This document shows positions 1 through 64,000 of a stretch of DNA of 64,000 bases, in pieces (within the stretch, counting starts at the first letter, position 1; every line of letters begins with the position of its first letter). A program made the translations under genes and the position numbers. The stretch is from Nannocystis pusilla. Its GTDB lineage: Bacteria; Myxococcota_A; Polyangia; Nannocystales; Nannocystaceae. Location: the NCBI RefSeq assembly GCF_049337375.1, contig NZ_JBMPIV010000015.1; one strand, 5' to 3'. The notes below the pieces were generated by a model. The model saw only the letters and a list, made by a program, of their open reading frames with translations. It was not told the DNA's origin and did no database searches.

Positions 1-38
1 CGAGAAGTCCCTGCGGACATGTCCCGAAGAACACCTGC

Positions 39-1607
39 TCAGTACAGCCGCAGCACCGCCACGCACGCGTCCCACAGCACGTGGGACACCAGCACCACGA
101 ACAGGCTGCGGGTCTTGAGCCCGAGCCAGGCCCAGAAGAAGCCCGCGCCCGCGGCCGCCACCACCAGCGCCGGCACCCCGAGGCTCACGTGCGCCACCGC
201 GAAGGCCGCCGCAGACGTCGCCGCGCCCCACCACGGCCCCGCGCGCGACGCCACCGCGAACGCCACCGCCCCGCGCCACACCACCTCCTCTGCCGCGGCG
301 ATCAGCGGAAGTAGCACCGCCGCGAGCCCGGCCGGCAGCAGGTGGACCCAGCTGTACACCGCGGCCACCTCGGCCCGCGCCTCCGGCGTCACCGCGAACA
401 GCACCTGGCTCCCGAGCCAGCCGGCCGCGACCAGCACCGCCGCCGCCATCACTCCCTGGACCCAGCCGCGCAGGCTCGGGCGCCACAGCTCGAGCCACGG
501 CAGCCGCACCGTCATCAGGCACAGCGGCACCAGCACCAGGTTGGCCGCCAGCATCCGCCACCACACGTGCGGCGTCAGCGAGCCGAGCGCCCAGATCAGC
601 GCCACCGCCAGCGGCACCAGCCAGGCCACGTGGATCGCGCCCTTGGAACATGTCCTGAAGAACATGTCCTCGTCGCCACGTCGCAGCCGCAGCGACAGCC
701 CCAACCACGGCTCGACCCCGGCCGACAGCGCCACGATCTTGGCCGCGGTCAGCGGCTGCGTCACCAGCCCGAGCTCGGCCGCCGCCGGGCCCGGATCGCC
801 GACCAGACCGTGGCTGAGCAGCCCGAGCTGCGCCCGCGTCAGCAGCGGATCCGGCAGCCTCTCGAGCCCCGCGACCGCGACCGCCAGCAGCGGGGCGGGG
901 CAGGGCACCAGAGTCACCGGCAGCGCCAGCGCGTCGGCCACCCGCGTCACAACCTCGCGCAGCGTCAGCACCTCCGGCCCGACCACGTCGTAGCAGCGCC
1001 CGATCGCCGCCGGTCGCTCCAGCGCCGCCGCGATCGCCAGCGCCACGTCCTCGACCAGCACCGGCTGCAGCGGCGCGTGGCCGCCGTCGGGGGCCGGGAA
1101 CACCGCCGCGTGGCGCAGCGTCGCCGCCAGGTTGCGCACGAAGTCGTCGCCCGGCCCGGCCACCGGCCCCGGGCGGAGGACCGTCCAGTCTGTCTCCGAG
1201 GACATGACCGAACGTTCAGCCTCTCGCTTCGTCGCCATGTACCGGGTCGGCCACGGCGGCTCCGCTCGCGGTCCCGCCACGCTGACGTGGACGAGCCGCC
1301 GGATCGCCGCCGCCCGCATCGCGGTCGTCAGCGCCGCCACCGTCGCCACGTGGGCCGAGTCGAACGACTGCCCCGGCTCCGCCCGCTTGATCCCCACCAG
1401 GTTGACCACCGCCTCGCAGCCCGTCAGCGCCGCCACCAGCTCGGGGCCTCCGCGGCTCACGTCCAGCTCTCGCCACACCAGCCCCGGCCGGTCGAAGCGG
1501 CCGCGACGGCCCCGCGACAGCCCCACCACCGCGTGACCGGCCTGCAGCAGCGCGTGGACGGTCGCCTGTCCGATGAACCCGCTCGCTCCGGCCACGGCGA
1601 CCTGCAT
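39..1607 (-). CDS. Fusion protein: N-terminal NAD(P)-binding epimerase/dehydratase (YfcH/NmrA-like) fused to a C-terminal CPBP/CAAX-family intramembrane metalloprotease domain
   Basis: ATG at 1607 gives MQVAVAGASGFIGQ (Rossmann GxxGxxG). The C-terminal half has multiple TM helices plus CPBP motifs EEVVWRG, FAVAHV, SHVLWD. It is a single uninterrupted ORF. The domain junction (DEDMFFRTCSKG) is encoded by a copy of the palindromic repeat at 641-672. Confidence 0.7.
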   Translation of the reverse strand: MQVAVAGASGFIGQATVHALLQAGHAVVGLSRGRRGRFDRPGLVWRELDVSRGGPELVAALTGCEAVVNLVGIKRAEPGQSFDSAHVATVAALTTAMRAAAIRRLVHVSVAGPRAEPPWPTRYMATKREAERSVMSSETDWTVLRPGPVAGPGDDFVRNLAATLRHAAVFPAPDGGHAPLQPVLVEDVALAIAAALERPAAIGRCYDVVGPEVLTLREVVTRVADALALPVTLVPCPAPLLAVAVAGLERLPDPLLTRAQLGLLSHGLVGDPGPAAAELGLVTQPLTAAKIVALSAGVEPWLGLSLRLRRGDEDMFFRTCSKGAIHVAWLVPLAVALIWALGSLTPHVWWRMLAANLVLVPLCLMTVRLPWLELWRPSLRGWVQGVMAAAVLVAAGWLGSQVLFAVTPEARAEVAAVYSWVHLLPAGLAAVLLPLIAAAEEVVWRGAVAFAVASRAGPWWGAATSAAAFAVAHVSLGVPALVVAAAGAGFFWAWLGLKTRSLFVVLVSHVLWDACVAVLRLY

Positions 1608-1702
1608 GCGAAGCCAGCCTCGCACCCGCCGGGCCCGCGGCGCAAGGCGGGATTTTGCTTCTCAAACGCCGTCCGCGCGCCTACAACAAAAATCAGACCC
1701 GC

Positions 1703-2785
1703 ATGTTCAGCGCCCTCGCCGATCACGCCTGCGCCCGCTTCGACCGCGTCATGCGGCACGGGCTTCGCCGCGTCCTCATGCAGCGCAACGAGCTCGACCG
1801 GCTCGCGCGGGCCGAGCTCGAGCGTCGCCTCGAGGTCGTCGCGCAGTACACCGACCCCGCCGTGCTCGCCGAGCCCGATCGCCTGCTCGCGCCGCCGGCG
1901 GCCCCGCCGCCGCTCGTCCCGCTCGCCGTGCGGCCGCTCGTCGACGGCCGCGCCACCCACTTCAGCTTCGCCTCGCCGTACCGCCCGCGCGACCCCGGCT
2001 ACGCCCGCGAGTACGCCACCTACGATCGCGTCGACACCGTCCACCTGCACGCCTGGCAGCACGACCGGCCCGCGCCCGCCTCGATCTTGCTCGCGCACGG
2101 CTGGTGCGTCGGCAACCGCCGCCTGCACGAGATCGAGTTCAGCATCTCCACCCTCTACCGGGACCTCGGCCTCGACGTCTACCTCTACGTCCAGCCGTTC
2201 CACAGCCTGCGCAAGCCGACCACCGCGCGCTTCTCGGGCGAGCTGTTCCCCTCGACCGATCTGGTGCGCACCAACGAGGCCTTCATCCAGACCGTCCAGG
2301 ACGTGCGCGCCGCCATCACCGCCATCCTGCGCCACAGCCCGGCGCCGCTCGGCATGATGGGCTCGAGCCTCGGCGGCTACACCTCGGCCCTGGTCGCCTC
2401 GATCGATCCGCGGCTGTCCTTCGTCGTCCCGATCATGGCCCCCGCCTCGTTCGCGCACCTCTTCTGGGATCACGGCGAGGGCGACTCGTTCCGCCGCCAG
2501 GCCGAGGCGCTCGGCATGACCCGCGAGCGCTTCCACAGCTCGTGGGCCCTGCACAGCCCCCTCTCGTACGAGCCCAAGGTCCCGTGGGAGCGCCGGCTCG
2601 TCGTCACCGCCCGCGGCGACGGCCTCGTCACCGAGGCCCACGCCGACGTGCTGTGGAACCACTGGCAGCGCCCGCGCCGCTTCCGCTTCACCGGCGGCCA
2701 CTTCCTGCAGCTCGGCCGCCGCGACTACATCCGCGAGCTGGCCCGCTTCCTCACCGACCTCCGCATCATCCCCGGGCCGCGCTGA
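1703..2785 (+). CDS. alpha/beta-fold hydrolase
   Basis: GSSLGG nucleophile elbow (GxSxG) and an HG-type oxyanion region (LAHGW). Divergent from the upstream gene. The start was chosen at the first ATG (MFSALADH) of the 1655..2785 ORF. Confidence 0.65.
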   Translation: MFSALADHACARFDRVMRHGLRRVLMQRNELDRLARAELERRLEVVAQYTDPAVLAEPDRLLAPPAAPPPLVPLAVRPLVDGRATHFSFASPYRPRDPGYAREYATYDRVDTVHLHAWQHDRPAPASILLAHGWCVGNRRLHEIEFSISTLYRDLGLDVYLYVQPFHSLRKPTTARFSGELFPSTDLVRTNEAFIQTVQDVRAAITAILRHSPAPLGMMGSSLGGYTSALVASIDPRLSFVVPIMAPASFAHLFWDHGEGDSFRRQAEALGMTRERFHSSWALHSPLSYEPKVPWERRLVVTARGDGLVTEAHADVLWNHWQRPRRFRFTGGHFLQLGRRDYIRELARFLTDLRIIPGPR

Positions 2786-2820
2786 GGCGCCGCAGGCCCC
2801 GCCGCTACAGTGCGGCTCGG

Positions 2821-2960
2821 GCGACGGCTCGAGATGTCTGAAGAGACATGCTCTTCCGAGCATTGTCATGGAGACATGCTCCGCAGAGCATGACCCATGG
2901 AACATGGCGTTGGAGACATTCCATTTCAGGCGTCTCCGAGAGCGCCGCACTCCCCCGGCC
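2821..2960. repeat. Cluster of REP-like palindromes (GAGACATGCTC / GAGCATGTC units) downstream of the hydrolase gene
   Basis: Direct reading: gagacatgctcttccgagcattgtcatggagacatgctccgcagagcatgacccatggaacatgg. These are nested inverted repeats built on a CATG core. Confidence 0.8.
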
Positions 2961-3811
2961 GCCGCAGCGTGCTCGGGTCGACCCACCGGCCGCCCGCTTC
3001 GGGCGATGCGTCCGCGCGGCGCGAGGCAGGGCTCGGCCGCGGCGGCCCGACGCGAACGGGCAGGCACCCCGCGCCTCTGGCTCGGCCGCGACGGGGCAGG
3101 GACCGCGTCCCGGGCTCTCGGCGCACACCAGCCGATCCCGACCCGGCAGGTCCGCTGCGCCGTCGTGGCCGTCGCGCCGGGCGCCGACGCGCGTCGAATC
3201 GCCGGCCGCGCTCCGTTCCAGCCTCGCTGAACCGGACAGTCGTACTCCGCCGCGGCGCCGAGACCGTCGTGCCGATCGGCGCACTGCGCTTCGTCCGTCG
3301 GCTCCAGCGCTCACCGAGCGACGTCGCCTGCGCCGCCCCGCGATCGAACAACGCGTTTCACTTCGCCTCGACCGCCGACGCGGGCCACGAATGACGCCGC
3401 AAGAATCGGCCCGCGCGCGCCGACCGAGCCTGAAGGGACAGGCGGCGGGCCGACCGACCTCATCGACCGTGCAGCCGCGAGCGCGGGTCAACCTCGCGAC
3501 CGACGACCGTGCTCCGACGAGCCTCGCTCCGGCTCGGCGCCGCGGGCCCGCAGCAAACGCCTCGGCGTGCCTCTCCGCCGCAAGGGAAGGGCGACCGGCT
3601 CGGCGCCGACGCCAGGCCGTCGCCGTCCTTCTTCATGCTTCATCGCGCCGGGCCTGTGCCGCGCATCACCGATGCGTCGCAGCGACCTTCTTACACCGGC
3701 GATGCTCGCCCACATCCCCGGGCGGCCCGAGCTCGCGATCGTCGCGTCGCGCCGGGACCGCCAGCGCTTCGCTTCCTTGATCTCCTCCGCGTGCTCTGGC
3801 AGCATGATGCT

Positions 3812-4786
3812 GTGCGGTTAGGTCTTGGCGCGCGCCCGGCGGGCGTCGCCGTTCTCTTCTCGTGGCTGGTAGCGACCGGGTGTAGCCCCGGGCGGTCCGA
3901 CGCGGCCTCGCGCGGCACCGACGGCGAGGGCAGCACCGTGGCGACCGCCGGCGAGGGCAGCACCACCGGCACCGCCGGCAGCACGAGCACCGGCGACGCC
4001 GCCACCAGCACGCCGGTCACCGGCACCGGCGCCCTCGTCACGCCGCCGCCCGACCTCGCGCCCGAGCTCCCGCCCGCGCCCGTCGAGCCGTGCGAGTCGC
4101 ACGCGGTCGAGGCCGACTGCGACGCCGCCGGTTGCATCTGGTTCGCCACCGAGCGCCTCGCCGATCGCTCGACCTGCGCCTTCGAGGCTGCGGGCTTCTG
4201 CGCCACCGCCAGCGCCTCGACCGGCGACGAGGACTACGACTCCACCTTCTACAAGCGGGTCGGCGACGTCGTCCACGTCCGCCGCGTCGGTCGCAAGGCC
4301 GGCGAATTCCCCGGCCCCGAGCATCCTGCGGGCTGGACCGAGTGCGGCCTCGGCTCGCAGGATCCCGAGGCGTGCGCCTGCGTGTGCGCGGCCGGCCGCT
4401 GTCCGGGTGACATCGCCCTCGCGCTGCTCGACGCCTGCGCCTCGCCGCGCCCGTGCGACGACGAGGTCGCCGGCGACGCCTGCCTCTACCAGGCGCTCGC
4501 CGCCGAGGCCGCCGCCAGCCTCCGCGTCGAGAGCCTCGTCGGCACCCGCGACATCGACGACCGCGTGTTCCTCCGCGGCGACGGCACCGCGACCTGGATG
4601 CGCAGCACCTGCGACCCGCGCGACGCCAGCTGCCGCGACCGCAAGTGGGAGCTGCCGCGCCTGTGCTCCCTGCGCGACCGCGCCGGCTTCCTCGCCTGCG
4701 CCGCGGCCGACCCGGCCGACCCGCAGTGCCGCGACGTGGCCGCCTGGTTCTCGGATTGCAAGCTGGCCCCCGCGACATGTCCGTAA
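3812..4786 (+). CDS. Cys-rich secreted lipoprotein, function unknown
   Basis: In-frame GTG at 3812 gives MRLGLGARPAGVAVLFSWLVATGCS, a signal peptide with an LVATGC lipobox. A Thr/Gly-rich linker is followed by about 20 Cys. Codon usage is consistent with real coding. The upstream part of ORF 3509..4786 was rejected. Confidence 0.5.
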   Translation: MRLGLGARPAGVAVLFSWLVATGCSPGRSDAASRGTDGEGSTVATAGEGSTTGTAGSTSTGDAATSTPVTGTGALVTPPPDLAPELPPAPVEPCESHAVEADCDAAGCIWFATERLADRSTCAFEAAGFCATASASTGDEDYDSTFYKRVGDVVHVRRVGRKAGEFPGPEHPAGWTECGLGSQDPEACACVCAAGRCPGDIALALLDACASPRPCDDEVAGDACLYQALAAEAAASLRVESLVGTRDIDDRVFLRGDGTATWMRSTCDPRDASCRDRKWELPRLCSLRDRAGFLACAAADPADPQCRDVAAWFSDCKLAPATCP

Positions 4787-5106
4787 GGGCAGCCTTCGGG
4801 CGCCGGCTGCGGCTGTCCTCGCAGACCTGTCCCATCGGCCAGCTCGCGTCCCACCGACTCGACTCGCGGCCGCCGAAGCTCCAGGCGTGAACGGTCCTCC
4901 GTCCGACCCGGCCGAGACGGCTCCGCGCCGGGCTCGACCGCCCGGTGATTTCGCCGCCCGCCAGCCGGCCGTCATCGAGCCCGAGGCCGTGTGAGGCGAC
5001 GAGCCCTGCCATCAAGCCTCGTTTTCGGTCGCCCTCCGCGGCCCTCGCCCGTTCGCGCGAAATCGCCCCTCGCACCTGCAGCACGACCTCGGCTACCGTT
5101 CTCGCC

Positions 5107-5664
5107 GTGTTGCAGGTCAAGAAGTACGGCAACCGTCGGCTCTACGACACCGAGGGCAGCCGGTACGTCACCCTCGAGGAGATCGCCGAGCGCGTGCGCA
5201 TGGGCGAGGACCTCAAGGTCGTCGACGCCAAGAGCGGGCAGGACCTCACCCAGGTCACGCTCGCGCAGATCATCCTCGAGAGCCGCGGCGCCGCGCGCCT
5301 GCTCCCGGTGTCCCTGCTCAAGCAGCTCGTGCGCATGCGGGACGACGCCCTCGCCGAGTTCTTCGGCCGCTACATCGCCTGGGCCCTCGAGGTCTACCTG
5401 CAGCTCAAGGGGGGCGCGCGCGCCGTCGTCCCGTGGAACCCGCTGGCCGACCTGGCGATGCCCGGGATCCTCAAGCGGTGGTTCGGCGGGGCCCCGCCCG
5501 TGGCCGGCGAGCCGGCGCCGCCGCCGTTCCCCGACGAGCCGCCGCCGCCCGAGCCTGGCGGCATGTCCGACGAGCTGGCCGCGTTGCGGCGCGAGCTCGC
5601 CGAGCTGCGGCGGACCGTCGAGGACGGCAAGCCCCCCCGCAAGGGCAGGCGGCCCGCCTCCTGA
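5107..5664 (+). CDS. phaR: PHA synthesis repressor PhaR (PHB/PHA accumulation regulator, DNA-binding)
   Basis: VLQVKKYGNRRLYDTEGSRYVTLEEIAERVRMGEDLKVVDAKSGQDLTQVTLAQIILE matches the PhaR N-terminal signature (KKYxNRRLYDT). There is an in-frame GTG at 5107, and a Pro-rich, coiled-coil C-terminus. Confidence 0.7.
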   Translation: MLQVKKYGNRRLYDTEGSRYVTLEEIAERVRMGEDLKVVDAKSGQDLTQVTLAQIILESRGAARLLPVSLLKQLVRMRDDALAEFFGRYIAWALEVYLQLKGGARAVVPWNPLADLAMPGILKRWFGGAPPVAGEPAPPPFPDEPPPPEPGGMSDELAALRRELAELRRTVEDGKPPRKGRRPAS

Positions 5665-5802
5665 GCCGTTTGTGCGCTGCACAAATCAGGCCTTGATCTC
5701 GGGCCGCGTCGGCCTATCCTCGGCCGGCAGACCCCGGCAGGCCGTTTCGCATGTGCAGCACGGCCGGGCCTTCGGGTAGCCTCGGGAGCGGAGGATCTTC
5801 GC

Positions 5803-7326
<1,524 letters not shown>

Positions 7327-7339
7327 GACTTTATTCGCC

Positions 7340-7738
7340 ATGTCCCAAGAGACAGCCCCCAGGAACCTCACCGCCCGGATCCTCCGGCTCGTCGGCTACC
7401 TCACCGACCCCAAGAGCGGCCCCGGGAAGTGGTGGATGCGCTTCGAGGGCGCCTCGACCGGCGTCATGACGCGCCTGGCCACCAGCCCGCGCTACCTCAA
7501 GCTCGCGGGCCGCGGGCTGCAGAAGATGTTCCACCTCCACCGCGACGTCGTCGACCTCACCGAGGAGGTCCTGCACTTCTGGCGCGTGCCGACCCTCGGC
7601 GACTTCGACGAGGTGCGGGCGCAGCTGCGGCGGGCCGAGGACCGGCTCGAGATCACCACCACCCAGCTCGAGCTCGCGCTTCAGCTGCTGGAGAAGCTGC
7701 AGGCCGAGCTGGCCCGCTCGGTCCGGGGGGCCGCGTGA
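7340..7738 (+). CDS. Small coiled-coil protein, putative PHA synthase accessory subunit (PhaE/PhaR-like of class III/IV synthases)
   Basis: 132 aa with a C-terminal heptad-like coiled coil (TTQLELALQLLEKLQAELA). Its stop overlaps the phaC start (GTGA at 7735-7738), implying translational coupling with phaC. Confidence 0.5.
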   Translation: MSQETAPRNLTARILRLVGYLTDPKSGPGKWWMRFEGASTGVMTRLATSPRYLKLAGRGLQKMFHLHRDVVDLTEEVLHFWRVPTLGDFDEVRAQLRRAEDRLEITTTQLELALQLLEKLQAELARSVRGAA

Positions 7739-8880
7739 CGACGCCGTTTTCGCGGGTCAAGGGCGCCGCGCGCAAGCTCGCGGACATGGCCGAAGGGACA
7801 GCCACGATCGGCGCCGCCTGGCAGCGGGCGCTGCGCGACCGCGCCATCAGCCCGACCCGCTACCTGGCGCCGCTGGTCAAGCGCGCCACCGGGCTCGGCG
7901 ATCCGCCGGTCAACTCGACGCCGAAGCGGGTCGTGTACGCGCGCGGCGGCATGAAGCTGATCCGCTTCGAGCCGGCCGTGCGTCGCTTCCGCACCCCGAT
8001 CCTGTTCGTCTACTCGCTGATCAACCGCTACTACATCCTCGACTTCCTGCCGGGTCGCAGCCTGATCGAGTTCATGACCCAGCAGGGCTTCGACGTCTAC
8101 GCCATCGACTGGGGCACGCCCGGCGCGGTCGAGCAGGACATGACCTGGGACGACCTGCTCGGCGGCTTCGTCGAGGCCGCCAAGCGGTGGGTCTTCAAGC
8201 TGTCCGGCGCCGACGACCTGACGATGTACGGCTACTGCATGGGCGGCACGATGGCGCTGGCCGCCGCGGCGCTCCACCCGAACGGCGTGCGCAACTTCGT
8301 CGCCCAGGCCACCCCGGTCGACTTCAAGCACGGTGGCATCTTCACCACCTGGACCGACCCCGAGTTCTTCGACGTCGACAGCATGGTCGACGCCTACGGC
8401 AACGTCCCGATCGACCTGATGGAGTCGGGCTTCTCGATGATGGCCCCGGTGCAGCGGATCTCGAAGTGGTTCGAGGTGTTCCGCCGCCTCGACGACCGCG
8501 ACTTCGTCACCAACTTCCTCGCCATGGAGCACTGGGCCGCCGACAACGTGCCGTTCCCCGGCGAGGTGTACCGGCAGTACATCCGCGACTGCTACCAGGA
8601 GAACAACTTCTTCGAGGGCCGCATGATCGTCGGCGGCCGGCGCGTCGATCTGCGCCAGATCCACGGCCCGCTGCTCGTCCTCGTCGCCGACAACGACACC
8701 ATCGCCCCGCCGCCCTCGTCGGAGGCGCTGCTCGGCGCCGTGGGCTCGACCGACAAGACCCTGCTGCGGTTCCCGGTCGGGCACATCGGCCTGTCGACCT
8801 CGAGCAAGGGCCCCAGGGTCATCTGGCCGAAGATCGCCGGCTGGCTCGCCGAGCACAGCGAGCCGCTGTCGCCCGGGTGA
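7735..8880 (+). CDS. phaC: Poly(3-hydroxyalkanoate) synthase PhaC, class III/IV type
   Basis: About 380 aa alpha/beta hydrolase with a lipase-box carrying Cys: GYCMGGTMA. Similar over its full length to short PhaC subunits (ILFVYSLINRYYILDF, DDTIAPP, HIGL). GTG start at 7735 overlaps the upstream stop. Confidence 0.85.
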   Translation: MTTPFSRVKGAARKLADMAEGTATIGAAWQRALRDRAISPTRYLAPLVKRATGLGDPPVNSTPKRVVYARGGMKLIRFEPAVRRFRTPILFVYSLINRYYILDFLPGRSLIEFMTQQGFDVYAIDWGTPGAVEQDMTWDDLLGGFVEAAKRWVFKLSGADDLTMYGYCMGGTMALAAAALHPNGVRNFVAQATPVDFKHGGIFTTWTDPEFFDVDSMVDAYGNVPIDLMESGFSMMAPVQRISKWFEVFRRLDDRDFVTNFLAMEHWAADNVPFPGEVYRQYIRDCYQENNFFEGRMIVGGRRVDLRQIHGPLLVLVADNDTIAPPPSSEALLGAVGSTDKTLLRFPVGHIGLSTSSKGPRVIWPKIAGWLAEHSEPLSPG

Positions 8881-8901
8881 GGCCCCGGGCGAGCCTTCGC
8901 G

Positions 8902-10422
8902 TCACTGTCCGAGCCACGTCGAGATCTGGGCGGCCGCCGTCGGGTGCCAGCCCAGCTTGAGGTGGTTGATGTCCTTCAGGACAGCCGAGTCGGTGAGCGT
9001 CCCGATCCCGTCGGTCGCCGCGCAGCTGTCGACGAACACCACGCCGTCGCTCGGCCCGGCGATCTCGTTGGGGATCCCCGGGATCAGCACGCTGTTGTCG
9101 CCCAGGTTCAGGTCGCCGCACAGCAGGTGCGTCGAGATCGAGGCCGGGATGCCGGCGTCGATCATGTCGGCGATCACCGAGCCCTGCTGGATCGCGTAGT
9201 CGATGCCCTTGCCGCGGGCGTACACGCCCTTGTACTGGCCTTCGCCGTAGTAGGTCGATTCGCTGTCGCCGACGATCCACTGCATCAGCCCGTTGTTGGC
9301 CGTGCCGGTCAGCGGATACACGTCGTCCCACGCCGCGAGCATCTGCAGCTGCCCGCGGTAGTTGTCGCCGGCGGCCGACTTGTAGATCGCGTACTCCGAG
9401 CGGTCCTCCCACAGGCCGAAGATCAGCAGCTCGTCGTGCGGCCCGGGCGCGTGGATCTTGCCGCCGAAGTCGGCGTAGACGCCGGCGTTGTGGGCCGTGC
9501 CGTAGCGGAAGATGTAGTCGAAGCCGAGGTTCGGCCCGCCGATCAGGATCAGCTTGTCGATGTCGTCGCGGTACTCGAGGTGTCCGCCGGTGAGGCCCGA
9601 CGCGTACATGCGCGTCGACATCACGCCCTTGCTCCACCCGATCACGTCGACCTTCTCGACCCCGGTGCGCTCGCGGATGATGTCGATGGCCCACGCGATC
9701 TGCAGGGCCCAGAACACGTTGTCGCCCTGGCTGTGCGCGTGCGAGACCGCGAACACGCGGTGGCCCGCGGCGGCCAGCTCCTGCATCAGGCCGATGTCGG
9801 GGCAGGTCGACTGACCGCAGCCGAAGTCGCCGCTCTCGCCGGGGTTGGCCCACGCGCGGTCGGCCTGGTCGTTGGCGCCGTGCGCCAGCAGCACCGTCGA
9901 CTTGGCGCCGTTGTTCCAGCCGGGCGCGTAGTACAGCAAGAAGCGCCCGCTGTGCGGCACCGGGTCGTTGCCGAAGAACTCGAGCCGCTGCCCGGTCTGG
10001 TGGGCCCGCTGATCGAGGTCGAACCGATCCTCTTGAATGAAGAACGGATCGGGGTCGAACCACCGCTCGACGCGGACCCAGCCGTTCAAGATGCCGTCCT
10101 CGAACGTGTCCTCGAGGACGAGCCCATGCAGCCCGTCGCCGCCGGTCTCGGTGGTCGTGCCCGTCGGCGCGGTCGGGTCGTCGGTCGTCGTCGAGGTGGT
10201 CGCGGGCGGCTCGGTCGTCGTCCCCGTCGGCGGCTCGTCGCCGGTCGACGTCGGCCCCGTCGTCGCAGTGCCGGTCGCGTCGCTCGCGGCGGTCGAATCG
10301 GTGCCCGGCGTGGAGTCGGTCACCGCCGCGGTCGTCGCGTCGGTGTCGCCGCCATCTTGCGGCGTACAGGCGAGGAGGAGGGTGAGGGCGGCCCAGGGAC
10401 GGCGTGTTCGCATGTGCAGCAA
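8902..10422 (-). CDS. Secreted lipoprotein lipase/esterase (alpha/beta hydrolase) with Thr/Pro-rich linker
   Basis: Signal peptide plus lipobox (ALTLLLAC), a long T/P/G linker, then a lipase-like domain with GWSKG (GxSxG) and HG oxyanion (LLAHGAND). Confidence 0.8.
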   Translation of the reverse strand: MLHMRTRRPWAALTLLLACTPQDGGDTDATTAAVTDSTPGTDSTAASDATGTATTGPTSTGDEPPTGTTTEPPATTSTTTDDPTAPTGTTTETGGDGLHGLVLEDTFEDGILNGWVRVERWFDPDPFFIQEDRFDLDQRAHQTGQRLEFFGNDPVPHSGRFLLYYAPGWNNGAKSTVLLAHGANDQADRAWANPGESGDFGCGQSTCPDIGLMQELAAAGHRVFAVSHAHSQGDNVFWALQIAWAIDIIRERTGVEKVDVIGWSKGVMSTRMYASGLTGGHLEYRDDIDKLILIGGPNLGFDYIFRYGTAHNAGVYADFGGKIHAPGPHDELLIFGLWEDRSEYAIYKSAAGDNYRGQLQMLAAWDDVYPLTGTANNGLMQWIVGDSESTYYGEGQYKGVYARGKGIDYAIQQGSVIADMIDAGIPASISTHLLCGDLNLGDNSVLIPGIPNEIAGPSDGVVFVDSCAATDGIGTLTDSAVLKDINHLKLGWHPTAAAQISTWLGQ

Positions 10423-10473
10423 TTTAGCCCATTCCTCGCCGGCGCCAAAGCGCGCACAAGCCCGCTTTGGCGG

Positions 10474-11526
10474 CTAGAACACCGACGCGGCAAAATTTCG
10501 CAGCGCCGCAAGAAAGCGCTCGTGCTGCTCGATGTGCGGCGAGTGTCCGCAGTCGGAGAACACCACCTCCTCGTAGCGTCCGCCCTTGCCGGCGTAGGCG
10601 TCGAGGACCGCGCGCATCTGCCCCACCATCGGCTGCGGCGGCGCGACCTCGTCGCCCGGCCAGCCCGGCACCGCGCCCAGCTTGCCGAGGAACCCGAAGT
10701 CGAACACCGACGTGTCGCTGACGATCTGGTCGTCGGCCCCGCGGATCCACAGCACCGGCGGCCGCGGATCGATGTCGGCGAACGGCGACAGGTCGACGTA
10801 CTTCGGCGAGATCGCGTTGTTCATGCCGCGCGTGCCGGGCGCGACTCCCGGCCAGTTCGCCGAGGCGGTCATGTCGCCGGGGTAGTGGTCGTCGCCGATC
10901 TTGGTCTTCACCACCGCCTCGACGAACGCGTCCTCGAGGGCCGGCTCGACCCGGAACGGCGGCTTGAAGTAGAAGGTGTTCATGACGTTGCGCGGCGACA
11001 CTTGGTTGTCGCCGCCGCGGTCGCCGGCCTTGATCAGGCGCGCGAACTCGGGGTTGGCAGTGCCGCCGCCCGAGCCGGCGAAGTCGGCGGTCGTCGCGGT
11101 GCCGCGGGCGTCGCGGGTGCCGCCGAAGCCGTACGGCGACATCGGGTTCTCGAGCACCAGCCCGGCGACATTGCTGGCGTGATCGATCGCGTACTGCATG
11201 ATCACGCCGCCGCCCGCCGACCAGCCGACGAACACGGCTGGCCGCGAGGACAGGTCGAGCGCGACGAGCAGCGCGTGCAGATCGTCGGCGAAGTCGCGCA
11301 CGCCGCGGGTCGCGTCGATCGGCGCCGGCTCAGTGTCGCCGAAGCCGCGCATGTCGGGCGCGATCACGCGGAAGCGATCGGAGAGCGCCAGCATCAGCGG
11401 CTCGAAGAACCCGCCGCTCGAGGCGTTGCCGTGGACGAGGACGACGAGCGGCGCCCCTGCCGGACCGGCGATGCGGGTGTGGACGCGGAGACGCGAGGTG
11501 GGGACGAGCTGCTGTTCGATCGGCAT
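10474..11526 (-). CDS. alpha/beta hydrolase
   Basis: ATG at 11526 (MPIEQQ...). VVLVHGN oxyanion region, GWSAGG nucleophile, C-terminal CGHSPHIE (His of triad). The upstream part of ORF 10474..11766 was rejected as an extension. Confidence 0.75.
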   Translation of the reverse strand: MPIEQQLVPTSRLRVHTRIAGPAGAPLVVLVHGNASSGGFFEPLMLALSDRFRVIAPDMRGFGDTEPAPIDATRGVRDFADDLHALLVALDLSSRPAVFVGWSAGGGVIMQYAIDHASNVAGLVLENPMSPYGFGGTRDARGTATTADFAGSGGGTANPEFARLIKAGDRGGDNQVSPRNVMNTFYFKPPFRVEPALEDAFVEAVVKTKIGDDHYPGDMTASANWPGVAPGTRGMNNAISPKYVDLSPFADIDPRPPVLWIRGADDQIVSDTSVFDFGFLGKLGAVPGWPGDEVAPPQPMVGQMRAVLDAYAGKGGRYEEVVFSDCGHSPHIEQHERFLAALRNFAASVF

Positions 11527-11953
11527 GTCGGCAGCAGGCAGAGTCGCAAATGACCCCGCACTTGTCGATGCGAGCGAGGATGCTCGATTTCGCGCCGAGG
11601 TGGTCACCTGGCGTAAGGGACAGGTCCCTCGGTGGTCAATGCCGGCGCGAGGCCCTCGCATCGCTCGGAGTCCGGGCGCGCAGGGCAGGGCAGGGCGCAC
11701 GCATCGCTCGGCGCTCTGCTGCCGCACCCGCCGCGCGGAGCCCTGGACGCGCAGGGCTGGGTGCACGGCTCATGCGGCGGAGACCGGCCTCCGGCGCCCT
11801 GCGCAGCAGCGGCACCACGCGGCCCGGTCTGCCCCTGCGTTTCGGGTCGGACCCGAGGATGCTCTGCTCGCCCGCTCGCGCCGCCGTAGCGTCGCCGCTC
11901 GCGCCGGCCGCTCGCCAGACCGAGGACGCTCCGCTCGTCCGCTCGCGTCGCCG

Positions 11954-12514
11954 TCAGCGTCGTCGCGAGCGCCGGCCGATCATCAGACCGAGGACGCCCA
12001 GGGCCAGCAGCGCGGGCGCGGTGTCGTCGCTCGTCCGGCAACCTTCGCAGCCCTCTTTCTTCGGCGGCGTGCCCTCGCTGCCGCCGTCGGACTCGGAGCC
12101 CTGCGAGGTGCCGGAGCCGTCGCTCGTCGACGTCGTGCCGGTCGTGTCCGACACGCACAGCTTGAACGACTTGCACATCCCTGCAGCGCACGCACCGCCC
12201 TCGCCGCAGTCCCCGAGGATGTTGTCGACCGAGAAGTCGCCGCCGGTGCTGGTCCACCCGCCGCCGCACGTGACCGTGCCCGCGCAGCGCTCGACCTCCT
12301 TGCACACCTTGCCCGAAGGACAGGTGTCGGTGCACTCGTTCGGCTCGCAGTACTCGCCCCCGTGGCAGCCGTTGGGGCTCGAGCCGTCGGGACAGCTCGG
12401 CGGTTCGGACACGGCGTCGGCGCGGGCGGTGCGGCTCGCGGCCGGAGCGAGCAGGAGCAACAGGGCCGCGGACCACCGCGCGGCGGAGCTTGTTAAGCAG
12501 CGAGACAAGGTCAT
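11954..12514 (-). CDS. Secreted Cys-rich protein with MYXO-CTERM-like C-terminal sorting signal
   Basis: ATG at 12514: MTLSRCLTSSAARWSAALLLLLAPAASRTARA signal peptide. A Cys-rich core, then C-terminal GCEGCRTSDDTAPALLALGVLGLMIGRRSRRR (Cys motif, hydrophobic helix, Arg cluster). Confidence 0.55.
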   Translation of the reverse strand: MTLSRCLTSSAARWSAALLLLLAPAASRTARADAVSEPPSCPDGSSPNGCHGGEYCEPNECTDTCPSGKVCKEVERCAGTVTCGGGWTSTGGDFSVDNILGDCGEGGACAAGMCKSFKLCVSDTTGTTSTSDGSGTSQGSESDGGSEGTPPKKEGCEGCRTSDDTAPALLALGVLGLMIGRRSRRR

Positions 12515-12837
12515 CGCGCGATCGTACACGCGGCGGGGCGACCTCCGCAACTCGCGCGGACGCGGACGCGCGCCCCGGACTGGGCCTTGCGACCGCGAGC
12601 GGCCGCGCCCGTTCACGGCTGGCCCTTGTGACATGTCGATCGAGACATTGCGCTGTGTCCGACGACCCGGGCGCCGCGATTCATGGCATCTGTCCTTCAA
12701 GCCATGTTCGACTTCGTCGGGCCGCCCGCGCCGTGAGGCTCGCCGACCCCGTAAACCGCCGCAGAACGGCGACTGCAGGCCGCAGGGCGCGCATTCGCCT
12801 GTGCTGCCGAAGCCGAACGACGTGTTAGCGTCGACCC

Positions 12838-14277
12838 ATGACATTCGCTTCGCATCGATGGACCTTCGCGCTCGTCGTCGCCTGCGGTTGCGGCGGCGGC
12901 AGCAACGACGCCGGATCGACGACCGACGGGCCGCAGACGACCACTACCTCGACGACGGCCTCGACCACCGACGACAGCGGCCTCACGACCACGACGACGA
13001 CAGCGAGCTCGTCCGCCGGCACCGACGAGCCCGCGCCCCCCACCACCGGACCGGGGACGACGACCGAGGCCACCAGCGACCCGACTGCGGCGACGACCGA
13101 GACCGGGACGACCGGCGAGCCGGTCGATCCGCCCGACCTGTGCGCCGGCCTGGTGCAGGACTTGATGGACCGGCCGATGACCCCGCTCGAAAAGCCCGAG
13201 GTGGGCGCGACCGTGGTCGACGCGGAGTTCGGCACCACGATCCGACGCATCAGCGGCGTGACCGCGATGGGCGCAAACCCGGTGGTCAAGCCGGCCTACA
13301 GCACGATCGCCGCGTGGAACACGGACGAGACGCGCCTCATCCTCTACGACGTGACGGAGGGCCACCTGCTCTACGACGGCAAGACCTACGAGTCCTTGAA
13401 AAAACTGCCGATCGATCCGCCGGACCTCGAGCAGTTCTACTGGCACGGCTCCGACCCCAGCATCGTGATGTTCATGCACGGCAAGACGCTGGTGCGCTTC
13501 GACGTCGACACCGAGGTCGAGGCGCCCGTGCACACCTTCGACTTCTGCGGCGGCCCTGTCAGCGGCGGCAGCGACCCGATGTTCTCGTCGTGGGATTCGA
13601 ACCGCTTCGGCTTCATCTGCGACGATCAAGTGTTCGTCTACGACGTCGCCACCGACGCGGTGCTCGGGCAGGTCACGCTCGACGAGAACCCGGCCCAGAT
13701 CGCGCCCAGCGGCTCGCTGGCGTACCTGAGCGATACTGGCCGCGTCGTCGATCCAGCGCTCGAGGTGCTGCGCACCCTCGATCTGCTCGAGCCGTGGGGC
13801 CACGCCTCGCTCGGCATGCTGGCGAACGGCCACGACACCTGGAACGGCTTCGTCTACGATCCGGGCCCCGGCGGCAACGACGACATCGGCGCGCTCGTGA
13901 CCTGGGACCTCACCGACGCGACCTCGCGGGTGATCATCGGCCCGAAGACCGGCTATCCCTATCCGCCGGCCGGCCACATCTCGGCGCTGGCGGTCCACCG
14001 GCCCGGCTGGGTCGTCGTCTCGACGATCGGCGATCCCGCCGGGCAGGGGCTCCTCGATCTCGAGCTGCTGCTGGCCGACACGAACACCGGCCAGGTGTGC
14101 CGCGTGGGCCGGCATCGCAGCTGCGGGCAGAACAACACCAACCTCGGCGAGCCGTACTGGGCCGCCCCGACCGCCGTCCCGAGCCCGAGCGGCACGCGGA
14201 TCCTGTTCGGCAGCGACTGGGGCGGCGGCGAGACCGTCGACGCCTACGTGGTCGAGCTGCCGAGCTACACGCCCTGA
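12838..14277 (+). CDS. Lipoprotein with Thr-rich linker and predicted beta-propeller-like domain, function unknown
   Basis: Signal peptide with lipobox (ALVVACGCGGG). T/S-rich linker. Globular domain with repeated WxxD/DGxxxxF blade-like segments. 479 aa. Confidence 0.75.
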   Translation: MTFASHRWTFALVVACGCGGGSNDAGSTTDGPQTTTTSTTASTTDDSGLTTTTTTASSSAGTDEPAPPTTGPGTTTEATSDPTAATTETGTTGEPVDPPDLCAGLVQDLMDRPMTPLEKPEVGATVVDAEFGTTIRRISGVTAMGANPVVKPAYSTIAAWNTDETRLILYDVTEGHLLYDGKTYESLKKLPIDPPDLEQFYWHGSDPSIVMFMHGKTLVRFDVDTEVEAPVHTFDFCGGPVSGGSDPMFSSWDSNRFGFICDDQVFVYDVATDAVLGQVTLDENPAQIAPSGSLAYLSDTGRVVDPALEVLRTLDLLEPWGHASLGMLANGHDTWNGFVYDPGPGGNDDIGALVTWDLTDATSRVIIGPKTGYPYPPAGHISALAVHRPGWVVVSTIGDPAGQGLLDLELLLADTNTGQVCRVGRHRSCGQNNTNLGEPYWAAPTAVPSPSGTRILFGSDWGGGETVDAYVVELPSYTP

Positions 14278-14282
14278 GCGGG

Positions 14283-14385
14283 CGCCTGTCCTTGCAGACA
14301 TCCGCGATCCCGCACCGGCGCGGATGTCCGCAGGGACAGGTCACCTCTCGAGCGGCTCGTCTGTCCGCGAAGACAGGCGGGCCTC
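14283..14385. repeat. Compound REP-like hairpin between convergent genes (terminator-like)
   Basis: CCTGTCCTTGCAGACATCCGCG - 12 nt - CGCGGATGTCCGCAGGGACAGG (20/22 bp inverted repeat), followed by CTGTCCGCGAAGACAG. Lies between the stop of the 12838..14277 gene and the stop of the 14395..15105 gene. Confidence 0.8.
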
Positions 14386-14394
14386 CTCGCCGGA

Positions 14395-15105
14395 TCAGCG
14401 CGGCCCGTAGATCACGTCCGATCGCACCGCATACTTCACGCCGGCCGTCACCTCCGCGCCCTCGTGGAGCAGCAGGTGATCGAACACTACCGCGCCGCCG
14501 ACCGGGGGCTTCAGCGCGAACCTCACCTTGTTGTCGAACTTGCGCCCGCGACCCTGGCCGCGGCGCTGCGACTTGTCCTTCTCCTCAAAAAAGCGGGTCG
14601 CGCCGCCCTCGAACTCGGCGTTGAGAAAGATGACCAGCGACTCGCGCGTCTCGCCGAGCGGCACCGCGGTGCGGACATCGACGTGCGGTGAGAAGCGCAT
14701 CCCGACCTCGTAGCGGTACACGCGGAAGCGGAAGTTGAGCCCGCGCAGCGGCGCCCCCTCGTGCTGCGGACCTACGACCCCGCGGATCCGCTGCCACAGC
14801 CCGTCCGCCAGCTCCGGCGCGTCGAACACCACCCGGAGGTTGTTGCGGGCCGCCAGGTTGACCCGGTACGTGTCGTCGCCGATCGCCAGGCCCGCGTGGG
14901 TGAAGCCGATCGCCTCCGCCGCCGCGATCAGTCGCTTGCACTCTTTCGGCGACATCACCCCGTGGAGCACATGCACCCCCGGCGCCACCTCTTCGCGGCG
15001 GGCGGTCGCCTCGCGGTCCGCCTCCAGGACCGCCTCCGTCAGCGCGTAGGGCGCCGCGTGGAACGTCGCCTCGCGGCGGAACGACTCGTGCTCGCGGCTC
15101 CGCAT
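14395..15105 (-). CDS. 2OG-Fe(II) oxygenase superfamily protein (prolyl 4-hydroxylase-like)
   Basis: HxD...H iron-binding facial triad (RFSPHVDVRT ... DHLLLHEG) with an R-x-S-type 2OG-binding region (YAVRSD). Start chosen at ATG 15105 (MRSREHES); the longer ORF to 15240 was not excluded. Confidence 0.65.
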   Translation of the reverse strand: MRSREHESFRREATFHAAPYALTEAVLEADREATARREEVAPGVHVLHGVMSPKECKRLIAAAEAIGFTHAGLAIGDDTYRVNLAARNNLRVVFDAPELADGLWQRIRGVVGPQHEGAPLRGLNFRFRVYRYEVGMRFSPHVDVRTAVPLGETRESLVIFLNAEFEGGATRFFEEKDKSQRRGQGRGRKFDNKVRFALKPPVGGAVVFDHLLLHEGAEVTAGVKYAVRSDVIYGPR

Positions 15106-15290
15106 CCCCTTGCCTCGGCTCACGGTCCTCCTTTTATCACGCCCCCATGCGGCCCTCCGCGGTGCGGACATTCGACCGCGAGAGCGCCGCTCGCGCAGGC
15201 CCTCGAACGGCTCAAACTGCCTCCAGCCCGCCGCCTGCACGGACTTTTCCTGAGCTTGCTCAGCATATCGGCCTCGGCTAGTGTCGTCTC

Positions 15291-17198
15291 GTGGCCAACT
15301 ACTTCGACGACAACGAAGACCTCCAGTTCTACATGGATCGCGGCCTCGACTGGGCGCCGATCGTCGGGCTCGTCGAGCAGGACTTCCGCATCCCGGGCGG
15401 TTACGCCTCGCTGGACGAGGCGCGGGCCGCCTACCGCGACATCCTCGGCATGGTCGGTGAGTTCGCCGCCGAGCAGGTCGCGCCGAAGTCGATGGCCATC
15501 GACGCCAAGGGCGTCCACTTGAAGGACGGCGAGGGTCACCTCGCGCCCGAGACCGACGCCCTGTTCGAGCAGATCAAGGGCCTCGACCTCCACGGTCTGG
15601 CCTTGCCGCGCGAGCTCGGCGGCATCGGCTGCCCCGCGGTCGTCCACTTCATGGTGTGCGAGCTGCTGGCGCGGGCCGACAACGTCGTCATGACGCACTA
15701 CAACTTCTACAGCGGCATCGCCCTGATGCTCCTGCTGTACTCGGTGCACGAGGGCTCCACCACCTTCGACCGCGAGCAGCGGGTCATCACCGGCACGCGC
15801 TTCCAGCCCGAGATCGCCGAGATCCTGCGCGGCGACGCGTGGGGCAGCATGGACATCACCGAGCCCGACGCCGGCAGCGACATGGCCGCGCTCAAGGCCC
15901 GCGCCGAGCAGGACGAAGAGGGCAACTGGTTCATCACCGGCCAGAAGATCTTCTTGACCTCCGGCCACGGCAAGCACCACATCGTCATCGCCCGCACCGA
16001 GCCCGACAAGCCCGGCCTCGGCGGCCTGTCGCTGTTCCACGTCCCGGCCTACGAGGACATGCCCGACGGCACGCGGCGCCGGATCGCCGTGATCGACCGC
16101 CTCGAGGAGAAGCTCGGCCACCACGGCTCGGCCACCGCCGCGGTCAGCTTCGACCGCGCCCCCGGCCGCCTGATCGGCAAGCGCGGCGAGGGCTTCCAGC
16201 TCATGCTGCTGCTGATGAACAACGCCCGCGTCGGCGTCGGCTTCGAGTCGATCGGCGCCTGCGAGGCCGCCTACCGCAAGGCCAAGGCCTACGCGGCCGA
16301 GCGCCGCAGCATGGGCAAGTCGATCGATCGCCACGAGATGATCGCCGACTTCCTCGACGAGATGCAGACCGAGATCCTCGGCCTGCGCGCGCTCGCCATG
16401 CAGTGCGCCTACCACGAGGAGCTGCACCAGCGCACCAAGATGCAGGGCGTGCTCGACACCGACCCCGACAGCATCGAGCGGGCGCGCGTGCTCAAGCAGG
16501 CCAAGCGCCACGCCAACCGGGCCCGCCGGCTCACCCCGCTGCTCAAGTACATCGCCAGCGAGAAGGCCGTCGAGATGGCGCGCAAGTGCATCCAGATCCT
16601 CGGCGGCGCCGGCTACGTCCGCGAGTACGGGGCCGAGAAGCTGCTGCGCGACGCCATGGTCCTGCCGATCTACGAGGGCACCAGCCAGATCCAGTCGCTC
16701 ATGGCGATGAAGGACGCGATGAGCGGCATCATGCGCAACCCGCAGCGCTTCCTCACCCGCGTGGCGCAGGCCCGCTGGCGCAGCCTCTCCGCCCTCGACG
16801 CGCTCGAGCGCCGCGTCGCGCGCCTCACCTCGCTGACGCTCGCCGCCCAGCAGCACCTGATCCAGCGCACCGCCGCCGACAAGCTGCGCGGCCTCGGCAA
16901 GCACAAGATCACCGAGTGGTCCAAGGAGTTCTTCCAGAACTGGGACCCCAAGCGCGACTTCTCCTACGCCATGCTGCACGCCGAGCGGCTGACGCGCCTG
17001 ATGGCCGACACCGCGATCGTCGAGATCCTCCTCGAGCAGTCGCGCAAGCACCCGGAGCGGCGCAGCATCCTCGAGCGCTGGCTCGAGCGCGCCGAACCGC
17101 GCTGCAACGCCCTCTACGAGGAGATCACGACCCGGGGCGACCGCCTGCTGGCCCAGCTGCGCGACCAGCAGGAGGACGAGGCCGCCTCGGCTCGCTGA
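15291..17198 (+). CDS. Acyl-CoA dehydrogenase (long FadE-like form)
   Basis: 635 aa. ACAD N-terminal, middle and C-terminal domain signatures ([55 protein letters not shown]). GTG start. Confidence 0.9.
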
Positions 17199-17301
17199 GC
17201 CCCGCGGTCCCTGTCGGCGCCGGCCGGTCTGCCGCGAGCGGGCCGCGCCGGCGCGCGCATTTCGGGCCAGCGGCCGCGAGATCGGGTACCGTCCGGCCCC
17301 C

Positions 17302-19134
17302 ATGGCCGTCCGCTTCCGATCCGCCGCCGAGCCGCGCCCCGCGACCGCCCGCCGCGGACGGGCGCGCGAGGCCACCACGGACGAGCCGGGCGCACCCGCC
17401 GAGCCGCGCCCCGCGACCGCCCGCCGCGGACGGGCGCGCAAGGCCACCACGGACGAGCCGGGCCTGCCCGCCGAGTCGCGCCCCGCGACCGCCCGACGCG
17501 GACGGGCGCGCAAGACCACCACGGACGAGCCGGGCGCACCCGCCGAGCCGCGCCCCGCGACCGCCCGCCGCGGACGGGCGCGCAAGGCCACCACGGACGA
17601 GCCGGGCGCACCCGCCGAGCCGCGTCGACCCACACCGCGGCCCCGTCGCACCGGCGGTAGCGAGCGGACCCGGGAGGCCGCTGCGGACGAGTCGCAGTCT
17701 GCGACCACCCGGCGCGTGCGGGCCCATGCGACCTCGGGCGCCGAGCCGCGCCGAGCCGCGCGGTCGAGCGTGCGTGAAGCCGCGCCCGCCAAGTCGCGCC
17801 CAGCCGCGCCGAAGAACGAACGTACCCCCGAGGTCGCGCCCACCGAGCCGCGACCTGCCCGGCGCGTGCAGGGTGGGGTGGCCACCGCCGACGTCGTCGT
17901 GTCCGCGCGGGTCGGCGACAACGCCGAGCTGTTCGCCCAGGTCCTCGAGTTACATGTCCCGAAGGGCAGCACCGTCGCCGACGTCACCTACGGCCTCGGC
18001 GTGTTCTGGCGCCGCGTCCCCGACGGGGCCTACACCCTGCTCGCCAGCGACATCGCCCTCAAGCCGGATGTCCCCGCGCGCGCCGGCGCGAAGCTGACGA
18101 GCGGCGTCGACTGCCGCGCCTTGCCGTACGCCGACGCCAGCCTCGACTGCGTCGTCCTCGACCCGCCCTACATGGAGGGCATGTACCGCCGCAGCGTCGA
18201 CCACATGGCCGGCTCCGGCACCCACGCCGCCTTCCGCCGCGCCTATTCGGCGGCCGCCGTCACCGAGTCGGGCCCCAAGTGGCACGACGCCGTCGTCGAC
18301 CTCTACGAAAAGGCCTGCCGCGAGGCCGCGCGCGTGCTCGTGCCCGGCGGCGTCCTGATCGTCAAGTGCCAGGACGAGGTCAGCGCCAACAAGCAGCGCC
18401 TCACCCACGTCGAGCTGATCACGGGCGGCGAGTCGCTCGGCCTCTACTGCAAGGACCTGTTCGTACTCGTGCGCCCCAACAGCCCCGGGGTCAGCCGGCT
18501 CAAGGCCCAGGTCCACGCGCGCAAGAACCACTCCTACTTCCTCGTGTTCGAGAAGCGTCGCCTGGCGATCCGCAGCGTCCGCGACTTCACGGCCGGCGCC
18601 GACATGTCCGCGAGGACAGCCACGGTCGTCCCCGAGAAGATGACCGAAGAGACAGGCGCGGGCCCGAGCAGGAAACGACGCAAGCCGGCCACCGAGAGCG
18701 CTGGCGGCGGCGGACCGTCCTCAAGGCGAGGTCCGTCGAAGTCCGAGGCGCCGGCCGAGCCCGCAGCGGAGACGGTCGCCCGAACCGGGACCCCGGGCGC
18801 GCTCGCCAGCGCGAGCCCCGCCGAAGCGAGTATGTCCCAAGGTGCAGGTGCACCGGCGCTCGCCCCCCCACGCAGCGAGCCGAGCGAGCCGCAGCCCCCC
18901 GGTGTGCCCATGCCCCTCGGGACAGGTTTGCTCGCACCCGAGCGCCCACCGGGCGCATCGACGACGCGACCCGTGAACAGCGACCTGTCCCTCGAGACAG
19001 CCACCCGCACCGCCACGGCCTCGCCTCCGGCTCAACTGCCGCTCCTCGACCTGTCCCAAGCGCCAGCCCCCAAATCCTCCCCGGGCCGACCTCGCCGCCG
19101 CCCGGCCAAGGCGGGGCAGGGGGGGGGCGGTTGA
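17302..19134 (+). CDS. SAM-dependent methyltransferase with DPPY catalytic motif (N6-adenine/N4-cytosine-like or rRNA m2G-like), N-terminal basic tandem repeats and C-terminal Pro-rich tail
   Basis: Five 20-aa repeats of [24 protein letters not shown] (60-bp DNA tandem repeats, 17330-17640). A core with a putative SAM loop ([12 protein letters not shown]) about 60 aa before [13 protein letters not shown], in gamma-class motif order. No adjacent restriction enzyme gene. Confidence 0.6.
17330..17640. repeat. 60-bp coding tandem repeat x5 (AT-hook-like basic repeats of the methyltransferase)
   Basis: ccgccgagccgcgccccgcgaccgcccgccgcggacgggcgcgca(a/g)ggccaccacggacgagccgggc units read directly from the sequence. 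Confidence 0.85.
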
Positions 19135-19303
19135 GGCGCCGGGAGTGCCGCGCGAGGACCGCGGTTGTCATTTTGGCAACCCGCCTCGGACGGCCTGACA
19201 ATTGCGCGTGACACCCTCGTTCTGGCTCCAGGAGTTGCTTTAGAATCATTCGCTTTTCACCGAGGACCCCGAATTGCACACCGCGGGTTCGACTCGAGCG
19301 CCC

Positions 19304-20713
<1,410 letters not shown>

Positions 20714-20722
20714 CGGAGAGCG

Positions 20723-21778
20723 ATGGAAGCCGTCTTCAAGCAGCACTTCTGGGTCGTCAAGGCGCTGGGCCTCAGCGTCGCCGCTGCGTTCGCCGCCTCG
20801 GCGTTCACCACCTGGCTCGGCACCTCGTACATCTACGAGACCCCGACCGACGAGGCCGAGGCGACCGGCACCGACACCGACGGCGCCAAGGAAGAAGAAG
20901 AGGACGAGGAGGACAAGCCGATCATCAACCCGCGGCTGATGTCGAGCCCCTCGCGCGGCCCCTCCGCGGCCGACCGCAACAAGGTCACGCAGACCATCCT
21001 CTCGCTCAACCTGTTCTGCCCGACCTGCACCAAGGTCGTCACGCCCGAGACCGGCCCCGGCGGCCCCGCGGTCGCGCCCGACCTCGGCCCCGGCGAGCTG
21101 CCGCAGGTCGCAGGCGGCAAGCAGCCCGGCGAAGGCCCGTGCACGCAGCCGCTGCGGCTCATCGCCACGATGGAGACCAACATGCCCGAGTACTCTTGGG
21201 CGACCATCCGCGACGAGGAGGACGGCAGCGTCGGTCCGTACTGGCCCGGCGATCGCATCCGCTCCGGCGTCTACCTCGTCAGCGTCGAGCGCAGCCTCGT
21301 CCACGTCAAGAACGGCGGCGCCCTCGAGTACATCGAGCTCGGCGTCGAGCCGCCGAAGCCCTCGGCCAAGCCGTTGCAGGTGGCCGAGAAGAAGGAAGAC
21401 GCGCCGCCGGCGGCGGGCGCCATCCCCGGGGCCGAGGACGCGATCAAGTGCGAGAGCGAGAACTCGTGCACCGTCGATCGCATGTTCATCGACAGCCTGT
21501 TCGCCAACCCGGCCGCGCTGACCAAGCAGGCGCGGGTGATGCCGTCGATCAAGGACGGCGAGACCAAGGGCTTCAAGTTCTACGGGATCCGCCCGGGCAG
21601 CCTGCCCAAGCTGCTCGGCATGAAGAACGGCGACCTCCTCACCTCGGTCAACGGCATCGAGCTGAAGTCGGTCGACCAGGTCATGGGCCTTTTGACCAAG
21701 ATGCGCAGCGCCAGCAACCTCCAGGTCACGATTGAGCGCAAGGGCGAGTCGATCACCAAGGACATCACGATCCAATGA
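20723..21778 (+). CDS. gspC: Type II secretion system protein GspC (TM anchor, HR region, C-terminal PDZ)
   Basis: N-terminal TM helix, acidic linker, and a C-terminal PDZ-like domain (KGFKFYGIRPGSLPKLLGMKNGDLLTSVNGIEL). RBS GGAGAG. Stop overlaps gspD start (ATGA). Confidence 0.75.
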   Translation: MEAVFKQHFWVVKALGLSVAAAFAASAFTTWLGTSYIYETPTDEAEATGTDTDGAKEEEEDEEDKPIINPRLMSSPSRGPSAADRNKVTQTILSLNLFCPTCTKVVTPETGPGGPAVAPDLGPGELPQVAGGKQPGEGPCTQPLRLIATMETNMPEYSWATIRDEEDGSVGPYWPGDRIRSGVYLVSVERSLVHVKNGGALEYIELGVEPPKPSAKPLQVAEKKEDAPPAAGAIPGAEDAIKCESENSCTVDRMFIDSLFANPAALTKQARVMPSIKDGETKGFKFYGIRPGSLPKLLGMKNGDLLTSVNGIELKSVDQVMGLLTKMRSASNLQVTIERKGESITKDITIQ

Positions 21779-24192
21779 TTGCGCGTAGCAACCCCGTCCG
21801 CCCGACTGCTTTGGGCCTCGTCTCTCTCGGTCTGGCCGCTCTGACGCTCGGCCCGACCACCGTCTCCGCGCAGGATCCGACCACCGGCGCGCCCAGCCGC
21901 GGCGGCGAGCTGATCGGCGACGAGGGCGGCGGCACGCCCGGCGGCGGCCCGATCCCGTTCAACACGTGCAAGAAGACCCCGCGCGGGGCCAAGTTCACGA
22001 TCACGTTGCCGAAGGAGACCGAGCTCGAGGACCTCGTCAACTGGATCATGTCGATCACGTGTCAGAAGTTCATCTGGGACCGCAAGGTGCGGTCCGGCAA
22101 GGTGACCATCCTGTCGCCCGAGCCGGTCACGGCCGAGGAGGCCTACGCGGCCTTCTACGCCGCGCTCGAGACGATGGGCCTGACCGTGGAGCCCTCGGGT
22201 CGCTACTTCAAGATCGTCGAGACCACCGACGCCAAGAACCGCACGCTGCCGACCTACGGCGACGACGCCAACGCGCCCAACAGCGACCGCTTCGTCACCA
22301 AGCTGATGCGCGTCAAGCACGGCAACAGCAAGGAGATCAGCGACGTCCTCGGCCAGCTCAAGAGCAAGTCGGGCAGCGTCGACCTGGTCGGCAACCTCCT
22401 CATCATCACCGATAAGGGCTCGATGGTGCGGCGGCTCGAGACCTTCGCCGCCGAGCTCGATCAGCCGATGGGCAGCGAGAAGATCTTCTTCTACCAGCTG
22501 CAGTACGCCAACGCCGAGGAGGTCGCGCAGATCATCCGCGACATCTTCGGCGAGGCCAAGGCCAGCGGCGGCGGTGGTGGCGGCGGCGGCGGGGCCACGG
22601 GCGGCCGCGCCGGTCGGCGGGCCGGCGGTGGCGGCGGTGGCGGCGGTCAGACCGACTCGGCGATCAGCCGCGTGATCGTCGACGAGCGCAGCAGCACCCT
22701 CATCATCGTCACCACCGAGTCCGACTACGTCGTCATCCGCAAGCTGATCGAGCGCCTCGACGTCAAGCTGCCCGGCGGCGGCGGCCGGATCCACGTCTAC
22801 AAGCTCAAGAACGCCGACGCCACCGAGGTCGCGCAGGTGCTGTCGCAGCTGGCCACCGGCGCCAAGCAGGCGGCCCAGGCCTCGCAGCAGGGCGGGCAGA
22901 AGCCGCCCGCGGGCAACCCGGTCAGCGCCGACCTGTTCTCCGGCGACGTCAAGGTCACGCCCGACCCGGCCACGCGCTCGCTGGTCATCATCGCCTCCGC
23001 GGCCGACTACAAGAACTTGGAGCCGGTGATCGAGAAGCTCGACCGCGAGCGGCGCCAGCTCTACATCGAGATCTACATGCTCGAGGTGAGCATCAAGCAC
23101 AGCACCGACGCCGGCGCGGGCGGCCACTTCGGCTACCCGATCAGCACCGAGCTCGGCGGCACCGCCGGCACCGCGATCGGCATGGTGGGCAGCGCGCCGA
23201 CGCCCGCGCTCAACTCGCTGCTGCTCTCGCCCGACTCGCTGAAGAACTTCACCCTCGGCCTCATCGGTCCCCCGCTGCTCAACTCCGGCACCATCCTCGG
23301 CACCGGCCGCGACGTGCCGGCCTTCGGCGCCATCATCCAGGCGCTGCAGAGCAACAGCGACGTCAACGTCGTCAGCGAGCCGCACATGTACGCGGCCGAC
23401 AACCAGGAGGCCACCATCGAGGTCGGCCGCAACGTCCCGACCCCGGGCGCCCTGTCCTTCGGAGCAGGTGGCGGCGGCGGCACCGGCCTGGTCCCGCTGC
23501 AGTCGGTCGAGCGTCAGGACGTCACCCTGCGCATCAAGGTCAAGCCCTACATCAACGACGAGCGCAACGTGACGATGGACGTCGAGGTCGAGGACCGCGA
23601 CATCACCGAGAAGGACCCGGTCCTCGGCGTCACCACCACCAAGCGGCGCATCAAGCTCGACAAGATCGTCGGCCGCGACGGCCAGCCGGTCGTGCTCGGC
23701 GGCCTCATCCGCGACCGCGAGAGCGAGAACGTCAAGCAGGTCCCCGGCCTCGGCTCGATCCCGCTCCTGGGCTGGCTGTTCAAGAACCGCGTCAAGGAGA
23801 AGGAGAAGATCAACCTCCTCCTCGTCATGGTCCCGCACATCATCGACAGCCCCGACGACGTGCGCCGGATCCACGAGCGGCGCGACAAGGAGCGGCTCGA
23901 GTTCATCGAGCGCGAGACCAACTTCCGCAAGCGCGAGCTCAAGAGCAACATCAACTACCGCAAGAAGTCCGGCATCTTGGCCGCGATCGACAAGGAGGCC
24001 CGGCGCATGGAGCAGGAGGAGCTGCTGCTGCGCCGCGCCGAGGAGGAGATGCGGCGCGAGATCATCACCGGCGAGCTCGGCCTCAGCCCGCGCTCCGCGG
24101 TCGACGACAACGTCGGCGGCGGCGACGGCGGGGGCGGCGGCGCGCCGCCCGCGACGGTGAACCCGGCGCCGGTGATCCGGCGCGAGCCCTGA
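21775..24192 (+). CDS. gspD: Type II secretion system secretin GspD
   Basis: Signal peptide, N0-N3 domains, and secretin domain (VPGLGSIPLLGWLFKNRVKEKEKINLLLVMVPHII). Contains a poly-Gly linker. 805 aa. Confidence 0.95.
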   Translation: MIARSNPVRPTALGLVSLGLAALTLGPTTVSAQDPTTGAPSRGGELIGDEGGGTPGGGPIPFNTCKKTPRGAKFTITLPKETELEDLVNWIMSITCQKFIWDRKVRSGKVTILSPEPVTAEEAYAAFYAALETMGLTVEPSGRYFKIVETTDAKNRTLPTYGDDANAPNSDRFVTKLMRVKHGNSKEISDVLGQLKSKSGSVDLVGNLLIITDKGSMVRRLETFAAELDQPMGSEKIFFYQLQYANAEEVAQIIRDIFGEAKASGGGGGGGGGATGGRAGRRAGGGGGGGGQTDSAISRVIVDERSSTLIIVTTESDYVVIRKLIERLDVKLPGGGGRIHVYKLKNADATEVAQVLSQLATGAKQAAQASQQGGQKPPAGNPVSADLFSGDVKVTPDPATRSLVIIASAADYKNLEPVIEKLDRERRQLYIEIYMLEVSIKHSTDAGAGGHFGYPISTELGGTAGTAIGMVGSAPTPALNSLLLSPDSLKNFTLGLIGPPLLNSGTILGTGRDVPAFGAIIQALQSNSDVNVVSEPHMYAADNQEATIEVGRNVPTPGALSFGAGGGGGTGLVPLQSVERQDVTLRIKVKPYINDERNVTMDVEVEDRDITEKDPVLGVTTTKRRIKLDKIVGRDGQPVVLGGLIRDRESENVKQVPGLGSIPLLGWLFKNRVKEKEKINLLLVMVPHIIDSPDDVRRIHERRDKERLEFIERETNFRKRELKSNINYRKKSGILAAIDKEARRMEQEELLLRRAEEEMRREIITGELGLSPRSAVDDNVGGGDGGGGGAPPATVNPAPVIRREP

Positions 24193-24211
24193 AGCTATCC
24201 TGTTGTCTGAG

Positions 24212-26059
24212 ATGCCCATGGACACCGCCCTCAAGACCACCGCAGAACGCAACGCCGGCTCGACCTTCGCGCCGCTCGGGGTCCGTCCGCTCGCGCGCCC
24301 GCTCGGCGAGATCTTGATCGAGATGGGCTGCGTCACCGCCGAGGCGCTCGCCGAGGGCCTGCAGGCGCAGCACCTCGAGGGCGAGAAGATCGGCGAGACG
24401 CTGGTGCGGCTCAAGCACTGCTCCGAGTGGGACCTCGCGCGCGGCCTGGCGCGGCAGTTCGGCCTGCCTGCCCGCGAGAACACCGAGATCAGCGACATCC
24501 AGGACGAGCTGGTCGAGCAGCTGCCGATCCAGTACGCGCGCGCCAACAAGGTCCTCCCGTACCGCCTCGACCGCGAGCGCGGCGTGCTCAGCGTCTACGC
24601 GGCCGATCCGCTGCGGCTGCTCGACCTCGACGACCTCGGCACCCTCTACGACGCCGACGTCGACGTCACGCTGATGCCGGAGTCGAACGTCCTCGAGATC
24701 ATCAACCGCACCTACGCGCGGCGCACCAAGGACGTCGACCTCGAGAAGAAGGAAGAGGAGTACGAGGAGGAGGACGAGGACATCCTGCACGCCTCGGCCG
24801 AGGACGCGCCGATCATCCGCTTCGTCAACAGCCTGATCTTCAACGCCTCGAAGGAGAAGGCCAGCGACATCCACATCGAGCCCGGCGACAAGGAGATCAT
24901 CGTTCGCAACCGCGTCGACGGCGTGCTGCACGAGGTCAAGCGGGCCCCCAAGGCGCACCTCCCCAGCGTCATCGCCCGCGTCAAGATCATGGCGGGCCTC
25001 AACATTGCCGAGAAGCGGCTGCCGCAGGACGGCCGCATCCGCCGCAAGATCGCCGGCAAGGAGGTCGACATGCGCGTCGCCACCGTGCCCACGGCCCACG
25101 GCGAGCGCGTCACCGTCCGTCTCCTCGACAAGTCCGCCGTCGCGCTCAAGCTCGACAACATCGGCATCGCGGCCGACCACCTGCGGATGATCCGCGACGT
25201 CATCAACCGACCGCACGGCATCTTCCTCGTCACCGGCCCGACCGGTTCGGGCAAGACGACCACGCTGTACTCGGCGCTGACCGAGATCAACACGCCGGAC
25301 CTCAACATCCTCACCGTCGAGGACCCGGTCGAGTACCAGCTCGCCGGCATCTCGCAGGTGCAGGTGCAGAGCAAGATCAACCTGACCTTCGCGGCCGGCC
25401 TGCGCTCCTTCCTGCGCCACGACCCGGACGTGATCATGGTCGGCGAGATCCGCGACGTCGAGACCGCCGAGATCGCGATCCAGGCGTCGCTCACCGGTCA
25501 CTTGGTGCTCAGCACCATCCACACCAACGACGCCGCGACCGGCATCACGCGCCTGGTCGACATGGGCGTGCAGCCGTTCCTGGTCGCCTCGTCGCTGGTC
25601 GCGCTGCAGGCCCAGCGCCTGATCCGCCGCGTCTGCGTCCACTGCTGCGAGCCGTACCGGCCGTCGGCGACCGAGCTCGAGGAGATCGGCATCATCCCCG
25701 CGGCCTTCTACGCCGGCGAGCAGGCGCTCAAGGTGCCGGTGCGCGACGAGAACGGCGAGGTCATACCGCTGTCGGTGCCCGAGCCGCGGCGGCTGCCGCC
25801 GCGCGGTCACGTCTACCGGGCCGTCGGCTGCGACAAGTGCCAGGGCAGCGGCTACTCCGGGCGAACCGGCGTGTACGAGGTCTTGATGGTCAGCGAAGAG
25901 GTCCGCCGCCTGGCGATCCGCAACGCCGACGCCATGCAGATCAAGCAGGCGGCGCTGGCTCAGGGCCTGCGCACGCTCCGCGACGACGGCGCGCACAAGG
26001 TCGTCTGCGGCATCAGCACCCTCGACGAGGTCCTGCGCGCGACCTCGGTGGAGTCGTAA
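24212..26059 (+). CDS. gspE: Type II secretion ATPase GspE
   Basis: T2SSE N-terminal domain. Walker A GPTGSGKTTT, Asp box, Walker B, His box. Tetracysteine Zn motif CVHCC...CDKCQGSG. The ORF track starts at TTG 24203; the first ATG is 24212. Confidence 0.95.
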   Translation: MPMDTALKTTAERNAGSTFAPLGVRPLARPLGEILIEMGCVTAEALAEGLQAQHLEGEKIGETLVRLKHCSEWDLARGLARQFGLPARENTEISDIQDELVEQLPIQYARANKVLPYRLDRERGVLSVYAADPLRLLDLDDLGTLYDADVDVTLMPESNVLEIINRTYARRTKDVDLEKKEEEYEEEDEDILHASAEDAPIIRFVNSLIFNASKEKASDIHIEPGDKEIIVRNRVDGVLHEVKRAPKAHLPSVIARVKIMAGLNIAEKRLPQDGRIRRKIAGKEVDMRVATVPTAHGERVTVRLLDKSAVALKLDNIGIAADHLRMIRDVINRPHGIFLVTGPTGSGKTTTLYSALTEINTPDLNILTVEDPVEYQLAGISQVQVQSKINLTFAAGLRSFLRHDPDVIMVGEIRDVETAEIAIQASLTGHLVLSTIHTNDAATGITRLVDMGVQPFLVASSLVALQAQRLIRRVCVHCCEPYRPSATELEEIGIIPAAFYAGEQALKVPVRDENGEVIPLSVPEPRRLPPRGHVYRAVGCDKCQGSGYSGRTGVYEVLMVSEEVRRLAIRNADAMQIKQAALAQGLRTLRDDGAHKVVCGISTLDEVLRATSVES

Positions 26060-26065
26060 CGAAGC

Positions 26066-27304
26066 ATGCCGGCGTACGCGTACACGGGCCTGCGCAAGGA
26101 CGGCAAGACGGTCAAGGGCGTCGAGTCGGCCGACACGGTCGCCGCGCTCAAGGCCAACCTCAAGCGCGCCGGCATCTTCCTCACCGCGGTCAGCGAGACC
26201 ACGGCGCAGGTGGCGGCCGCGGGCGGGGCGGGGGGGCGCGAGGTCGACCTCGGGGCGCTGTTCGACCGCATCTCGCAGAAGACGGTTTCGCGCACCACGC
26301 GGCTTTTGGCCACGCTGCTGTGCGCCGGCGTCACGCTGCCCGAGTCGCTGTCGGCGATCACCGAGCAGAGCGAGAGCCGGCGGCTCAAGGGCATCCTCAG
26401 CGACATCGCCAACAAGGTGAACGAGGGCAGCTCGCTGGCCGACGCCTGCGCCCGCTACCCCGACGTGTTCCAGCCGCTGTTCATCAACATGGTCCGCGCG
26501 GGCGAGGCGTCCGGCTCGCTCGAGACCGTGCTCCTGCGCATCGCCGACTTCATGGATCAGCAGGAGGAGCTGAAGGGCAAGGTCACCTCGGCGATGATCT
26601 ACCCGGCGATCATGACCGTGCTGTCGGGCGGCATCATCACGATGCTGATGCTCAACGTGGTCCCGCAGATCACGGAGATGTTCGAGGGCATGAACGCCCA
26701 GCTGCCGTGGAACACCGCGTTCCTGATCTGGCTCAGCGACTTCATCGCCGCCTGGTGGTTCATGATCATCGTCGGCTTCTTCGCCGCCGGCTGGCTGTTC
26801 CGCCGCTGGCGCAAGACCGACATCGGCCGCGCGACCGGCGACACCATCCTGCTCAAGCTGCCGATCATCGGCGACCTCGCACGCAAGCTGGCGATCGCGC
26901 GGTTCGCCCGTACACTTGCGACCATGCTCGCCAGCGGCGTGCAGCTGCTCGCGGCGCTCGACATCGTGCGGGCGCTGCTCGGCAACTGGGTGCTCGAGAA
27001 GGTCGTCGCCACCGCCCGCGACAACATCCGCGAGGGCGAGGGCATCGCCCCGGCGCTCAAGCGCAGCGGCCAGTTCCCGGCCCTGGTGACGCACATGATC
27101 TCGGTCGGCGAGCGCTCCGGTCAGCTCGAGCAGATGCTCACCGACGTCGCCAACGCCTACGACCGCGAGGTCAACACCGCGCTCACGCGCATGACCGCGC
27201 TGCTGGAGCCCCTCATGATCGTGCTCATGGGCGGCAGCGTCGGCTTTATCGTGTTCTCGATCATGCAGCCGATCATGATGCTCAACGAAATGGCCGCGCA
27301 GTAG
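26066..27304 (+). CDS. gspF: Type II secretion inner-membrane platform protein GspF
   Basis: Two T2SSF repeats and three TM segments. Typical motif VGERSGQLEQML. 412 aa. Confidence 0.95.
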   Translation: MPAYAYTGLRKDGKTVKGVESADTVAALKANLKRAGIFLTAVSETTAQVAAAGGAGGREVDLGALFDRISQKTVSRTTRLLATLLCAGVTLPESLSAITEQSESRRLKGILSDIANKVNEGSSLADACARYPDVFQPLFINMVRAGEASGSLETVLLRIADFMDQQEELKGKVTSAMIYPAIMTVLSGGIITMLMLNVVPQITEMFEGMNAQLPWNTAFLIWLSDFIAAWWFMIIVGFFAAGWLFRRWRKTDIGRATGDTILLKLPIIGDLARKLAIARFARTLATMLASGVQLLAALDIVRALLGNWVLEKVVATARDNIREGEGIAPALKRSGQFPALVTHMISVGERSGQLEQMLTDVANAYDREVNTALTRMTALLEPLMIVLMGGSVGFIVFSIMQPIMMLNEMAAQ

Positions 27305-27330
27305 CCCGAGTACCTCAGGAGAGACCACCC

Positions 27331-27777
27331 ATGAATCCGCAACTTCACACCGTCCGCCAGGCCGTCCGCCGCCGTCGTCAGAGCCGCGGCATGACGCTGA
27401 TCGAGATCCTCGTCGTGCTGGCGATCATCGGCCTCATCGTCGGCGGCGTCAGCGTCGTCGCCTTCAACGCGCTCTCGGACTCGAAGGTCAAGGTCGCCTA
27501 CAACGAGGTGGTCGAGATCCAGAAGCTCAGCGAGCAGTACATGCTGCAGAAGAACGACAAGTGCCCGAAGAGCATGGCGGACCTCAAGGCCGCCGGCGTC
27601 ACGGCGCGCGTCAAGAAGGACCCGTGGGGCGAGGAGTACGTCATCGTCTGCCCCGGTCAGCACGGTCCGGTCGACGTCACCTCCAACGGCCCCGACAAGA
27701 AGCCGTCCGGCGGCGACGATGTCAACAGCTGGGAGGACCCGAAGGAGATCGAGGCCGCCAAGGAGGAGAAGAAGTGA
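27331..27777 (+). CDS. gspG: Major pseudopilin GspG
   Basis: Prepilin leader ...RQSRG|MTLIEILVVLAIIGLIVGG with Glu+5. GspG core DPWGEEYVIVCPG...GGDDVNSWE. Embedded in the long spurious ORF 24427..27777; the ATG at 27331 is in frame. Confidence 0.9.
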   Translation: MNPQLHTVRQAVRRRRQSRGMTLIEILVVLAIIGLIVGGVSVVAFNALSDSKVKVAYNEVVEIQKLSEQYMLQKNDKCPKSMADLKAAGVTARVKKDPWGEEYVIVCPGQHGPVDVTSNGPDKKPSGGDDVNSWEDPKEIEAAKEEKK

Positions 27778-27818
27778 TCGGGCGCTAGCCCCGATCGTTC
27801 TCTCCCGCGAGGATCGTC

Positions 27819-28820
27819 ATGGCCATGCGGAGTCGACATCAAGCAGCGCGCGCTCGGCGAGGGAGCCTCGGCTTCACGTTGATCGAGGTCCTCGTGGTCA
27901 TGGGGATCCTCGCGCTGCTGATCGGCTCGGTGATCACCGGCCTCGGCGCCAGCAAGCAGGCGCAGGTGGCCCGCGTCACCAACCAGCTCGCCAACACGAT
28001 CCGCTTCGCCTACAACAAGGCCCGCGTCACCGGCACCTACTACCGCCTCCTCATCGACATCGACAAGAACTCCTTCACCATGCAGCGCGGCGACGACCGC
28101 ATGTACCTGCCCGCGACCGACCGCTACGGCCGGATCGTCGTCATCGACCCGGGCAAGGTGAAGGAGAAAGAGGAGCGGGACAAGCGGGCCGAGGAGAACT
28201 ACAACCGCTCGCTGCAGGCGCGCGTCCTCGACGCCGTCAAGGGCGCGCCGGTCGGCAAGCCGGGCCAGACCATGGGCCCGATGGGGCAGCCGATGGCGAG
28301 CGTGGCCCAGGGGACAGGTACTCCGGGACAGCCGACGAAGGCCGGCACCCCGGGCGCGCCGGCGACCCCCGGGCAGCCCGCGGCGGCCGGTGCGGCCAAG
28401 CCGGGCACCACGCCGTCCTCCGGCCAGTCGCTCGACAAGTACATCACGCCGCCGAAGAAGGTCCCGCGGCGCAAGCCGCCGATCTTCGGCGCCTTCGAGG
28501 ACGACAACAGCCTGTCGGAGCTGCGCAAGCCGTTCAAGTTCCCGGCGGAGGTCAAGGTCATCGCCGTGCGCACCGCCGAGGACCTCAAGCCGATCACCAA
28601 GGGCGAGGCGAGCCTCTACTTCTTCCCGCAGGGCCACACCCAGCTGGCGCACATCCACGTGCAAGAGGTCGCCAACCCGGAGAACGAGTTCACCATCATC
28701 GTCAAGCCGCTGACCGGCCGCGTCGAGGTCAAGGAGGGCCACATCGACCTGGCGCTGCAGGAGGACCCGACGGCGATCCGCGACGACCTCGGCAAGAAGA
28801 TGAACCGGAGGGCGTTCTGA
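27819..28820 (+). CDS. gspH: Minor pseudopilin GspH-like
   Basis: Prepilin N-terminus G|FTLIEVLVVMGILALLIG. Long periplasmic domain with a Pro/Gly-rich insert. Confidence 0.8.
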   Translation: MAMRSRHQAARARRGSLGFTLIEVLVVMGILALLIGSVITGLGASKQAQVARVTNQLANTIRFAYNKARVTGTYYRLLIDIDKNSFTMQRGDDRMYLPATDRYGRIVVIDPGKVKEKEERDKRAEENYNRSLQARVLDAVKGAPVGKPGQTMGPMGQPMASVAQGTGTPGQPTKAGTPGAPATPGQPAAAGAAKPGTTPSSGQSLDKYITPPKKVPRRKPPIFGAFEDDNSLSELRKPFKFPAEVKVIAVRTAEDLKPITKGEASLYFFPQGHTQLAHIHVQEVANPENEFTIIVKPLTGRVEVKEGHIDLALQEDPTAIRDDLGKKMNRRAF

Positions 28821-28821
28821 C

Positions 28822-29580
28822 ATGACCTCGCGCGACACCAAGCGCCCGCGGCTGCGGCCGCCCGAGCAGCGCTACGCCGCGGCAGGCTTCACCCTGCTCG
28901 AGGTCATGATCGCCATGGCCGTGCTGGCGCTGTCGCTGACCTCGATGCTCACGTCGCAGATGGCCAGCCTGCGGGCCACTCGCTACGCCCAGACCATCAC
29001 CTCGGTGGCGTTCCTCGCCGACTACCAGCTCATCGAGACCGAGTACATCGTCCGCAAGGAGGGCGGCTGGGTGCTCGAGGACAAGTTCTACGAGGGCACC
29101 TTCGCCGACCAGGGCTGGCCCGACGTCAAGTACAAGTGCATCGTCGACTTCCTCAAGCTGCCGGAGTTCACCGAGCTGCGCGCGGCCAAGGACGACACCG
29201 ACCGGGCCAACCGCGGCGAGAGCAGCATGTACTACCGCAGCGCCGCCGATCAGGCGTTCACGGCGCTCGGCATGGTCTGGACCCCGGTCAAGCAGGCGAT
29301 CGAGCGCTCGATCCGCAAGGTCAAGTGCACGGTCAAGTGGAAGAACGGCAACCTCGACGAGGAGTTCATCGTCAACACCTTCTGGGCCGACCCGGAGAAG
29401 CTCAAGCAGCTGCCCGGCCTCGGCGGCGAGGCGAAGGAGGGCGACCTCGGCGACGAGAAGCCGCAGGGCGGCGGGGCCGGGACCGGCACAGGGACCGGCG
29501 CCGGGGCGCAGCCGGCCGGCGGGCGCCAGACGGGCGCGACGGGGCCGGGGGCGAGCATGGGCATGGGAGGGAAGCGATGA
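28822..29580 (+). CDS. gspI: Minor pseudopilin GspI-like
   Basis: AAG|FTLLEVMIAMAVLAL prepilin motif. 252 aa with a Gly-rich tail. Stop overlaps gspJ start (ATGA at 29577-29580). Confidence 0.8.
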   Translation: MTSRDTKRPRLRPPEQRYAAAGFTLLEVMIAMAVLALSLTSMLTSQMASLRATRYAQTITSVAFLADYQLIETEYIVRKEGGWVLEDKFYEGTFADQGWPDVKYKCIVDFLKLPEFTELRAAKDDTDRANRGESSMYYRSAADQAFTALGMVWTPVKQAIERSIRKVKCTVKWKNGNLDEEFIVNTFWADPEKLKQLPGLGGEAKEGDLGDEKPQGGGAGTGTGTGAGAQPAGGRQTGATGPGASMGMGGKR

Positions 29581-30302
29581 GCACCATCGGCCATGTCGTT
29601 CCGACCATGTCCTCCAGGACATCCCGCCAGCGCGGCCTGTCGCTGATCGAGATCCTCGTCGCGGTGGCGATGATGACGATGATGACCGCGTCGGTCTACG
29701 CCAGCTTCAGCACCACGGCGCAGAGCATGCGTTCGGCGGAGAAGACTCAGCAGAAGTACGCGGTGCTGCGCAACTGCCTGGCGCGCATGGGCACCGAGGT
29801 CTCGCTGGCGTACCTGTCGCACAACCGCCCGGCCGGCGACGACAAGCACTACACGCTGTTCGAGGGCCGCGACCAGTTCAACTCCGACAGCCTGACGTTC
29901 TCGGCGTTCGCCCACATCCGCATGCGCAAGGACGCCAACGAGAGCGATCAGTCGGTCGTCCAGTACTTCCTCGCCAAGGACCCGAACGACGCCAACCGCA
30001 CCCACCTCTTCAAGCGCGAGACGCGGCGGCTGATGGGCGACGTGCCGGAGAAGATGGAGGAGTGGTGGCCGGCCTACGTGTTCTGCGAGGACATCAAGTC
30101 GTTCGACGTCAAGTTCTGGGACGTCAAGCGCATCGAGTGGCGCGACGAGTGGCGCACGATGAAGCAGGACATGCAGCCCAACCGCCTGCCCGAGCGCGTG
30201 AAGATCACCCTCGGCGTGTGGGACGCGGACCTCGGCAAGGAGGTCAAGTACGTGACCCAGACCCTCATCCCGATGCAGGAGCGCATCGACTTCTCCCGCT
30301 GA
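29577..30302 (+). CDS. gspJ: Minor pseudopilin GspJ-like
   Basis: QRG|LSLIEILVAVAMM prepilin motif. RBS GGGAGGGAAG upstream. 241 aa. The upstream part of ORF 29136..30302 was rejected. Confidence 0.8.
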   Translation: MSTIGHVVPTMSSRTSRQRGLSLIEILVAVAMMTMMTASVYASFSTTAQSMRSAEKTQQKYAVLRNCLARMGTEVSLAYLSHNRPAGDDKHYTLFEGRDQFNSDSLTFSAFAHIRMRKDANESDQSVVQYFLAKDPNDANRTHLFKRETRRLMGDVPEKMEEWWPAYVFCEDIKSFDVKFWDVKRIEWRDEWRTMKQDMQPNRLPERVKITLGVWDADLGKEVKYVTQTLIPMQERIDFSR

Positions 30303-30315
30303 AAGGCCCCCGCCC

Positions 30316-31686
30316 GTGACCGCCCACGCCGACACCGCCAAGCCCAAGCGACATGTCCGTCCGGCCAGGTCCGGCGCGGCGCGTCGGCGCGGCGGCGGCA
30401 AGGAGCACGGCATCGCGCTGCTGATGGTGCTGGCCTGCATCGCGGTGCTGCTGCCGTTCACCGCCGCGTTCAGCTACACCACGCGCGTCGACTGGCAGGC
30501 CGCGATCAACCTGCGCGACGAGATCTCGGCGCGCAACCTGACCCGCGGCGGGATGCGCCTGTCGCTGCTGCTGTTCGAGCTGCAGCGCATGGTGTTCAAC
30601 CAGAAGCAGTTCCGGCAGATGCTCGGCACCTGGGACATCACCCAGGTCGCGCCGTACCTGATGTCGGCGTTCGGCTCGAAGGACGGTCACGAGGCCATCT
30701 CGGGCCTGGTCGGCCTCGACAACTCGACCTTCAAGGATCTCGCCATCGACCACGGCGGCTTCGAGATCCGCGTCGAGGCCGAGAGCGGCAAGCTCAACGT
30801 CAACTGCCTGGCGTCGGCCGGGCAGGGCAAGGACAACTCGCAGGCGCGCACCGTCGAGACGCTCGAGGCGATGCTGATGCCGACGCTCTACGACCCGCTG
30901 TTCGACGAGGAGAAGAGCGACGGCCAGCGCTACACCCGGGCCGACGTCATCAAGGCGATCGTCGACTACATCGACGAGGACAACAAGTCCTGGGACATGG
31001 TCAAGCTGGCGTCGTCGTCGACGCAGGAGCGCTACCGCTACACCGAGATCTTCGACCCGTACCAGCCGCGCAACGCCCGGATCGACAGCGTCGAGGAGCT
31101 GCACCTGGTCCAGGGCGTCGACGACGACCTGATGACGGCGATCGCCGCCGACCTCACCGTCTACGGCGGCTGCAAGGTCAACCTCAACTTCGCCAGCGCC
31201 GACCAGATCGCGCTGGTGCTGCGCCACTCGGTCACCGAAGAGGACAAGTGGAAGACCGAGGGCGAGAACTTCCTGATCAAGACGCTGCCGCTGGCCCGCT
31301 ACGTGGTCGACACGCGGACGATGAGCCTGTTCGCCGACATGAAGGCGTTCAAGGAGTTCGTCGAGAAGCCCGACAAGTTCATGAACCCGCTGGCCGCGCT
31401 CGGCGGCGGCGGGGCGGCCGGGCAGGCGCTCAACCGGGCCAACCTGCCGCGCATCCCCGAGGGCATGAACATCCGCGAGAACAGCGAGGAGAACAAGGAC
31501 TCGGGCGAGCAGCTCGGCGGCCTCAGCGACATCGCCACCATCGCCCCCGAGCGGGTCTATCGCATCGAGATCATCGCCGAGGTCGGCGCGGTCAAGAAGC
31601 GCCTCACCGCGATCTACGACATGCAATTCGTCCGCAGCGAGGGCGCGAAGGGCACCGGCGCGTGGCTCTACCTGCGCGAGGACTGA
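30316..31686 (+). CDS. gspK: Minor pseudopilin GspK-like
   Basis: GIALLMVLACIAVLL N-terminal helix, large periplasmic domain. Position after gspJ is conserved. GTG start. Confidence 0.8.
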   Translation: MTAHADTAKPKRHVRPARSGAARRRGGGKEHGIALLMVLACIAVLLPFTAAFSYTTRVDWQAAINLRDEISARNLTRGGMRLSLLLFELQRMVFNQKQFRQMLGTWDITQVAPYLMSAFGSKDGHEAISGLVGLDNSTFKDLAIDHGGFEIRVEAESGKLNVNCLASAGQGKDNSQARTVETLEAMLMPTLYDPLFDEEKSDGQRYTRADVIKAIVDYIDEDNKSWDMVKLASSSTQERYRYTEIFDPYQPRNARIDSVEELHLVQGVDDDLMTAIAADLTVYGGCKVNLNFASADQIALVLRHSVTEEDKWKTEGENFLIKTLPLARYVVDTRTMSLFADMKAFKEFVEKPDKFMNPLAALGGGGAAGQALNRANLPRIPEGMNIRENSEENKDSGEQLGGLSDIATIAPERVYRIEIIAEVGAVKKRLTAIYDMQFVRSEGAKGTGAWLYLRED

Positions 31687-31726
31687 TCTCCATGGCTCTC
31701 ATCTTCAACCGCAAGGACTGCCGCAC

Positions 31727-33481
31727 GTGGCTCAGAAGTACGTAGGACTCGACCTCGGAACCTCCGAAGTCAAGGCCGTGCTCATCAACGCCGGCCTGCG
31801 CACCATCCAGGTGCTCGAGACGGTCGTCGAGCCGGTGACGCTCACGCCGCAGGGCGACACCTCGCTGGCCGCCGCGCTCGACATCGGCATCGCCGTGCTG
31901 CGCCGCCGCGGCTGGAACCACTACCCGATCGGCGTGGTGCTGCCCGGCAGCTTCGCGGCCTATCGCGTGTTCAAGTTCCCGTTCAGCGACCCGCGCCGGA
32001 TCGCCCAGGCGATCGCGTTCGAGGCCGAGGGCCAGTTCCCCGTCCCGCTCGAGAACCTCGAGCTCGACCACGTGCCCGCGACCGTCGCCGGCGGCGGCGG
32101 CCAGGCGCTCGCGGTCGCGGTCCGTCGCTCCGCCGTCGACCAGGTCCAGGCCGCGTTCAAGGCGGCGACGATCGACGTCAAGCTCATCACCGTCGACGTC
32201 CTGGCGACCGCGCAGGTGCTCACCGCCGACCTGCCCGAGCCGGCCAAGGGCGCGCCCTCCGAGGCGCGCACGCCGGTGGTGCTCGGCCTCGACATCGGCC
32301 ACGCGACCACCGACCTGGTGGCCTTCGGCGCCAAGGGCCCGCTCGCGGCCCGCATGCTCCGCCGCGGCGGCGTGCACGTCACCCGCGCGCTGCAGCAGCG
32401 CTACCAGCTGAGCGACGCCGAGGCCGAGACAGCCAAGCGCGACAACGCCTTCCTGCCGCACCGCGGCCAGGGCGACCTGTCGGCGGAGCAGCTCGAGTCG
32501 GCGACGATCGTGGCCCGCGCGCTCGAGCCGGTGGTGCGGGAGATCGAGCACACGCGCATGTGGCTGCGGGCCGAGTTCTCGGCCGAGGTGGTGCAGCTGC
32601 GCCTGTCCGGCGGCGGCGCCAACCTCCGCGGCCTCGACGCCTACCTGGCCGAGCAGCTCGGCCTGCCGACCGAGCGCGCCCGCCCGCGCGAGAGCCTCGG
32701 GCTCAAAGGTCTCGCGGGACATGACTGGACGGCCATGTCGGCCGCGCTCGGCGGCGCCGTCGGCTGCGCCCGTCGGCCGCTGATCCAGCTGCACAAGGAC
32801 GCCGCCGTCCAGCGCGGCGGCGACGGCAGCTGGATCGCCGAGCGGATCGCCACGGTCGCCGCGCTCGGGTTCGCGATCCTCGCGTTCGGCGTGGTCGACA
32901 CCGTGGTCGGCTCGAGCGCGCTCGAGGCGGAGCGCGCGGCCTACGAGGAGGAGCTCGGCGAGGCCAGCCACAAGGTGTTCGGCGAGGCGCTCACCTCGAA
33001 GGCCGAGATCGAGGAGCGCCTCAACGCCGTCGACGGCCGCGACATCACCAAGCTGATCCCGCAGCGCGGCGCGCTCGACGTGCTCGCGGGCTTCGTCAAG
33101 GCGGCCACGCCGACCGGCCCGAAGCCGGCGCCGGCGCCGACGCCGATGGTGGCGGAGGAGGGCGCCAGCCCCGACGCCGAGAGCGGGTCGGCGACGACGC
33201 CGACGTCGCCGGTCCAGCTGCCCTCGGTCGAGGGCTCGGCGGGCGTCGTGTGGGACGACGAGTTCGTGCTGTCGCTGATCGAGATCCGGCCGCGCGCGAT
33301 CCAGTTCCGCGCCTCCGCCACGCGCTCGTCGGCGCAGGAGCGGTTCAAGAACAAGCTGCTGCAGACGCTGCCCTGCGTCATCCCGTTCCAGGTCGCCAAG
33401 GTGCGCGACGAGGGCACCAAGAAGGTGTTCGACCCCAACATCGAGCACGACTGCTACAGCAGCACGGAGACCGAGTCGTGA
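31727..33481 (+). CDS. gspL: GspL-like assembly protein (cytoplasmic actin-like/PilM-like domain + TM + periplasmic domain)
   Basis: N-terminal YVGLDLGTSEVKAVL actin-like ATPase fold start, a TM segment (AALGFAILAFGVV), and a periplasmic C-terminus. Position in the operon fits GspL. Confidence 0.7.
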   Translation: MAQKYVGLDLGTSEVKAVLINAGLRTIQVLETVVEPVTLTPQGDTSLAAALDIGIAVLRRRGWNHYPIGVVLPGSFAAYRVFKFPFSDPRRIAQAIAFEAEGQFPVPLENLELDHVPATVAGGGGQALAVAVRRSAVDQVQAAFKAATIDVKLITVDVLATAQVLTADLPEPAKGAPSEARTPVVLGLDIGHATTDLVAFGAKGPLAARMLRRGGVHVTRALQQRYQLSDAEAETAKRDNAFLPHRGQGDLSAEQLESATIVARALEPVVREIEHTRMWLRAEFSAEVVQLRLSGGGANLRGLDAYLAEQLGLPTERARPRESLGLKGLAGHDWTAMSAALGGAVGCARRPLIQLHKDAAVQRGGDGSWIAERIATVAALGFAILAFGVVDTVVGSSALEAERAAYEEELGEASHKVFGEALTSKAEIEERLNAVDGRDITKLIPQRGALDVLAGFVKAATPTGPKPAPAPTPMVAEEGASPDAESGSATTPTSPVQLPSVEGSAGVVWDDEFVLSLIEIRPRAIQFRASATRSSAQERFKNKLLQTLPCVIPFQVAKVRDEGTKKVFDPNIEHDCYSSTETES

Positions 33482-34086
33482 GCGCCATCGAAACCACCCT
33501 GTTCGGGTTCATGTCCCGCTTCAACCCGCGCGAGCGGGCGCTGCTCGGCGTGCTGATGCTGGTGTTCTTCGTCACCGCGGTCGGCGTGCTCTACATGATG
33601 CGCAAGAGCTCGTTCGACACGGCCCGCGCCGAGATCGCCGAGCTGCGCGAGGCCCTCGTCCTCGTGCGCACCAAGGGCACCGCGTACGACACCAAGAAGA
33701 AGGAGAAGGAGGCGCGCGAGGGCCGGATCGCCAGCGCCCAGCCGATCGTGTTCTCGATCCTCCTCGAAGAGGCGCAGAAGAACCTCGTCACGGGCACGCT
33801 GCGCGGCGAAGAAGAGCGACAGCCGATGGTGGTCGACGAGGAGAAGGGCCTGACCAAGCGCGTGGTCGCGTTCGAGGTCCGCAACGTGGCGCTCGAGGAG
33901 CTGCTGAACTTCCTCGCCAAGCTCGAGGGGCAGCCGGGCAACATCCTGTTCGTCGAGCGCCTGATGCTGCGCTCGCCCTCGGCGCTCGAGGACCGCCTCA
34001 ACGCCGAGGTCGAGCTCGCCACGTGGCAGCTGCAGAAGCCGGAAGAGCCGGCGCCGGTGCCCGGCGGCGAGGAGGGGGAGTCGTGA
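33478..34086 (+). CDS. gspM: GspM-like protein
   Basis: Short cytoplasmic N-terminus, one TM (LLGVLMLVFFVTAVGVLYMM), and a periplasmic domain. GTG at 33478 overlaps the gspL stop. ATG 33511 is an alternative start. Confidence 0.6.
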   Translation: MSAIETTLFGFMSRFNPRERALLGVLMLVFFVTAVGVLYMMRKSSFDTARAEIAELREALVLVRTKGTAYDTKKKEKEAREGRIASAQPIVFSILLEEAQKNLVTGTLRGEEERQPMVVDEEKGLTKRVVAFEVRNVALEELLNFLAKLEGQPGNILFVERLMLRSPSALEDRLNAEVELATWQLQKPEEPAPVPGGEEGES

Positions 34087-35621
34087 AGATCCGCCTGCCC
34101 AACCTCGCCAACCTGCGCCGCGGCGGCGGCGACCTGCCCGCGGCCCCGCCCGCGAGCGGCACCATCGTCGCGCCGGCGGCCCCGATCGGCGGCTTCGGCG
34201 ACCGCATGCGCCTGTTCTCGCGGCGCCTCCGCAGCTCCGCCGGCTGGGTGTTCCTGGCCGTGTTCGTGTTCTTCGCCTTCATCTGGATCAGCCTGCCGAC
34301 CCGCGCGCTCGCGTGGCGCATCGGCCACCAGGCGCGCCAGGCCGGCTACCTGATCGACATCGAGGACATGTCGGTGCGGCCGTGGGGCAGCGCGACGCTC
34401 TACAACGTCACGTGGACGTACGCGCCGTCGCACCCGGGCCAGATCCCGCACCAGATGGTGCTCGACGCGGTCGACGTCGACTTCTCGATCCTCGGCTACC
34501 TGCTGCTCGGCAACATCGACGTCGAGGTCGACACGATGCTCGACGAGGCGCCGATCCACGCCGAGTACGCGCGCAGCAGCAGCGAGTCGAGCATCAAGAT
34601 CGAGGTCACCGAGCTGCCGCTCGGCTCGGTGCCGAAGCTGCAGCAGGCGCTGGGCGCCCCGCTGCGCGGCCTGTTCGCCCTGCACGTCGACATGACGATG
34701 CCGGAGAACCTGTTCGAGAAGGCCGAGGGGTCGATCTCGCTCGAGTGCGCCTCGTGCTCGATCGGCGACGGCGAGGAGCTGCTGTTCATCCCCGGCTCGT
34801 CGGGCATCACCGCCAAGGGCATCACCATCCCCGAGATCGACCTCGGCACGCTGGTCGGCAAGCTGAAGGTCGCGGAGGGCCGGGCCACCGTCGAGGACTT
34901 CAAGACCAAGAGCGCCGACATCGAGCTCGAGCTCACCGGCGACATGCCGCTCAAGGATCCGTTCTCGAAGTCCGAGTTCGCGTTCCAGATGAAGCTGCTG
35001 GTCACGCAGGCGCTGCAGGACAAGAGCGAGACGCTGCGCTTCGCGGTGCAGACTGCCGGCCCGTCGTCGAAGATGGATCCGCCGGACGACGGCTGGCTCG
35101 GCTTCAAGCTGCGCGGCACCGTCGGCAAGCCGCGCTTCATGGGCATCAAGAGCAAGACCGCCGAGGAGCGGATGCTCGAGCGGCGGCAGAAGAACGCGGA
35201 GCGCGAGGCGGCCAAGAAGGCGCGCACCAAGTCGCGTTCGACGAAGAAGACCGAGGAGAAGGACGCGCTCGAGCGCAACAACGGGCCGGAGCTGCCGAGC
35301 GTCGGCGCGGGCGAGACCGGCGGGGCCGACCGCGAGCCGACGAAGGCGCCGGACACCGAGATGCGTCCGGCCGAGCCGCCGTCGACGCCCTCGACGCAGC
35401 CGCCGCCGCCCGAGCCGGAGCCCGAGGCGCGGCAGGAGGAGCCGCCGCCGCCGCCGCCGTTGCCGCCGGCGATGGAGGAAGTGCAGCAACCGGAGGGTGG
35501 TCAGGGGCAGGGCCAGGGCGACGGTCAGGCCCCGCCCGAAGGCCAGCCGGACGGCCAGGCGCCGGCCGAGGCGCCCCGCGAGGGTGAGGCGCCGCCGCCG
35601 AATGACGCGCCGACTGGCTGA
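34083..35621 (+). CDS. gspN: GspN-like protein with long Pro/Glu-rich C-terminal tail
   Basis: TM (WVFLAVFVFFAFIWISL) plus periplasmic domain, at the last position of the gsp operon. GTG 34083 overlaps the gspM stop. ATG 34206 is an alternative start. Confidence 0.55.
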   Translation: MKIRLPNLANLRRGGGDLPAAPPASGTIVAPAAPIGGFGDRMRLFSRRLRSSAGWVFLAVFVFFAFIWISLPTRALAWRIGHQARQAGYLIDIEDMSVRPWGSATLYNVTWTYAPSHPGQIPHQMVLDAVDVDFSILGYLLLGNIDVEVDTMLDEAPIHAEYARSSSESSIKIEVTELPLGSVPKLQQALGAPLRGLFALHVDMTMPENLFEKAEGSISLECASCSIGDGEELLFIPGSSGITAKGITIPEIDLGTLVGKLKVAEGRATVEDFKTKSADIELELTGDMPLKDPFSKSEFAFQMKLLVTQALQDKSETLRFAVQTAGPSSKMDPPDDGWLGFKLRGTVGKPRFMGIKSKTAEERMLERRQKNAEREAAKKARTKSRSTKKTEEKDALERNNGPELPSVGAGETGGADREPTKAPDTEMRPAEPPSTPSTQPPPPEPEPEARQEEPPPPPPLPPAMEEVQQPEGGQGQGQGDGQAPPEGQPDGQAPAEAPREGEAPPPNDAPTG

Positions 35622-35701
35622 ACGCCGTGCCAGTGCGCCTTTCATGCCAGACATGAAAATCTCGCAACGATAGGAGAAACGTCGTGGGCGGGGGACGCGG
35701 G

Positions 35702-35719
35702 TTTGCGCGAGCGCGCAAA
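35702..35719. promoter_or_regulatory. Perfect 8-2-8 palindrome TTTGCGCG-AG-CGCGCAAA upstream of the second sigma54 regulator gene
   Basis: Read directly. About 65 bp upstream of ATG 35785 and about 80 bp downstream of the gspN stop. Could be an operator or an intrinsic-terminator-like stem. Confidence 0.4.
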
Positions 35720-35784
35720 GTATGCATTACACCCGCGCATCTTCCGCCCGCAGAGTAGGCGAAGCCCCCGCGGAGGTACCGCCT

Positions 35785-37203
35785 ATGACGAACTTTGAAG
35801 AGACCAGGCCGACCCGAATTTTAGTGGTCGATGACGAGTCAAGCGCACGCTCTGCACTCAGCGAGCTGCTGCGCGAGGAAGGTTATGAAGTCCAGTCCGC
35901 CGCCGACGGATACAAGGCGCTCGGACGCATCGACCAGTGGGAGCCGGATGTCGTCATCACCGACGTCAAGATGCCCGGCCTCAACGGCCTCGAGCTCATA
36001 TCCAAACTCCGTGAACTCTACCCTGACGTCGCGGTCGTCGTGATGACGGCCTTCGGCTCGGTCGAGGGCGCCGTCGAGGCGCTCCACCTCGGCGCCGACG
36101 ATTACCTCAGCAAGCCCGTCGACCTGCCGCAGCTGCTCATCGTGCTGCAACGGGTCCTGCGACACCGCGCGCTGCAACGCGAGGCCCGCCACCTCCGCTC
36201 GGCGCTCGAGAGCCAGCGCGCCGACCAGCGCGCCGGCATCATCGGTCAGTCGAAGGTGTTCCGCGACCTCCTCGGCCTCGCGCGCCAGGTCGCCGACTCG
36301 CCGGTGTCGGTGCTCGTCACCGGCGAACGCGGCACCGGCAAGCAACACCTGGCGCGCCTGATCCACCACTGGTGCGGCCGCCGCGGTCCGTTCGTCAGCC
36401 TGCAATGCAGCGGCTTCACCGACGAGGCGTGCGCCCGCGAGCTGTTCGGGGTGCGCGACGGCGAGGCGGTGCTGCGCGAGGGCCGACTCGTCGAGGCCGA
36501 CGGCGGCACGCTCTTCCTCGCCGACGTCGACGAGCTGCCCCCGGGCGTGCAGGCGGCGCTGCTGCGGTTCCTGCAGGATCGGGCGTTCTGCCGCGTCGGC
36601 GACAGCGAGCCGCTGCAGGCCGATGTCCGCGTGATCGCGGCCACCAGCCAGGACTTCGGCGCGGCCAGGGGCAGCAAGCTGCGCGAGGACCTGTACTACC
36701 GCCTCAACGTGGTCAGCCTGCGCATGCCGTCGCTGCGCGAGCGCCGGGATGACATCCCGCTGCTGGCGATGCACTTCCTGCGGCAGTTCGCAGCCCAGGC
36801 ACATCGACCGGTGGTCGGCTTCAGCGAGCGGGCGCTCGGGGTGCTGCTCGGGTGCGACTGGCCGGGCAACATCCGTCAGCTCGAGAACAGCGTCGAGCGA
36901 GCGGTGGTGCTCGCGCGCGGGGCGGAGATCGAGCCGCGCGACCTGCCGCGCGAGCTGATGTCGAAGATGCGCGGCGACGACTCGGCGCCCGTGATCCCGG
37001 GCGCGTCGCTGCGAGAGATCGAGCGCTACGCGATCCTGCGGACGCTCGAGCACGTCGGCGGCAGCACCAGCAAGGCCGCGAAGATCCTCGGGATCTCGCC
37101 GCGCAAGATTCAGTACCGCCTCAACGAATACCGCGTCGCTCCGCAGACGGGGATGCCCCCCGTGCCACCCGAACCGCACGCGCACCGCGGCGCGCTGAAG
37201 TAG
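35785..37203 (+). CDS. Sigma54-family enhancer-binding response regulator with degenerate GAFTGA loop
   Basis: REC domain ([10 protein letters not shown]54-equivalent), AAA+ (GERGTGKQ, R-finger) and HTH. The GAFTGA position reads [23 protein letters not shown] 8 nt upstream of ATG 35785. Confidence 0.85.
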
Positions 37204-37367
37204 GGCGCAGAACATCGAACCGCGGCGCGTGACCACGGTTCATCGACTTCGAAGACTGTCCCGAAGGACATGTCGTGTCTCTCCAGCGCCGCCGCCCCCG
37301 CGCGCGTGGGAGCGCGCGTCGGGTGACATCGCGGCAGCGTGTTACGCTCGCGCCTTCGGAGGGTGCG

Positions 37368-39767
37368 ATGAAGGAGATCGAGATTCGGATCGGGCGTGGC
37401 GCCGCGGCCACGCGTTTCGCCGCCGTCCTGGTCAAGTCGGGCAGCACGGCCACCCGCAGCTTCGAGCGCGCGCGCAGCGGGCCGGGCGTGCAGATCCACC
37501 TCACCGGCGAGCGCGACTACCACGTCGCCCTCGTCGCCGAGCCCTCGGCGGCCGACAAGGCGCTGCTGCGGTCGTCGGTCGGGCACAAGATCCTGCTCGA
37601 CTTCCCCGGCCGCCGCGCCGTCCGCCAGCGCCTCGCCGGTCTCTCGGGACAGGGCCTTCAGGACAGGCCGGAGCCCCAGGCGGCGGCGCTCGACCTGACC
37701 GCGGGCATCCACGGCGCGGCCCCGCTGTTCCTGCTGCCGTCCGGCGAGCTGGCCGGCGACGCTGCCGGACCTGCACCGAAGGACATGTCGTCGCTGCCGG
37801 TGTTCGTCGCCGCGGCGCGCTGGATCTCCGCGCGGCGGACCTCGAGCTTCGAGTGCCTGTTCCCGCCGAGCGCGTTCTTCCCCGACGAGCCGCTGCGGGC
37901 CGAGCGGCTGACGCGGGCGCAGGCAGGTGCGCTGCTGCAGCAGGTCGAGGCGGTGTTGACCGCGGCGGCGCCCGCAGGTCCGCACGGGGCGGTCGACGAT
38001 GCGGTGCAGCTGCGCTCGGCGGCGCTGACGGTGCTGTCGCACGTGGTCGCCACGGTGCTCAAGGACCCCGAGTTCCGCGCCGCCGCCGACGCGGCCGCCG
38101 CTCGCATCCTCCGGCTGATCGACGACGAGGCCGGACCCGGCGGACGCAGCGAGCTGCGGGCGCACGCCATCTCGCTGCTCTCGCTGCGCGGCCCGGCCCT
38201 GCGGCCCGAGCAGCAGGCGCGCGCGCAGGCGCTGCTGCGCTCGCTGTCGCGGCAGGCCCCGCCGTACGCGGCGCTGAACGGGCCGTGGCGGTTCGCTGTG
38301 GCCTCGGCCTCCGAGTTCTTTCCGGGCGAGGTCGAGCTGCTGCAGACCAAGTACGGCTTCACCAAGATCGCCGCGCCCGAGGGCACGCCGAAGCCGCCGA
38401 ACCAGTGGGGCGAGGGCTACGCGGTGCTGCAGGCGCCGTTCGTCGGCAAGGGCGGGCGCGAGTTCTTCGTGTTCGCCCGCTCGGCCTCGCCGCGCGACGA
38501 GAACTTCGAGATGTCGCAGGAGTTCTTCACCGGCCTGCTCGTCAGCCGCCACGCCAACCTCGGCGCCTACGACATGCGCGCCTCGGCGATCCAGACCCAG
38601 CAGGTCGGCTACAAGCTGATGATGAACTGCCAGTGCGCCGGGCTGACCACGCGCTTCGCCATCGCCCGCATGTTCCCCGACGCCGACATCTTCTCGAGCT
38701 GGGACTCGACCTACTTCCGCACCGGCGAGGGCGACAAGGTGGTGGCCTCGGAGGGCATCGACTGCTTCGTGGCGATCCTGCGCGGCCTCGCCGAAGAGGA
38801 GGACTTCGCGGCGATCGACCAGCGGATCCGCAAGGCCCAGTGGCACCACCGCCAGAGCCGCACGCCCGACTTCGTGCAGTTCATCGGCCCGGCCCACCCG
38901 CTGGTGGTGGCGCGCTACCAGGACATCAACCGCGACGGCAAGGCCGACTACTACGACGGCTTCCTCGACTTCCGCCTGGTCGAGATCGCCGAGAGCCTCA
39001 AGGACTCGGCGGTGCCGCGCGACCCCGGCGCGTCGCCGTCGCAGATCAGCGGCGAGGCGGCGCGCGGGCTCGGCTGGGCCGCCGGCAGCCTCAATCGGGT
39101 CACGCAGTACTCTGAACTTTGGGACAGCTTGCCGGGCCAGGCCGAGATCCTGTACGCGTTCCGGGCCGGCGGCTTCTTCAGCGGCGCCGAGCCGCCGCGC
39201 GACGTGCCGGCCGGCAAGGGCCCCCGCGGAGAGCTCGGCCGCTTGCCCGCGGTGGTCCGCTACGTCCGCGACCCGGCCGGCGACGCGCTGACCGCCGACG
39301 TTTTGTTTCACAGCCACCTCAGCCACAGCGCGCAGGAGCTCAAGCGCTTGCTGGTCGCCGCCGAGGCGTGGTGGCGGGCGATCGACCTCGGCTACCTCGC
39401 CGACGCGCCGCCGCTCGACACGCTGCTCGGCCAGCGCGCCGGACTGCTGCTGCTGCTCGCCGGCTTGCTCGAATTCCCGGCCGACCAGAACTTCGTCGAC
39501 GGCCTGTGGGAGATGGCGCTCGACATGCTGCAGCTGCCGCGGCTGTCCCGCTCGCTGATCCGCCGCTGCAACAGCGACGAGGACCACGACAACGGCAACT
39601 ACTATGGGTCGGTGCGAGGCATCCGCGAGCTCGTCGGCACGGCCGAAGCCCCCGGCGGGGCGCTCAAGCAGGCCAACCCGGAGGCCTACGAGGACCTGGC
39701 CGCCGCCGACCCGGCGATCGGCCGCGCCCGCCCGCTCGGCGAGGTCGCGCAGGCGGCAGGGGTGTGA
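37368..39767 (+). CDS. Large hypothetical protein (about 800 aa), function unknown
   Basis: Good RBS (GGAGGG), diverse amino-acid composition, and GC3-rich codons. Contains the motif MMNCQCAGLT and an EF-hand-like loop DINRDGKADYYD. No confident family assignment. Confidence 0.6.
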   Translation: MKEIEIRIGRGAAATRFAAVLVKSGSTATRSFERARSGPGVQIHLTGERDYHVALVAEPSAADKALLRSSVGHKILLDFPGRRAVRQRLAGLSGQGLQDRPEPQAAALDLTAGIHGAAPLFLLPSGELAGDAAGPAPKDMSSLPVFVAAARWISARRTSSFECLFPPSAFFPDEPLRAERLTRAQAGALLQQVEAVLTAAAPAGPHGAVDDAVQLRSAALTVLSHVVATVLKDPEFRAAADAAAARILRLIDDEAGPGGRSELRAHAISLLSLRGPALRPEQQARAQALLRSLSRQAPPYAALNGPWRFAVASASEFFPGEVELLQTKYGFTKIAAPEGTPKPPNQWGEGYAVLQAPFVGKGGREFFVFARSASPRDENFEMSQEFFTGLLVSRHANLGAYDMRASAIQTQQVGYKLMMNCQCAGLTTRFAIARMFPDADIFSSWDSTYFRTGEGDKVVASEGIDCFVAILRGLAEEEDFAAIDQRIRKAQWHHRQSRTPDFVQFIGPAHPLVVARYQDINRDGKADYYDGFLDFRLVEIAESLKDSAVPRDPGASPSQISGEAARGLGWAAGSLNRVTQYSELWDSLPGQAEILYAFRAGGFFSGAEPPRDVPAGKGPRGELGRLPAVVRYVRDPAGDALTADVLFHSHLSHSAQELKRLLVAAEAWWRAIDLGYLADAPPLDTLLGQRAGLLLLLAGLLEFPADQNFVDGLWEMALDMLQLPRLSRSLIRRCNSDEDHDNGNYYGSVRGIRELVGTAEAPGGALKQANPEAYEDLAAADPAIGRARPLGEVAQAAGV

Positions 39768-39809
39768 GACCGTTGCACGCGGGCGAGGCGGCGTGGCAGA
39801 CAGGAGGGA

Positions 39810-40136
39810 ATGCACCGCCTCACGCCCGGGCTCGCCGGGTTCGCCCTGGTCCTCGCGGCCTGCACCGGCTCGGCTCGGCCGCCCCAACCTGTCCCGGAGG
39901 ACAGTTCACCCGCGGCCGCGCCGGCCGCAGTCGGCCCTGCGGATGCCGGCGGCTCGTGCTCGGCCAGCGCCGCGTGTCCGGGCGCCGCGCCGGCCCGTTG
40001 CGCTGGGCGCGGCGAGGGCCGCTGCCGCAGCGAAGACGGCGTGGGCTGCCGCTTCGAGCCGAAGTCGGGCCCCCCGCAGGTCCGCTGCTGCGACGGCTCG
40101 GAAACTTGCACGTTCACGCCGCTGCCGGGCGCGTGA
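39810..40136 (+). CDS. Small Cys-rich lipoprotein
   Basis: Strong RBS AGGAGGG. Signal peptide plus lipobox (LVLAACTG). 8 Cys in 108 aa. Confidence 0.5.
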   Translation: MHRLTPGLAGFALVLAACTGSARPPQPVPEDSSPAAAPAAVGPADAGGSCSASAACPGAAPARCAGRGEGRCRSEDGVGCRFEPKSGPPQVRCCDGSETCTFTPLPGA

Positions 40137-40149
40137 GCGCGTATGAGCG

Positions 40150-40292
40150 GTCCGCCGGAATCTGCGCTTCCGGCGAGGTCCTGGATGACCTGTCCGCGAG
40201 GACATGTGCTTCGGGCAATGTCCGGGCGGCCCGGTGCTAGGCGGTTGAGCTGTCCGCAGAGACCTGCTCTTCGGGCAATGTCCCGGCGACCA
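40150..40292. repeat. Cluster of three REP-like palindromes between convergent genes
   Basis: gacctgtccgcgaggacatgtgcttcgggcaatgtccgggcgg ... gagctgtccgcagagacctgctcttcgggcaatgtcccggcg. The last unit supplies the C-terminal 18 codons and the stop of the 40237..41280 gene. Confidence 0.8.
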
Positions 40293-41280
40293 GGTGCTCG
40301 AGCCAGGCGGCGAAGCGCGGGCCGGTGAGCCCGTGGCCGAGGTGGTAGCGCAGCTCGGCCTCGACCGCGCCGCGCCACGCCTCGAGCTCGCCCGAGCCGG
40401 CCAGCAGCTCGCCGACCGTGACGTCGCCGAGGCCGGCGACCGCCTCGGTGAGGACGGCTTCGACCTCGGCGGGCAGGCGGTCCCAGGCTGCCACTGCGAC
40501 CAGCGCGGCCTGGACGTCGGCCGCGACCACGGCCGGGTCGAGCTTGACGAGCTCGGCGTGGACGGCCGACTCCGGCAGATCGAGCAGCGAGGCGAGGACG
40601 TCGGCGCGGAAGGCCGCGCCCTCGCCGGCGTGCTTGGGGTCGCTGACGCGGTCGACGATCATGTCGATCACGCGACCGACGGCGCCGTCGACGAAGCCGC
40701 GCACGCGGTCCTCGACCGAGGCGTCGAGCCCGACCACGGAGGCCACGCCCTTGGCGACGCCGAACAGCTTCGAGGTGACGCCGGCGCCCGGGATCTTGCT
40801 GGTGTCCGGCAAGATCGAGCCGACCTTCTTGGCGAAGTCGAGCAGGGTGGTGTGGAGGATCGTGCGCGACAGGTCGCGCACGGTCGCTTGATCGACGACG
40901 GCTCGCACGAGCGCGCGGCTCGGCGTGTAGGGCCTGCGGACCACGGTGCGCAGCAGCGGCAGCAGGTCGCCGGGCAGCCGCGCGCGCAGCGTGCCCTGCC
41001 GCGGACGGATCCGGGCCAGAGCGTCGCGGAGGCGCTGCTCCAGCCACGTCGCGTGGGCGGGCGCGGCGGCGACGGCCTGCAGGCCGGTGACGATCAGCGG
41101 GGTCAGCCGGACGGGATCGATGAAGCGGCGCGCCGGCGCAGCGAGGACCTCGTCGACCAGCAGCGCTGCCAGCGCGGCGAGGTAGCGCGGCTCGTCGCGC
41201 AGTCGCGCGAGGAGGGCAGGGACGTGGGGCACGCCGGCCCTATACCAAGCTTCTCGCACGGGGGATACGCTGGTCCTCAC
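40237..41280 (-). CDS. Hypothetical protein
   Basis: 347-aa ORF with GTG start and coding-like composition. No recognisable motifs. The C-terminal tail is encoded by a repeat element. Confidence 0.5.
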   Translation of the reverse strand: MRTSVSPVREAWYRAGVPHVPALLARLRDEPRYLAALAALLVDEVLAAPARRFIDPVRLTPLIVTGLQAVAAAPAHATWLEQRLRDALARIRPRQGTLRARLPGDLLPLLRTVVRRPYTPSRALVRAVVDQATVRDLSRTILHTTLLDFAKKVGSILPDTSKIPGAGVTSKLFGVAKGVASVVGLDASVEDRVRGFVDGAVGRVIDMIVDRVSDPKHAGEGAAFRADVLASLLDLPESAVHAELVKLDPAVVAADVQAALVAVAAWDRLPAEVEAVLTEAVAGLGDVTVGELLAGSGELEAWRGAVEAELRYHLGHGLTGPRFAAWLEHLVAGTLPEEQVSADSSTA

Positions 41281-41342
41281 GACGCGCTGCGCCGAGCTCT
41301 CGCCCGAGACCCGGCCTCCACCACGCGCGTTGTCCCGCCGCC

Positions 41343-42194
41343 ATGCACAGTCGCAACGTCGAGATCAAGAGCCCCTGCCACGAGTCATGGGACGCCATGC
41401 ACGGCGATGCGGAGCGCCGCTTCTGCGATGTCTGCGCCAAACACGTGCACAACCTCTCGGCGATGACGCGGCAGGCCGCCACCGATCTCCTGCAGGCGCA
41501 CAAGGGCGAGCACCTGTGCGTCCGCTACTCGAACCAGGAAGACGGCCAGATCGCGTTCCGCGACACCGTCCCGCTGTCTCGCCTCCGCCCGGTGCGGACC
41601 GCCTTCGCGGCGATGCTGCTCGCCGCCTGCGCCCCGCACGGCGACGGCCCGCCGATCCAGGACATCGGCGACATCGCCATCGAGGCGATGGCTCGCGACG
41701 CCAAGCCCTCGCCCGAGGGCGGCTGCGAGGTCCAGACCGGGCCCTTCACCACGATGCACTTCCCCTCAGGTCACGAGGTCTGCAAGAACGTCGTCGACCT
41801 GGGGGCCCAGATCCGTCCGCCCCAGCCGCCGCCGATCCCGACGACCCCCGAGGTGACGGTGCCGACGATGGGCGCCGCGCCGATCGCCGCCGATCCGCCG
41901 CCGCCGCCGCCGACCGAGGAGTTGATGGGCAAGGTGGCGCCGGTCGAGCACGCGAAGATGGGCGAGGCGATGCCGGAGGTGAAGGAGCCGTGCGACCCGC
42001 AGGCCGGCTTCGCCCCGCCGCCGCCGCAGCAGATGGGCCAGGCGCCGGTGAAGGTGGTCGAGCCGCCCAAATCGGAGCCGCTGATGGGCGACATCGCCGT
42101 CGACATCCCGCCGCCGCCGCCGCCCGAGCCGGTGCGGATGGGCCGGATCGCCCCGGCCAAAACCGGCACCGCGAAGGTCGTCGGCGACCGCTGA
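41343..42194 (+). CDS. Cys-rich N-terminal zinc-ribbon-like domain protein with Pro-rich repeats (possible anti-sigma-like or membrane-anchored regulator)
   Basis: N-terminal CHESWDAMHGDAERRFCDVCAKHVHNLSAMT (C/H-x-C-x2-C arrangement), a hydrophobic segment (FAAMLLAAC), then PPPP-rich repeats around ...MG... units. Confidence 0.55.
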   Translation: MHSRNVEIKSPCHESWDAMHGDAERRFCDVCAKHVHNLSAMTRQAATDLLQAHKGEHLCVRYSNQEDGQIAFRDTVPLSRLRPVRTAFAAMLLAACAPHGDGPPIQDIGDIAIEAMARDAKPSPEGGCEVQTGPFTTMHFPSGHEVCKNVVDLGAQIRPPQPPPIPTTPEVTVPTMGAAPIAADPPPPPPTEELMGKVAPVEHAKMGEAMPEVKEPCDPQAGFAPPPPQQMGQAPVKVVEPPKSEPLMGDIAVDIPPPPPPEPVRMGRIAPAKTGTAKVVGDR

Positions 42195-42367
42195 GCGCGA
42201 GCTTCTGCGCGCCGGAAATTGGCGTCGAGCGAGGCGACCTCGAGCCCCTGAGCGCCTGAGCGGCGTCGGCAGGGGCGCTCGTCGTCATGGCCTTCGTCCT
42301 CGTGGGCGGCCGTCTCCGAGGGCGAGGGCCGCCGGTCTCGCTCGATGGTGGAGGCGCCGCCATCGGC

Positions 42368-42545
42368 TATGGTCGAAGAGACATGTCCGGGCGGTCATGC
42401 CTGACGTCCCCTGCGAGCGCGGCTGGAGCCGGCCTGCGGAGCTGACGGACATGATCGGACGGACATGCCCGAAGCGCCATGCTGCTTCGGGCATGTCTTC
42501 GAGGACATGCCCGAAGCGACAGGCTCTCAGCTACCGGCGGTGAAG
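42368..42545. repeat. Cluster of REP-like palindromes between convergent genes
   Basis: gaagagacatgtccgggcggtcatgcc...gacggacatgatcggacggacatgcccgaagcgccatgctgcttcgggcatgtcttcgaggacatgcccgaagcgacagg, which form several overlapping hairpins. Confidence 0.8.
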
Positions 42546-45500
42546 TCCTCGCGGTTGCTGTCCCACCAGGCCTGCCAGGCGCGCAGGGCCAGGTCGCGGC
42601 TGCGGCGGTCGCCCTCGGCCGGGAACGGGATCCGCTGCCCGGTGATCCGCGCCAGCTCGTCGGCGGCCCAGCGGCGCACAGCCTCGTCGCGGTGGCGCAG
42701 GCCGTCGATGACCCACTCGATGCGCGGCTCCTGGCCGTGCTCGGCGTACCAGGCCCGCCAGCGCTGGGCGCGGTAGCCGTGGTGCTTGGCGGTGATCGAG
42801 CACAGGGCCTCGAGCGCGGCCTCGCGGACGTGTTTGTCGCGGACCGCCAGCAGGTCGATGAGGCGCGGCACCGCGAGGGTGTCGCGCAGGGTGCCGGCGG
42901 CCTCGACGGCGAGCAGCTGGCGGTCGCGGTCCGAGCTCTCGAGCTCGCCGCGGATCTCCGCGGCCACCGCCGCGAAGTCGGGCACGCGGCTGTAGGACTC
43001 GAGCACGCGGGTGGCGATCAGCCGCACGTCGGGGTCGGGGTCGAACGCCAGCTCGCCGAGCGGCCGCAGGCACTTCGGGTCGCGCAGCTCCTGGAACAGG
43101 AACGCGGCGTAGAAGCGGATCTGCGGCCGTGCGCTGGCGAACAGGGCGAGCACGTGCGGGCTGACCGCGTGCCCGAGCTCGACGCAGGCGCGCAGCAGCG
43201 GGCCGTGAGCGCTCGGCGGCGGGAAGTTGGTCGCGTTGGCGAGGTCGATGGGACCGGGGAAGCGCGCGGCCAAGCGGGCCAGGCCGCGCTCGTCGAGCGC
43301 GCGCAGCCGCGACACGCTGGTCCACTCGGCCGGGTTCTGCAAGAAGTCCTCGATCACCGCGTCGATCTCGCGGTCGTCGAGCGCCGCGCCGGAGGCGGCC
43401 TCGGCGGTCGCGGCCGGCTCCTCAGTCGACGGCTCGTCGCTCGCGGGGGGCTCGGCGGCCGGCGCGGCCGCGGGGCGGTCGGCCGCCGGCGGGGCCGCGA
43501 TGGACCCGCTGGCTTCGGCGGCGTTGCCGGGCCCGCTCGCGTCGACCTGCGCCTTGGAACCGGTCGCCAGGGACATGTCCTCGGGGGCATGTTCCGCCGG
43601 GATGGCCCCTCGCGCGGTCGACTGGGCCGAGGCGTCGTCGGCCTCCGCCTCGCGCACCAGCTTGGGCATGGTCAGGGCGCTGGACGAGGAGTCGGGGCGC
43701 GGGTCGTGCTTGCCGCGCCGCCGGCCGCTGCGCGGGCCGATCAGCGTGGTCGGCATCGACAGCGTCGGACCGCCCTCGAGCTCGTCGGGGTCGCTGCGAC
43801 GGGCCATCGGGTGAGGCGTGGCGGTGAGGCCGCCCGAGCGCCGCAGCGTCTTCGGGATCACCAGCACCGGCTCGTCCTCGGCCGGCTCGTTCGCGCGGCG
43901 ACGGCGGCCCGCGCCGGGCGTGCCGGGCGGGGCGACGAGGTTGGGGATCAAGGTCTCGGGCGGGACCGGGGAGTCGACCCGCGGGAGGTCGAGGACGGTC
44001 TTGGCGTCGGGCGCGGCGCGGGTCTCGACCAGCAGCGGCTCGTGCGTCGGCGGCGGCGAGAGGTCGAGGATGGTCGGGGTGTCGGAGGCGGCGCGCGGCC
44101 ACTCGTCGAAGTCGTCGCGCGTGGATGCCCGCGTGGTCTCCTCGAGCACTACCCGCGGCGCGCCCGGCAACGTCGCCGCCGGATCGTGATCGACGCGGGC
44201 CTCGGCGGCGGTCGCGGCCGAACGCAGCGCCGCGGCCACGGGCAGCGGGTCCTCGATGCCCGACGGCTCGGCGGTGGCGATCCAGCCCGGCATCTCGGGC
44301 TGCGGGCTCGCCGGCGGCGGCTCGGGGCTGTCCGATCGGGCATGTCCGAAGGTATTGGGCCGATCGGACAGGTCGATCGTCACCGCCGGCAGCGGCGGCT
44401 TGGTGAACATCGCGGCGAAGCGGGCCACGAGCGGGCTGTCCTGGCCGTTCTCGGGGCCGAGGGGCACCGGGACCGGCGCGAGGCCGAGGCCGGGGCCGTC
44501 GCGGCGCGGCGGCGGGCTGTCGGGCTCGTCGGGGTCGTCGGTGAGGTCCTCGTACTCCGGCTCGTCGGCGGGCGGGGACGGCGGCTCGTCGGCGAGCGTC
44601 TGGGCCCGCACGAGCGCCGAGCTCTCGGCGCGCACCGGCAGCGGCGTCACGGTCGCCGGGTCGTCGCGCCGGATCGGGTTCTTCAGGGTGATGACGGCGC
44701 GCCCGCGGTTGGCGCGGCTGCGCAGCCGGCCGGCGAGGCTGTTGCTGTCCCCGAAGCCAGGTTCACTCGCGGCGCCGCTCGCGGTCGGCGGCGCCTCGGG
44801 CTCGTCGGGCTCGGCCGACGCCTCTGCGGCCGGCGGCTCGGGCTCGCTCTCCGAGCTGTCCGCAGAGACAGGTGGCGTCGTGGCCGGCGCGTCGGTCTCG
44901 TCGACGGTGACGATCGGGGTCGCCAGGTGCGGCCGGATCGACGGGCGCGTGCGGTCGGCCGGGCCGGCCCCGGGCGTGCCGCCGGGCACCACCCACCCGA
45001 GCAGCCGCAGCAGCGCCTCGAGGCTCTGCCGGGCCGTGTCGCACAGCTCGCGCAGGACGGTCCGTTCGCGCGGATCGAAGGCGACGCCGGAGCGGTCGAG
45101 GTAGAGCATCAGCACGGTGCGGCCGCCGGCGAGCACGGGCTCGAAGATGCAGGGGATCCCCAGCGGCTGGCCGACGGCGAACGACAGGCTCGGCTCGATC
45201 AGGAGGTGCAGCGGGCCCTGGCCGGACACCGCGCGATCGAGCAAGCCACCCTCGGGCAGCGGGATGACGAGGCCTTCGGACATCCGCAGCGCGCTGCCGG
45301 GCGCGGCCAGGACGCGCAGGCCCTCGCGCTTGACCCCGAACAGGGCCACGCGCGGGGCGATCAGCGCGGCGGCCCGCACCAGGGCCTCGGTGATCCGGTC
45401 GCGCTCGCGCGCGGTGGCGAGAGTGGCGCGGGCGGCGTCGAGGCGCTGCGCCAGAGTCATGACCATCGGCTGCGGCGCGGCCGGCGGCTTGCGCGTCGAC

Positions 45501-48004
45501 GACTCGACCAGATCCTCGTCGGACGCGGCCTCCGGGGCGCTCGTGGCGACTTCGGCAGAGCTGGTCGAAGGGACAGGCTGGCTCGGCGCGGGCGCGACGG
45601 GGCTGGCCGAAGAGACAGGTGGGTTCGGCGCGGCCGCAGGGCGAGCGACGCCGTTGCTGGAGCCGTGCGCGGGGGTGGACTTGTCGGGGGCGGGGGAGGG
45701 CGCCACGCCGACGGGGATGCCGACGAGGGTGCGCCTGTCCCAATTGCCAGACGAGGTGTCCGAGTAGATCGGCACCCCGAGGGCCGGAGTCACCGGTCGG
45801 GGCGTGGTGGCCGGCGGCAGGATGATGAGCGGCGTGTCGGGGGCGATGGCCATCGCCGCCAGCGATGCGTTCTCGTCCTCGAAGCCGCCCGGGTCGATGA
45901 GCGGGGCGTCCGGGGCGACGGGGACGGGCGAGGGCCGCGTCGACGGTCGGTTGGCGGCCGCAGCGGCATCGGGCTCGGGCGCGCGGGAGTCGTACGCCGC
46001 CGTCTGGCGGTTCGCGGCGGCGGCGGGCGTGGGGGCGGGCTCGGTCCGGCGTCCCGCAGCGGCGTGGCTCGGGGTGTCGAGCTGGGGTGACCTGGTCGCA
46101 GAGACAGGTGTTGTGTCTGGGGCGGGGGCGCGGCGGGAGGGCGGGGGCGTAGCGGAGCTGTCCGTGGGGACAGGTGCCGGCGCGCCGGTGACGCCCGACG
46201 ACGCCGATGCTGCGCCTTGGCTGTCCTCAGGGACAGGTGTCGCGGTCGCTGGCGTGGAGCTCGTGGAGGCGGCCGTCCGGTCCGCGGCGGGGGGCACGGC
46301 GGCACGGACATCCCGGTCGGGCGCCGGCGAGCCGGCGGGAGTCGGCGCTGCGGGGGCGGCGGATGCCGGGTCGTTCCCCGCGCGGGCTCGGCTGCTCGAG
46401 TCGGTCGTCTCGTCGCGGCTGTCCTTGAGGGCAGGTGCGAGCGGTTCGCTCGAGCTGTCTCCGAGGGCAGGCGCGGTCGCGGCGGCGTCGGCGGACGCGC
46501 CCGTCCGCGGCGAGCCGGTCGCAGCCTCCGCTGGCGGCGGAGCGGCGCTGGACGGTGACCCCGTCGCGCGCGCCGCGGTGTTCGGTCCCGACATCGCCGC
46601 CGGTCGCGGGCCGGCCATCTGTCTGTCCGCTGGGACAGGTACGTCGGCCTGCAGCGCGTTGGCCAGCGGCCCCGGCGCGGCGGCAGTCGAAGCGGTCGTC
46701 CCGTCCGCCGCGACAGAGGCAGTCCGCGGGTCTGCCGCGGCACTCGAGCTCGCGGTGCCGGCGGCTGGCCCGGCCTCGGTGCCTTCTATCGCGTCGACGG
46801 ATCTGTCCCCGGAGACAGGAGCATCCGGGGGGCCAGCGGCGGGCGCCGATCGCTGCGCGGTGCCGGCGGTCTGGTCGACCGCAGCGCCGTCGGTCCGCGA
46901 CGAGCCGCGGGCAGGGCCCCCGGCCTCGACCTCCAGGCCATGGGTGGCGGCGGGCGCATCGGTGCGAGGGGCCGGAGCGCTGGACGTCGCGCTCCCGTCC
47001 GGGCGGGCCGCTCGGTCGGCGCCGGTGTTCGCCGCATCGGCGATTCGAGCGTCGACCGGCGTGTCCGCGCCGGACGGCTCCCGTCGGGCGTCGGCGTGCG
47101 ACCTGTCCGCAGGGACAGCCGCCTCTGTCGCTCGGTCGCCGGCCGGCCGCCTGTCCGCAGGAACAGCTGCCTCGGCGCGTGCATCCGCCGGCTGCCTGTC
47201 CGTAGAGACAGCTGACTCGGCGCGGGCTTCTGCTGGATGCCTGCCCGAAGGGACAGCTGCCTCGGCGCGAGCCTCGGTCGGCTGCCTGTCCATGGGAACA
47301 GCTGCCTCGGCGCGGGTCTCCGCCGGCTGCCTGTCCGCAGGGACAGCTGCCTCGGCGCGAGCCTCGGTCGGCTGCCTGCCCGAAGGGACAGCTGACTCGG
47401 CGCGGGCCTCTGCCGGATGCCTGTCCGCCGGGACAGGTGCTTCCGCCGCCCGCCTGTCCGCAGGGACAGCCGCTTCGCTCGGCCGCGGCTCGGCGGCGCC
47501 CGGGACCAGGCTGATCGTGATCGAGGCGGTGCGCAGCGCCTCGAGGTAGTCGAGCAGGATCAGGGCGTAGCGCGGGGCGAGGATCGAGCCGGTGCGCTCG
47601 GCGGCGATCTTGGCCAGGCAGCACTCGGGCGCGACGACCGGGTAGAAGCCGCGGACCATGCGGTAGAGCTGGCCGAGCTTGGCGTCGGGCAGGTCGGGGT
47701 GGACGGCGACGATCAGCCGGCCGTCCTCCTGCGCGAGCGGCATGGCCCAGCCGATGTCGACCAGGTCTCTCGGGACATGTTCCCAGGGACGGCTCGCCCC
47801 GCGCTCGAGCAGCCGCACCGGCGCGCCGGGCAGGCCGCAGGCGCTCTGCAGCAGGGCGTCGAGCTGCAGCGGGGTCATCAACCCGAGCTCGAGGATCGCG
47901 GTGTCGAGGCTGCCGCCGGCCAGCTGCTGCCGCCGGGTCGCGGCCTCGAGATCGGCGCGCGACAGCGGGCCGTTGGCTTCGAGGTGGCGCAGGAGGAGGC
48001 TCAA
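42527..48004 (-). CDS. Giant multidomain protein (about 1825 aa): N-terminal MshEN/T2SSE_N-like domain, about 1200 aa disordered Ala/Pro/Thr/Ser-rich region with 15-aa tandem repeats, possible GAF-like segment, C-terminal HEAT/PBS-lyase-like repeats
   Basis: The likely start is TTG 48004, overlapping the RDD gene stop (ATTGA). N-terminus: LSRADLEAATRRQQLAGGSLDTAILELGLMTPLQLDALLQ. C-terminus: repeated ...DPDVRLIATRVL... / ...DKHVREAALEAL... HEAT-like helices. Upstream in-frame codons (to 49204) overlap rsmE/RDD and are Arg-rich, so they were rejected. Confidence 0.7.
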   Translation of the reverse strand: MSLLLRHLEANGPLSRADLEAATRRQQLAGGSLDTAILELGLMTPLQLDALLQSACGLPGAPVRLLERGASRPWEHVPRDLVDIGWAMPLAQEDGRLIVAVHPDLPDAKLGQLYRMVRGFYPVVAPECCLAKIAAERTGSILAPRYALILLDYLEALRTASITISLVPGAAEPRPSEAAVPADRRAAEAPVPADRHPAEARAESAVPSGRQPTEARAEAAVPADRQPAETRAEAAVPMDRQPTEARAEAAVPSGRHPAEARAESAVSTDRQPADARAEAAVPADRRPAGDRATEAAVPADRSHADARREPSGADTPVDARIADAANTGADRAARPDGSATSSAPAPRTDAPAATHGLEVEAGGPARGSSRTDGAAVDQTAGTAQRSAPAAGPPDAPVSGDRSVDAIEGTEAGPAAGTASSSAAADPRTASVAADGTTASTAAAPGPLANALQADVPVPADRQMAGPRPAAMSGPNTAARATGSPSSAAPPPAEAATGSPRTGASADAAATAPALGDSSSEPLAPALKDSRDETTDSSSRARAGNDPASAAPAAPTPAGSPAPDRDVRAAVPPAADRTAASTSSTPATATPVPEDSQGAASASSGVTGAPAPVPTDSSATPPPSRRAPAPDTTPVSATRSPQLDTPSHAAAGRRTEPAPTPAAAANRQTAAYDSRAPEPDAAAAANRPSTRPSPVPVAPDAPLIDPGGFEDENASLAAMAIAPDTPLIILPPATTPRPVTPALGVPIYSDTSSGNWDRRTLVGIPVGVAPSPAPDKSTPAHGSSNGVARPAAAPNPPVSSASPVAPAPSQPVPSTSSAEVATSAPEAASDEDLVESSTRKPPAAPQPMVMTLAQRLDAARATLATARERDRITEALVRAAALIAPRVALFGVKREGLRVLAAPGSALRMSEGLVIPLPEGGLLDRAVSGQGPLHLLIEPSLSFAVGQPLGIPCIFEPVLAGGRTVLMLYLDRSGVAFDPRERTVLRELCDTARQSLEALLRLLGWVVPGGTPGAGPADRTRPSIRPHLATPIVTVDETDAPATTPPVSADSSESEPEPPAAEASAEPDEPEAPPTASGAASEPGFGDSNSLAGRLRSRANRGRAVITLKNPIRRDDPATVTPLPVRAESSALVRAQTLADEPPSPPADEPEYEDLTDDPDEPDSPPPRRDGPGLGLAPVPVPLGPENGQDSPLVARFAAMFTKPPLPAVTIDLSDRPNTFGHARSDSPEPPPASPQPEMPGWIATAEPSGIEDPLPVAAALRSAATAAEARVDHDPAATLPGAPRVVLEETTRASTRDDFDEWPRAASDTPTILDLSPPPTHEPLLVETRAAPDAKTVLDLPRVDSPVPPETLIPNLVAPPGTPGAGRRRRANEPAEDEPVLVIPKTLRRSGGLTATPHPMARRSDPDELEGGPTLSMPTTLIGPRSGRRRGKHDPRPDSSSSALTMPKLVREAEADDASAQSTARGAIPAEHAPEDMSLATGSKAQVDASGPGNAAEASGSIAAPPAADRPAAAPAAEPPASDEPSTEEPAATAEAASGAALDDREIDAVIEDFLQNPAEWTSVSRLRALDERGLARLAARFPGPIDLANATNFPPPSAHGPLLRACVELGHAVSPHVLALFASARPQIRFYAAFLFQELRDPKCLRPLGELAFDPDPDVRLIATRVLESYSRVPDFAAVAAEIRGELESSDRDRQLLAVEAAGTLRDTLAVPRLIDLLAVRDKHVREAALEALCSITAKHHGYRAQRWRAWYAEHGQEPRIEWVIDGLRHRDEAVRRWAADELARITGQRIPFPAEGDRRSRDLALRAWQAWWDSNREDFTAGS
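47095..47490. repeat. 45-bp coding tandem repeat (about 9 units), each unit containing a CTGTCC-N4-GGACAG palindrome
   Basis: Units such as gcctgtccgcagggacagctgcctcggcgcgagcctcggtcggct. Encodes AVPADRQPAEARAEA-type repeats in the giant minus-strand protein. Confidence 0.85.
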
Positions 48005-48600
48005 TGTTCCCTCACGACGTAGGTGCCTGTCAGGTAGTCGTGGAAGGCCCGCTTCTCGCGGTCGAAGGCCATCCACAGCGAGCCGAGGCCGCCGGGCACC
48101 AGGCCGACGGCGGTGCCCGCGAACCGCACCGTCGCGCGCACCGGGCCGACCTTGCCGCCGGCGCGGTGGACCACGCGGATCCCGGTGAGCTTCTGCCCGG
48201 GTGTCCTTCCGGACAGGGCGATGAAGAGCACAAAGTAGATCGCGACCATCACCAGGAGCGGCGCCAGCCACACGAGGATCTCGAGCGGGTCGACGGTCAG
48301 GAGCTGGAGCAGGCCGGCCCACGAGAAGGCGCCGCGCACCGGGCTCGCCTCGCCGATCACGCGCTGAAGACCGAGGTGCAGCGGGCCGGCGGTGACGAGC
48401 AGGATCGCGGCGTCGACCAGCGCGGCGGCGAGGCGACGCCAGAAGCCGGCGACGCGCACCGGCACCAGCGCTTGCCCGCACGCCGGGCACGTCGGTTGCC
48501 CGTCCTTGACGAGGCCGATGTCCAGCGCCGCGTCGCAGCTCGGACACGGTGCGGGTCGCTCCTTGCGGGACCAAAACGCCATCGGCGCGCACCATAACAC
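48001..48600 (-). CDS. RDD-family membrane protein with N-terminal zinc-ribbon
   Basis: CPSCDAALD...CPACGQ zinc ribbon. TM segments. RDD signature AFDREKRAFHDYLTGTYVV. Confidence 0.75.
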   Translation of the reverse strand: MLWCAPMAFWSRKERPAPCPSCDAALDIGLVKDGQPTCPACGQALVPVRVAGFWRRLAAALVDAAILLVTAGPLHLGLQRVIGEASPVRGAFSWAGLLQLLTVDPLEILVWLAPLLVMVAIYFVLFIALSGRTPGQKLTGIRVVHRAGGKVGPVRATVRFAGTAVGLVPGGLGSLWMAFDREKRAFHDYLTGTYVVREH

Positions 48601-48654
48601 GGCCCCGGGCCTCCCGGTCCGTCCCCGCGCGGCGCGGCCGGTCCCCGCCGGCGC

Positions 48655-49344
48655 TCAGGCGAACATCACGCGAGCGACGGCGACCAGCGCCGCCGTCTCG
48701 GTGCGCAGCGTGTAGGGCCCGAGGCCGAGCGCGCGGAAGCCCGCGGCGCGCAGCAGCGCCGCCTCCTCGGGGGTAAACCCACCCTCGGGCCCGACGCACA
48801 CGCGAGCACCCGCGGCGACCGCCGGCGCGTCGCTCGATGTCGCGCGCAGCTCCTCCCACGCGAACAAGCCGGGGAGGTCGGTGCGCCGGTGCGTGGCCTC
48901 GCGGAGATCGACGGGTCCCGAGATCGCGGGCGCGCGCGGCCTGCCGCACTGCCGCTGCGCCGCTCGCAGCACCCGCGCGATCCGTTCGCCGCCGGGCGCC
49001 GCGCCCTGGCTGCGGGCGCAGCGGACCAGCACGACCTCGGCGACGCCGATCTCGCACAGCGCCGGCAGCACGTCCAGCACGGTGGCCGGCTCGGGCATGC
49101 CGAGCAGGACCACGACCTCGCGCGCGGGGACCGGCACCGTTCGTTGCTCGAGCAACTTCACAGTGGTGCCGCGCGCGTCGCCGCCGACGACCTCGGCCAG
49201 CCACAGCGCGCCGTGGTCGTCGATCGCCTCGATGCGCGCGCCGTCGCCGACCCGGCGGACCCGCCGGAGGTAGTGCGACTCGGCGGCGTCGAGGTCGACG
49301 CGCGCCGGGTCGGCCGGCGCGCCCACGAACACCCGCGTGCTCAT
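48655..49344 (-). CDS. rsmE: 16S rRNA (uracil1498-N3)-methyltransferase RsmE
   Basis: ATG 49344 (MSTRVFVG). PUA-like N-terminus and SPOUT C-terminus: VCVGPEGGFTPEE...LGPYTLRTETAALVA. Start overlaps the prmA stop (ATGA). Confidence 0.85.
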   Translation of the reverse strand: MSTRVFVGAPADPARVDLDAAESHYLRRVRRVGDGARIEAIDDHGALWLAEVVGGDARGTTVKLLEQRTVPVPAREVVVLLGMPEPATVLDVLPALCEIGVAEVVLVRCARSQGAAPGGERIARVLRAAQRQCGRPRAPAISGPVDLREATHRRTDLPGLFAWEELRATSSDAPAVAAGARVCVGPEGGFTPEEAALLRAAGFRALGLGPYTLRTETAALVAVARVMFA

Positions 49345-50306
49345 CCGGCCGCTCTCAGGACCAGCGCGCACCACTCGGCGAGGTCGCGGCGGTCGGCCAG
49401 CGCCAGCCCGGCCGCGTTGTAGGCGGCGAGCACGTCGTCGGCCTCCTCGCCGAGCACGCCGCTGAGGACGACCGCGCCGCCGGGGGCGAGGCGGCGCGCG
49501 AGGTCGCCGGCGATCGGGATCAGCACGCCGGGGCGGATGTTGGCGAGGATCAGATCGAAGCTGTCCGAAAGTTCCAAGACGGTCGCGGCCCGGATCTCGA
49601 GCCGTTCCTCTAGCTTGTTGGCGGCGGCGTTCTCGGCGGTGGTGTCGGCCGCGTCGGGGTCGTTGTCGGCGGCGACCACCGCGGCCTGCGGGAACAGCCG
49701 CGCCGCCGCGAGGGCGAGGATGCCGGAGCCGCAGCCGAGGTCGAGCACGCGGTCGGGGCGCGCGCCGGCCTCGGCGAGGGCGACCAGCAGCTCGAGGCAC
49801 AGCCGCGTGGTCTCGTGCTGGCCGGTGCCGAAGGCGCGGCCGGGGTCGAGGACCAGCTCGAGCTCCGGGTCGCCGGGCCGGCGATCGATCCAGCTCGGCC
49901 GCACCAGCAGCGTCGTCGTCGCGGCCGAGAACACCAGCGGCGCGTAGAACTGCTTCCACGTGTCGCGCCAGTCGTCGTCGGTGCGCACCGCCGGGGTCAG
50001 CCGCAGCGGCAGGCGCAGGTCGGCGCCGAGCCGCTCGACCTCGGCGATGAGGCCTTCGAGGCCGTCGGGGGTGGTGTAAATCGTCAGCTCGGGGATCTCG
50101 CACCGACTGCCGAGCGTCGACGCGTCCCGCGTCTCCACACCCGCAGCGCGCGGGTCCTCGGCGATCAGCGTCGCCAGCGCCTCGAGCCGCTCCGACGCCT
50201 CGGTCAGCTCGCCGAGGTCGAGGCCCTCGCCGTCGTCGGACCGGCCGCGGAGCTGGACCAAAAGCGTCGCCCACGGTTCGGCGGTCGTCTCTGCTGTCTC
50301 ACGCAT
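49341..50306 (-). CDS. prmA: Ribosomal protein L11 methyltransferase PrmA
   Basis: FGTGQHETTRLCLE, LDLGCGSGILALAA SAM motif. 321 aa. Confidence 0.9.
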   Translation of the reverse strand: MRETAETTAEPWATLLVQLRGRSDDGEGLDLGELTEASERLEALATLIAEDPRAAGVETRDASTLGSRCEIPELTIYTTPDGLEGLIAEVERLGADLRLPLRLTPAVRTDDDWRDTWKQFYAPLVFSAATTTLLVRPSWIDRRPGDPELELVLDPGRAFGTGQHETTRLCLELLVALAEAGARPDRVLDLGCGSGILALAAARLFPQAAVVAADNDPDAADTTAENAAANKLEERLEIRAATVLELSDSFDLILANIRPGVLIPIAGDLARRLAPGGAVVLSGVLGEEADDVLAAYNAAGLALADRRDLAEWCALVLRAAG

Positions 50307-50549
50307 GGCGCGGCAATATAGGCGAGTTCGTCACAATATCGACGGATCAAATTGCATGCTCAATTACAAAAAAGGCTCTAACAGGCCGTGACCTGCGGCC
50401 CGCGGGCCCGTGCGCACTTTTTAACTTTATTCGCCCCGTGGCCTCTGCCATACCTCAGGGCCAGATCTGGGCGGCGCCTCCGGCGACGGCGACCCATGAG
50501 GGGTTGGCCGCGACGCATCATCCCCCGGGCGCTGCAGAGGGAGAGGCAC

Positions 50550-50777
50550 ATGGTGGCATTTACGGGAGTCAAGGTGTTCTCGGCGACCAAGGCTTGGGAG
50601 CGCGAGCAGATCAGCGACCGCATCAACGAGTGGCTCGAGGCCAATCCCGGCGTCGAGATCGTCGACAAGGTGGTCACCCAGAGCTCCGACAGCGAGTTCC
50701 ACTGCCTGACCATCACCCTGTTCTACAGCCGCCCGACCAGCCGTGGTGCCCACGCCCAGGCGTCCGCGGCGCCCTGA
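50550..50777 (+). CDS. Small hypothetical protein (75 aa)
   Basis: Strong RBS AGGGAGAGG 6 nt upstream of ATG 50550. Balanced composition (VKVFSATKAWEREQISDRINEWLEANPGVEIVDKVV...). Confidence 0.5.
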   Translation: MVAFTGVKVFSATKAWEREQISDRINEWLEANPGVEIVDKVVTQSSDSEFHCLTITLFYSRPTSRGAHAQASAAP

Positions 50778-50991
50778 CGCCGGTCGCGGCCCACAGTCCG
50801 AATCGAGCTTTCTCCTGGCGCCCCGGCGCCTGTCGCGTCGAGGGTCGCACTGTCTCGGCGGCTCGCGTCGTGCCCGCTGAGAGCGCGAGGGACGCGGCGC
50901 GAAGTGCATCTGACCTTCGGGACAGGTCCCCTGGGACATCTGGTGGCGCCGCTTGTCGCGCAGCCTGGCCAGCGGGTATGGTGCGCCGGCG

Positions 50992-52002
50992 ATGGCACGA
51001 GGGCGGCTCAGCGTCGAGGCGTACGCAGCGGGGGTGCAGGCCGGCGATCGGGCGGTGCTGGCGCGGGCGATCACCCTGGTCGAGAGCCAGCGGGCCGACG
51101 ATCAGGTGCTGGCGCGCGAGCTGGTGGCTGCGCTGCAGACGGGCGATTCGCGGGCAGGCGGGGCGCTGCGCGTCGGCATCACCGGCAGCCCGGGGGCCGG
51201 CAAGAGCACGCTGATCGAGGCGCTCGGCCTGCATCTGGTGCGGGACCTCGGCCGGCGCGTCGCCGTGCTCGCGGTCGATCCCAGCTCCGTGCGCAGCGGC
51301 GGCAGCATCCTCGGCGACAAGACCCGCATGCAGGAGCTGGCCCGGGAGCCGCGCGCCTTCATCCGCCCGTCGCCGTCGCTCGGCGAGCTCGGCGGCGTCG
51401 CCCGCCACACCCGCGAGACCGTGCTGCTGTGTGAGGCCGCCGGCTTCGACGTCGTGCTGGTCGAGACCGTCGGCGTCGGCCAGTCGGAGGTGATGGTCGC
51501 GCAGCTCGTCGACTGCTTCCTCGTCCTCATGCTCGCCGGCGCCGGTGACGAGCTGCAGGGCATCAAGCGCGGGATCCTCGAGCTCGCCGACATCCTCGCC
51601 ATCACCAAGGCCGACGGTGACAACCTCGCCGCTGCCGAGCGCGCCCGCGCCGAGTACGCCCTGGCGATGCGCCTCATCCGGCCCAAGCACGCCGGCTGGT
51701 CGGTCCCCGTCGTCACCACCTCTTCCGTCACCGGCGCCGGCCTCGCGGCGCTGTGGCAGACCGTCGAGCGTCACCGCGAGGCCCTCCAGGCCGGCCCCGC
51801 CTGGCAGGCCCAGCGCGAGGCCCAGCACGTGTACTGGTTGTGGCGCGCGATCGAGGCCGAGTTGATGCGTCGCTTCGCCGCCGATCCCGAGGTGCTCGCG
51901 CGCCGGCCCGCGCTCGAGGCGGCCGTCCGCGCCGGGCGGCTCAGCCCCGACCACGCCGCTGCCGAGCTGCTCGCCGCGTTCGCCGGGCCGACGGGGCGGT
52001 AG
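50992..52002 (+). CDS. meaB: MeaB/ArgK-family G-protein (methylmalonyl-CoA mutase-associated GTPase / LAO-AO transport ATPase)
   Basis: P-loop GSPGAGKST. Switch region VDPSSVRSGGSILGDKTRM. NKxD-like ITKADG. C-terminal dimerisation helix. Confidence 0.85.
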   Translation: MARGRLSVEAYAAGVQAGDRAVLARAITLVESQRADDQVLARELVAALQTGDSRAGGALRVGITGSPGAGKSTLIEALGLHLVRDLGRRVAVLAVDPSSVRSGGSILGDKTRMQELAREPRAFIRPSPSLGELGGVARHTRETVLLCEAAGFDVVLVETVGVGQSEVMVAQLVDCFLVLMLAGAGDELQGIKRGILELADILAITKADGDNLAAAERARAEYALAMRLIRPKHAGWSVPVVTTSSVTGAGLAALWQTVERHREALQAGPAWQAQREAQHVYWLWRAIEAELMRRFAADPEVLARRPALEAAVRAGRLSPDHAAAELLAAFAGPTGR

Positions 52003-52089
52003 GGCAGATCCTCACGCACATCGTCGGTTCGGGGGCGAAGCGTTGCGCGGAGCGAGCGCGGGAATCCGGCCGGTCGCTATGATGCGCCC

Positions 52090-53541
52090 GTGAGCGTCGA
52101 TCCCGACCGGTTGCTCGAGTTGTTCCGCCGTCACCTCCCGCTGCGCGAAGGGTCCGTCGAGCTCGCGTTCGCGTCCGGCTACGACGCGCCCGTGTGGCGC
52201 AACGAGGCGGGCTATCCCGTCGTGGCCCTGCGGCTGACGACCTTCGAGCCGGTCGACGGCGTCATCCCGCTCGACGTCCGCGAGCAGGAGGTTTTCATCG
52301 GCGACGATCGCGAGCACGCACCCGAGCGCTGGCTGGCGTACGTCGAGGGCCACCTGCGGGCGATGCCCGCGATCCTCGCGCACTTCGGCGAACCCGACGC
52401 GATGCTGCCCTGCGACCTGTTCGGCTACGGGGCCGTGCTCGCCGACGAGGCGCTGCAGCGGGCCGACGACTTCGCCGCGGCGCTCCGCGATCCGGTTCGC
52501 CTGGCAGTCATGGACGAGGCCGCGCGCGAGGCCGAGTGGCGCGAGCGCCTCGAGCCGCTCGGTCTCGCCGATCACGTCGACGAGGTGCGGGCCATGGCGC
52601 GCGCGTCGATCCGCCTGCACCTGTCTCGCAGCGACGAGCTCGACGAGGACGATGACGACGATGCCGAGGTCGACGATGGGGAAGGCGACGATGAGGAAGG
52701 CGACGACGGCGACGACGCGGGGGCCGACAAGGACGACGACGACGACGGCGACGACGCGGGGGCCACTCATGAGCCCGGCCAGACGCGCCTGGGCGGTGCT
52801 CCCGACTTGCCGCGCGACCTGCCGTGGCCCGAGGTCGACGGCGTCTTGCTGACCTTCGTCGCCCAGTTCGACCTCGCCGAGCTCGCGGGCCGGCCCGCCG
52901 CGCGCGAGCTGCCCGCGCATGGCCTCCTGAGCTTCTTTTACGCCCCCATCCCGCCCGACGGCGTGCGCGGCCATCCGGTGCGGGTGCTCCATTTCACCGA
53001 CCTCGACGCGCTCGCGCGCCGTCCGGTGCCTCCGGGGGTCGAGCGGCTGAGCGCCTACGACATCGACGTCGCCGACGAGCGGCTGTACCCGTGCGTCGAC
53101 AGCTACTTCTTCTACGAGTCCTTGCTGCCCGAGGCGCGCGTCCTCGCGGTCCATCGTCAGCGTCAGCGGGGCGAGGGGGGCGAGCTCGTCCCGTTCAACC
53201 CGCTCGCGTACTTCATCGCCGAGTCCGGCGAGCTCGACGACCACGAGCGGCCGTACCACCGCCTGCTCGGCCACCCGGCCTCGATCCAGGGCGATCCGTA
53301 CCTCGACGTCGAGATCGACACTCGCCCCCAGGGCTGGGACGGGTGGGACGACGGCAGCCCGGAGGCGCTGGCGATCCGCCGGCGAGCGCTGCGCTGGCGG
53401 TTGCTGCTGCAGATCGACGCCACGGAGCGGGACGAGCTGCTGCTCAACCAGGACGGCGGCTTCTTCTACTTTTGGATCCCCGCCGACGCCCTGGCCGTCC
53501 ACGACTGGTCGCAGGCGCGCGGGGCGCTGCAGTGCCACTGA
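52090..53541 (+). CDS. DUF1963 (YwqG-like) domain protein with internal poly-acidic insert
   Basis: C-terminal HRLLGHPASIQGDP...GGFFYFWIPADAL matches the DUF1963 signature. An Asp/Glu/Gly-rich run lies at about 52640-52800. Confidence 0.75.
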   Translation: MSVDPDRLLELFRRHLPLREGSVELAFASGYDAPVWRNEAGYPVVALRLTTFEPVDGVIPLDVREQEVFIGDDREHAPERWLAYVEGHLRAMPAILAHFGEPDAMLPCDLFGYGAVLADEALQRADDFAAALRDPVRLAVMDEAAREAEWRERLEPLGLADHVDEVRAMARASIRLHLSRSDELDEDDDDDAEVDDGEGDDEEGDDGDDAGADKDDDDDGDDAGATHEPGQTRLGGAPDLPRDLPWPEVDGVLLTFVAQFDLAELAGRPAARELPAHGLLSFFYAPIPPDGVRGHPVRVLHFTDLDALARRPVPPGVERLSAYDIDVADERLYPCVDSYFFYESLLPEARVLAVHRQRQRGEGGELVPFNPLAYFIAESGELDDHERPYHRLLGHPASIQGDPYLDVEIDTRPQGWDGWDDGSPEALAIRRRALRWRLLLQIDATERDELLLNQDGGFFYFWIPADALAVHDWSQARGALQCH

Positions 53542-53600
53542 AGCGCATGTCCTGGAGAGCATGTCCGCGGGGACATGCTCTCCGGAGCATGGCCTCGAGA
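53538..53600. repeat. REP-like palindrome cluster between convergent genes
   Basis: cgcatgtcctggagagcatgtccgcggggacatgctctccggagcatggcctcgagagcatgctc. Lies between the DUF1963 stop (53541) and the MATE stop (53611). Confidence 0.8.
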
Positions 53601-53610
53601 GCATGCTCGA

Positions 53611-55026
53611 TCAGCCGGTCGCGCCGCGGCCGGTGATGTCGATGCGGCGCCAGGCGCCGGTGCGGAAGCGGAGCGCCATCGCCAGGGCCAGGAACACCAT
53701 GTACACGCACATGCTCCACATCGCCGCGGTCGCGCCGCCGTCCCAGACGAACACGGTCAGCCAGGCCAGGGGCAGCCAGATCACCCAGGCGAGCGCGATC
53801 CGGAGGATCAGCGGCCAGGCGGTGTCGCCGGCGGCGCGCAGCGCCTCGCTGAAGGTGATCACCGAGGCGTCGAGCAGCTGCCACACGGCGCTGATCGCCA
53901 GCAGCTGGGCGCCGAGGTGCACGACCTCGCTGGACGTCTCGAGCTCGTCGCGGGCGAAGATCGTCATCAGCGGCACCGGGATCGCGAAGTAGAGCAGCCC
54001 GACCAGGCCTTGCCACGCGGCGGCGACCGAGAAGGTGCGCGCCACGATCCGCGGCACGTGGTCGTGGCGGCCGGCGCCGATCGCCTGGCCGACCAGGACC
54101 GCGCCGGCCGAGCCGAGGCCGAAGGCGGGCATGAACGAGACCGAGTTGACGGCCACCACGGCCATCAGCGCCGCGACCGCGACGGTCCCGAGCTCGGCGA
54201 CCACGAGGTTGATGAAGATCAGGAAGGCCGCGAACTCGAGGAACCAGTTGAGGCCGTTCGGCAGGCCGAACCGCATCATCCGCGAGAACTCGCGCAGGTT
54301 GAGGCGGCCGTCCGAGCTGTCCGGAAGGTCAGGTACCGGGTGCTCGACGTGGCCGAGCGCCGCCGGGTCGATGGCCCGCCGGTCGCGCGCGCGCCAGAAG
54401 GCGTGGCAGCACACCGCGAAGCCGGCGACGCTGGCGAACACGCTGGCCCACGCGGCCCCCTGGACGCCGAGCGCGGGGGCGCCGAGGTTGCCGTAGATCA
54501 GGACCCAGTTGAGGCCGATGTTGACGACCATGGCGACCAGGCTGGCGCGCATCGACACCTGGGTGTCGCCGAGGCCGGCGAACCAGTTGCCGAGCGCCTC
54601 GGTGCCGACGACCACGCCGGTGCTGAGCATGCGGATCGCCATGTACTCGGCCATCACCTCGCGCACCGCCGGCTCGTGGCCGGTGAGCGACAGCAGCGGG
54701 CCTATCGCCGGGATGGCGGCGATGGTGGCGAGCATCGCCAGGGCGGACAGGCACAGGCCGTACCAGGCGTAGCGGCGCGCGCTGGCGAGGTCGCCCCGAC
54801 CGGCGAGCTGGGCCGCGTAGCTCTGGACGATGAACGTGATGCCCATCGGCAGCACGAGGATCCCCAGCGCGTTCATGGCGCCCGTGGTCGCGGCCGCGAG
54901 CGCGTCGTCGCCGAGCGGGGCGACCATGGCCGCGTCGCTGAAGCTGATCACCGACTGCGCCGAGCGTGCGAGCACGATCGGCCAGGCGAGGGTGATGAGC
55001 GCGCGGAGTCCGGGGACCGAGGCCAT
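53611..55026 (-). CDS. MATE-family multidrug/efflux transporter
   Basis: ATG 55026 (MASVPGLRALITLAWP). 12 TM helices and MATE repeats. The upstream in-frame region (to 55971) is Arg-rich and was rejected. Confidence 0.85.
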   Translation of the reverse strand: MASVPGLRALITLAWPIVLARSAQSVISFSDAAMVAPLGDDALAAATTGAMNALGILVLPMGITFIVQSYAAQLAGRGDLASARRYAWYGLCLSALAMLATIAAIPAIGPLLSLTGHEPAVREVMAEYMAIRMLSTGVVVGTEALGNWFAGLGDTQVSMRASLVAMVVNIGLNWVLIYGNLGAPALGVQGAAWASVFASVAGFAVCCHAFWRARDRRAIDPAALGHVEHPVPDLPDSSDGRLNLREFSRMMRFGLPNGLNWFLEFAAFLIFINLVVAELGTVAVAALMAVVAVNSVSFMPAFGLGSAGAVLVGQAIGAGRHDHVPRIVARTFSVAAAWQGLVGLLYFAIPVPLMTIFARDELETSSEVVHLGAQLLAISAVWQLLDASVITFSEALRAAGDTAWPLILRIALAWVIWLPLAWLTVFVWDGGATAAMWSMCVYMVFLALAMALRFRTGAWRRIDITGRGATG

Positions 55027-55070
55027 GGGCGCGGGAGGATACTCGCCCTTCGCCCGCGACGTCTCGCGCG

Positions 55071-56660
55071 TCAAGGCGCGCGCGTGAACTGTGCAGCCGC
55101 CGGATCGACGAGGCTGTCGACGCTCACGCGGCCGTTGCTGGCGAGGTGACGCAGCACCTGCCACACCGCCACCGGGTCGGCGCCGAGCGATTCGGCGAGC
55201 TCGCGCGCGGTCTTGCCTCCAGAGCCGCCCGTCAGCGCGGCGAGCACCGCGGCCTGCAGCGTGAGCACGCTCTTCGCCGCCTGCTTGCCGGCCTCGACGC
55301 CGGGCTGGTGGTAGGCGTTGACGTCGATGAGCTCGGCGTAGATCCCCACCGCGCGCTCGAACAGCGCGATCAAGGCGCCGACGGCGGCGGCGTCGACCTG
55401 GCGCAGGACGATCGTCGCGCTGGCCCGACCGCGCTCGGCGAGCGCGGCGCGGGTGCCCTGATAGAAGCCGTCGAGGCAGTCGCCCGAGCTCACCTGCGGC
55501 TCGACCTCGACCATGCCCGGGCCCGTGACCTGACCGTCGAGGTCGCGGAGCACCCGCACGAACACCGCGAAGAAGTTGTGCAGGCCGTCGCGCAGCTGCT
55601 GCACGTAGGCGTGCTGGTCGGTCGAGCCCTTGTTGCCGTAGACCGCGAGCCCCTGCCACACCTCGCGGCCCTGGCGGTCGAGCCGCTTGCCGAGCGACTC
55701 CATCACCAGCTGCTGCAGGTAGCGCGACAGCAGCGACAGGCGATCCTTGTATGGCAAAATGACCATGTCCCGAAGGCCATGTCCGGAGCCCTGCTGGTGC
55801 CACAACCAGGCGAGCAGGGCGGCCGGGTTGCGCCGCGCCGGCCGCACGCGGCCCCACTGGTCCATCGCCGCGGCGCCGCGCAGGAGGCCGCGCCAGTCGT
55901 GCCCGAGCAGCGCCGCCGGCAGCAGCCCGACCGGCGAGAGCACGCTGGTGCGCCCGCCGACCCAGTCCCACATCGGGAAGCGCGCCAGCCAGCCCTCGCG
56001 CTGCGCCAGTTCATCGAGCGCGCTGCCCGCGAGGGTGATGGCGATCGCCCGCTTGGGGAACTCGATCGCCTGCCGGGCGCAGGCGGCCCGCAGCTCGAGC
56101 ATGCCGTTGCGCGTCTCGACGGTGGAGCCCGACTTGGAGACGACGAGGAGCAAGGTCTGCGCGAGCGTACCTGTCTCTGCGAGCAGGTCGGCGATGCCGG
56201 CCGGGTCGGTGTTGTCGAGGACGCGCAGGCTGAAGCCGGGGCCGCTGTCGCGCGCGGTCAGGGCGGCCTCGAGCAGCTGCGGGCCGAGAGCGCTGCCGCC
56301 GATCCCGACGAGGATGGCGCCGGTGAACGGCCGACCGTCGTCGGCGAGGATCTGGCCGCCGCGCACGCCGTCGGCGAAGGCCTCGATCTGCCGCCAGCTG
56401 TCGTGGATGGCCTGGGCGATCGCGGGATCGGGGGCGCGCTCCGGGTCGCGCAACCAGTAGTGCCCGACCATGCGGCCCTCGTCGGCGTTGGCGACGGCGC
56501 CGCCCTCGATGCGGTGGAGGGCGTCCAGCGCAGCCTCGAGCCGCGGGGCGTTGGCGGTCAGCGCGGGCTCGTCGAGCTGGGCGTCGGCGAAGTCGAGCTC
56601 GATGTCGAGTTCGGCACGGTAAAGGCGCCAGGTGAGATAGTGGTCGAGTGCGTCGGCCAT
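55071..56660 (-). CDS. pgi: Glucose-6-phosphate isomerase
   Basis: ATG 56660 (MADALDHYLTW). PGI signatures: ILVGIGGSALGPQ, SKSGSTVET, the GGRTSVLSPVG-like motif (WVGGRTSVLSPVGLLP), and a C-terminal catalytic region. Confidence 0.9.
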   Translation of the reverse strand: MADALDHYLTWRLYRAELDIELDFADAQLDEPALTANAPRLEAALDALHRIEGGAVANADEGRMVGHYWLRDPERAPDPAIAQAIHDSWRQIEAFADGVRGGQILADDGRPFTGAILVGIGGSALGPQLLEAALTARDSGPGFSLRVLDNTDPAGIADLLAETGTLAQTLLLVVSKSGSTVETRNGMLELRAACARQAIEFPKRAIAITLAGSALDELAQREGWLARFPMWDWVGGRTSVLSPVGLLPAALLGHDWRGLLRGAAAMDQWGRVRPARRNPAALLAWLWHQQGSGHGLRDMVILPYKDRLSLLSRYLQQLVMESLGKRLDRQGREVWQGLAVYGNKGSTDQHAYVQQLRDGLHNFFAVFVRVLRDLDGQVTGPGMVEVEPQVSSGDCLDGFYQGTRAALAERGRASATIVLRQVDAAAVGALIALFERAVGIYAELIDVNAYHQPGVEAGKQAAKSVLTLQAAVLAALTGGSGGKTARELAESLGADPVAVWQVLRHLASNGRVSVDSLVDPAAAQFTRAP

Positions 56661-57134
56661 GTCGGCGCGCTTTATAGCAGCGTCGGCGCTCGCGGGGGGC
56701 CTGGGGACGCCAGGCCTCGGGCGGGCGGCCTTGCTTCGGAGGTTCGTTGCGGTTGCTGCGGGGTCTCGAGGGCTGGTTCGCGAACTGCCGAGGCCGCCTC
56801 GCGGGCGGTGGGGGACGCGGGCCGGCGCCCAGTCCTCGCCGATGCACCCTCCTTCGTCGGGCGCGTCTCGCTGCGGATGGGCGCCGGCCCGCGTCCCCGA
56901 CCGCTGCACGGCCTGCCTCGTGCGTGGCCCGAGCGCCGGTCGTCGGCTCCGGTGTCGGGAGGGCGCGAAGCGGGGAGGGCTCTCCGAGCGATGGACGGCC
57001 GGGGCCGGCCGCCCATCGCTCGGACCTCCTGGAGAGCTATCCGGCGCTCGTCGGTGCGCGGCGACGGGCGGCGCGGCGAACGTCTCGGGGCGGGCGAGGG
57101 CGGCGCGAGCGAAGGGCCGGCGGGAGGGCTGGGG

Positions 57135-57225
57135 AAACTACAGGACATGTCCTTCACGGCATGTTTTTGGGGACATGATGAAAAAGACATGGCGAAATGG
57201 GCATGTCCTTGCGGGCATACCCTCT
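57135..57225. repeat. REP-like palindrome cluster downstream of the UGPase gene
   Basis: caggacatgtccttcacggcatgtttttggggacatgatgaaaaagacatggcgaaatgggcatgtccttgcgggcatac. Confidence 0.75.
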
Positions 57226-57289
57226 CTGCGTGGGTGCTGCTCGGCTGGGCCGAGGATGAGGCCGGGTGCGCGCGGCCCTGGGCGGGGGC

Positions 57290-58414
57290 TCAGCCGGGAT
57301 CGAGGCCGACGCTGCGGACGATCTCGGTCATCGCGGGGCGGGCGGCGGCGAGGTCGTCGCGGGTCTTGATCGGGAGGAAGCGGGCGCGGTCGACCCGCAG
57401 GCAGGCGGTCCGGGCGAACTCGGTGATCTGGCCGATGAGCTGTTCGAACTGGATGACGGGCAGGTCGTCGCGGCCGGGCCACTCGACGGAGCGCTGGACG
57501 GGGAACCAGGTGAGCGGGTAGGGGCGCTCGAGGGCGGCCAGGGAGATCCACAGGGTGTTGGTGTTGAAGTGCGGGTACTGGGCCAGGGAGACGCCGGGGG
57601 GCAGGCGGAAGGACTCGATGATGGTGGCGCGGCCGTCGACCTCGGCGACGCAGCCGCCGGCGTCGTCGGGGGCGCGCGCGACGACCTCGACGCTGAGCTC
57701 GGCGCCGGCGTCGACTGCGTCGAGGTGGGCGCCGAGGACGGTGGGATCGAGGGAGGCGCCGAGGTTGTCGACGTTGGAGACGAGGAGGTGCTCGACGCCG
57801 CTGCGGCGCAGCTCGGCGACGACGCCGCTGTCGCGCACGCGCCGGAGGGTGTCGCCGTGGCCGGGCGCGGCGTAGACGGTGGTGTCGGGCAACCCGTCGG
57901 CACCGGGCAGGCTGACGAGCGGGGTGCCGTCCGGCAAGACGCGCGGCATCAAGGACTGCAAGAACTCGTGGCGGTCGTCGGCAGGGACGCCGGACCACCC
58001 GATGGTGGCGAGGTGATCGCCCGAGGCGGCCGCGGTGGCGAAGCTGTGCATGACGACGGCCGGGACGCCGGCCGCACGGACGCCGGCGAGCTTGACGGCC
58101 AGGAACGAGAGGTCAGGTCGATCGGGCAAGACGGGGACGACGCCCTTGACGACGCCGCCGAAGCGCGTGGCCATGCCGCCGTTCAAGATCAAGGCGGCGA
58201 CCTTGCGCGCGGCGAGGGCGTCCTGACCGCGCGCGCGCCAGCGGGGCCGGGCGTCGGCGCGGCCGAGGTCGAGCAGGACGTCGTCGCCGAGCGGCCGCGG
58301 CGGGGCGGTCAGCCGGGCGCGAGTAGGGCTGAGCTCGCCGCGGGCGAGGGCGCTGCGGAGCTCGTCGAAGAGGGCGGCGTCGAAGGCGATGTCGGCGACC
58401 GAAGGGCGGAGCAT
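57290..58414 (-). CDS. UTP--glucose-1-phosphate uridylyltransferase (UDPGP family)
   Basis: LNGGMATRFGG nucleotide-binding loop. VSNVDNLGA motif. Left-handed beta-helix C-terminus. Confidence 0.8.
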   Translation of the reverse strand: MLRPSVADIAFDAALFDELRSALARGELSPTRARLTAPPRPLGDDVLLDLGRADARPRWRARGQDALAARKVAALILNGGMATRFGGVVKGVVPVLPDRPDLSFLAVKLAGVRAAGVPAVVMHSFATAAASGDHLATIGWSGVPADDRHEFLQSLMPRVLPDGTPLVSLPGADGLPDTTVYAAPGHGDTLRRVRDSGVVAELRRSGVEHLLVSNVDNLGASLDPTVLGAHLDAVDAGAELSVEVVARAPDDAGGCVAEVDGRATIIESFRLPPGVSLAQYPHFNTNTLWISLAALERPYPLTWFPVQRSVEWPGRDDLPVIQFEQLIGQITEFARTACLRVDRARFLPIKTRDDLAAARPAMTEIVRSVGLDPG

Positions 58415-58715
58415 GACGCGCTGGTCTTACTCCACGTCGGCCGCGCGGTCGAACCCGAGGGCCCGAAGACCCGGCGAAAGCGCCCGCGGGTGACGGGCGG
58501 ACGACATGCTCGCGACGCCCCGCCGACGCACGCCGTCGACTGCGGAATCACCGCGAGAGCGCACCCTCGGGAGCGCCAGGAGCCGGTGCCCTGGCGACGC
58601 GGCGAGCGAGGTCCGAGCCGCCTGGTCGCACCGGACCTCGCCGCCCGGAACAACCCTCGTCGTGGACGCCGTCGTCGCGGACGCCAGCGTCACGCGTCGA
58701 GGCGGACGCGCGGGA

Positions 58716-59810
58716 TCACAGGCGACCGACGGCGCGGGCCCACGCGATGGTGTGCTCGAGCCCTCGCGCGAGCGGCCACTGCGGGGCGTACTCGAGCTCG
58801 CGCACGGCCCGGCTGTCGTCGCACCACCAGCCCGGCGCCATGCTGCCGCGGGCCTTGTCGAGCGTCAGCGCGGGGGCCTTGCCGCGCAGGCGGCCGATCG
58901 CGTGGTTGATGCCGGCGACGGTCCACACCGCGGCCTGCGGCATCGGCAGCGCGATCGCCCGCCGGCCGAGCGCGGCGGCGGCGGCCCGGCCGAACTCGAC
59001 GACGGTGCTGCGCTGGCCGTCGGTCAAGTAGTAGATGCCGGCGCCGGCGGGGTGCGAGATGTCCTCGGGGACATGGTCGAAGGGGCTGCCTTGATCGGCG
59101 AGCACGTGCTCGCCGTCGCGGGGGATCGGGCGACCGCGAGCGCCGGCGCGGGCGATGCCCTCGACGAGATCGAGGGCGTGGATGAAGGACATCCACGCGG
59201 GGCGCAGGCCGGGCTGGGCGATGACCCCGAACTTGGCCGAGCGGATCATCTGCAACATGTCGAGGTCGCGCGGGCCGTAGACCGCGGGCGGACGCACGAT
59301 CACGGCCTCGACGTCGCCGGCGCGCGCGGCCGCGAAGACCAGCCGTTCGCCGTCGAGCTTGCTGTCGCCGTAGAGCGTGTAGCCGACGCGCGGGGCGTGG
59401 TGCTCGCGCCGCGCGACCTCCGGGTGCGAGGGGCCGGCGGCCATCAGCGACGACACGTAGACCAGCCGCCGCGGCCGTCGCGGGGCCTGGCGGATCGCCG
59501 CGAGCACGTTCGCCACGCCGGCCGCGTTGGCCCGCGCGAACTCGTCGCGCGTGAACGCGGCGGTCAGGCCGGCCACGTGATAGACGGTGTCGACGCCGTC
59601 GAACGCGGTCGCCATCGCGTCGACGTCGGACAGCGACGCGCGCACGAGCTCGGGCTGCGCGTCGGTCCGCGCGAGCGCGTCGGCGAGGTTGTCGAGGTTG
59701 GCGCTGGCGCGGACCATCGCCCGCACCGCGTCGCCGCCCGCGAGCAGACGATCGACGAGGTGACTGCCGATGAACCCGTTCGCGCCGGTGACGAGGACCT
59801 TCGTGCGCAC
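58716..59810 (-). CDS. NAD-dependent epimerase/dehydratase (3-beta-HSD/UDP-sugar epimerase family)
   Basis: VLVTGANGFIGSHLVDRL Rossmann motif. YxxxK (YGDSK). GTG start. Confidence 0.85.
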   Translation of the reverse strand: MRTKVLVTGANGFIGSHLVDRLLAGGDAVRAMVRASANLDNLADALARTDAQPELVRASLSDVDAMATAFDGVDTVYHVAGLTAAFTRDEFARANAAGVANVLAAIRQAPRRPRRLVYVSSLMAAGPSHPEVARREHHAPRVGYTLYGDSKLDGERLVFAAARAGDVEAVIVRPPAVYGPRDLDMLQMIRSAKFGVIAQPGLRPAWMSFIHALDLVEGIARAGARGRPIPRDGEHVLADQGSPFDHVPEDISHPAGAGIYYLTDGQRSTVVEFGRAAAAALGRRAIALPMPQAAVWTVAGINHAIGRLRGKAPALTLDKARGSMAPGWWCDDSRAVRELEYAPQWPLARGLEHTIAWARAVGRL

Positions 59811-60129
59811 GAAGCGGGGGATTACCTACCGCGACGCGTCGACGTCAAGGCTGTGACACAGGACCCGAGAGCTTCACCACGCGCCGCTTCGATCGCGGTC
59901 TCCTGTCCGCAGCATGCGTGACATACAGCCAGTGTGCGACGCATTTCGCAGTCCACACGCGAGCGCGAGCGCGACTCGGCCGTCGAGTTCGCTGCGGGGC
60001 GTGGAGATTGTTGCACTCGAGATTAACTACCAGCGGCCGATGCAGCCGCATGCGGCCGTATCGAGGCGCATCATTTTATGCATCGGTTTAAATAGTTCGC
60101 CGATAAGGCCAGCGCGTCGCAATCTGCAA

Positions 60130-60164
60130 CACGTGCAGCGAGGCGACAGCGCGCGCTGCACGTG
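60130..60164. promoter_or_regulatory. Perfect 11-bp inverted repeat CACGTGCAGCG-N13-CGCTGCACGTG in an AT-enriched promoter region: candidate operator of the lipid-synthesis operon
   Basis: Read directly from the sequence. Lies about 80-110 bp upstream of the alpha-oxoamine synthase start, inside the least GC-rich stretch of the window (tttaaatag, aaaatttcc). Confidence 0.45.
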
Positions 60165-60240
60165 GATCCGCATGCGCTGAGGAACAAAATTTCCGTGACA
60201 GCCGCGATACTTTCGCTGTAACTACGCCCCGGGCCCCGAC

Positions 60241-61515
60241 ATGCCGGGGAGTTCCGTGATGGGCCGCGAAGCCGAGCACAGTTTGGCCGACTTCTACTTC
60301 TCGGACAGCGACGATCCGCTCTGTCCGCCCGAGGGCTTCGTGCAGTGGGCCGAGGCCGGCTCCTGGGCGATGTCGATGTACGAGCCCCACATGTTGGGGG
60401 CCGTCGCACCGCGCATGGCGATCGAACGCGCCGGCGAACGCAGCGACGTCATCAACCTCAGCTCGTACAACTACCTCGGGCTCGCAACGCACCCGGAGGT
60501 CGTCGCGGCGGCGCAGGAGGCCCTGCGCACCTACGGCACCGGGGCCTGCGGATCGCCGCTGCTCTCGGGGCTGTCGGATCTGCACCGCGGGCTCGAGCAG
60601 GAGCTGGCGGCGTTCCTCGGCCAGGAGGACTGCATCCTCTTCAACAGCGGCTTCGCCGGGGGAATGGGCACGCTCGCCGGCGTGTTGCGCAAGGGCGACG
60701 TGGCCATCCTCGACGCCAAGACCCACCTGTGCTCGATCGACGGCGCCAAGCTGTCGCGCGCCAAGCTGGTGTTCTTCGACCACAATGACCCCGACTCGCT
60801 CGACCAGGCGCTGACCGACAGCGAGGGCGCGCGCCGGCTGGTGGTGGTCGAGGGCGTATACTCGATGGACGGCGACACGGCCGATCTGCCGAAGTTGCTG
60901 CCGGTGGCCGAGAAGCACGGCGTCGGCGTGCTGATCGACGAGGCCCACTCGATCCTCGTGTATGGCGCCAACGGCCGCGGCGTGGTCGAGCACTACGGCG
61001 CCGAGAAGTCGATCGGCCTGCAGTTCGCGACCTTCAGCAAGGCGTTCGCCGGCTGCGGCGGCTTCACCGTCGGGCCGCGCGCGCTGCTGCAGTACATGCG
61101 CTACTACATCAACGCCTACGGCTTCAGCTGCGCGCTGCCGCCGGCGGTGGTGGCCGGGCTCCGCAAGGCGCTCGAGGTGGCGACCCGCGACAACTCGCTG
61201 CGCGAGACGCTGTGGGCCAACACCCGCTACTTCCGCGAGAAGGCGCAGCAGATCGGCCTCGACCTCGGGCATGGCTCGAGTCAGGTGGTGCCGATCATGG
61301 TCGGATCGGATCGCCGCCGGCTGTATGAGTTGACGCGCACGCTCCATCGTCGCGGGCTGTTCCTCGCGCCGGTCGACTACCCCTCGGTGCCCGAGGACGG
61401 GCTGCGCTTCCGCGTCGCGATCACGGCCGCGCACACGCGCGCCGACCTCGACCGCGCGCTCGAGATCCTCGAGGACACGATCATCCGCGGCCGCGTCGAC
61501 GGGGCGGCCGAGTGA
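60241..61515 (+). CDS. Alpha-oxoamine synthase family PLP enzyme (serine palmitoyltransferase / 8-amino-7-oxononanoate synthase / KBL-like)
   Basis: PLP-lysine motif FSKAFAGCGGF. SYNYLGL. GVYSMDGD. The start may be ATG 60259, preceded by GGGGAG. 424 aa. Confidence 0.85.
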   Translation: MPGSSVMGREAEHSLADFYFSDSDDPLCPPEGFVQWAEAGSWAMSMYEPHMLGAVAPRMAIERAGERSDVINLSSYNYLGLATHPEVVAAAQEALRTYGTGACGSPLLSGLSDLHRGLEQELAAFLGQEDCILFNSGFAGGMGTLAGVLRKGDVAILDAKTHLCSIDGAKLSRAKLVFFDHNDPDSLDQALTDSEGARRLVVVEGVYSMDGDTADLPKLLPVAEKHGVGVLIDEAHSILVYGANGRGVVEHYGAEKSIGLQFATFSKAFAGCGGFTVGPRALLQYMRYYINAYGFSCALPPAVVAGLRKALEVATRDNSLRETLWANTRYFREKAQQIGLDLGHGSSQVVPIMVGSDRRRLYELTRTLHRRGLFLAPVDYPSVPEDGLRFRVAITAAHTRADLDRALEILEDTIIRGRVDGAAE

Positions 61516-61538
61516 GCGGGACAGGGTAGGGGGGCACG

Positions 61539-62549
61539 ATGAAGACGACGCTGGTGTTCATGTTCCCAGGGCAGAGCTCGCGCTACCCGGGGATGCTCGG
61601 CAAGCTGGCCCGGCTGCACCGCCGGGCCGCCGAGGTGCTGGCGCGCTGCAGCGACGTGCTCGGCCGCGACCTCGACGCGCACACCAGCGAGGACAACCCG
61701 ACGGCGTTCGATCGCAACGTCGACGTCCAGGTCGGCGTGTTCGTCGCCAACCACATGATGCTCAGCATCCTGCAGGCCGAGGGCGTCGACGCCGAGCTGT
61801 CGCTGGGGCTGTCGCTCGGCGAGTACAACCACCTCGTCCACATCGGCGCGCTCGAGCTGCCGGAGGCGCTGCGCCTGGTCCAGGCCCGCGGCGAGGCCTA
61901 CGACGCCGGCCCGCGCGGGATGATGGCCTCGGTCCAGCCGCTCGACCTCGAGACGCTCGAGGAGGTGGTCGAGCAGATCCGCGGCCAGGGCCTCGGGGTG
62001 CTCGAGATCGTCAACCTCAACTCGCCGAAGCAGCACGTGCTGTCGGGCGACGCCGCCGCGGTCGAGGCCGCGGTCGCGCTGCTGGAGGACGAGCACTACG
62101 TGGTGCCGACGATCATCGAGCGCCAGGTGCCGATGCACTCGTCGCTGTTCGAGCCGGTCGGCGCGGCCCTGCGCCCGCACCTGCAGCGCGCGCGCTTCAA
62201 GGCCCCGCGGCTGCCGTACCTGCCGAACCGCCGCGGCGAGTTCGTGCCGGCGCCGACCGCCGGCGAATTCGTCGACCTGCTCGAGGAGCACGTGCACACG
62301 CCGGTGCTGTGGCGGCGGTCGATCGACCGCGTCGCCGAGCGCCACCCGGGCGCGGTGTTCATCGAGGTCGGCCCGCGCCAGGTGCTGCACAACCTGCTCG
62401 ACCGCAAGTGGTCGTCGCGGCCGAAGTACGCCACCGACAACCGCGACGACGCCGCCGGGCACCTGGCCGGCGTGCTCGCGGCGCTGCGCCAGCACCTGCC
62501 GCCGACCCCGCGCAAGGACGTGGCCCAGGAGGCGTCGTGGACGAGCTGA
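61539..62549 (+). CDS. Acyltransferase, FabD-like (malonyl-CoA:ACP transacylase family)
   Basis: MFPGQSS N-terminus and a GLSLGEY active-site Ser motif. 336 aa. Confidence 0.8.
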   Translation: MKTTLVFMFPGQSSRYPGMLGKLARLHRRAAEVLARCSDVLGRDLDAHTSEDNPTAFDRNVDVQVGVFVANHMMLSILQAEGVDAELSLGLSLGEYNHLVHIGALELPEALRLVQARGEAYDAGPRGMMASVQPLDLETLEEVVEQIRGQGLGVLEIVNLNSPKQHVLSGDAAAVEAAVALLEDEHYVVPTIIERQVPMHSSLFEPVGAALRPHLQRARFKAPRLPYLPNRRGEFVPAPTAGEFVDLLEEHVHTPVLWRRSIDRVAERHPGAVFIEVGPRQVLHNLLDRKWSSRPKYATDNRDDAAGHLAGVLAALRQHLPPTPRKDVAQEASWTS

Positions 62550-63091
62550 GCGGCCTCGACGCGCTGATCAAGCAGCACCGCCGGCGGCCTGTGTTCGTGC
62601 CCGGCGAGGGCAGCACGCGAGTCGAGTTCGGCCGCGCCGCGATCGAGCGCATGCTGCCGCACCGCGACCCGTTCCTGTTCGTCGACGCGATCGACGCGGT
62701 CGAGCTGCCGCGCACGCCCGAGGACCCGGGCATGATCCGCGGCGTGCGGACCATCGACGCCGGCGACGCGGTGTTCACCGGCCACTTCCCCGGCGACCCG
62801 GTGTACCCGGGCGTGCTGCTGGTCGAGGCGATCGGGCAGCTCGGGATCTGTCTCTTGCACCTCATGGCCAAAGGGACAGCCAGCATCGACGCCGCGGACG
62901 CGCCGGCGCGCCTGCGGCTGCTCAAGGTCCACCACGCCCTGTTCCAGGGCGGCGTCCGCCCGGGCGACCGGCTGACGCTGCTCGCCCGCTCGCTCGAGCA
63001 CAGCGACTACGTCTCGACCTGCGTCGGCCAGGCCCTCCGCGGCGAGGAGGTCCAGGCCCTCGCGGTGTTCGAGGTCTACTTGATGGACTGA
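62537..63091 (+). CDS. FabZ/FabA-like 3-hydroxyacyl-ACP dehydratase (hotdog fold)
   Basis: LPHRDPFLFVD...FTGHFPGDPVYPGVLLVEAIGQ. GTG 62537 overlaps the upstream gene's 3' end. Confidence 0.7.
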   Translation: MDELSGLDALIKQHRRRPVFVPGEGSTRVEFGRAAIERMLPHRDPFLFVDAIDAVELPRTPEDPGMIRGVRTIDAGDAVFTGHFPGDPVYPGVLLVEAIGQLGICLLHLMAKGTASIDAADAPARLRLLKVHHALFQGGVRPGDRLTLLARSLEHSDYVSTCVGQALRGEEVQALAVFEVYLMD

Positions 63092-63111
63092 CTCCCCCCA
63101 GAAGAGCACGC

Positions 63112-64000
63112 ATGGTCTCATCGCAGGCACAATCGCCCCGCCGCGTGGTCATCACCGGCCTCGGCATCAACACGCCCCTGGGCGACGATCTCGACACCTT
63201 CTACGCCAACCTGGTCGCCGGCAAGTCGGCGATCACGCGCTGGAAGTGGCACAACAACGACGGCGTGTACTCGAAGATCGGCGGCGATCTGTCGGAGTAC
63301 GACGTCAAGGCCAAGCTGGCACGCCTGCGCGACGTGCTGCCGGCCGAGGTGCACAAGCGGGCCCGCCAGCTGTGCAACAAGGCGCCGTTCTCGACGTCGC
63401 TGTCGGTGCTGTGCGCGGCCGATGCGTGGCGCGACGCGGGCATGGTCGAGGTCGCGGACCCGACCCGCTGCGCCGTGCTGGTCGGCGGCCACAACCTCAA
63501 CGAGCGCTACTTCGCCGACAACTACGTCACCTTCCAGACGGAAGATCCCGACTACATCGACTCGATGGCGGCGCTGCACATGCTCGACACCGACCACGCC
63601 GGCTCGGTGAGCGAGATGCTCGGCTGGAAGGGCGCCTGCTACACGCTCGGGGGCGCGTGCGCCAGCGCGAACGTGGCCCTGCGCAACGCCATCGACGAGA
63701 TCCGCCACCACGACCACGACATGGCGATGGTGGTCGGCGCGGTGCTCGACTTCTCGCAGATGGGCGTGCACGCGATGGCGCTGCTCGGCGCCATCACCTT
63801 CGAGAGCTTCAACGACACGCCCGAGCTGGCCAGCCGGCCCTACGACTCGCGGCGCGAGGGCTTCGTGCCGTCGCACGGCGCCGGCGCGCTGGTGCTCGAG
63901 GAGCTCGGCCACGCGCTGAAGCGCGGCGCGACGATCTACGCCGAGGTGCTCGGCTGCACCTCGACCTCGGACGGCTGCCACCTGCCGTCGCCGTCGACCG
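63112..64000 (+). CDS. Beta-ketoacyl-ACP synthase (KAS I/II family), 5'-partial view; continues beyond window
   Basis: Self-translation gives MVSSQAQSPRRVVITGLGINTPLGDDLDTFYANLVAGKSAI ... active-site Cys in YTLGGACASANVAL. No stop before the window end. Confidence 0.85.
   Translation, partial: MVSSQAQSPRRVVITGLGINTPLGDDLDTFYANLVAGKSAITRWKWHNNDGVYSKIGGDLSEYDVKAKLARLRDVLPAEVHKRARQLCNKAPFSTSLSVLCAADAWRDAGMVEVADPTRCAVLVGGHNLNERYFADNYVTFQTEDPDYIDSMAALHMLDTDHAGSVSEMLGWKGACYTLGGACASANVALRNAIDEIRHHDHDMAMVVGAVLDFSQMGVHAMALLGAITFESFNDTPELASRPYDSRREGFVPSHGAGALVLEELGHALKRGATIYAEVLGCTSTSDGCHLPSPST

Follow-up and report, generated by a model that had tools for sequence, protein, structure and literature searches.

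A conserved eleven-gene operon of the Nannocystaceae is predicted to join a type II synthase with a beta-branching cassette to an alpha-oxoamine synthase

What might be made by an alpha-oxoamine synthase (AOS) encoded at the head of a series of fatty-acid-synthase-like genes, and how might these genes be controlled? The question is raised by the last part of a 64,000-nucleotide stretch of DNA from Nannocystis pusilla (hereafter the window), where four plus-strand genes occupy positions 60259–64000. All four, together with the motifs named for them in the original prediction, were confirmed. The first (60259–61515) encodes a PLP-dependent AOS (Pfam Aminotran_1_2, E = 1.4e-48), with the PLP-binding lysine (codon 61039–61041) lying in TFSKAFAGCGGF. 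Although the earliest ATG of this frame is at 60241, a start at 60259 is preferred because a Shine-Dalgarno-like GGGGAG, read directly from the sequence at 60246–60251, stands 7 nt ahead of it, because ATGGGCCGCGAA is unchanged in the alignment of all AOS orthologues, and because homologues are 415–418 residues long. The second gene (61539–62549; Pfam Acyl_transf_1), which is gene 2 in all Nannocystaceae loci, encodes a FabD/PksC-like malonyl-CoA:ACP acyltransferase (AT) whose Ser92 is the serine of GLSLGEY, and which scores 148 bits against TIGR00128 fabD (cut-off 261). Its stop is overlapped by 13 nt by the start of the third gene (62537–63091; Pfam FabA), encoding a FabZ/ApeI-like 3-hydroxyacyl-ACP dehydratase (DH) with the motifs HFPGDP (His83) and LVEAIGQ (Glu); FabZ models give it 74–82 bits, below cut-off, and its orthologues match the ApeI-like PF22818. 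The fourth gene (63112–64000; Pfam ketoacyl-synt) is cut by the window end after 296 codons. It encodes a FabF-like ketosynthase (KS) with Cys183 in GGACAS (codon 63658–63660), for which the top NCBIfam model is PRK07103, 'polyketide beta-ketoacyl:ACP synthase'. A full-length copy in the orthologous locus L001 (6308–7615), aligned to FabF, has a complete Cys-His-His triad. Since each of the four proteins falls under the NCBIfam equivalog cut-off for FabD, FabZ, FabF or BioF, they are assigned to a dedicated pathway and not to housekeeping fatty-acid synthesis, as had been proposed.

In orthologous loci the gene order is AOS, AT, DH, KS, a ketoreductase (KR), HMG-ACP synthase (HCS), two members of the enoyl-CoA hydratase family (ECH1, ECH2), two reductases (ER-a, ER-b) and an acyl carrier protein (ACP), and the four genes of the window are predicted to be the opening of this conserved, previously uncharacterised 11-gene operon of Nannocystaceae soil myxobacteria. 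Following the locus downstream in this way, as the original prediction had suggested, added KR, HCS, ECH1, ECH2, two reductases and the ACP; the window indeed holds no ACP gene, which closes the operon in the orthologous loci. All 11 genes keep this order in six named Nannocystis species, in Pseudenhygromyxa sp. WMMC2535, in Nannocystaceae ST9 and in several metagenome-assembled genomes. Synteny holds for every named Nannocystis species recovered, with one copy of the locus found per genome. An organism of 51% GC carries a rearranged module, KS-KR-HCS-ECH1-ECH2-ER-ACP-AOS-DH, without an AT gene and with one reductase only, and its AOS is 46–47% identical. The AOS is kept in every version of the module, this distant one included.

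As judged from its protein families, the operon specifies a fatty-acid/polyketide synthase of the dissociated (type II) kind, including a complete beta-branching cassette. HCS retains its Glu/Cys/His motifs and finds its best solved-structure match in CurD (267 bits), with PksG at 225 bits and primary MvaS enzymes at 177 bits. ECH2 passes the PksI-type model PRK07110 (278 bits, cut-off 215), its top solved-structure matches are PksI and CurF, and the top NCBIfam model of the ACP is PRK07117. Both terminal SDRs are FabI-like reductases with a FabI-type Y-x6-K motif; as they are fused in Pseudenhygromyxa (L017), the two paralogues are probably one heteromeric enzyme. The completeness of the HMG-synthase cassette makes the predicted product a branched chain. 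The ACP and the complete cassette extend past the window end, and for this reason both were missed in the original prediction. In canonical cassettes the KS is a Cys-to-Ser decarboxylase and the ACP carries a Trp 'branching flag'. The operon's cassette deviates from this pattern, as its KS keeps the cysteine and its sole ACP is without the Trp flag.

A gene set of this kind could also be read as an ACP-based form of the leucine-independent isovaleryl pathway of myxobacteria that mainly supplies iso-branched fatty acyl-ACP for general lipids, with the AOS as a side branch. HCS, ECH1, ECH2 and a reductase are the chemical counterparts of MvaS, LiuC, AibA/B and AibC, and the operon contains a complete fatty-acid elongation set. 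HCS matches Myxococcus xanthus MvaS fairly well (213 bits) but is nearer to the ACP-dependent CurD and PksG. Moreover, no thioesterase or acyltransferase able to hand the chain to glycerolipids is encoded in the operon, and the supposed side branch is gene 1 and survives even the rearrangement. We therefore hold this explanation to be very unlikely.

The placement of the AOS among its relatives is the next point. Against solved structures it scores 245.6 bits with serine palmitoyltransferase (SPT; 3A2B), 244.9 with ThAOS, 224.6 with Kbl, 195 with BioF and 104 with CqsA. Every NCBIfam AOS equivalog scores it under its cut-off: the BioF model TIGR00858 is the nominal top (330 bits, cut-off 426), none of the SPT models is reached (298, 288 and 238 bits, cut-offs 640, 500 and 670), and CqsA gives 199 bits (cut-off 428). 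In the tree, the AOS falls in its own clade with 99% bootstrap, apart from E. coli BioF and Kbl, whereas its affinity for SPT-like sequences is weak (53% and 19% support); the suggested phylogeny thus separates it from BioF and Kbl and leaves an SPT kinship weakly supported. One member of the clade is directly paired with an ACP gene, and a conserved N-terminal extra stretch of about 60 residues (SLADFYF..D.DDPL.PP) is common to this clade only. With the BioF, Kbl and CqsA branches the AOS shares the fold and the catalytic residues (the TFSK lysine, DEAHS), E. coli BioF and Kbl matching it at 195–225 bits, but it differs from them in its sub-cut-off scores, clade, gene context and N-terminal stretch.

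Some database records label AOS homologues '8-amino-7-oxononanoate synthase'. Such names, like the nominal lead of TIGR00858, would fit an AOS that is BioF, in a cluster providing pimeloyl-ACP and 8-amino-7-oxononanoate for biotin. We give this reading almost no credence: the model's cut-off is missed by a score of 330 against 426 bits, the tree groups E. coli BioF and the BioF-passing proteins elsewhere, no bioA, bioB, bioD, bioC or bioH was found in any locus examined, and pimelate synthesis has no use for a beta-branching cassette. Score, tree, gene context and cassette together effectively refute it, in agreement with the original prediction, against which a firm grouping of the AOS with BioF would have counted.

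The neighbourhood of the operon points in another direction. Divergent from it, on the minus strand, lies a gene for an extended SDR of the epimerase/3-beta-HSD type (58716–59810; Pfam Epimerase, 3Beta_HSD), a proposed CerR-like 3-keto reductase, which adjoins the operon in every Nannocystaceae locus with sufficient upstream sequence. Comparison was made with the ceramide locus of E. coli BL21, yghO / AasR / epi / AcpR / spt, whose gene roles have been described (PMC9386255, PMC11087976). Along its full length the SDR shares 27.7% identity with the BL21 orthologue of the ceramide reductase CerR, ECD_02852 (79 bits, phmmer), a score slightly above that of its best PDB chain, an unrelated extended SDR (73 bits). 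Full-length comparison of a Nannocystaceae GNAT with YghO, the orthologue of the ceramide synthase bCerS, shows 32–33% identity (E = 1e-66 to 1e-74), and an AMP-ligase of N. exedens is 37.5% identical to the acyl-ACP synthetase AasR (E = 1e-115). In L017 and L019 the GNAT gene overlaps or directly adjoins that of the SDR, both running divergently to the AOS operon, and translation of the bCerS homologue is coupled to that of the SDR in the sister genera. In Nannocystis the bCerS-family gene sits at another place, with genes for an ACP and an AasR-like acyl-AMP ligase as its neighbours. Records of GNAT and AOS homologues have the same longest-contig size in at least 10 cases, some of just 5–10 kb. 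Beside the SDR, a minus-strand gene (57290–58414) encodes a UDPGP-family sugar-1-phosphate uridylyltransferase (Pfam UDPGP on the matching L001 gene). It stays with the SDR in the Nannocystis-type loci L002, L004 and L006, with one intervening gene in L002 and L004, and is not beside it in L017 or L019; it is possibly a supplier of a sugar head group, a weak link. The earlier suggestion of a sphingoid or amino-lipid product hence gains context from the CerR, bCerS and AasR homologues, while the AOS itself reaches no SPT cut-off. The literature searched contained no paper that ties Nannocystis to sphingolipids or describes the AOS cluster.

From the observed gene content we infer the pathway chemistry and its product; the regulation, taken up below, is likewise inferred. 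The operon probably builds a methyl-branched fatty chain and couples it with an amino acid; the resulting branched sphingoid base would go into a ceramide-type lipid, a reading we favour with some reserve. The FabD-like AT would put malonate on the operon's own ACP, and the FabF-like KS, with its triad intact, would prime and extend the chain. HCS, ECH1 and ECH2 would turn one beta-ketoacyl-ACP intermediate into a methyl-branched enoyl-ACP; branching at acetoacetyl-ACP would give an isovaleryl-type (iso) terminus, and branching later in elongation a mid-chain methyl branch. KR, DH and the two FabI-like reductases would finish the reductive cycles. The AOS would then release the completed chain from the ACP by condensing it with an amino acid, serine being the likeliest, to give a 3-keto long-chain base, which the CerR-like SDR and the bCerS-family N-acyltransferase could convert to a ceramide-type lipid.

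A shorter route is conceivable from the same enzymes. The cassette would yield isovaleryl- or dimethylacrylyl-ACP, which the AOS would condense directly with a small amino acid, to a small diffusible signal (a short branched alpha-aminoketone or alpha-hydroxyketone, CqsA/LqsA-like) or an alkylpyrazine precursor. AOS enzymes are known to make such signals, the cassette acting alone on acetoacetyl-ACP would suffice for a C5 branched acyl-ACP, and Nannocystis emits alkylpyrazines. No bCerS or CerR homologue occurs within 10 kb of the module in the 51% GC lineage, which suits a signal; in the Nannocystaceae, however, the operon is physically linked with genes of the bCerS family and of CerR-like type. 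CqsA is also the most distant of the AOS families by both structure and model scores, and the full reductive set (KR, DH, FabI-like ER) would be superfluous for a C5 product. Finally, that the locus is syntenic and single-copy in the named Nannocystis species suggests a core role in lipids rather than an accessory signal. Overall, a small diffusible product appears rather unlikely, and the branched sphingoid base is retained as the preferred product.

The second part of the question concerns control of the operon. As described earlier, the upstream region is AT-enriched (GC 52–55% at 60000–60150, window mean 72%), and a perfect 11-bp inverted repeat with a 13-nt spacer is found at exactly 60130–60164, its fully complementary arms being CACGTGCAGCG (60130–60140) and CGCTGCACGTG (60154–60164). 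Among perfect inverted repeats with a spacer no longer than 20 nt, 7 distinct ones in the window have arms of 11 bp or more. Simulating the 64-kb, 72% GC window with a first-order Markov model gives about 3 such 11-mer repeats per 64 kb and at least one in 85% of simulated windows, so that the repeat exists but is not exceptional. A perfect repeat inside one given 448-bp intergenic region is an event of about 2%, for a region picked post hoc.

Could this repeat nevertheless be the operator of a dimeric regulator, or a regulatory RNA hairpin, serving the operon or the divergent SDR at least within Nannocystis? It is perfect, lies within the 448-bp divergent intergenic region and forms a stable hairpin (–28 kcal/mol, z = –2.8), but it has no T-run, Rfam match or terminator call. 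The perfect form may, by parsimony, be the ancestral state in the genus, yet the repeat is perfect in this strain only: seven of the eight Nannocystis sequences have lost 1–3 pairs (8–10 of 11 positions paired), with no compensatory changes. Of the 11 columns of each arm, 1 varies in the conserved right arm but 7 in the left, more than in any other stretch of the intergenic region (background 22%). In L002, an orthologue of 90% identity, the whole segment is missing, and the same is true of every more distant locus. The search for a half-site regulon yielded no further copy, whether in the window or within the roughly 21 kb surrounding each orthologous locus, and with up to one mismatch the window holds 8 matches against 5.6 expected, which is no enrichment. 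Lacking conservation upstream of orthologous operons, the repeat is probably not the operon's operator, contrary to the original prediction, and a regulatory role confined to Nannocystis seems unlikely as well.

A better candidate for a promoter or regulator site is a strongly conserved, non-coding plus-strand 37-mer, TTTCCGTGACAGCCGCGATACTTTCGCTGTAACTACG (60190–60226), 33–69 nt ahead of the start codon; the repeat lies about 30–65 nt upstream of it and does not overlap it. The 37-mer is identical in 8 Nannocystis sequences, has at most 5 mismatches in orthologues with about 80% protein identity, is half kept in L019 and is absent from L017 and L018. It contains a candidate core promoter, GTGACA-N17-GTAACT, which did not match in a simple, strict sigma-70 consensus scan.

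Among known systems, the nearest ceramide pathway is Spt/bCerS/CerR with AcpR and AasR, from Caulobacter crescentus and E. coli BL21 (ECD_02850-02854). In both, an AOS condenses an amino acid with an acyl thioester, which for the operon is probably acyl-ACP; both also have a bCerS-family GNAT, a CerR-like extended SDR and an AasR-like acyl-AMP ligase with its own ACP, and such genes are grouped with the AOS gene or coupled to it. Curated models do not class the AOS described here as Spt, however, and in the tree it falls in a clade of its own. Whereas the ceramide pathway takes its acyl chain from the fatty-acid pool via AasR and AcpR, the operon apparently has the chain built in situ by nine extra enzymes, the beta-branching cassette included. 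[quoted passage not shown] By description, a dedicated PKS/FAS likewise feeds an AOS, with a reductase gene alongside; SgaA, though, is one multidomain type I PKS, while the operon's activities are all discrete type II proteins, and the HMG-synthase cassette of the operon has no described equivalent in Sga.

The nearest beta-branching cassettes are those of bacillaene (PksC/AcpK/PksF/PksG/PksH/PksI) and curacin (CurB-F), from trans-AT and cis-AT systems. They share with the operon an AT, a free-standing ACP, a KS, an HMG-ACP synthase, an ECH1 dehydratase and an ECH2 decarboxylase; CurD, PksG, PksI and CurF are the best solved-structure matches to its enzymes, and PRK07103, PRK07110 and PRK07117 the best NCBIfam matches. 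In contrast to both, the operon's cassette is a free-standing type II system without a megasynthase partner, its KS and ACP depart from the canonical forms as described above, and the chain would be released by the AOS. Within the same phylum, the alternative isovaleryl-CoA pathway of myxobacteria (MvaS, LiuC, AibA/B, AibC) acts on CoA thioesters. It shares the logic of HMG-type condensation, dehydration, decarboxylation and reduction, and like the operon could yield an iso-branched C5 starter; its decarboxylase subunits are unrelated, however, and the operon's enzymes are of the ACP-dependent PKS type and linked to an AOS.

Four co-directional genes on the plus strand close the window. The first (60259-61515) encodes an alpha-oxoamine synthase (AOS). 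It is followed by the genes for a FabD-like acyltransferase (AT, 61539-62549; GLSLGEY, with Ser92), a FabZ/ApeI-like dehydratase (DH, 62537-63091), whose start overlaps the AT stop codon, and a FabF-like ketosynthase (KS), which begins at 63112, carries Cys183 in GGACAS and runs off the window. The genes and motifs listed in the original prediction are thus present in the sequence, and the families of all four were confirmed by Pfam and NCBIfam. Whereas the first in-frame ATG of the AOS gene lies at 60241, a start at 60259 is favoured because of a GGGGAG Shine-Dalgarno-like sequence (60246-60251), the invariance of ATGGGCCGCGAA in twelve orthologous loci and the length of homologues (415-418 aa). 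The region upstream is AT-enriched, as had been noticed, with a GC content of 52-55% against a window mean of 72%. An exact-sequence database look-up of the AT protein returned no match. The sequence past the window end was reached via AOS homologues, which led to longer contigs and species genomes; over 10 kb, the window itself shares 97.9% identity with N. pusilla Na p29.

Membership of the AOS in its fold family is clear (Aminotran_1_2, Pfam E = 1.4e-48), and its TFSK and DEAHS motifs align with the S. multivorum SPT. At the level of individual functions, the protein scores below the equivalog cut-offs for BioF (TIGR00858, 330.1 vs 426.45 bits), Kbl (303 vs 460), SPT (NF047600, 298 vs 640; NF047599, 288 vs 500; NF047603, 238 vs 670), ALAS (218 vs 339) and CqsA (NF005526, 198.7 vs 428). 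Among solved structures, the S. multivorum SPT (245.6 bits), a Thermus AOS (244.9) and E. coli Kbl (224.6) score highest, followed by the S. paucimobilis SPT (213), CFAT (201-206), E. coli BioF (195) and CqsA (104). A CqsA-type enzyme is therefore unlikely, given both the distance from its cut-off and its place as the weakest AOS family in the structure search. In a neighbour-joining tree (394 columns, 100 bootstraps) that included E. coli BioF, Kbl and Spt together with NCBIfam-labelled representatives, the AOS falls in a clade of its own with 99% support, apart from BioF and Kbl, and E. coli BioF groups with BioF-passing proteins elsewhere. Affinity to SPT-like sequences is weak in this tree (53% and 19% support). 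No biotin (bio) genes were found in any locus examined. A role as BioF in biotin synthesis, the outcome that the original prediction had regarded as fatal to its reading, is thus rejected on the missed cut-off, the separate clade and the lack of bio genes, and the names 'BioF' and 'glycine C-acetyltransferase' that these AOS genes carry in databases are wrong. Sequence alone falls short of proving an SPT identity; the AOS is predicted to use, probably, serine.

Members of the AOS clade, collected in a search of 1.84 billion representative proteins, share an extra N-terminal stretch of about 60 residues. Many orthologues from outside Nannocystis (P0080-P0112) are longer, at 513-534 aa, and carry a charged, Ala/Ser-rich C-terminal tail of about 100 residues without a recognised domain, found at about 11150-11548 in the Pseudenhygromyxa locus L017. 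An N-terminal extension of these 513-534-aa homologues proved to be apparent only, the extra length being the C-terminal tail.

Every sufficiently long locus shows the same gene order: AOS, AT, DH, KS, ketoreductase (KR), HMG-ACP synthase (HCS), two enoyl-CoA hydratase-family enzymes (ECH1 and ECH2), two SDRs and an acyl carrier protein (ACP). These eleven-gene loci include six named Nannocystis species, Pseudenhygromyxa sp. WMMC2535, Nannocystaceae ST9 and several metagenome-assembled genomes. Since all of them share this order, the ACP gene that appeared to be missing from the window is the last gene of the operon and lies beyond the window end. The operon architecture described here is very probably correct. 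The proposal that the pathway is dedicated and distinct from housekeeping type II fatty acid synthesis is borne out by scores below the equivalog cut-offs for FabD (AT, 148 vs 261 bits), FabZ (DH, 82 vs 113), FabF (full-length KS, 326 vs 494), FabG (243 vs 298), FabI/FabL (52-72 vs about 300) and the housekeeping ACP (operon ACP, 34 vs 70).

The genes beyond the window end include a complete beta-branching cassette. The HCS, studied in an orthologous locus with a 90%-identical AOS (L002), is closer to CurD (267 bits) and PksG (225) than to primary HMG-CoA synthases (MvaS, 177), and it keeps the Glu, Cys and His catalytic residues in GTESSVD, HACYGG and HVPF. ECH2 passes the curated cut-off of the PksI-type model PRK07110 (278 vs 215 bits), and its top solved-structure matches are PksI and CurF. 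ECH1 is a generic crotonase with a weak match to PksH (59 bits). The best models for the KS and the ACP are, respectively, one named 'polyketide beta-ketoacyl:ACP synthase' by NCBI and a dedicated ACP. Canonical cassettes contain a decarboxylating KS in which the active-site Cys is replaced by Ser, and their acceptor ACP carries a Trp 'branching flag' after the phosphopantetheine serine. Here, by contrast, the KS retains its Cys in GGACAS together with an intact His-His pair, and with this complete Cys-His-His triad it is predicted to be able to condense. The single ACP of the operon also differs from the canonical acceptor, reading GANSLDIVEVVSCSMRELK without the Trp flag in all six orthologues examined. 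The KR resembles FabG and has a Y-x3-K motif, and the last two SDRs of the operon are paralogues with the FabI-type Y-x6-K motif. These paralogues are encoded by separate genes in Nannocystis and by one 576-aa fusion in Pseudenhygromyxa (18110-19840 of L017), which suggests a single heteromeric enoyl reductase. The operon content thus amounts to a full type II elongation set, a complete beta-branching cassette and an AOS. In the locus of N. pusilla Na p29 (L011, 12846-19667), the KS and KR read as one 686-aa open reading frame, more likely through assembly frameshift errors than as a real fusion; several downstream genes of this locus have partial tblastn coverage only.

The same parts occur together outside the Nannocystaceae. 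A member of the AOS clade that is 46-47% identical comes from an organism of 51% GC and lies in the module KS-KR-HCS-ECH1-ECH2-ER-ACP-AOS-DH, where ER denotes a FabI-like enoyl reductase. Compared with the Nannocystaceae operon, this module has the same parts in another order, no AT gene and a single reductase. Their retention in a rearranged order speaks for a joint function of the AOS and the branching synthase. A metagenome scan with the distant AOS P0244 gave one further long contig with the module (L030), and no ceramide genes were found near the module in this 51% GC lineage, L030 included. In L030, genes for DUF6978 and DUF1828 proteins are inserted between ECH1 and ECH2 (6858-8114), and further downstream there is a gene for a PIN-domain protein as well as another KS gene. 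Among the other clade members, P0250 is a lone AOS and P0253 belongs to an ACP-AOS pair, so that the HMG-synthase module accounts for only part of the AOS clade.

The surroundings of the operon in the Nannocystaceae point towards ceramide synthesis. The divergent gene on the minus strand (58716-59810) encodes an extended SDR and adjoins the operon wherever a Nannocystaceae locus reaches far enough upstream to show it. In Pseudenhygromyxa (L017) and Nannocystaceae ST9 (L019), the stretch between this SDR and the operon encodes a protein of about 390 aa whose GNAT signature is marginal; its gene abuts or overlaps the SDR gene, and the pair looks like a two-gene operon. In at least 10 cases the longest contigs of AOS and GNAT homologues have identical sizes, some of only 5-10 kb, which suggests that the two are often on the same contig. 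The Nannocystis orthologue of the GNAT protein (60-63% identical) is encoded elsewhere in the genome, followed by an ACP gene and a gene for a 589-aa AMP-ligase.

These proteins were compared with those of the E. coli BL21(DE3) sphingolipid locus, in which yghO (aca) encodes the N-acyltransferase (bCerS), ECD_02851 AasR, ECD_02852 (epi) the reductase CerR, ECD_02853 AcpR and ECD_02854 Spt (PMC9386255). Over its full length, the Nannocystaceae GNAT protein shares 32-33% identity with YghO (E = 1e-66 to 1e-74), and the Nannocystis AMP-ligase is 37.5% identical to AasR (E = 1e-115). The SDR of the window is 27.7% identical over its full length to the CerR orthologue (79 bits), a moderate homology; this score is marginally above that of the best solved structure (73 bits). 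In N. exedens (L020, 8001-11278), genes for a bCerS-family GNAT, an ACP and an AasR-like acyl-AMP ligase stand in a row; this lipid locus resembles the ceramide gene set of E. coli BL21 and of Caulobacter, whose ceramide pathway has been described (PMC11087976), without an adjoining spt. The GNAT, AMP-ligase and SDR matches place the AOS operon among ceramide-pathway partners, and the genomic association typical of Spt is found here as well: a CerR-like SDR adjoins the operon, the gene for this SDR is coupled in L017 and L019 to one for a bCerS-family GNAT, and the operon contains an ACP. The original suggestion of a sphingoid or amino-lipid product has accordingly gained CerR, bCerS and AasR homologues in its context, whereas the AOS itself stays below every SPT cut-off. 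On balance, we lean towards a ceramide-type product.

Genes for sugar metabolism and export lie nearby. The minus strand of the window carries genes for a MatE-family transporter, a glucose-6-phosphate isomerase and a UDPGP-family uridylyltransferase (53611-58414, the last at 57290-58414). In two Nannocystis-type loci, the ACP gene is followed by genes for a GT2 glycosyltransferase and a UDP-glucose dehydrogenase (L004, 19642-21248) or for an NTP-transferase and a DegT aminotransferase (L006, 20097-21248). The association of these sugar-nucleotide genes with the operon is loose, and they may hint at a glycosylated head group.

The intergenic region had also been proposed to contain an operator, in the form of a perfect 11-bp inverted repeat. 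The repeat exists exactly as described: CACGTGCAGCG at 60130-60140 has its exact reverse complement at 60154-60164, across a spacer of 13 nt. Seven distinct perfect inverted repeats in the window have arms of 11 bp or more and spacers no longer than 20 nt. Simulations under a first-order Markov model gave an expectation of about three per 64 kb, and 85% of the simulated windows had at least one. Neither the 64-kb window nor the roughly 21 kb surrounding each orthologous locus shows enrichment of the half-site, and a regulon search for it through the window and all fetched loci matched solely the orthologous copy itself. The corresponding upstream stretches were aligned for eight Nannocystis sequences plus four orthologues from further away, and substitutions were counted; the dyad is perfect in the window only, with 8-10 of the 11 positions pairing in the other seven Nannocystis sequences. 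The left arm is the most variable intergenic stretch, with 7/11 variable columns where the background is 22%; the right arm, with 1/11, is conserved, and no compensatory changes were seen among the aligned Nannocystis sequences. By parsimony the perfect dyad may be ancestral for the genus, but most lineages would then have lost it separately. L002 lacks the segment altogether, and orthologues of about 80% identity cannot be aligned across it. Folded as RNA, the repeat gives a stable hairpin (-28 kcal/mol, z = -2.8) that comes without a T-run or a terminator call; scans of the intergenic region gave no Rfam match at E up to 1 and neither a consensus promoter nor a terminator. Lack of conservation upstream of orthologous operons had been named beforehand as grounds for giving up the operator, and since the dyad is neither conserved nor co-varying there, the idea fails. 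Where a genome is GC-rich, a perfect palindrome says little in favour of an operator until related genomes have been compared.

Conservation far above that of the inverted repeat is found in a 37-mer, TTTCCGTGACAGCCGCGATACTTTCGCTGTAACTACG (60190-60226), which ends 32 nt before the AOS start codon. It is invariant in all eight Nannocystis sequences, orthologues of about 80% protein identity differ from it at no more than five positions, and its half TTTCCGTGACA is kept in Nannocystaceae ST9. The element can be read as GTGACA-N17-GTAACT and is a likely candidate for the core promoter or for the binding site of a regulator, although a scan with the strict sigma-70 consensus does not pick it up. 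No second copy was found elsewhere in the window or upstream of the bCerS-ACP-AasR locus of N. exedens.

Several other non-coding elements were observed. The AT-rich blocks GAGATTGTTGCACTCGAGATTAACTA (60005-60030) and GGTTTAAATA (60086-60096) are conserved between Nannocystis species and L002; they may serve the divergent SDR gene as promoter or regulatory elements. Two copies of the 8-bp palindrome CGCATGCG lie 122 nt apart in the 448-bp intergenic region (60047-60054 and 60169-60176); both are conserved within the genus, and the palindrome is not enriched across the window (five matches vs six expected). Perfect hairpin repeats around GGACATG/CATGTCC lie at 42447-42517 and 53547-53590 of the window. 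The former includes an arm, reverse-arm, arm triple with 14-bp arms (GACATGCCCGAAGC, 42462-42517) and the latter a hairpin with 13-bp arms and a 4-nt loop (53554-53583); they have the look of a repetitive palindrome or terminator family. A unit of about 32 nt, CCCACAGTTGAAGAGTCGGCCCTGAAGGGCCT, is repeated in three to four tandem copies at the end of contig L018 (1-120), which carries a distant orthologous operon downstream of them.

From the observed gene content and homologies, we infer the following chemistry. The AT would load malonate onto the ACP of the operon, and the KS would prime and then extend the chain. At one beta-keto intermediate, HCS, ECH1 and ECH2 would generate a methyl-branched enoyl-ACP; branching at the acetoacetyl stage would give an iso terminus, and branching later a mid-chain methyl. 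KR, DH and ER would finish the reductive cycles, after which an AOS-catalysed condensation with an amino acid (probably serine) would set the chain free. N-acylation by the bCerS-like enzyme and reduction by the CerR-like enzyme would follow. The pathway reading of the original prediction is supported and extended, to a new variant of bacterial sphingolipid-type synthesis with a beta-branching cassette. More tentatively, and with the balance slightly against it, the Nannocystaceae and at least one unrelated lineage of 51% GC may possess a third route to sphingoid bases. In this route, a free-standing type II synthase with an isoprenoid-style HMG-synthase cassette would make a methyl-branched acyl-ACP from malonyl-CoA alone, a new clade of AOS would join it to serine, and bCerS- and CerR-like enzymes would turn the product into a branched, possibly glycosylated ceramide. 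Branched amino-lipids or ceramides are accordingly predicted for this myxobacterial family, for which the literature searched yielded neither sphingolipid reports nor work on this cluster.

Two bacterial routes to sphingolipids have been described: the canonical Spt pathway, which draws on the fatty-acid pool, and a second one, known since 2025, that pairs an iterative type I polyketide synthase (PKS) with an AOS. The precedent for the latter is SgaAB of P. fluorescens, a PKS and an AOS that make sphingolipids (PMC12134224). If the proposed route is true, its HMG-synthase cassette acts on a free-standing ACP without a megasynthase, which would make it the first beta-branching cassette to operate apart from a polyketide megasynthase and in the making of membrane lipids. 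With its eleven genes, the system would be compact and of a size suited to expression in another host, for the study and engineering of beta-branching. In Spt pathways the acyl chain is drawn from the fatty-acid pool, whereas here it would be made in situ; SgaAB is an iterative multidomain type I PKS, whereas here all synthase activities reside on separate polypeptides of 90-436 aa. A dissociated synthase that adds an isoprenoid-like branch would thus, if true, be a third solution beside these two and would widen the range of sphingoid-base structures.
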